DNA of 51,892 nucleotides from Bigelowiella natans CCMP2755 (GCA_000320545.1 ADNK01001010.1:1-51892), one strand, 5' to 3'. Shown: positions 1-51,892, numbered from the stretch's first letter. The notes: generated by a model not told the origin, from the letters alone. Made by a program: numbers and translations.

Positions 1-12544: not shown

Positions 12545-14140
12545 TGTCAGTGTTTGTCTCTATCTCGATTCAAATCGTTGCTAGTGTGTAATCATATACT
12601 ACTACTACCTCGCGTGTCCTCGCGTCACTCATCTATCATAATCGTCCCAGTCATAATTATCATCGTCTCGCACAGCCGCCTGCCCACCACAAAATCCCCC
12701 ATTCGCTTGCGTTTCTTTCCCTCGCGATTCCCCTGCCAAACTGCTCACGCATAGTCCTCTTCTTCTTTTTCCTTCATCGCCAACACCAGACGTGGATGGT
12801 ATCTCCCCTAGCCAGGGCGCTCCGCTCGATGAGAGCTCAGTGGTATTGACATCATCAGACCCTTCGGAATCCTTGCCGGAGGGCTTGCTACTTGCGTGCT
12901 GAAAATGGATCTTTGCAGGGCATTTGAGAAATCTCTACGTGTCGCTCGAGCCGGGGGAGGCATGTACTTGCAGGTTGAACGGCAGGCAGCAGTGAATAAC
13001 AACATGATGTGTTGAACGCCGAGCTCTCTTTTCACCACATTGTAGTGCTGTCGCAACCGCAGCCCAATGATTGGCTGATGTGAATAATCAGGGCGACGAA
13101 AGTATGCTAGCGTCTATGGTCGGTAGACTCACGGGCACCGGCCCCGAAGTCCCTCGCCACGCCTCGAGACTTCGAGGATTTAGCAAGTTCAGACTCAAGA
13201 TGAAAAAGGACGACGGCGGCGGAGAAGCGGGCGGGATTAGATGACATGAATGAGTAAGGTCGCGTGCATGTGTGAAATGTAGCATGAAAGAGAACCGGCA
13301 TTGTTTCATTGTGATGACACAGTGACTAAAGGTGCTACGCACGATGACAGCACTTGCATCGACTAAGTGAGGTAGAGTGTTGCAATCGTCTAGCTACAAC
13401 AGCAGCACGCTGACTTGTCTGCCTGGCTCGATTCTATGCGCATACACCTGGCTAGCTGGTCGTTTAGATGTGCGTACCTGACTGTTTTGGTTGCATGATG
13501 CGCGCGTGCACACACGTCAGTCGCTGTCTAGCTATCCCAATGTGCTAGACATCCCGTGCTATATGGACATTTATGGACATTTATGTCCCTATAGTGCAAG
13601 TGTGCATGTCTTCTTACTACTTATAGCTGATGCAGCATTGCTAGATTGCACAGCTGTGTTTAGATGACCATTGAAATAATGCAATTGTTTCATTTAGTTT
13701 CGTTTCATGTCTTTGCTGATCTGTGCATGTGGAGCTACACTACGCATATAGCACGACCCAAACAACCTCCAAATGGTGCAAAGCAGCCATAATTTATTAT
13801 TTCGCAAGTCTGTACACAACTAGACAAATCACCCATGCGAACAAGAAAGTCAGCTAATGCTAAGAAGCGTAGCGCGTTGAATAGTGCAGCTCTGTGGCCG
13901 GCTTAGATGGACATCATCATCGTGCTCTTTCTGTTAGCGTTCGAGCGACAGCATGCTAGCATGGCAAGAAATTTATAAGAATTTTCAATAACAATAATTT
14001 AAATGCTAGTTATGCCATAACATTCATGTAGCAGCCCCCCCCGCTACCTTCTACCATCATCGCTGCCCTTGTACTACCTCCAAACCTACGACTGGATTTC
14101 CTCCTCATCACTTCTTCTTTTTAACGCCAATCTTGGTTTA

Positions 14141-14357
14141 TTATGAGAAAAGCCAGCCCCGTACCATCGGTAAGAGCTCCAGCAAGATCTCGAGCGTGAT
14201 GAGGTAGATGATGTACCGCTCTAAGTTGTGGCCGATGTGGTTCTGACGCTCGTTGTTTAGCAGCTCCAGCGTCTCTTTGATGATCTCCGTCCGCGTGTTC
14301 ACAAGGTTATGCCGCTTCTGCAGCTGGACCTGTAGATGCATGCATCACAGCATGTCA

Positions 14358-14394
<37 letters not shown>

Positions 14395-15234
14395 ATATAT
14401 GTGTGGGTAGTGCGTGGGCGCTGCATGTGCGTGTTGTCATGTTTGAAAGGAGGGCACTGTGTGAGGCGAGGAGAATCTCTCTTTCACAGATCTTTTCGGC
14501 AATTGCCCATCGTTCTGCTATTCAGCACTGAGTGGGGTCATGGACTGTGCTGCTTTTCAGAATCACATCGCGGTGGCATTGACCATACGCCGGTTTGGTT
14601 CTCCCCAACCCATAAGCGGCCAGGCATCATGCACATCATCTCTCCTATTTGAAATGGCGTGGTGTTGAGACCTCTCGAATGGTTTGCTCGTAGATGGACA
14701 TGAGATCGGAGTTTTCCCACAAAAAGTAGGGGGTGTCGAGGATGTCGGACCGAATGTTGATGTTGTACCGCGCATCGAGCATTTCTGCGGTGAGGCGCTG
14801 TGGAAAACAAGCGAGAAATACGAGACAAGGGGTGGGGGGAAAGAAGAAGAAGAAGAAGAAGAAGAAGGGAAAAGCAAATCAAAAACAACATTACTTACAA
14901 CATACCAGCATCTCAACCCCTCTCTCCCATAGATAAGCTACGACGGGTTAGTTAGATATGAGCAGCGAAAAGAACAACACGATGAGTTATTACCCTAATT
15001 TGATTGAGAGGGAGCTTTCTATACATCACAGAATCCGTAACTATGCCACTCGGTAAGTCGCTTGTCTTATCAATCAAATCCTGCACAGTGCGCTCGAACA
15101 TCGATAGTTGCGTGGACTGGGCTAGCCCGTACGAAATCGCCAGCATTTCGTAGATGTTCTCCCACGCGTCGAGCACGATCAGGTCGTCTTTAAACTTTGT
15201 TCGCGCTCCAGGAACCACCTATGACAGTAGATTT

Positions 15235-15298
<64 letters not shown>

Positions 15299-16446
15299 CG
15301 CGTTGTGTATTTATATAGGATGTAACAAGGATGATAATCGCAGCCTACTCTACTGCATAAGGGAGGAGACGAGGATGATGAGTAGGAGGGTTAGGAAGAG
15401 GAAGGGAGGAGACTTGAGAGGAACAGGGCCAGGACCAGCCCCTTACCTTGCATTCGAAGTCGTGCTCGAAGAGGTCGTCGTCCGACCAGGTTTTGACCCT
15501 TTGATTCCCCGCTTGCTTCTGCAATCCAAATCGTGTTGCATTGGACAGAAGCGCGGGGCGTAACGATTCAGGTACACCCCAGAACACAGTCGCGCCGCTC
15601 TGAAAGTAGAATACGTGCCCCCATCCCGTGTCAGCCCCACGTGTGTACATCGCGTCGATTTCCTTCCCCACGGTATACTTCTTCACCAATGATTCCTCTC
15701 CCCCATCTCCATCGCTGGCCGCAAGTGTCCTTTCCTTGAGGTGCACGTACAGGGCTGGCATGTTGATTCCGAAGTTCTGGCACGTGGCAAAGCAACCGTC
15801 CTCGATCACCCATGGCTGTCTCCGCACATCCTCACTAGTGCTGCTATCCTATAAAGAGTGAAAAGTTTAACCAAAAGTAATATACTACTGATCGTGACAG
15901 AACCCAGTTCTGGGAGGGATGGAAAATTACCAATATCTCGTTAATATTCTCACCTGCGCCATAGATTCGTCGAGCTCGTCGTCAGCTTGCCTTGGGTCGG
16001 CTGCATATATAATTGGATCATTGTCGACGTCATATCTATCATCGTTTATGCCCTCCTCGCCCTGCTGCGGAGAGTGCGAGGAGGAAAAGGCCCGTCGTAT
16101 GGCACCGAATAGGACGGGGCTCAGTCTTAGATCTGGGTCGTAGTACACGAAACAGCTCCTATACGTAGGACTTCTAATAGAGAGCCCACGCAAAGGATTT
16201 CCCACTGCTCCTCCTCCGCCTGCCCGGCCCTAAAATAAAACGTTCAATCAGTCATCATCGGTTTCGAGTGGTGGTTGTGTCATGCACATCTGCCCACACT
16301 GAGCAGCAAGATACGGAGTCATGCAGCACTGTTCGAAGATATGAACGAATAGAGGCGACATCATCCCCCTGCGCAAACGCCTGAGCCTGAGGAGGAGGTG
16401 AACTGACCCTGGTGCGGACCACGAGCCGTCTGAAGGCCAGCGCCAT
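14141..16446 (-). CDS. RMD1/RMND1 family (DUF155) protein, paralogue B, with mitochondrial-presequence-like N-terminus
   Basis: Exons: MALAFRRLVVRTRVSS..., GHVFYFQSGATVFWGV, DDLIVLD..EMLAISYGLAQSTQLSMFERTVQDLIDKTSDLP, LDARYNINIRSDILDTPYFLWENSDL, LVNTRTEIIKETLELLNNERQNHIGHNLERYIIYLITLEILLEL, stop at 14141. Confidence 0.85.
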
Positions 16447-16778
16447 CAAGCAAGCTTACTGGCGAATACCCGGAATACGCCTAGAATTCATGGGTGCGAC
16501 AACCGCAGTGATCAATTTATAATGTAAAATAATAAATATTGGAGGATTATCCTCTGCGACATACTCCTGCACCGATATTTGTTTAAATGACATTTGACAG
16601 ATGTCGCGCAGTATAAATAGAAATGATCTTTGTAGTTGCGACTATAGTTCATGTCATAGCATCGTGCCTCCCTTCTCGTAAGCCCTTACTACTTCCTCTT
16701 CCGGGAGGCTCGGGGGGAGGTAAGGCGGAACCCTGGTGAACTGGGTTAAACAAGATCGGACGCTAATTTTCTGTTCAG

Positions 16779-18138
16779 ATGGATGACACCAAGGTGCGAC
16801 ATTCGGGATGAGTTAGGGGGGGGAGCATGCCTTTGTATACCCGCAGTGCATGAATATCGCTAGTTGGAACGAACACGAGCTGTTTCGATCAAACTGAGTC
16901 TGTGGTACGCTTAAATCCCCATTAGCACTTTGATGAGGCAAGGACAATCGTAGACGATGAGGAGGACAGGTATGAACAATCGTCACATATACAAAAGTTT
17001 ATATTAAATCTGTGATCTCCTCGACAAAAAAGGGGGAAATAGACGCGCTTTCCTTTAGGATGGATTGCCACTTATGTGTATCATTTTATATTTTGATCGA
17101 TACTATCATTCTTATTATTAGGGCCGAGGCAGATGTCTTGTTCCAGAAGGGTTACGACCATTTATTCGGGACCAATTTTAAGGAGGTATCAGCGAAAGAA
17201 ATATGCAAAAATTTGACAAATGTTTTGACTTCGATCGGTGCCATAACTCTCTTCCCGGACAGATGAATATAAAAATGGCCGCCAAAATGATTGTTCGGGC
17301 GGCGAACTTGGGACACTTGTGTGCCAAGGGAGAATGCTTAATGCAGGGATGGACTTACGTGCGTTACACGTTAGAAAGATAAGCAGGAGGGGGAGGGGGG
17401 GGAGACAGAGGAAAGATTTGTATATGCCACTCTATAATCATCATCATTATCCTTCTAATTTTTATTCTTCTTCTTCTACATCATCATTTAATCATTCATC
17501 ACCGTCATCATCGTCTTTGTTGTCTCTATGGCTGCTTAGCGGAGGGAGCAGAATTACATGAGAGCGTTCTCGTATTTTACGGTAATGACATAATGACACG
17601 CTTCGTTCGTATTGTATAATGAAAGATACTGACCTTCCTTACCCCCTTCTATGCGTTATTTGTCGTGTTTTATAGAAAGCTCTCCACGATGACAAGAGCG
17701 ATGTAGCAAGATACGCACTAGCAATATGTAATTTTTTCACCGCACAACAATTTTAAAGTTCCAAACGAGAAGTACCAATGATTTTTATCCAGCGGAAACG
17801 CCATCATCGATGTTTTCAGTTCTATTATAAATTTTGGAAAGATTTGAAGATACAAACCGTCTTGGGAAAACAAAGGAGCAACATCCTCTTCTCTCTCCTT
17901 TTCCCTCCCTCCCTCCTCTCCCCCTTTCTTCTCCTTACATCCCCGCAATGGCTCAGTTGTAATCGAAGGTGGTGTTGTTGTTGTTATTAACATGCAGGTC
18001 GTATGTATGGCTTCGGCTGTCAAATGAATTGGAGTGTCGGCATCTCTCTCCTCGCCACAGTAGAAAATCACATCACGCTTATCGTCATCATCTTCTGCTG
18101 CTCTCTCCATGTTCTGTGCTATGTTCATTTCATCTTCG

Positions 18139-18170
<32 letters not shown>

Positions 18171-18534
18171 CATTCACAGGCGATAGATCAAGGAAATGAG
18201 TGCGCGCTGAATAGCATGGGGTGCTTCTACGAGAGGGGCGAAGGCGTCCCCAAGAACAGGCAGCGAGCGGTCAACAACAAATCAGAATCTACCAACCTAG
18301 CAAGCATGTCCTCTCTTCCCTCTTACGTGATTTTCCTGAGCCTGAAAGGGATAGACCCCAAGGCGGCACACATGGGCATACAAAACAGCCCATGATTGCA
18401 ATGAAGCACCGGTGCGTGAGTGAGTGCCTGATTTGTTTGTTCGTTCGCAGAAGGAATGCTACGAAGCGGCTGCTAAGCGGGGGAACTCCGCTGCCATGTA
18501 CAATCTGGTAAGTCGGTGATTTCCTCTCCGATCT

Positions 18535-18588
<54 letters not shown>

Positions 18589-19926
18589 GTCGTTTGTGAA
18601 CATATGTTGATCATTGAGAGCGCTGATGGGGACGAAATATGATAACCTAGGCGGTTTGGTACGATAGGAGAGGCACTGACGAAGACTTGAGAAGGGTCGG
18701 ATGATGATGATGACGATGATGATGACGATGATGCCGTGACCCCTTGTGAATGCATGCATTGAACGCATACATGGTTCATGAGAGTATCATCGAGACCATC
18801 ATATCATCACCATCATTATCATCGATTGCATCACTGCTCAAGCTACGGTGGTTGATTCATTGACTCATTCATCCGCTCCTCATCCTCCTCCTCTTCTTCT
18901 TCTTCTTCTTCTTCTTCTTCTTCTTGACTCTCCGTTGTTTACTTGCGTGGGACTGCTGCTGCCAGGCGCTCGATCTCTATTCCCGGGCAGCCAGCCAGAA
19001 AAACAAAAAGGCCATGTACGCTCTCAGCCTTTGCTTCCGTCACGACGACGATGACCTTCCAAGAATAGTCAGGTATGGTTTCAGGAGCATAAAGAGGGGG
19101 GTTAGCAGTAAATCACCGTTCCTTCCTCACCTATTGTTATTCAGATGGGCGAAGAGGGCGGCCGCTGACGGAAACATGCACGCGCAGTATCATCTGGGGA
19201 CCTTGGTGCGTGGAGCGAAACTCCAGAATTGCATGAATTATAGCGCAGTGTAGGACATGATACTCGGGGTGGGGCCGGTGGCGGCACATTATGTTAGCGA
19301 GAGAGATGTAGAATACTGCGCGAAGAAAACGTCAAAGACCGGTTGTCTCACTTTGACCCCATTGCCGATCCACATGAATTTGCAGTATAGCATCGGTTTC
19401 GGCGTGGTAAGCGACTATTCGCATGCGGCCGAGCTGTGGGAGGATGCTGCAGAGCAGGTCAGTAGATGATAGTGTTGTTGATGATGATGATAATGATGAG
19501 ATCTTCACAGTCGCATTGTTCCAATCATTGCCTTGCTTCCTCCCTGCCTACTCGCCTCAGGGCCACGCCCTCGCGCAGATGCAGACCGCACGCTGCTACG
19601 AACAGGGGAGGGGGAGGGCGAAGAACGAGGAAAAAGCTTACTATTGGTATAGACTGTGCGCGGAGAATGGCGGCACTAACCATGTAGGAATGGGCGGTGA
19701 GCGAGCGGAAGTAGCTTGGCGATGTGCGATTGGGAAAGGCGTCAAGAGAAATATCCCTGAGGTGTTGGTAGTTAGTTAGTTAGTTAGTTAGTTAGTAGTG
19801 AGCATGGTGTTAAGAGGATACAGATATTTATATATGTATATTTCTATATCTTTGTCAAATTAATACCCTCTTCATCGCCCCCATTTTTGTTCTCTGCGGG
19901 GACTCCTTATTGTCGCTTCCATCATG

Positions 19927-19974
<48 letters not shown>

Positions 19975-20231
19975 TATTTATTTATATCGTCGGCCGTCAT
20001 CATCATCATCATCATTATCAGGGTATTCTCTTCTTTATTGGGAGAGAGCCGGAGGAGATTAGTTTATTTGTGCTCTCTGAGCTTGGGATCTGGATCATTA
20101 CCGCAATATTATGCAAGCTGAGCGGAGGTAGTAGTTGTCGTCGTCGTCGGTCGTTGTAGACTTTGAGGCCTCAATCGATGCTGTACGACATGATTCTCAT
20201 GGCTCTTCTCTCGTACTTTTACACCATTGTT

Positions 20232-20273
<42 letters not shown>

Positions 20274-20569
20274 ATGGCATCCCTAGAGCTATATGTAGAG
20301 AACTAGTAACTACTGTCGCGTGTTTCTAACCGACATTCACATGCCCGTACGGCAGAACTGATTTTATTATTTGTATTATGCTACCAACAGCTTCTGTTGC
20401 GGCTTCGTTGCTCACACTGCTGCTTCTGCACTGCGTTGGCCTCTTGATTAGAATCACGCTGCTCCCGAAGTTCTTCACCAATGTACTGACCTGGTTAAGA
20501 GACGGAGAGCCTTTAGACATCTTCTGTCGTCCTCTAGAGTCGTTTTTTGACATTTTTGAGATAAATTAG
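16779..20569 (+). CDS. Sel1-like repeat (SLR) protein with C-terminal hydrophobic segments
   Basis: Repeated SLR motifs in exons: AIDQGNECALNSMGCFYERGEGVPKN, AAKRGNSAAMYNL, AAADGNMHAQYHLGTLYSIGFGVVSDYSHAAELWEDAAEQGHALAQMQTARCYEQGRGRAKNEEKAYYWY. Final exons are hydrophobic (LFVLSELGIWIITAILC; ASVAASLLTLLLLHCVGLLI). Internal exon structure only partly resolved. Confidence 0.85.
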
Positions 20570-20684
20570 ATATTATCGGAATTCGAAGGCGATGTTTTAA
20601 TCACACCAACTTCGCTTGCCGCCGCCTTCCCCTACCTCCACTACTATCGCTACAAATTATAATGAACTTATTATGAACCCCCCC

Positions 20685-20751
20685 CCCCCCCCTATCTTTA
20701 CATTCCGCGGTGAAAATACTTCTCTCCGCGGAATGTAAAGATAGGGGGGGG
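20685..20751. repeat. Perfect 26-bp inverted repeat with 15-nt spacer
   Basis: cccccccctatctttacattccgcgg (20685-20710) and ccgcggaatgtaaagatagggggggg (20726-20751) are exact reverse complements. Confidence 0.95.
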
Positions 20752-21500
20752 AATTACCTGGACGCCAATAAGAGACTACTGTTATTTCATTCGCTGTAGT
20801 TATTCAACAGATACAAGTAGCTTGACACAGCATGTGTTTTGCTGTGGCTAAAATGAACAACTATATGTAATTAATCAACGTATAGACCCATGTGCAATCA
20901 ACCACGAGTCATTTTATACTTTAATGAGTGTGTAGCGTGTTGTTCACTTAAGGCATTTTGCATAGCGCCACTAGCTATGCGGCGTGTCGGCTGGCATTGG
21001 CATGGTTGCACATTTGAGCCACGCTTATCGCTACGCATTTCAAGGCTAGATTAGGTATCTACATCTCTATATCTAGCCAGCTCTGTCTGCTAGACGTGTC
21101 CACAGTGTATGTCAAAAACGTTGGCTTTTTGCAATGGCTACTAGGCTAGTCTAGTACGCGGTGGTAAACATAGCGCACGGTGATGATAGCTTAATTGCGG
21201 CTGCATCGTTTCTTCCACAAGGCTTTTTCTATTTTAATTTTAGCGCAATTTCTTGCTAATTCGTTTCATCAACAATGATGAATTTTTTGCCACGCATCGC
21301 ACAGTGCCAATTTGCTCAAACTTGCATTGTGCATTAAATTAAAACGAATTAGGTTTTAGCTGTATGTACATTGTAAATCTATGCATCATGAAGAATCATT
21401 TTCGTGTGACAGCTGCAATATGATACACAAGTAGCCACATCGATCATCATCGTCGTCGCCCTCATGTCTGTATCATTCCACAGCTCACTGCCATATGCAT

Positions 21501-22704
21501 TTAATCTGGCGACTCGTCCCTGCGCTCTGTCTTCTTATTCAGATTGCTGCCGTTCGAATTGGTAAGGCGGTATCCGTGTTGGCGATGGGCAACACCACCA
21601 CCAGCGTCCTCGCCGTCCGCATCATCGAAGCGCGGTGCAGGAATCGCCGTCGTGCTTGTCGCTGTCGTCGCCATCATCAGCTTGACGTCTCCATCACCAT
21701 CATCAGCATCCCCGTCCTCCCTGCGGCCAAAATAAGCACTCGGCTGGACGTCTGAGCTGTACGAAAAATCCAAGTCTTTCTCCGGCGACGGTACCTCCCC
21801 CAACGGAGGGAGCGAGGCACCCAACGGGGGCAGCGTGGACGAGGGGGGGGATGAGGAAGGGCCATTAGGCGTCGCCATCATGACTGAAGCTCCGAAGTCC
21901 TCTGTAGTGCTCATGTAGTACTTACCATACGCTGAAGATGACGATGACGCTATTGGCGACTTGTGGCTGTACAGCTGATCGTGACGGCCGCCATACATCT
22001 CCCCGCCGCCGCTGGGGAACGTGTCCTTGTACATCGAGGCGGAGGAAGGGGAGAACCCACCGCTGTCGATGTTAGCAGTCGCAGCTCCGACGAACGCATC
22101 CGTGGATGAGTTGTTGTTGTTGTTGTATATGGGGAGGGAGGCAGCGGCCTGTGTGAAGGGCGACTCAAACTTGTTGAGTTGTTTCTGGAGATACTCGATC
22201 AATGAACGCTGCTTCTTGACCTCCTCAACCAGTTTCACCACGCGCCCGCGCTCACTTGACAACGTGGACTTAAGCGCTTCGAGGCTGTCTTTACCTGCAT
22301 GGCCATCAGACCAATATCACTCATTACTGTCACCATCATCATTATATCATCACATCATCACGCCGTCATCATCTTCTTCTTCATTCGCTCGGTTCTTCAT
22401 TGTCGTAGTCGTCGTCGTCGTCGTCATTCGCTGAAATCGGCTAGCTGTGTGCGTTGATTATCGAAAGTGGTTTGGTAATTCTGACTACTTTTAGTGTGCT
22501 CATGCTCCGAAAGCTTTATCTTCGCCTCGAAGTCTCGGTTGGCGTTTGTTAGCGCCTCCAGCTGTGTCCGCAGAGACTTGACGTCCCTCGCAGCGTCTTC
22601 GGCCTAAGATTGGTGCGTGCGTGCGCAGAGATGGGTAAGTGTGAATGCTGATGGACATCTCCGATTTGTGTGTTGTTTCGTTGCATCTACTCCTGTGTGT
22701 GTGC

Positions 22705-22752
<48 letters not shown>

Positions 22753-23990
22753 GATGATGCTGGATATTCCATGCACATTGCCCCTCCTCCTCGTCTCCCT
22801 CGTCGTAGGGTAGAAGCAGTAGCATGTACGAGTGTTAAACGAGTCCTGCGCTACTCATCATCGTCGTCGTCACTACCTTGCGGTCGGCTCGAGATTTGTC
22901 TTGGTTGGCCGTGATGAGGAGCATGTTGCGCTCCTTCACTTGGCTCTCCAACTCTCGAATGCGCCGATCCTTTAGTTGTTTCCGGCAGCAGTAGTTTAAT
23001 CAATCAACCAATCAATCAATCAGTCAGTCAATCAATCAATCGGTTAAATAGCGCGCTGACCCAGTCGCCCCTTCATCATTCAATTTTTATTCATCCAATC
23101 GCTCCCTCCTAACCACGCTACTTCTTTCCGTACCGCACCTGTTCGTTGATGTTCTGCTTGTTGAGTGTGAGCTGCTCGTCCATGCGCTTCTTGTCGCTTG
23201 CATTGTCCTCACCCTTACAATGGAGGAGGAAGAGAAAAAGGAGGGGGGGTTGAAAATTTGAGCGAGAAAACAAACAATGTTCTCAATGTCTCGTATTATA
23301 GGGTGAGAGACACGCATCTCTTCCTACACATCACACACAAATGCATAGATGTTGCTTCTGCTCATCACGAAAAAACTGTCACTGCCACCACCACCACCAC
23401 CACCACGAGGACTCTCTCCGCACGCACATCGCTCGCTACCGACAGGAACTGCGTGAGCAAAAAACGAGGAAATGATATGATATATGCTGCTGATGCTGCT
23501 GCTGCTGCTGCTGCTGCCGGTACCACCGTACCACCTGTTTGCTGAGCTGGGCGATTGTCTCCTGTTTGAATTTGACCTCCTGTTTGAACTCAGCAATCGC
23601 TACTCGCTGTTTCTGCACCTCTAGATCTAGCCCATGTGCCTGATATGTTGCTATCATCAGTGATTATGTCTCCTCTTCACATCTCCCCCCCCTTCCCCCC
23701 CCCCCACACACACCTTGGTCTCAAGGGCAGCGTTTTCGTTCCTTGTCTTCTTTAGCTCTTGCGCTGTGGAAACTTTCTCTTCTTCCAGCACCTCTACTCT
23801 TGCCTTCAGCCGGTCACGCTCGCCCTGATTAAGAAGAGCATGGTGATGATGACAGTGATGATGATGATCATCGATGGACGGCTAAGCAATCACATACGCC
23901 TCTAGGGTAAAAGAATCCAAGTCACGCGAGATACGGCACACCCCCCCCCCCCCCCCACACACACACACATCACACATACATATATACACA

Positions 23991-24032
<42 letters not shown>

Positions 24033-24179
24033 GGGGATGAAGCAAGGGGATAAGTACACGGGGTAGAGCATTTCTCATACCTCGAGCCCCACGCTTTGCG
24101 TTTCGAGCAATTTTATCGACTTCTTCAGCCCCTCACAAGTGCTCTCCGAGGCCGTGAGACGAGTCTGTTATCATATCGC

Positions 24180-24212
<33 letters not shown>

Positions 24213-24636
24213 ATCACATCATCTCCTGCTTGGTACAACCAATATTAGCTTTTAACCTTGAGGTCATGCTCAATGCCTCGAGATTTGGCCTCGAGCGTCT
24301 CCTCGAGTTGCTTTTGACGCTCCAGCCCCTCCTTGGCCGCTTGATTCATCTTGGCCTGCATCTTGAGTTCCACCTGCTTTACGTCCTGGTCTCGTGCAAG
24401 AGTGATTTTCTCCAGCGTCTTTCGCAGTTTGTCATTCTCAAGGCTCAGGTTCTGCACCGACCGTCTGGCCGCCATGAGAGACTTCTCGTGCTCTCGACAC
24501 TTTCTCTTCAGCCCCTCCCCAGTCTCTGCGAGGTGCTTTCGGAGAGCGGCCTGGTGGTGAACATGTTAGTGTAAAGCGTAAGTTGGCGGTTGTTTGGCTG
24601 GCGGCTCGCTCGTAGCTTCGTGGCTGCTCATGTGCG

Positions 24637-24674
<38 letters not shown>

Positions 24675-25566
24675 ATGCGTGAGGGAGGGGGGGGGTTGCA
24701 TTTCTTCTTGTAATATCGCAAGACACACAACGAAGGGTGAGGTCTATGTCGTCGTCGTCGTCGTCGTTAAAGTTGCTATCATCATCATCGTCTTCGACTA
24801 CGGCGGCGCTGAGCCAAAACATCAAAATGTAGGTAGAAAGCCACCTCATCGCCTCGGCAGAAATGAAGCTTGAGGACGACGGAGGTGAAAGTGTGAATCT
24901 GTAGGAAAGTAAGGATGTTGACGAATGAGGTCTGTTGCCGCTGCTGCGGATGGGTCGGCAGCTCGTCGTCGCCAAGAGTCATCTCGGCTCGGAACACCGG
25001 CCCCCCTCCCATCGGCGAATAATGGGGGGTTCGGGATGACGAGGACTGCGCTGATAACGAAGAGCGATCCCTCATCCCCGTTGGTTGGCACAACTGCACG
25101 GTCTCAATGAAAGCCTTTGGAAACCCTGCAAAGTCGCAGTTAATGCGCTGGCGATGGCGAAGCTCCTTGTACCCTGCCTCGTCGAGGTCGAAGTAGTGTA
25201 GGAAAAACGCGTCTCGCTCATCGGTGAGACGGAAACGAAGGCGCTTTTGCGTGCAGGACGACGATGGCGGCGACTCGAGCTCTAAACGCAGGGTGAGCGT
25301 GCGCTCCTCTTCCTGTAGATATATGCATGGTGCCAGAGGAGGGGGAGGACATGGAGGATTATAAAAGGTGGGAAATAGGAAAGGGGTGGCTAACGAAAGC
25401 GTACGCGATGATCACACACCTTGCTGTGCCGGATCAAGCGAACAGGAACCTCCCCATCAAACAGCACGGTTAGCGTGGGGGCAGCAACGCTAGGGCTTGC
25501 ATTTGCGAAGTCGTTCTCTGTTGCTCCGTAATCCTTACTATCTCCCTGCTTCTGCTTCTCTTCCAT
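21501..25566 (-). CDS. SAS6: Centriolar cartwheel protein SAS-6
   Basis: N-terminal head domain: VLFDGEVPVRL, LRFRLTDERDAFFLHYFDLDEAGYKELRHRQRINCDFAGFPKAFIETVQLC (SAS-6 PISA-region pattern), FLQIHTFTSVVLKLHFCRGDE. Followed by multi-exon coiled coil (e.g. IAEFKQEVKFKQETIAQLSKQV; IEYLQKQLN) and a low-complexity tail. Start codon approximate. Confidence 0.8.
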
Positions 25567-27008
25567 CAAAACCGGGCGTGCAAGTCCCCACCCCCCACCT
25601 CCTGATGATGCCAAACAACCCATAGTTGTGGAAAATAAACGCGGAAATGGTAAGAAATGATATACAATCTATTGGGATGAGTATTGGTAAGTAATGCAAA
25701 CAGACTGGTGAACAGACAACATGATTCTAAGCATTCCGAAGAAATATCCATCTCATTCCCCAATTTGAGGTCGGCCCCATTTCAAGAGAAACCATGTATT
25801 CCCCAGAAAATAAGAAACACAACGTGGAGAAGTATTACTTCTAGAGGAAGCATGGACATACACACAACACACACACAGACACAGAGACTCACATAGACAA
25901 ACACACTCATCTGCGCGTAAAGATACACCCGCACGCTAGGAACCCTGCTCTCTCAAATTAGAATTTCTCACAATTATCCCCTTGCTCTCTTCCGAGTGAG
26001 TGACGGTACTGATCACTTCTATCACCGTCTAACACCGACAACCACCGACGAGAGTGCTACTAGTTTGTAGTTGGATCGAACCTGGGCGAAATGCATTATC
26101 TCCGGATGACTTTGATGATGTATGATAAGCGAATAAACCGCCCTCATCGGATTCTGAGTGCAACGTTCGTCTTTGGTCTTGTCCCTGGGAGGGAGCAGGG
26201 GCTGGGCTCGTGTGCGATGGAACGCGTTGACCCAGACCCGCCATCGTTTTAGCGTTTAAGATTCTGATACAGTTCGGAAGGAAAGACGATCAGAACGATT
26301 TGCATTATAATTCATTCGATTTGTTGCTACGTCTTCCAGAATAGTATGTCGCGTACCAGGATAGTAGCCATACTGAAGCCCGAACCAATTTTCCAAAATC
26401 TGAACCTGGAAAACAGGTTCCTGTGGGAATTTACCCAATTTTCGCCTTCGATTTTCGAGATTCGGGTACAAACGGCTTGTAAACTTCCCAAAAAAAAAGG
26501 CGAAAAAAATGGCGGGCCGTCATACGTCAAATTTCCTGGCGCCAAATTATCTATCAGGATTTCTTAAAAAATTACCTAAATTAAGAACGGCCTTGCCGCG
26601 AATGTGTTTCCACCCTGTTTTTAGAGTTGTAGCAGCACGTTCTGAAAAATGATAAAACGACAACCCTGTGATCGTGTCGGTGGGATAATTTTGGATAATT
26701 AATTTGTAAGTTTTAGTATCCAACATGGATCATCTAAGGTTCATGTTCTCTGTCGCAGATTTGTAAAGGAATCCATTTTCGAATCGAGTTGGACATTGGG
26801 TGCCGAAATCACATTTGGGTGCCGAGGCTAACGGCGTTTTCAAGCGTTACATGTATTCTCTGTCTTCTCTCCCTTTCATTTAGCTTCAGAAGCCGACGAA
26901 AAGGCTTTGAAAGGTTGGAGGCAGGTACATGTTTCTGTCGATTGCCAGCCCAGGCGCCACACACACACACCTTATTTCGTGTTCTATCAGGTTGGATAGA
27001 TAATTGCT

Positions 27009-28428
27009 ATGGCAAAGAAGAAGGGGAAGGACAAAAAGGGAGGCGACTCCCACGACGCCGAGAGAGGTCTCGAAAAACGTTTAGCTGACGTCGAAAACTA
27101 AATTATCCTCACTCTATTTCAGAAGCAAACCTGCGGGGGGAATTCGAAAAGATTCTAAAAGCTCTCTGTGTAGAGTACAAGGTTCCTCGTTGTGATAAGA
27201 GTCACCGGCATTCATTTTTGGTAGTCCACAATGACAAAGTTGTTTTTGCCGACGGCATGAAATCAGGTTCAGGATGAGCTCCGACAAGATCTTGAAGGGG
27301 CTTTCGCTGTACCAGAAGGACAGGAACCACCAATAAAGAAGGTTAATATTATCCAATCGCATTCTTGGTGCTTTTAGATCGTCAATTCTGTTGTTGTTAA
27401 AATCAGATGCTGCTGGCCAAGGAGCATGACCACAGATCCATACGGGCCCTTTGTGATACGATCAAGGGATGCCGCTACGAGGTGACTTGTAGAATAATAA
27501 TAGAACTAGTCCTAGTTACCGTTAACTCCTACAATATGTAGAAACAGCTTCCTGAATGAGTATTTCTTATATTTTGGCAGTATCTGAAAGAGCTCCTCTT
27601 AGTAAATTGTGGGTTCGGGGACAAAACGGCTTCTCTCATAGGGCAAACGATTAGGTTCTTCCCCCCCTTTTTTCTCCTGTTTTTATTCTCCTTATTTTGG
27701 CACCTAATCTTTCATAATCAAAGTGGGAAAGCCTCATGATGCTTTGTTTGATTAACTGTTGCCATTCATCGTGATGGCTGCGTGTCATATTTGCTCATAA
27801 TCTTAATCATAAGCATTCCTCCCAAACTCACTGAGTTGCCCGACTAAGTAAAATTAACATTTGATCCGTAGATATACGCTTTTTGAGCGACTGGAGCTCC
27901 GCGATTGCGGGGCTGGTTTGAAGTTCTCTGAGGTGTGGCAAGCAAGTGCCCTGGACACATGTGCATGTTGTTTCGAATATGCGTGTGCATGGAGTAACTC
28001 TAACCGAAACTGCAGCTTGCTTTGTTTCGATACTAAAAGCTCTATCTGGGTTCTCCTTCATTAAATATGTACTATCTTCCTGTATCAAAGGCCCTTTCGG
28101 AATATCTTGGAAATCCTATGCAGTGCAAGTGAGTTGTTCGTGCGGATGCATTGCACAGCTAATGAAGTTTAGTAGACAGTAGCGTGTTCCAAGGATATCA
28201 ATTTGTCACTTATGCGCTGTTTGCATCGACTTCCCTGGCGACGCAGGAGAACATCATTGGTGTTTTACCGTCCAAGATCAATTTGTGCTCGTTTACTTTT
28301 AATATGCATTAACGGACACGTCCTTTCCCTTCTTCCTTTCTTTCTTCGTTGTCCTTTTCTTCCAGGCTACAAAAACTTCTTTTAGACTATAACGATTTAG
28401 GCTCCGAGGGTCTGTGTGCGTATGCACG

Positions 28429-28472
<44 letters not shown>

Positions 28473-29022
28473 CGCGCGCGCGCGCGCGCTCGTGCATTTT
28501 TGCGAACGTATATGCGTTCATTGCATGGAAAGAGGGAGAGTCTGAAAATTTCTTTTATTACTCCTATTCGTTTTTGAATTGCACATCCAGGCGCTAGACT
28601 GATAGCCCAAGGGCTTCAAAACAACCTAACCCTTAAGGTGCTTTGTTGAGTCCCCCTGCCCTCCTAATCCCGTATAGCGAATAGTCCCATGAAGCACACA
28701 CACACACACACACATTCACACGCACGCACACAGGAGCTGAGCCTGCAGTATTGTAATATCGAGTCGAAAGGAGGAAAGTATTTAGGTATAAGTGGATACT
28801 AGGAAAATAAGATAGAACAGTAGAAAAGTAACCGTAATAACTAATAATATCACCTCCACCACTATTACTATATTGTTATTACTATTATTTCTTCTAGTAG
28901 TGGTGTATTAGTAAGCAGTGAAATATTAGCAAAAAAAAAATTCTTCTTCTACGGAAAATCTGTACGATATGGAGTCCTATCATAAACTGACTAGTTTATG
29001 CATGTGCACATGAAGAAAGAAA

Positions 29023-29079
<57 letters not shown>

Positions 29080-29407
29080 TATATATATACGATGAACGTG
29101 TGCGTGCGTGCGTGTATTTCCCATTAATTTTTTGTGTTTGAAGGCCGCATGCTGCATCCTCTGGAGGACCCTGCCAATCCTGGGCAACCACATCCGAACC
29201 CTGAGGTACAGCAATCTAGCAGACTTGCCCATGCACATGCACACACGAATAAACACACACTTTTGTATACAGAGCAAAAAGCCTTTAGAGCTGCTGGTGC
29301 TGACGGGGAATCCTTTAAAGTGCGCTGGAATCGGTATCATGATGCTTCTACTTTAATGAAGTGTAGAGAAATCGCATGTACGCACAAAATAACACGCACA
29401 CACTGAT

Positions 29408-29449
<42 letters not shown>

Positions 29450-30540
29450 ATCTCGGGCTCTCCCACCCTGTCTATCTGTCTCTAATTTGAGTTAGATACA
29501 ATGAATACCTTTGATCGTCATGTATCATCTGAGTTCCATACTCGTAATATCTTCGTACAGGAATGCTCGCTCAGGGCCTTGCGAAGAACAGGACACTAAA
29601 AAAGCTTAATTTGGTGATTAATGATGGCTCTAGATGATGATGAAGATGATGACAACGACGACGACGCCGATTATAATAAACGTTGTAGTGTGGTCGTAGT
29701 ATATCCTCAGCTTTCCCAACTCATTTCCAGTGCTTATGGTGTAGAAACTTTTAAAACATGGATATACTAAAATACATCTATTTGATTTCATGATTTTTAA
29801 AACGATGATAATGTGTGCGTGTGCGTGAAGATGTATACTCATGCACATAAATTTACATACCCAATGAAGGAAAACACGTCATTCGGCCACAACGCACTAG
29901 CTACGCAGGTCCGGGGCGGGAGCAGAAGGAGGAAGGGGGGAGGGGTGGGGTATAGAGATGGCCTCGTGAAGGCAAAGAGGCAAATAACCTTATCGAGACT
30001 AATGAGATTATACTATATACATGAGAGGCAACAGAGAGCTTTAAATCCCAATTAACAAGAACCTTGTGTTTATACCTCGTGCAAACCGCAGGCCCTGGCC
30101 GAGGCCGTAGCGTTGTGCGAGTCGCTCCAAAGCCTCAACATCTCTGGCAATCTTGTCGGGAATAAAGGCGCGAAGGTAGCAGAGATAGTAGCGACAGCTG
30201 CTTAGAAGAGAGAAAAGTATTGTCTCCTCATTGTGAATTTGTCACTCATGATGGCAATCGTCATCGTTATTCAAACACCGCAGGAGTTGTACACATACCT
30301 GGAGCCAAAGAGGCACCTCACTGAGCTGAAAATGACGCATTTTGTCCGGGGAGATCTTTATGGAAAGCTTATTGTGGTCGCATTCTACACACGCACACAC
30401 GCACACAAGCACAGATATGTGTAATTCATTTGTTTCTGTGTGTTTGTGCGTGTGTCGTCAAACAGGATATGATAAAAAGGAATAAGGATGAAAAGAAACC
30501 TAAGAAGAAGAAGGGGAAATCGAAGGGGAAGAAGAAATAA
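27009..30540 (+). CDS. RNI-like leucine-rich repeat protein with lysine-rich N- and C-termini
   Basis: Exons: MAKKKGKDKKGG; YLKELLLVNCGFGDKTA; LQKLLLDYNDLGSE; IAQGLQNNLTLKELSLQYCNIESKGG; LELLVLTGNPLKCAG; LAQGLAKNRTLKKLNL; LQSLNISGNLVGNKGAK; ends KKKKGKSKGKKK-TAA at 30540. Confidence 0.85.
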
Positions 30541-30959
30541 AGATTTCCTAGAAGATCACACATGATGGTTTTTGTGCCAATTTACTTTTAAGTATGAAGC
30601 AATCTGCAATACCGCCAAGATGCAACCATAGCGAGTAAATGACTGTAAACGGCTATCACGTGCCCCGCCATGCATGGCACCACCATTATACCATTATTGT
30701 TGCGTACATGTGCTACGATACGCAGACCTGCATGTAAATGCGGAATGCACGAGCGTGTACGTCGTCGCACATTCGCAACCGCCATGCATGCAACATATAC
30801 CATATATAACACGTGCTCAGCCATCATTCATAAGCGTAGCATCGTATCTCATCGCGGCCACCTTCCTCCATCTTACAGCCTAGACCATCATCATAGTCAC
30901 GACATGTACATTCCTTGCATGTATTTCCTATTATTATCATCAAATAAAGACCAAGCTTA

Positions 30960-31711
30960 TCACGAAGCATATGCGCTTCGCATTTTGATCAAGTTCGCTT
31001 TGGCAGCAGCATCATGATCGACCACAGGGAACGGATAGTCCTTCCCCACGACGCATCCGCACGCCACCTGTACTTCCTTCGGCGCCCGCCATGGCTCCCA
31101 CACGTACTCGTCGGGTAGACGCCGTAAAACAGGCAGCCATTTGCGAACGTACGCGCCGTGTCTGTCCCTCTTCTTCCCTCCAAAAACAGGGTGATAAACC
31201 CGATCAAACTTGTCGAAGAACGCACTGGCTGATACCCACATCCAGTTGCCGTTGTTGAGAGCGTAGTCGGCGTCGACGAGGAGCTTGGAGAAGACAGCCG
31301 CCCCTCGCTCCCACGATATCCATAGGTCCCCTCGGGTGAGGAAGCAGGCAGCCATGTGGCGGGCAATATGATGGACCCAGCCAGTCTCCTTGAGCTCCGT
31401 CATGATGGCGTCGACGTAGGGATAACCTTTGATTGTTTGACAGATTGTGTAAGAAGCGCTTGTCCAGAGTGAGTAGGTGAGTAGTGTCATACAAACACCG
31501 CGGGGAAAGAAAGAGAATGATATCTGAAGAGAAGATCTCGACGTATATAGGCAATGATGTCGGCAACGAACCGAATGGGCAGTAAACCCCCCCCCCCCCC
31601 CTTCCTCCCCGCCTTCCTCTCCTCCACAGCCGCCTACCACCTGTTCTGGCGTTTTCCCCACGCATGTAGGAGCTTCTCCTCTTCACCCCCCTGCTGATTC
31701 ATTGGCAGTGA

Positions 31712-31750
<39 letters not shown>

Positions 31751-31830
31751 CAACATCAATCAATCAACACTGCGAGTGATGACGACTTTGTGCTACTTGT
31801 ATGCATGGAGGCGTATATGTGTCTGTGCGC

Positions 31831-31881
<51 letters not shown>

Positions 31882-34158
31882 TGTGTATGTGTGTGTGTGG
31901 ACATGTAGGTATGGATTATAAGAGGAGGGATCAGAAGAGGTAGGAGGAAGAAGGCCTTACGTGCTTCCTACCTCGGAGTCTCTCCCATACGATGATCTCC
32001 ACGGTATCTGCTTACAGATAGGGTTGCCCTCCATCCGGTCATAGTTTGCGACGGCAACCGAATTGAAGTAAAAAAACTCGCGCCATAGCAGCTGCCCTTC
32101 AAGGCTCTGCGGCGGCTTTGTAACGATCATTTTCGCTCCGTGGCTGCCCCCCCTCCCACCCTTGCTCCCCTCCCGCATCTTGTTCGTCTTCGTCAAGTGC
32201 TTCTTTTTCTGTTGCTTGCCGTTATTTTTCTTCAACTCAAGCTGCATCCTGCTCTGATAGACCCTCCGCACCTCCCAGTAGTACAGCCGTGCCGAGAGGC
32301 AGCCGAACTTGAGATAGGGGCTAAGAGCCGTTGTCGCAGGCTGTAGAGCGGTAGGGTTGGTCTTTGGCTTGGAGAATTGACAGATAAACAGCACGCGAGA
32401 GAGTTGCTTGTGCATCCTCTTGAGCGCATAGGATTCCCCGCCAGGGAATAGAGGCAGTGCTGCTCGATTTTGTCCTGATTGTTCAAAGAATCCATTATTC
32501 CTGATCGGCCCTCTCTCAGTTCCACAGTTTATTTCACTTCGCTCACTGTTCTTTGTCTCTCACGTATCTCTCTCTCCCTCTCTCTTTCTCTCCTCCCCCC
32601 TTTCCCGTCGAAAGTGAAGGTGTTTTGTGTCCAAGTCCACCTAAGCCTCCCCCACCCGCCACCCCGTCTCTGAACAAAATTGCCTTTCTTCTTATAATCG
32701 GAGTCTTCATCTTGCTCATTTTCTTCTTCGTCGTCATCGTTGTCATGGGTTTCATCCGGATATCCCAACTCTGTTAGGGTGGGCACTGTGTGTTCCGTGG
32801 CAGCGAATCGACCGTGTAAGTCACGATCATCTCTCGGAATGGCGCGCGGGGGGGGGAGAGGCTCTCCAGGTCCCTCGTCCAGCGACTCTAGAAACTTCAG
32901 GAACGCGCTATACGACGTGATTCCCTTATGATTTGCGGATAGGAAGAAGATTGCAACATTTTACCGAGAAATCGCGATGAATCAAAAATGATGATGACAA
33001 CAACGGCGACGATGACATAGCAACACACCAGCAGAGTAGCTACAGCAACAACAAGTGTGAGGGGATATCCTTCTGCATGTACCTTCTTCGGATGGTTTGC
33101 CTTCTTTACGAGTTTATCGATGTTATAGAGCGTGTGTGAATGTCGAACCGCGACTTCAACGCCGGCTTCATTCGCCAGCTTCGCTATTTTCGCATCTCTG
33201 ACCCTCGCGTATGGCTCTGTGTCGTGCTCCCAGCTTATGCGGTTGACGCCCCAGCACGAAATGAGGTTCGGAAATACCTTTCATGTATGCAGCAACTTGA
33301 AGCAGCATTCCCCACTGTTGCATGATGATTACAGCGCTACCGTTCTATAAAAACGCATTCTGCCCAATTGGTCTATCTATCATATCATATCTTAAATCAC
33401 ACCTTATAAGGGCTGCCTTTCACAACGAACAGTCGAGAGTTATACCGATTTTGCAGAGTCGCATCAAGGTCGCTGAGGGCCTCTAGAAGGAACCTACATC
33501 GGACTTTCCCGACCCCTTGAACCACCTTCTTCTTCCTATTCTTCTTCTTTCGTTGTCCTTCTCCTTTACCGCCATTGCTACTAGATCGTCGACTACCGAA
33601 GAAGTGCGGATCAAGAACGAATACGGGATACACCGTATGAGCGCCCTCACACGCAGCAAGCAGCGAGGGATTATCGTGAAGTCTAAGTCCTTTTCTAAAC
33701 CAATGGATGACAACGTCCTTCCTACTTCCCGACTCGTGTTGTTGTTGCTGCCGCTGCTGCTGCTGTTCCCCCTGCTGCTGCTTTCGATCGTGAAGAGAAA
33801 GCGGACGAACGGATGCTGTTCCCCCTGCTGCAGCTGCTACATCACGTCGCTTGCGCCTGCCCCCTCTCCAGCCTACTTTCGCATACTCATCCTCCATTCC
33901 ACCACCGTCTGATGTCGTTGTTCTATTAGATGTAGACCGTATATGTTGCTGAATCCCAGCGTTACATCCCGCCGTCTGATTCCTTGCATGGACCCCTGCT
34001 GCTGACACCGACGAAGAGCCATCTCCCATTGACGAGGGAAGATGCTCTCGCTGCTGCGGCTTCTTCTTCCTAGACCTTGGCAAGCCATCTCCCTTCCTAA
34101 GCCGTCGGGATTTACCCTCCTCCCTCCTCCGGGCGTCGCGCATTTGCCTCCACGCCAT
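30960..34158 (-). CDS. (6-4) photolyase / animal-type cryptochrome family protein
   Basis: IHWFRKGLRLHDNPSL; RFLLEALSDLD..SRLFVVKGSP; WEHDTEPYARVRD; FPGGESYALKRM; TTALSPYLKFGCLSAR; PPQSLEGQLLWREFFY..MEGNPICKQIPW; GYPYVDAIMTELKETGWVHHIARHMAACFLTRGDLWISWERG..DADYALNNGNWMWVSASAFF; WEPWRAP..CVVGKDYPFPVVDH. These motifs are diagnostic of the 6-4/animal CRY clade. Confidence 0.95.
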
Positions 34159-34361
34159 CCCAGCCTATCGTGCTCTTTCAGCCAGAAAGGAGATAACACT
34201 GCGGTTTTAGCGCATAAAAGCCGATTTATTTGTTGTCGCATACGAGAAAATCGCATTGATTCTAAGAAGAATTTATTGTGCCGAGAGAAAGGCCCATCCC
34301 TGCCACACAAAGAAAAAAGAAAAGAAAGACCCATCCAACCCCCCCTGGCCAGACATCACCG
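34159..34361. promoter_or_regulatory. Putative bidirectional promoter between the two photolyase genes
   Basis: About 200 bp, microsatellite-free, between divergent ATGs at 34158(-) and 34362(+). Positional inference only. Confidence 0.5.
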
Positions 34362-37213
34362 ATGGCCTCTCAAAAAATCCTTGGTGCAAGCGTTAAGGTA
34401 CGAGGGCGGGGATGATACAGACAGAATTTGACCACGACTACGACAACGACAAATGATGATAATGATGATGATGGATGATGATTGTAAGGTGGAGATGAGG
34501 ATGATGACTTCATGTGCTAATCCAAACATTGCATGAGAGCCAAGAGAGAAGTGATGATGATAGAGGCACATTGGTAATGGTCATCAGCTTGCAAGCGTGG
34601 CAAGAAGTGGCTGACGAAAGACATCGCAGCGGCGGCGGCGGCGGCAGCAGCAGCCATCCTGTTATGCAATTGCGGTGCTGGCGTGTATGGTGGATCATCG
34701 CCGCTGCTGCGTCGTTTGCCATGCACTTCGTGTGCCAAATTCGTGCACAACATGACAACCACCAGCGCCACAATTTTCTGGTCTCTCATCCTGGTCCTTC
34801 TGCCATCTCTTCTCCTCCTCCACCTCCTGATGAGCCCTTATCATATTCTCCTCTCATCAACAAGGATGCCGACCCAAAGGCACTTCTCAAGCTATTCGAT
34901 AAACTGGTAAAGCAAGATTTCTTCCCACAGCAAAACCGACTGTGATGTTGACCGAGTGGTGTGCGATGAGAATGGTGGTGGTTGCGGTGTGGCGATGGTA
35001 GTGTGACGGAAGGTTAGCGCGGTGCTCTGCCTTTCAACAAATAAAGATGAAGGAAGACCCCCTCCTGTCACTCTTCCTCCCACCCCATCCCTCGATATTA
35101 GAATGTTCTGATTGTTATCAGGACAAGGAGGAGATGACGGTTGAAAGGCTAATCAAGGAGCGTATCGGAAAGAGCGTCAATAAGGCAAGTGTCACAACCA
35201 TTTTATTACTACTCGATCACCAAAGCTTTTCGTACAAACATCTTGACCTGAGTGTGGATGCTGACTGCCGGATTAATGACTGTTGTTGTAGTTTCGGAAG
35301 CATGAGAACGAGAAGGTAGCCACCCGAGCAAGACAGCTCGTAGCCAAGTGGAAAGAAATTTACACCAAAAGCGGCAAAAACAAGCTGAAACGGCCGCTGG
35401 AGGCATCGTCTTCTGGGACAAAGGACGATGCTTCTTCGAAGCGATCCAAAGGTGATGAAGTGTTACCCGGATGATATCTATCCTTTCCCCCCTCGTCCAC
35501 TTTACTTCGTCCGATTAATTCACGAGCCTAATTGCTTCGTTTTCTTTCGATGTCTCTTTCAGGGAGTAAAACTTATGCAAAGTGGGAGGACATAGCAGAG
35601 GACAACGACGGGGAAGCGATGTGAAAATAGGCGAATGGCCCTCTGATGGCACTGTCAAGTCACCCTACAAAGTAGAGGTCGGTCAGAGATGATTCTTCCT
35701 CCTTTCTCTATCATCATAACAAACACTCTCTTATCCCCCCTTTTAACGCAGGAAATCGTAAATCCGGACAGAATCCGCTTAGTAGACGAATCAACTTTCG
35801 ATAGGGTAGGTGCAATCTCCTTGGCTGAGTGCGGCGATGAGATCCTACCGACATCTTCCTACTTGTGATTGTTGCTATTTCCTACTATGTTGGAAGGCCC
35901 AATGTTATATCCACCGTGTTTGAATGAAAGACGTTTTGTACTCACCAGGAGCGTCCTGAGCAACTTGACATTGGCGCAAAGGCAAAGGTGGCATTCGGGG
36001 GGAGGGGGGGGGGTTGTGGAGGGTGGAGGAGAGTTGTGTGCTGGTGCTGTGCACGGAAGAGGCTGTATGCATGGCGGAACAGTGATGGAGGGCCATTAGA
36101 GTACAGGAGAATCGTCTTTCCTCTCACTGCTGACACTGCTGCTGGTGCTGTGCGGCTGTTCTTCTTAGATCAGGCCACTTGGAATCACACACCCGAAGAA
36201 GGGAACGATCGCTCTCGAACGCACAGGTGATGGGATGGCCTCCAACGACTCAAATTGAAAATGATAATGACAGTGCTGCTGCTGCTGCTACTTTTGGCCG
36301 CGAATGATGATAGTGATATTGATGCAAGCACTCACGAGAGCGATGTGATATGTGGCGCTTTGCTGTTGAGTCATTTTGTCCTTTTCTTTTATAAGACCGA
36401 CAGGATCATAGCACCACCACCACTGATACGCTGCTTGCTGATGTATCACTCTTATTTCCTGCGTTCCATTGCTATGCTAACCACGCACACAATACAATAC
36501 AATGCAATACAGGGCCGGTTGTATATTGGATGTCGCGGGACCAACGGTGTGTGTGTGTGTTTGTGTGTGTTTGTGATTATAAATACACAACAACAAACTC
36601 AGTCAATCAACGTCGCCTTTAACATGACTAGTCTTTCTATTTGTGATTTTTTGTTAATACCCAACCACTCTCCGCCCCCTGGCCTTGTACTTGTTTCCTC
36701 GCGTAATCCTTGTATCTTTCTCTTCGGTCAACCATTCACAATAATCCGCTCTGTGAGGATTCTAAGCAGCCCCCCCTCCTTTTGGAACCATCAGATCTCA
36801 GGACAACTGGGCATTGCTATTCGCTCAGCAACAAGCAGAAGCCAATGGTACGACGGGATTTTGATTCTTTTCGCTCTCCGTAGCAGTTTTTTGTGTGGGT
36901 AGTGGTAGTAGTAGTAGTAGTAGGAGGAGGAGGAGGAGGAGGAGGAGTCTTTCCCAGCTGATGAACGTAACTGCCATTGTCTCCATCATAATCATCATCG
37001 CCATCGTTATGCTCATCATCATCATCACCGTCATCATCATCATCATCATCATCACCACCACCACCATTATCATTTTACTCATCTAGGAGTTGGATTGGTG
37101 GTAGTCTTCAACTTAGTGCCGACGTTTCTTGAAGGTGATGGGGTGCAAATAAGCAAGTGATTGAACAAAACGAACGCAAATTTAAACACACACATACACA
37201 CACACACACACGC

Positions 37214-37263
<50 letters not shown>

Positions 37264-37595
37264 GGAGAGGGAGAGAGTTGCAAAAAGCAGTTTTTTCTTT
37301 CCCCATCATCTCCAACGTTCTCCAATCTATTCCACTCTTCTGCGTGTGCGCGGGTATAATCTGCTCACGGATACCCCCCCCCCCCCCTTTCCGAAGTTGG
37401 CAGCTACCAATACGAAAAGGCAGTACGGGTTCATGGTACGGGGACTACGGAAGGTGCAGAGCGAGTTGAAGAAAAAGCAAATCCCCCTCACGTTGTTGTT
37501 CGGTGACCCTCAAGAGACGATTCCTCAGTTCATGCGCAAATACGGTGATTTATTTATTGTAGCATCGAGGATGATGATGATATTGATGATGATAT

Positions 37596-37630
<35 letters not shown>

Positions 37631-38636
37631 ATGTTGGTGATAGTGAGAATGAATAGTTGAAATAGCTTGATAGTGTTTCGCTTGTGGTCTCGTTGTTATT
37701 GAGCTTCTTCCTCTCTTCCTCCTCCCACTCCTCCCCCTCCTCTGCTCGCGATTTGCCATCTCCTAGATTGTGCCATGCTGGTGGGCGACTTCTCCCCCCT
37801 CAAGATCGGTTACATATGGAAGCAGCAAGTGAGAAAGAGACGGAAAATACAGAGCAATATCAACTATTATTATATACCAGGAATGCCTAGAATTCTTATG
37901 CTAAGACTCTAAATATTGGGGGTCGCTCTTGTTGCTGTTATAATTGTAATTCTTCTTCTCTCCGATCTCAATAGCCTCCCCCCCCTCCCCCCCTCGTCTT
38001 TGTCCGTACACACTACCAGGTTTTTGCTAAGCTGGATGAGAATGTCCCATTTTATGAGGTGGATGCACACAATGTGGTGCCTGTTTGGAAGGCGTCGGAC
38101 AAGGTACTAGCATCTGCTGCTCATCATCATCAATTATACTTGGAAGAAGGCTGTTGTGTTGTAGCAGCGTCGTATAGTCGCTGTACATTCTAATGACGTA
38201 GTGTCATCATGTGCCCCCAATTCGACTATTTGCAACCGCGCCATAATTACTGATATCGCCGTGGCGGCTGCAGCTAGAGTACGGGGCACGCACCATCCGG
38301 AAGAGGATCCACACGAAGCTGGGTCGATATTTGACGAGATTTCCAAAGGTATTAGGGAGATGATGATGATGAGGATGATGATGAGGAGGATGAGGATGAT
38401 GGTGATAGGGGACAGAGTCGGAGCCAAATATTGGAACTACTGATCTTCTGTCCACATCTATCTCCTCCTCCTCCTCCTCCTCCTCCTCCTCCTTCTCCTT
38501 CTTACCTAGCAACACTAACAGCACCAAAATGCAAGCATATACTATGATTACATGATAAGCACCTTTAAATTAATAAATATGTGTGTGTGTGTGTGTACTC
38601 TACTTCAACTAAGACTCAATTACTTTGTCCAACCTC

Positions 38637-38672
<36 letters not shown>

Positions 38673-38900
38673 CCTGCAGCTAAAGACCCATAGCTGCAAA
38701 TCCATGCCAACCGAGCTGCAGTGCGAGAAGATCAACCCCATCTCGTTCCGTCAGCTCGTCAAGGAAGGCAGCATCGTGGTGGATGGGGAGGTTGATGAGG
38801 TGGGGTGGTGCCGGCCGGGAGAAGAGTATGCACAGCAAACGCTCACTGACTTTCTCAGCAGGAGGGTACGTAGAAGGAGGAGGCAATACACATATTTAAG

Positions 38901-38936
<36 letters not shown>

Positions 38937-40822
38937 TATATGTACGCATACACGAACAAGGGAGAAAAGACGTGGGTAGAAGTTGCCAACCTTCTTACAG
39001 GAGATACACTGATGATCTTAATCCTTCCATGATCACTAATTCGCCTCGCCTCTCCCCGCATTTCCCCCTCTTCTTCGCAAATGCAGGCGAGGATGTTCGG
39101 AACGAGCCGCAACGACCCAACGAAGCCAGAGGCCTTGTCGGGATTATCTCCATACCTCCATTTTGGTCAAATCGCCCCTCAAAGGGCTATTCTAGAAGCG
39201 TTTGAGGCAAAGCGAGCTTCAAAGAACTCCAGCCTCAATGAGTCCTTTGACGGTTTCATCGAGGAGGTACAACGTCGCTAGTTAGCTAGCAGTAGACGCC
39301 TCCTCCTCACCGAGTACACTACTCAGTGTTAAGTTTGTCCTCAGCGCACGCAAACATATGTGTGGGTACTTGCATGCTCACATGCTACTGTTACTACTAC
39401 TGCTACTACAACTTCTACTACTACTGCTACTACTGCTGCTACCTCTACTACTCTTTGACATGTGTTTTTAACATCCCGCTGGCCATCTCGTCACAGGCCC
39501 TCGTGCGGCGTGAGCTGAGCGAGAATTACTGTTTCTATAACCCTGACTACGACAACCTTAACGGGTGTTGGAACTGGGCTAAGACCACGCTCGAGATACA
39601 CTGGGACGATAAAAGGAAGAAGGTACTAACTAGCCTTTAACCTCGAGCATATTGAAGAGGAAGAAGAGGAGTGACGAAATATGGCTCAGCATCCCCCCCC
39701 CCCCCCCCAAAGCCACAATGAACGAATAAAACCGATGTACACGCAACACACACCATAGGAGTACAGCCGAGAGCAACTTCAAGAAGCGAAGACACACGAC
39801 GGTCTTTGGAATGCAGCACAGCAGGGAATTCTAATTGATTAGTCTGCTTGCTTATCGTTTAAGCAGATTCGTTAATATTCTCCGCTTCTTCATGGTTCTC
39901 TCGCCTCTTAATCTTGTCCGGTCTCCGTAACTCTCACCTTCCTGATCTACTGCTCTTTCCCCTCTTAACGGGTGTCATCATCGGCATAATGCTGTTGCCT
40001 CCGCATCATATACAATAAAACAACAACAACAATCACGCAAATCAGGAGCTTGTCTATAAGGGCAAGATGCACGGGTTCATGCGGATGTACTGGGCGAAGA
40101 AGATCTTGGAATGGAGCGCCAATCCAAAGGAGGTGCGCGGAATATACTAGTGGGGATTCAGCGGCACGATGATCTTGGGTCTTGTGATGTCGCGCCCTTA
40201 GAAGGCCGAACATGGGACGTGGATCATCGTCGGTGTTGCTATCTGCCAATTAGCCTTGCTTCACCAGTTTAGAATTAGAATCCTCTCTGATGCGCATTCA
40301 TTCAAATGTGACGAAATCAATGATGGGGGGGGGGGGGGGCGTGCTATTACACAGACGATGACGGCATGTATGGCAACGATGATCATGATAATGATGCTGA
40401 TGATGATGACAATCATCCCTGCAGGCAATTGAGAACGCTATATATCTCAACGACAGGTGGTGGCAGTGGTAGTGGTAGTAGTGGTAGTGGTGTTGATGCA
40501 AGGACGGGGGAAAATAAATAACAATGGGCTTCAAATTATTTAATTTGTTTTTCCTCTGCCATCTTGTGCTCAGCAGCTGTACTTACATGCACCTCACGTG
40601 ATCAGATATTCTCTTGATGGAAGGGACCCCAATGGATATGTCGGGTGTATGTGGAGTATCGCTGGAATCCATGATCAGGTGGAAGGGGGGGGGGGTGCGG
40701 GGTAAAAGAGAGGGGGGACAGAAAATTAGATCACAGTTTGAAGTGAATGGCAGAGTAATTTTCCAGTCATTTTTGCGTTTTAAGCGATAAGGAGAAGAAG
40801 CGTGTCTCAATGATGATGATAT

Positions 40823-40867
<45 letters not shown>

Positions 40868-41225
40868 ATGAGACAGAGAGAGATGATGAATTCATTCATT
40901 AATTTATTATCGATATGACCATCCTGAGAACGTTTTTACGGTATCAAAGGGGTGGAAGGAGCGACCCATCTTTGGGAAGATACGATACATGACTTACGAC
41001 GGGTTGTTTATAAAGAGTCTTTTGTCAAGAATGATGATAGAGACCGCATGGCTGCTCAGTTCATCATAACGGCTCCTGATGTTTTCCCAATGCGATGAAC
41101 TAATGATATATGATTTCACTCTCCTTGTTGTCCTAATCCTTTCCGTTTTCTGTTTTTGTAGATGCAAGCGAAAATTCGACATCGGTAGATACATGGTCGC
41201 AATGCGACGTCTCATCCGACGGTGA
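34362..41225 (+). CDS. Class II CPD photolyase with N-terminal TFIIS-N (TND)-like domain
   Basis: Photolyase exons: [23 protein letters not shown]; [10 protein letters not shown]; LVGDFSPLK; [25 protein letters not shown]; [26 protein letters not shown]; [17 protein letters not shown]; [10 protein letters not shown]; [18 protein letters not shown]; [43 protein letters not shown]; stop TGA 41223-41225. Upstream exons 34865-34906, 35122-35184 and 35292-35451 give [53 protein letters not shown]. The junction at 35563-35625 is ambiguous (see findings). Confidence 0.9.
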
Positions 41226-42642
41226 AGTAATGAACGTGACATTAAACGTTAATTATACTTTCACTGGCGTCGTTGATATATAAATACGGTGGCCGAGCAA
41301 ATCTTATCACCATTTAGGATTCGGCAACTGTCCATTTGTCATGATGCATCTGTAAATGTCATCGCATTTGTTGTATAACAGTGCATCATTGCATCACTGT
41401 TACTAGCAGCGATGCTACATGCAATTGAATGTTGAAAGTGTAGTTGTCGCCTGTATTGCTAGCTATGCACATAGATGACGCCCATGCGTGCCACAGAAAT
41501 GAAAAAGGAAGGTAGACGACGACGCCGTACTGATCCCGTGCAAGAAGATGGTTGCCTTGACCCAAAGCTCTGACTTGAGTGTTCATCGTGGTGATGAAGA
41601 ACCTTGATGCGAATGTGTGTGGTTGTGCTTCGCCGCACTCATCTCGACATTCACAGCGCGCCATGCTAGCATAGCATGCAGCAAGCTTGCGCAAATGTGT
41701 GCAATGAACTGGCTAGCTAGTGAAGCCATGTGAAGCCATGCAGCATGGGAACCAGTGCTGCACATCTAGACATGGCAAGTGTGCAACCGCACGGTGAAGC
41801 ACGCACCAACTCGCACGCACAACACAGAAGCTCTGCCAGGTGAGCGCTCGCAACAAGGGGCGGCACGTAGTTGGTGCTTGGAGATTGGTCGATCGCATCT
41901 CACGTTCTCCGGAGCCAGGTCGATCTGGCATCGACCGTTGAGAGCACATGCACAGCGCAAACATCAGGTTGGAGTTTCTGTCACAGCAGATTGGCAATGC
42001 AAATGCCACAACGTTGAACAAGATTTCGTGCCTTCTGGCGTTCTTTGCAGACAGGCTGCAACAAGTCTGGGGCGAGCAATCAGTGCCAATCCAGCAATGA
42101 AAGCAGAGAACACAAAAGGAAGGTTCACAATTCTGGAGTTCACAAACTAGCAAGGCGAGATGCCCGTCATGCGAACCCTGCAGTGCGCAGCACGTCTAGC
42201 TAGCTAGACATCATTGCAGTGATGCAATCGAGTGCCTCCCTGTGTCCACGTGATGATGAGAGTGCGCACTCGTGGTGTTGTGACGACGTCGAAATGACAG
42301 CAACGACGCCAGGAAAACCTTGTTACGAAGACAATAAAAATGATGATGAAAAACAACGTTCCCAAAGTGTGGCAACACTTGCAATGCACGAAACGCAGTG
42401 CCTCCAACTAGCTCCAGTGAGGACTAACTGATTGTGGTGAACACCTCCGCCATTGCGTCCAGGAAAGAAAACACGACCCACAATGTCGACACAAAAACAT
42501 CGTATTTTGTGCCTGCGACATCTCACATCCATGTCGCTAATAAAAAACCTCAACAATATCTGCACGCACCGCTCTGGCAGAGGCGAGTTATTGAGGGAAA
42601 ATCACATCTAAGTTGCGAAGAAATCGTTGTCGCTAAATAAAT

Positions 42643-43273
42643 ATGCAGGGATATGGTAGTATTTTTTCCATCGAGCCATACCGAACTTTCAGACATTTTA
42701 TTTCCCACTTTTGGCCAGAGCGTTCTTCGTTCGCCGAATCAATCACAACCACCCCAGGAGGGAAGAGAAGAACCGCAAAAACTTTCGAAGAGTAGTAGGA
42801 GGAAAGATATGCTGCGATCGGATGATACCGATAAAGGGGCAAAGCGCACAGAGCATGAAGACCGTTTTGATCGGCAGCTAAGGTCCCTCCCAAGAGAGAA
42901 TACGGCAATGATTTGTATCCTGACAGAGTGCATGTTTACCATTGCTATAGGCTGTGGGGGTCTCACGGGCAGAAGTTTCTAGAGTCCACTCACATTTGTG
43001 CCTTGGGCTCCGGTGCAACAATTTCGGAGATGCTGAAGAATCTAGTCCTGCCCAACATATCGCAATTTACCATCATTGACGATGCAACTATCACCGAAGA
43101 GGACAACGGCAATAACTTTTTCGTCTCGGAGGTAATAACTGACGCGTTCTTCCGCAATAATCTGAAGACGCCCACCCTGCGTTCGCATTTGCAACGCACG
43201 TATATGAAGAGAGAGGGGGGGAGGGGGGAGAGAGAGAGAGAGAGAGCGCGCAATCAGAAGAGCTGATATTAAC

Positions 43274-43321
<48 letters not shown>

Positions 43322-44354
43322 CCTGTATAGCAGTAGCTCGACCGCATACATTCCTTCCTCTGTTGTTGCCCACAACTGTAGGATGATATTGGCAAGCCCC
43401 GAGGGCAAGTTGTCTGTGCAAACCTGCTTGAAATGAACCCTTGGGATGAGAAGCAGCAGTTTGGTGTGCGTGGTCATTTCATCAATCAGGTAGATTGTCG
43501 TCGGTGTAGTTGTAGTAGCTTTGCATGCTGCGTAAGGACCAACGCTACAAACATGTAGTACATCCTCATCTCCTCCTCCTCATGTGTTTGTCAGAGTCCC
43601 GAAAAGGCAATCGCAGAGAACATTGATGCCTTCAAGAAGTTTGATATCGTGGTGGCCACAGAAATACACGATAAGCCGATGCTCCAGGTATTATACTGCG
43701 CAGATGAAATATCATCGAAACAAGAAAAGTTGTACATTATTTTACATTTATTTCCCCCGTCCCCCTCCCTCCCGTCTCCTATTACCCAACGTTCAGCTGT
43801 CAAATTTCTGCTACAAGCATAACATTGCCTTCGTCCTCATAAGAATCCATGGGCTTTTAGGGTAGTATTGTCTAATCCGAAGTAGTAGAAGTAGTAGAAG
43901 GAGTGATGGGAGTTGTAGTAGCAGTAGTAGTAGTAGTAGTAGTAACAGAGCAGTAGTAAGATGATCAAGCAAAGGAAAAGCAACTATGAATCATATTTTC
44001 ACGATTTGTTTGCCTACCTTTATGGACGCAAGGCCATGTTCATTTATTCACACACCGTCTTTTCTCCTCTTTCTCTCCCCTCTTTTATTAAGATACATCC
44101 ACTGGTCAATGAAGGAGCATTGCAGTTAAGTGAACCCTACGACGTGCAAGCATTAGCTTGCTGCAGTTGTTTATAGTACCTTGTTTCAAATCAATTATTA
44201 CACGTTATCATCATCATCATCATCATTGTGATTATCAGTTGAGGAGACCCATCCCTCTGACGAAGACGTTACGGATGTTTACTTGCACGAGGACCAGCTC
44301 CGAATCTTCCCAGAATATGCGAAATTCGTCCAAAGTTTTGACTTCAAGCAGGTT

Positions 44355-44400
<46 letters not shown>

Positions 44401-44444
44401 CACACACACACCCCTCCACATCCGTATATTATTTTGTGCGCAAG

Positions 44445-44486
<42 letters not shown>

Positions 44487-45202
44487 TGTATGTAGATGTA
44501 AGTGTAGGTGTAGGTGTGCATGTTAAATGCTATTGAGCAGCCTATCCCCCCCCCACATTCGTCGGACAATTTTCATGCCCTGCATACGTCGTCATACTGA
44601 ATTATTGCATCCCAACCGACGATCGATATTGAATAGATTCGAAAAGACCCACACCACCACCGGCACGTGCCATGGCCCGCGATTGTGTATCACCAACTGC
44701 AAGAATGGAAGAAAAAGGTAGGGAGGGGTAGGTAGATAAGCGGGTGGCGGAAGCATGCATGCAAATAGTTTCCTGGATTACAGCTCAACACGACGATTCC
44801 TCCCGTATCTACAGAAAGACGGGGCCACACCAAAGACTTGGAAAGAGAAAAGCGAGTTTAAGCAGCAAATCCAGGCAGCCGCCCTCGTATACCATGAGGA
44901 GATGAACTTTCACGAGGCGGTAGGAACGATGTTTGCGTGTCAAAATATTTTCTTTTGAAAGTCGCAAGTAACGTCGCTGCCGTGATGGCGATGATGATTG
45001 ATTGTTGTTATTAAGATGATCTTCATTGGCAGGTCCGGAATGCTCACAAGGCATGTGCAAAGCCTACTCTCACCTACGAGCTTACGAAGGTGTTGGCCGA
45101 CGACTCCGCCAAGAAGCTTACCAGGTGCTGCTGCTGATATTTTCGTCGTTGCCATTGTCGTTGTTGTTGTTGTTGTTGTTGTTATTGTCACTTGCCTTAA
45201 AA

Positions 45203-45233
<31 letters not shown>

Positions 45234-45558
45234 CTTCGATCGGAATTCATCTGTTGAAGCCGCTCTTACCCTCCTTTCGCATTGTACTTAATGCCCCCCC
45301 CCCTCCCCCCCGCTCTTCTCCCTCCTCTTTCACTTGATCACGAACAGCAACACGAAGCCATTCTGGTTTGTGATTCACGGCATCATAAAATTCATGGAGA
45401 AGGATTCGCAGGGGTAAGAGAAATGACAGGATGATGTAATAGATGAATGCACTACTCAAATATAGCTGGGAGAACAAACAAAAGAGGAGGAGGAGGAAGA
45501 CGGGGGCGGTTGGTATTTCTTCCAACAACAGTGCTTATTTTGAGATGATGGCGATGAT

Positions 45559-45589
<31 letters not shown>

Positions 45590-45674
45590 TGCGTCTTCGA
45601 AAACAATAAACGAACGATAATCTCTTGATGGTGGTGTGAGAGAAATGAATGACACTCTGTAATAATATACATTT

Positions 45675-45742
<68 letters not shown>

Positions 45743-48094
45743 GTGTGTGTGTGTGTGTGTGTGTGTATTCTCAGGTTCTTACCAGTATGCGCTTCCATCC
45801 CTGACATGACCTCGTTGCCAGAGATGTGAGTAGTATTATAAGTCTAATCTACGGTGTTTCTTTGACTAGTAGTACACTGCCTCATCGTCTCCTCCTCCTC
45901 CTCCACGTGTTCCTCAAAGGTACGTGAAGCTACAGAAGCTATTTCGCGCTCGAGAGAGGCAGGATTTAGACAAAATCACGGCACACGTCAATGCGGCGCT
46001 GGAATCGGTAGTATTGACTGATTTATTATTCGTGTGTTCTTCGATGGGCGGGGGATGATAATTTTATTATGCTGCTGCTGCTCCTGCTGAGGATGGTGCC
46101 GATTGATGGGAAAGAAGAAGTGAGGCGAGCATGAGTGAAACAAGGAAAGGAGGGGGATCTTTTTTTAAGAGTATGTTTGACGGGGTGATGTGCACTAACT
46201 AAACCCACCACCAAACCACTCGCAGAAACATTTTATTGCAAACAAAAAACAAACAAAAGCATACCGAATTGAATTCATCTGAAAGGTGGGCAAGGAAAAA
46301 GGCAGCATTTCCACCGACTACATCGATCGCATCGGTTGGAAGCAACACACACACATACACACACACACTTACAATATTATGAAAATACTCTTTGTGAGTG
46401 AACATTCGTACTAGGTTCTACTTCTCTCTAGTCTATGCATCTCTTCTCTCTAATCCTCCCTCCCCTCCCCTCACTATTTCAATTGCAATTATGGTAATGA
46501 GCATCCTCTTGACCGCTACTTCTCGTCTCTCCTTTGGTCGCAGCAAAGCACATACGGACTGTGTCTACAGTGCGGTGCCAGAAGATTGAAACCGCCTACG
46601 ACGCAAAGCAATCGAATGCAGATGATCTCAGTGAGTTATAGCAAGATAGCATTGCAAACGCTACACACAGTGATACACCTGCCTCTAACCCCTTCCACAC
46701 AAACACCTCCCTGCCCACGACTGATGATGATATCGTCGTCCGTCGTCGGGGTGGTGGTTTTCCTTGCTGATCAGATGAGATCTTCAGCGAATGGGAGGAA
46801 CCGAAGAAGTGGGATGTAGAAGCGGTAATATTACATGAAGGATATATCATAGAATCAAGAACAAATATTTGCTTGAATATTTCCTCCTCCTCTTTAACCA
46901 TCACCACTACCAACACCACCACCTCAGCATCACCATCAACATCATCATCATCATTATCATCGTGATCTTTCACCTCTGCCTTCATTACTCAACCACCGAC
47001 CAATTACCCATAAAAGGACGGCCCCCCCCCCATTCAACCGAAGAACATTTATTGGTACTTCGGCATGAGAGCGGCTGAGAGGTTTCGCACGAAGAAGGGC
47101 AGGTAGTAGTAATTCCAAGCGAACATCAACACCACTGACGACCATGGCATGCCCTTTACCTGCTTCTACACTTGTGATAAGTTGAACTCGATGATGTCGA
47201 TGATGGTGATGATGATGATGATGATGATGATGATTATGAGAATGATGATTACATTCCTTGGTAAAGGTACCCGGGAGCGGGGAAGGAGGAGGATGTAGGC
47301 GACGACACCAAGGCCCTGACGGAGATCATGGTGTGTAGTAGCGATGATAGAGTGCAGTTGAGGAGGAGGGGAGAAGTATCATCAGCTCAACGCAACTTAC
47401 GCTGCTTTCGTCCATCGATGGTCTTTCTTTTCATCTTCGACTTTCCTGATCGCAGCATTTCCCCGTCGTATTCTCCTCCTCCTTCGTCTTTTTCCCTACT
47501 CCCCCCCCCCCCCCTCCCCCCCCCCTTGAACAGACCACTATGTTCAAAGAGTACCACATTCAGTCCAAGATAGAGCCTGCGATTTGCCAAGAGATTGTGA
47601 GATTTGGAGCTAAAGAGGTGGTGGAAAAAGAAGAAGAAGAAGACGAAGAAGAAGAATCCGCTACCATTCTCCAGGATGACGCGGCGATGATGACAATCAT
47701 GATGATGCTGATGATTACGATGATGCTGATAACCGTAGTACACCTAATGCTTTGACGCTCATTCTTACCCGTGGCGACCAACATCTTATCTCCGCAGATA
47801 CACAACACGGCAGCGATGGTGGGGGGGGTGGCTTCGCAAATGTGCCTTAAGCTTATTGTGAAGCAGGTGCGTGTCCATCGAATACATGCAGCAGCAATGA
47901 AGATTGTCGATTATTCGTTCGTGTGTATGTGTTAGGTATTTTCCCATCTCGTATTATAATCGTTAATCCTTATTATTTTTCCTTTCTTGTCGGTGCATCC
48001 TGTCCTTGTTGCTTTTATCCCGCAGTTTACCCCGTTCGATAACATCTTCGTCTTCAATGGGGTCCATTGCACTTCCAACGTTTACAAGTTCTAG
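42643..48094 (+). CDS. NAE1: NEDD8-activating enzyme E1 regulatory subunit (APPBP1/ULA1/AXR1 family)
   Basis: [161 protein letters not shown], stop TAG 48092-48094. First exon uncertain. Confidence 0.93.
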
Positions 48095-49016
48095 TTCTCA
48101 AATCTTTTTCTTGGTGATATCTATGAAGATGCATATGATGCTGGTAATAGTCTTTATTGCAAGCTCACTTTAATGCTGTGTAGCAATGTCTTGATATTGA
48201 CGGTGTCATAGTTACCCATTCTAAAGTTTACATCAAGTAATTTCATGTGTAGTAAGCGTTCACATTTAACTCTAATGCTACACTCACGTATGTATCGTAT
48301 CGCATCGTACATGCATGCCTGCTACGTACACATATCAAGCTATGTGTTCATGTATTTCGTCAATTCCACACAGCAGGTACACAAAAACACATGCGATGAT
48401 TGCAGCCGCTATGCCATGACGCACATTCTTGCATGCAAGCATTAGGTATGCATGTGCTACACGATGCGCACACTGACGCCTATGGACAAGCGCGCATGTC
48501 AGCGTGCATGCCATCTACTTGTGCCGCATGTCTTTCGCACAACGATCTGAATTGTGGCATGTTGAAGTGAAAGGAATCATTTTCATCAATTGCAAAAAAA
48601 CATGAAACGAAACAATCATGAAGAGAAGACACATGGCACACAAGCCTTTTACCTTTTGAAGAAACTTGTTTTTAATGTTACGGTGCCTAGCCTTTTGAGT
48701 ACATCGATGAAGATGCACCAGGAATGCTAGAATGCAGAATGGAAGCAATGAGCGTCCTCTCCTGTGACGCTTGCTTCCCGGAAATTTCCTTCTTGGTGCA
48801 CACATTGCTTTTCTGTTGTCGCAGCCGGAGTGAACACCCACGTCGGCTTGTCGCAGGCAGAAAAAGGGTCGTCATGGAGGGAGAGCTGTCTGGGAATTTT
48901 CTTGATGAATCTACGATGTTGTTGGCTTGTAAATTTATCTAATTTTCATATTAAATAAGTGTGAACGCTTACGACGTTCCCGGCTCGGAATATAGCCCAG
49001 TTCAGGTCGTCACAAA

Positions 49017-51892
<2,876 letters not shown>

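Follow-up and report, generated by a model that had tools for sequence, protein, structure and literature searches.

[quoted passage not shown] A preliminary description of the sequence had proposed that three upstream exons splice in frame to the photolyase core, that the core lacks a start codon of its own, and that no earlier report of the resulting fusion was known to its author. The window, by which we mean the whole stretch of 51,892 nucleotides that was analysed, is eukaryotic DNA with numerous short introns. We conclude with high confidence that the locus is a single gene of 24 exons on the plus strand, running from 34295 to about 41400, in which a TND, a linker and a class II CPD photolyase are fused (Table 1). 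The best explanation overall, to which we give somewhat better than an even chance, combines this fused gene with TND-guided photorepair at transcribed DNA.

Spliced transcripts across the two sets of exons

Four public runs were compared with positions 34200-36900, namely three sets of contigs from three different studies and one run of raw RNA reads (X21), which placed only 7 reads on this interval and was uninformative. The label 'RNA' is a guess for the three contig-set runs, whose contigs are k-mer assemblies rather than single molecules; that they derive from spliced RNA follows from the fact that the contigs skip GT..AG intervals. The preliminary description had called for transcripts spanning the upstream exons and the start of the photolyase, and each of the three runs supplies one contig (2098, 2052 and 536 nt) that joins the TND exons to the photolyase exons, as an assembled contig and not as a molecule. 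Every such contig has the joints 34906>35122, 35184>35292, 35451>35563, 35677>35752, 35805>35949, 35987>36169 and 36226>36513, and continues past 36513 via 36795-36847 into the following exon. A separate joint, 34397>34865, connects the exon with the ATG at 34362 to the first TND exon in three runs. The two long contigs (2052-2098 nt) begin at 34863 and are about as long as expected for the rest of the coding sequence (about 1900 nt) with a short 3' UTR.

The three TND exons that had been proposed (exons 2 to 4 in Table 1) are borne out, each of their boundaries coinciding with a splice joint that the contigs of all three runs show. The same is true of the unusual GC donor suggested at 35184, since the intron at 35185-35291 is compatible with GC..AG only (joint 35182>35290, with 2 ambiguous bases). 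The original exon list was nevertheless incomplete, in that it missed the first coding exon and the 39-nt exon 7. Exon 5 has introns on both sides and bridges the two domains on one spliced contig. A loose end at 34808, present in three runs, was considered as an alternative upstream exon and rejected: its 30-mer lies on another contig (C3496), which has in common with the window just a short TC-rich low-complexity run, and we attribute the loose end to an unrelated transcript that matches here in part.

Table 1. Features of the fused gene in the window (positions counted from the first nucleotide of the window).
Feature	Position	Strand	Evidence
Exon 1, 5' untranslated part	34295..34361	+	Contig starts at 34295-34313
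Exon 1, coding part, ATG and 12 codons	34362..34397	+	Joint 34397>34865 in three runs; translation
Exon 2, TND start (first helix)	34865..34906	+	Contig joints; local TND profile, model residues 15-74
Exon 3, TND (Med26 profile positions 8-27), then GC donor	35122..35184	+	Pfam E 0.035; joint
Exon 4, TND end (Med26 positions 28-51), then K/R-rich NLS-like linker	35292..35451	+	Pfam E 1e-5; joints
Exon 5, 115-nt internal linker exon bridging TND and photolyase frames	35563..35677	+	Joints 35451>35563 and 35677>35752, one contig per run, three runs
One-base difference deciding the frame, AA in window vs AAA in transcript contigs	35614..35615	+	Contigs; translation
TGA ending the TND frame, solely in the window as assembled	35622..35624	+	Translation
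Intron 5, contains ATG 35689 (in frame with exon 6, spliced out)	35678..35751	+	Contig joints
Exon 6, conserved N-terminal arm of photolyase	35752..35805	+	Contigs; ortholog alignment
Exon 7, 39 nt	35949..35987	+	Joints 35805>35949 and 35987>36169; conserved in P0001 and P0151
Exon 8	36169..36226	+	Contigs
Exon 9, photolyase core start	36513..36546	+	Joint 36226>36513; 3' end by frame and homology, beside skipped repeat
Exon 10	36795..36847	+	Contig pieces 36794-36848
Exon 11	37087..37134	+	Contig loose end behind 36848 reads exon start; 3' end by homology
Exon 12, Pfam DNA_photolyase	37404..37544	+	Pfam E 9.2e-7 (37397-37543); boundary by homology
Exon 13	37767..37828	+	Frame, GT-AG sites, homology
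Exon 14	38020..38103	+	Translation and ortholog alignment
Exon 15	38274..38348	+	Translation and ortholog alignment
Exon 16, interdomain linker	38680..38865	+	Translation and ortholog alignment
Exon 17, FAD-binding domain start, used as search query	39087..39266	+	Best match P0001, 76% identity
Exon 18	39497..39622	+	Translation and ortholog alignment
Exon 19, then intron without GT or GC donor in the assembly (ggaatt)	39759..39824	+	Junction forced by ortholog identity
Exon 20	40046..40132	+	Translation and ortholog alignment
Exon 21	40425..40456	+	Translation
Exon 22	40606..40678	+	Translation
Exon 23	40950..41002	+	Translation
Exon 24, stop TGA 41223-41225	41162..41225	+	Translation

Reading frame and encoded domains

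As the window is assembled, the frame of the TND passes the acceptor at 35563 and meets the TGA at 35622-35624, and the photolyase frame, open from 35570, lies one base off it. All covering contigs, whichever of the three runs they come from, read AAA against the AA of the window, an insertion of one A behind 35613. Without this A the reading frame stops after codon 120, whereas with it local translation gives a single frame of 643 codons from the ATG at 34362 to the TGA at 41223-41225; the missing A is the sole reason that both parts look like separate frames. The proposal that the TND exons splice in frame to the photolyase thus holds with the extra A of the contigs and fails in the window as assembled. 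The locus is single copy in its own genome, in which no second copy or haplotype with the extra A was found. The simplest reading is that the lack of the A is an assembly error, although the AA of the window may alternatively represent a strain variant or a true genomic frameshift allele. Either way, a one-base error or variant at 35614-35615 would split the gene model.

The proteins of relatives have conserved residues directly after the frameshift site, W-[PA]-S followed by K-Y-x-[VI]-E ahead of the conserved arm, which means that the downstream frame encodes protein and has to be reached from upstream. A single ATG, at 35689, is in frame with the first photolyase exon (exon 6); it was rejected as an independent photolyase start because it sits in an intron that the transcripts remove. 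The earlier statement that no in-frame ATG precedes the core is therefore incorrect for the genomic sequence and correct for the mature mRNA.

These observations bear on the alternative that the locus holds two genes, one for a 120-residue TND-only protein ending at TGA 35622-35624 and one for a separate photolyase, with contigs that merge overlapping or read-through transcripts. The stop is present in the window sequence itself, and a contig may run across two genes and still be no proof that they share one transcript. However, each of three studies has one contig in which exon 5 is joined to an exon at either end, the extra A abolishes the stop in all contigs, the mature mRNA lacks a photolyase start codon ahead of the conserved core, and the mRNA of a relative (below) is one fusion ORF with conserved residues on either side of the site. 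We regard two genes as highly improbable. The claim of one gene for the TND and the class II photolyase is upheld by the spliced contigs, by an ortholog with both Pfam domains and by the recurrence of the pair elsewhere.

The 643-residue product of the fused gene has three parts, an N-terminal TND (model residues about 15-74), a low-complexity linker of ~115 residues with an NLS-like basic stretch, and a complete class II CPD photolyase. Translation of exons 2 to 4 returns the TFIIS-N-like peptide reported previously, followed by its K/R-rich NLS-like stretch. Pfam searches were done exon by exon, and a spliced model was built locally for translation, alignment, profile search and tree construction. 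Exon 4 alone matches Pfam Med26 (PF08711) with 25.7 bits against a cut-off of 20.6; exon 3 scores 14.4 bits, below this cut-off, over profile positions that are colinear with those of exon 4. A local TND profile, built solely from the TNDs of other fusion proteins, matches the spliced model at residues 15-74 with 65.7 bits (E 3.8e-20). A PDB sequence search with exon 4 alone, a query too short for the purpose, gave a chance match only. When the Med26 Pfam search was run over the organism's own genome one other locus passed, in a census that split exons make poor.

On the photolyase side, exon 12 matches DNA_photolyase (PF00875) with 29.4 bits against a cut-off of 26.6. Placement of the exon 11/12 boundary at 37142/37397 was discarded since it produced an insertion found in no relative, and 37134/37404 was used instead. 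The spliced model keeps 75/75 invariant columns of a 40-sequence class II alignment, and by these sequence criteria the core is a typical class II CPD photolyase with predicted repair activity. On the minus strand an ORF starting at 34158, a divergent neighbour of the fused gene, also has a DNA_photolyase domain (Pfam, E 1.2e-19).

A search with exon 17 gave as its best match a chlorarachniophyte transcriptome protein, P0001 (MMETSP0113, taxid 91329; 76% identity over the exon), of which P0269 is a fuller form of 688 residues. Over 637 aligned positions this ortholog and the window model share 68% identity, and they share 76% over the 476 columns of the photolyase-domain tree alignment. The ortholog contains Med26 (E 1.4e-13, full profile) and DNA_photolyase (PF00875, E 6.9e-31) in one ORF, and by sequence comparison the TND-photolyase architecture is conserved in this relative. 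In a PDB sequence search the nearest solved structure to its TND is Elongin A (6zuz, E 1e-8), followed by TFIIS, MED26 and PNUTS, and the nearest to its core is the rice class II photolyase (3UMV, E 2.7e-151), the best solved matches of the core being class II only. AlphaFold2 applied to P0269 predicts five helices at residues 40-129 with pLDDT 82-96, a disordered linker at 130-186, a short ordered arm and a confident photolyase core. In a fold search the modelled core superimposes on 3UMV with a TM of 0.92; for the whole P0269 model, photolyases fill the matches listed and no TND is among them. The five-helix bundle is accordingly a prediction made in a 68%-identical ortholog. With the Pfam match, the PDB matches of the ortholog to Elongin A and TFIIS and the predicted bundle, the original TFIIS-N assignment is retained, and the N-terminal domain is judged from its sequence to be a TND closest to the Elongin A/TFIIS type. 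A search limited to the N-terminal 190 residues of the ortholog returned nothing beyond its own cluster, from which it follows that the fused protein of the window organism is absent from that collection at comparable length.

The nature of the core is also relevant to a reading in which the fusion is a light-dependent transcription regulator, its photolyase fold serving as a cryptochrome-like sensor and its TND as an output domain on the elongation machinery. Dual photolyase/cryptochrome members do occur in algae (CPF1-type proteins), which counts in favour of such a regulator, as does the fact that the TND is a module of the transcription machinery (PMC9987994). Against it stand the typical class II core, with every invariant column kept, and the nearest solved relatives, which are repair enzymes. 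Furthermore, we know of no class II member that acts as a signalling cryptochrome. A regulatory role of this kind appears improbable.

The domain pairing in other algae

PF08711 and PF00875 occur together in 11 among the best 120 relatives of P0001. From Pfam coordinates and the local profile, three placements of the TND can be distinguished. It is N-terminal in the window protein and in P0269, P0151 (environmental), Chattonella subsalsa P0171 and P0248, so that this arrangement is common only to the chlorarachniophyte proteins (P0001/P0269 and P0151), Chattonella and the cluster P0248. It is C-terminal in Cymbomonas tetramitiformis KAK3239372.1, in Mantoniella antarctica A0A7S0SHQ2, in P0163 and P0175, and in many marine clusters, most of them assigned to Chlorophyta. 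In P0169 and P0193 it lies between the alpha/beta and FAD domains. The green prasinophytes thus have a C-terminal TND, whereas haptophyte-like sequences have it either at the C-terminus or between the photolyase domains. The internal form occupies one unbroken ORF of 1875 nt on a metagenomic contig of 12.7 kb, and for one C-terminal form the database record gives a complete gene of 1938 nt. At least four lineages therefore carry the fusion, namely chlorarachniophytes, a raphidophyte, prasinophyte green algae and haptophyte-like sequences; some of the carriers are abundant marine picoplankton, and there are culturable organisms among them.

In a tree of the photolyase domain, from which a gap filter dropped the TND columns, the chlorarachniophyte group (support 100) stands apart from the prasinophyte group (99), and a third clade (100) mixes C-terminal, internal and TND-less forms. 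This third clade is probably haptophyte, as it includes the Chrysochromulina parva cluster. A tree constrained to place the 22 fusion proteins in a single clade is worse by 283 log-likelihood units and is rejected (AU p 0.00036). Since there are three insertion points, losses alone cannot explain the pattern, though the tree cannot tell gains from losses. Across the groups the TNDs are only 17-40% identical, and the domain is too short for its sources to be traced. Chrysochromulina parva, land plants and animals have photolyases without a TND, indicating that the TND is dispensable for photolyase function as such.

Because the fusion recurs, class II photolyase and the TND are likely to be functionally linked; this is a Rosetta-stone type of argument, connecting this enzyme with the network of TNDs and their TND-interacting motifs (TIMs). 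Given that at least three separate arrangements of the domain pair arose in other algae, it can be argued that the pairing is selected for. The pairing suggests that in these algae photorepair may be steered to transcribed DNA.

Possible function and relation to known systems

The TND is a non-enzymatic five-helix bundle that reads short, disordered TIMs in Pol II elongation and chromatin factors, with TFIIS and Elongin A competing through their TNDs for a TIM of IWS1 (PMC9987994). Elongin A itself is brought to Pol II where DNA is damaged (PMC5399097). Yeast photolyase is inefficient on the transcribed strand of active genes, probably as a result of stalled Pol II hiding the lesion, and UV mutagenesis is raised there (PMC12153352). 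On this basis a mechanism can be envisaged in which the TND would bind the TIMs of Pol II elongation factors (IWS1/SPT6-type partners), and the long flexible tether with its NLS-like stretch would let it dock the photolyase onto the elongation machinery. The enzyme would thereby be kept on transcribed chromatin, or beside a Pol II that a cyclobutane dimer has stalled, and blue-light repair could then reach those lesions in transcribed genes on which a free photolyase performs poorly. Recruitment to Pol II is made more plausible by the recurrence of the fusions. We give tethering of the photolyase to the Pol II elongation machinery by the TND slightly less than an even chance.

A less specific role for the TND, as a general handle for nuclear or chromatin retention or as a stability module that raises nuclear photolyase with no particular link to Pol II, has to be weighed against such tethering. 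TIMs are present in chromatin and other nuclear factors as well as in elongation factors (PMC9987994), the linker has an NLS-like stretch, and a TND on a long, predicted disordered tether would suit any kind of recruitment. On the other hand, an NLS by itself would suffice for nuclear import, the nearest solved TNDs are those of Elongin A and TFIIS, both of them Pol II elongation factors, and independent fusions to the same enzyme suggest a specific advantage. We consider a general retention or stability role rather unlikely, and return to recruitment by the elongation machinery.

[quoted passage not shown] We advance this wider reading tentatively, as a possibility. Photolyase has so far been treated as a free-standing, genome-wide repair enzyme, and light-driven repair coupled to transcription within one protein would, if true, be a mechanism of high interest. 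The TND-bearing photolyase offers a concrete way, open to testing, in which plankton exposed to sunlight might target photorepair to transcribed DNA.

Full-text literature searches found no description of the TND-photolyase pairing among the papers that they listed, and a review of TNDs names no DNA repair enzyme among TND proteins (PMC9987994). The preliminary description, in stating that it knew of no report of the fusion, agrees with these searches, but such proteins were already in databases. The Cymbomonas tetramitiformis 'DNA photolyase phr1' and its Mantoniella antarctica counterpart, the MMETSP proteins of Chattonella subsalsa and Norrisiella sphaerica, and many marine metagenome clusters all have a class II photolyase and a TND in one ORF, as here. 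None of them is annotated or described as a fusion; they are named as plain photolyases with automatic Pfam matches. The parts are known and the architecture is on database record, yet it is apparently undescribed.

The catalytic part is the same as in the class II CPD photolyases of rice (PHR, PDB 3UMV) and Methanosarcina mazei (PDB 2XRY). However, the class II photolyases that have been solved and studied are without a TND, whereas here a TND and linker of ~190 residues stand ahead of the core. The likeness of this domain to the TNDs of Elongin A, TFIIS, MED26, IWS1, PNUTS and LEDGF lies in the PF08711 match and in the closeness of the ortholog's TND to solved Elongin A and TFIIS; for the ortholog a five-helix bundle is predicted. 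Known TND proteins are transcription regulators, whereas in the fusion a DNA repair enzyme carries the TND in cis. The proposed logic is that of TC-NER (CSB/CSA/UVSSA/ELOF1, and Mfd in bacteria), in which repair is sent to lesions that block RNA polymerase; TC-NER excises the lesion with many factors, whereas under the proposed coupling one light-driven enzyme would be tethered. The TND of LEDGF/p75, its integrase-binding domain, brings an enzyme activity to transcribed chromatin (PMC9987994), as the TND would here, but LEDGF recruits its partners in trans through their TIMs, whereas in the protein encoded here the enzyme itself bears the TND.

The fusion gene in the assembly and in spliced transcripts

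Within exon 5, the assembly reads AA at 35614-35615, whereas transcript contigs from three studies read AAA. With the shorter version, the fusion gene falls apart into a product of 120 residues and a photolyase that has no start, and gene models derived from this assembly are therefore probably wrong at this position. Exons 19 and 20 are separated by an intron that, as assembled, has neither a GT nor a GC donor, and alternative equivalent cuts are no better. Either this intron is non-canonical or the assembly contains a further error here.

Two minor isoforms affect intron 1 (34398-34864). In the first, splicing to a different acceptor at 34588 (depth 71 versus 250, and 6 versus 40) leads to a stop after eight codons; in the second, seen in a single run, the whole intron is kept. 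Low-depth retention also occurs for intron 8 (36227-36512). A partial alignment at 34808 was rejected as part of the fusion gene, as the transcript contig concerned, found in three runs, derives from another locus (contig G000:C3496, 38948-38977) and matches the window through a TC-rich low-complexity run. The introns of the fusion gene are dense in microsatellites, namely (GGA)n, (ATC)n, (AC)n, (AT)n, (AG)n, (GAT)n and (CT)n.

Coordinates of the neighbouring gene, unusual introns and intronic repeats (window positions)
Feature	Position	Strand	Evidence
Divergent neighbour with DNA_photolyase domain	33397-34158	-	E 1.2e-19
GC-AG intron	35185-35291		Confirmed by splice joints from three runs
Intron between exons 19 and 20, GG..AG	39825-40045		Exact junction forced by identity with the chlorarachniophyte ortholog
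Microsatellite stretches in fusion-gene introns	36880-37070, 37180-37285, 37560-37640, 38370-38500, 38640-38680, 38900-38940

The divergent photolyase neighbour

The gene on the opposite strand encodes a basic, Q-rich N-terminus of 150 residues ahead of its photolyase domain, and a TND is absent from this segment. Some 140 bp separate its ATG from the positions where the fusion-gene transcripts begin, and a bidirectional promoter common to both photolyase genes is therefore probable.

Other photolyases with possible accessory domains

A long-branch class II photolyase cluster, P0177 (589-751 aa; NCBI, JGI and ENA sequences), gives a weak TND-like match at its N-terminus with the local profile built from the TNDs of other fusion proteins (E 1.5e-5), a match that precomputed Pfam does not list. 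This cluster may represent an additional, more diverged N-terminal TND fusion. For P0157, a class II photolyase of 891 aa from Chlorella sorokiniana named 'CPD photolyase isoform B', two protein-kinase Pfam domains are listed, which reflect either a further fusion to accessory domains or a gene model that merges separate genes. In protein clusters from Planctomycetota, a DNA_photolyase domain occurs together with amine-oxidase/NAD-binding domains, and these are a different, bacterial kind of photolyase fusion.
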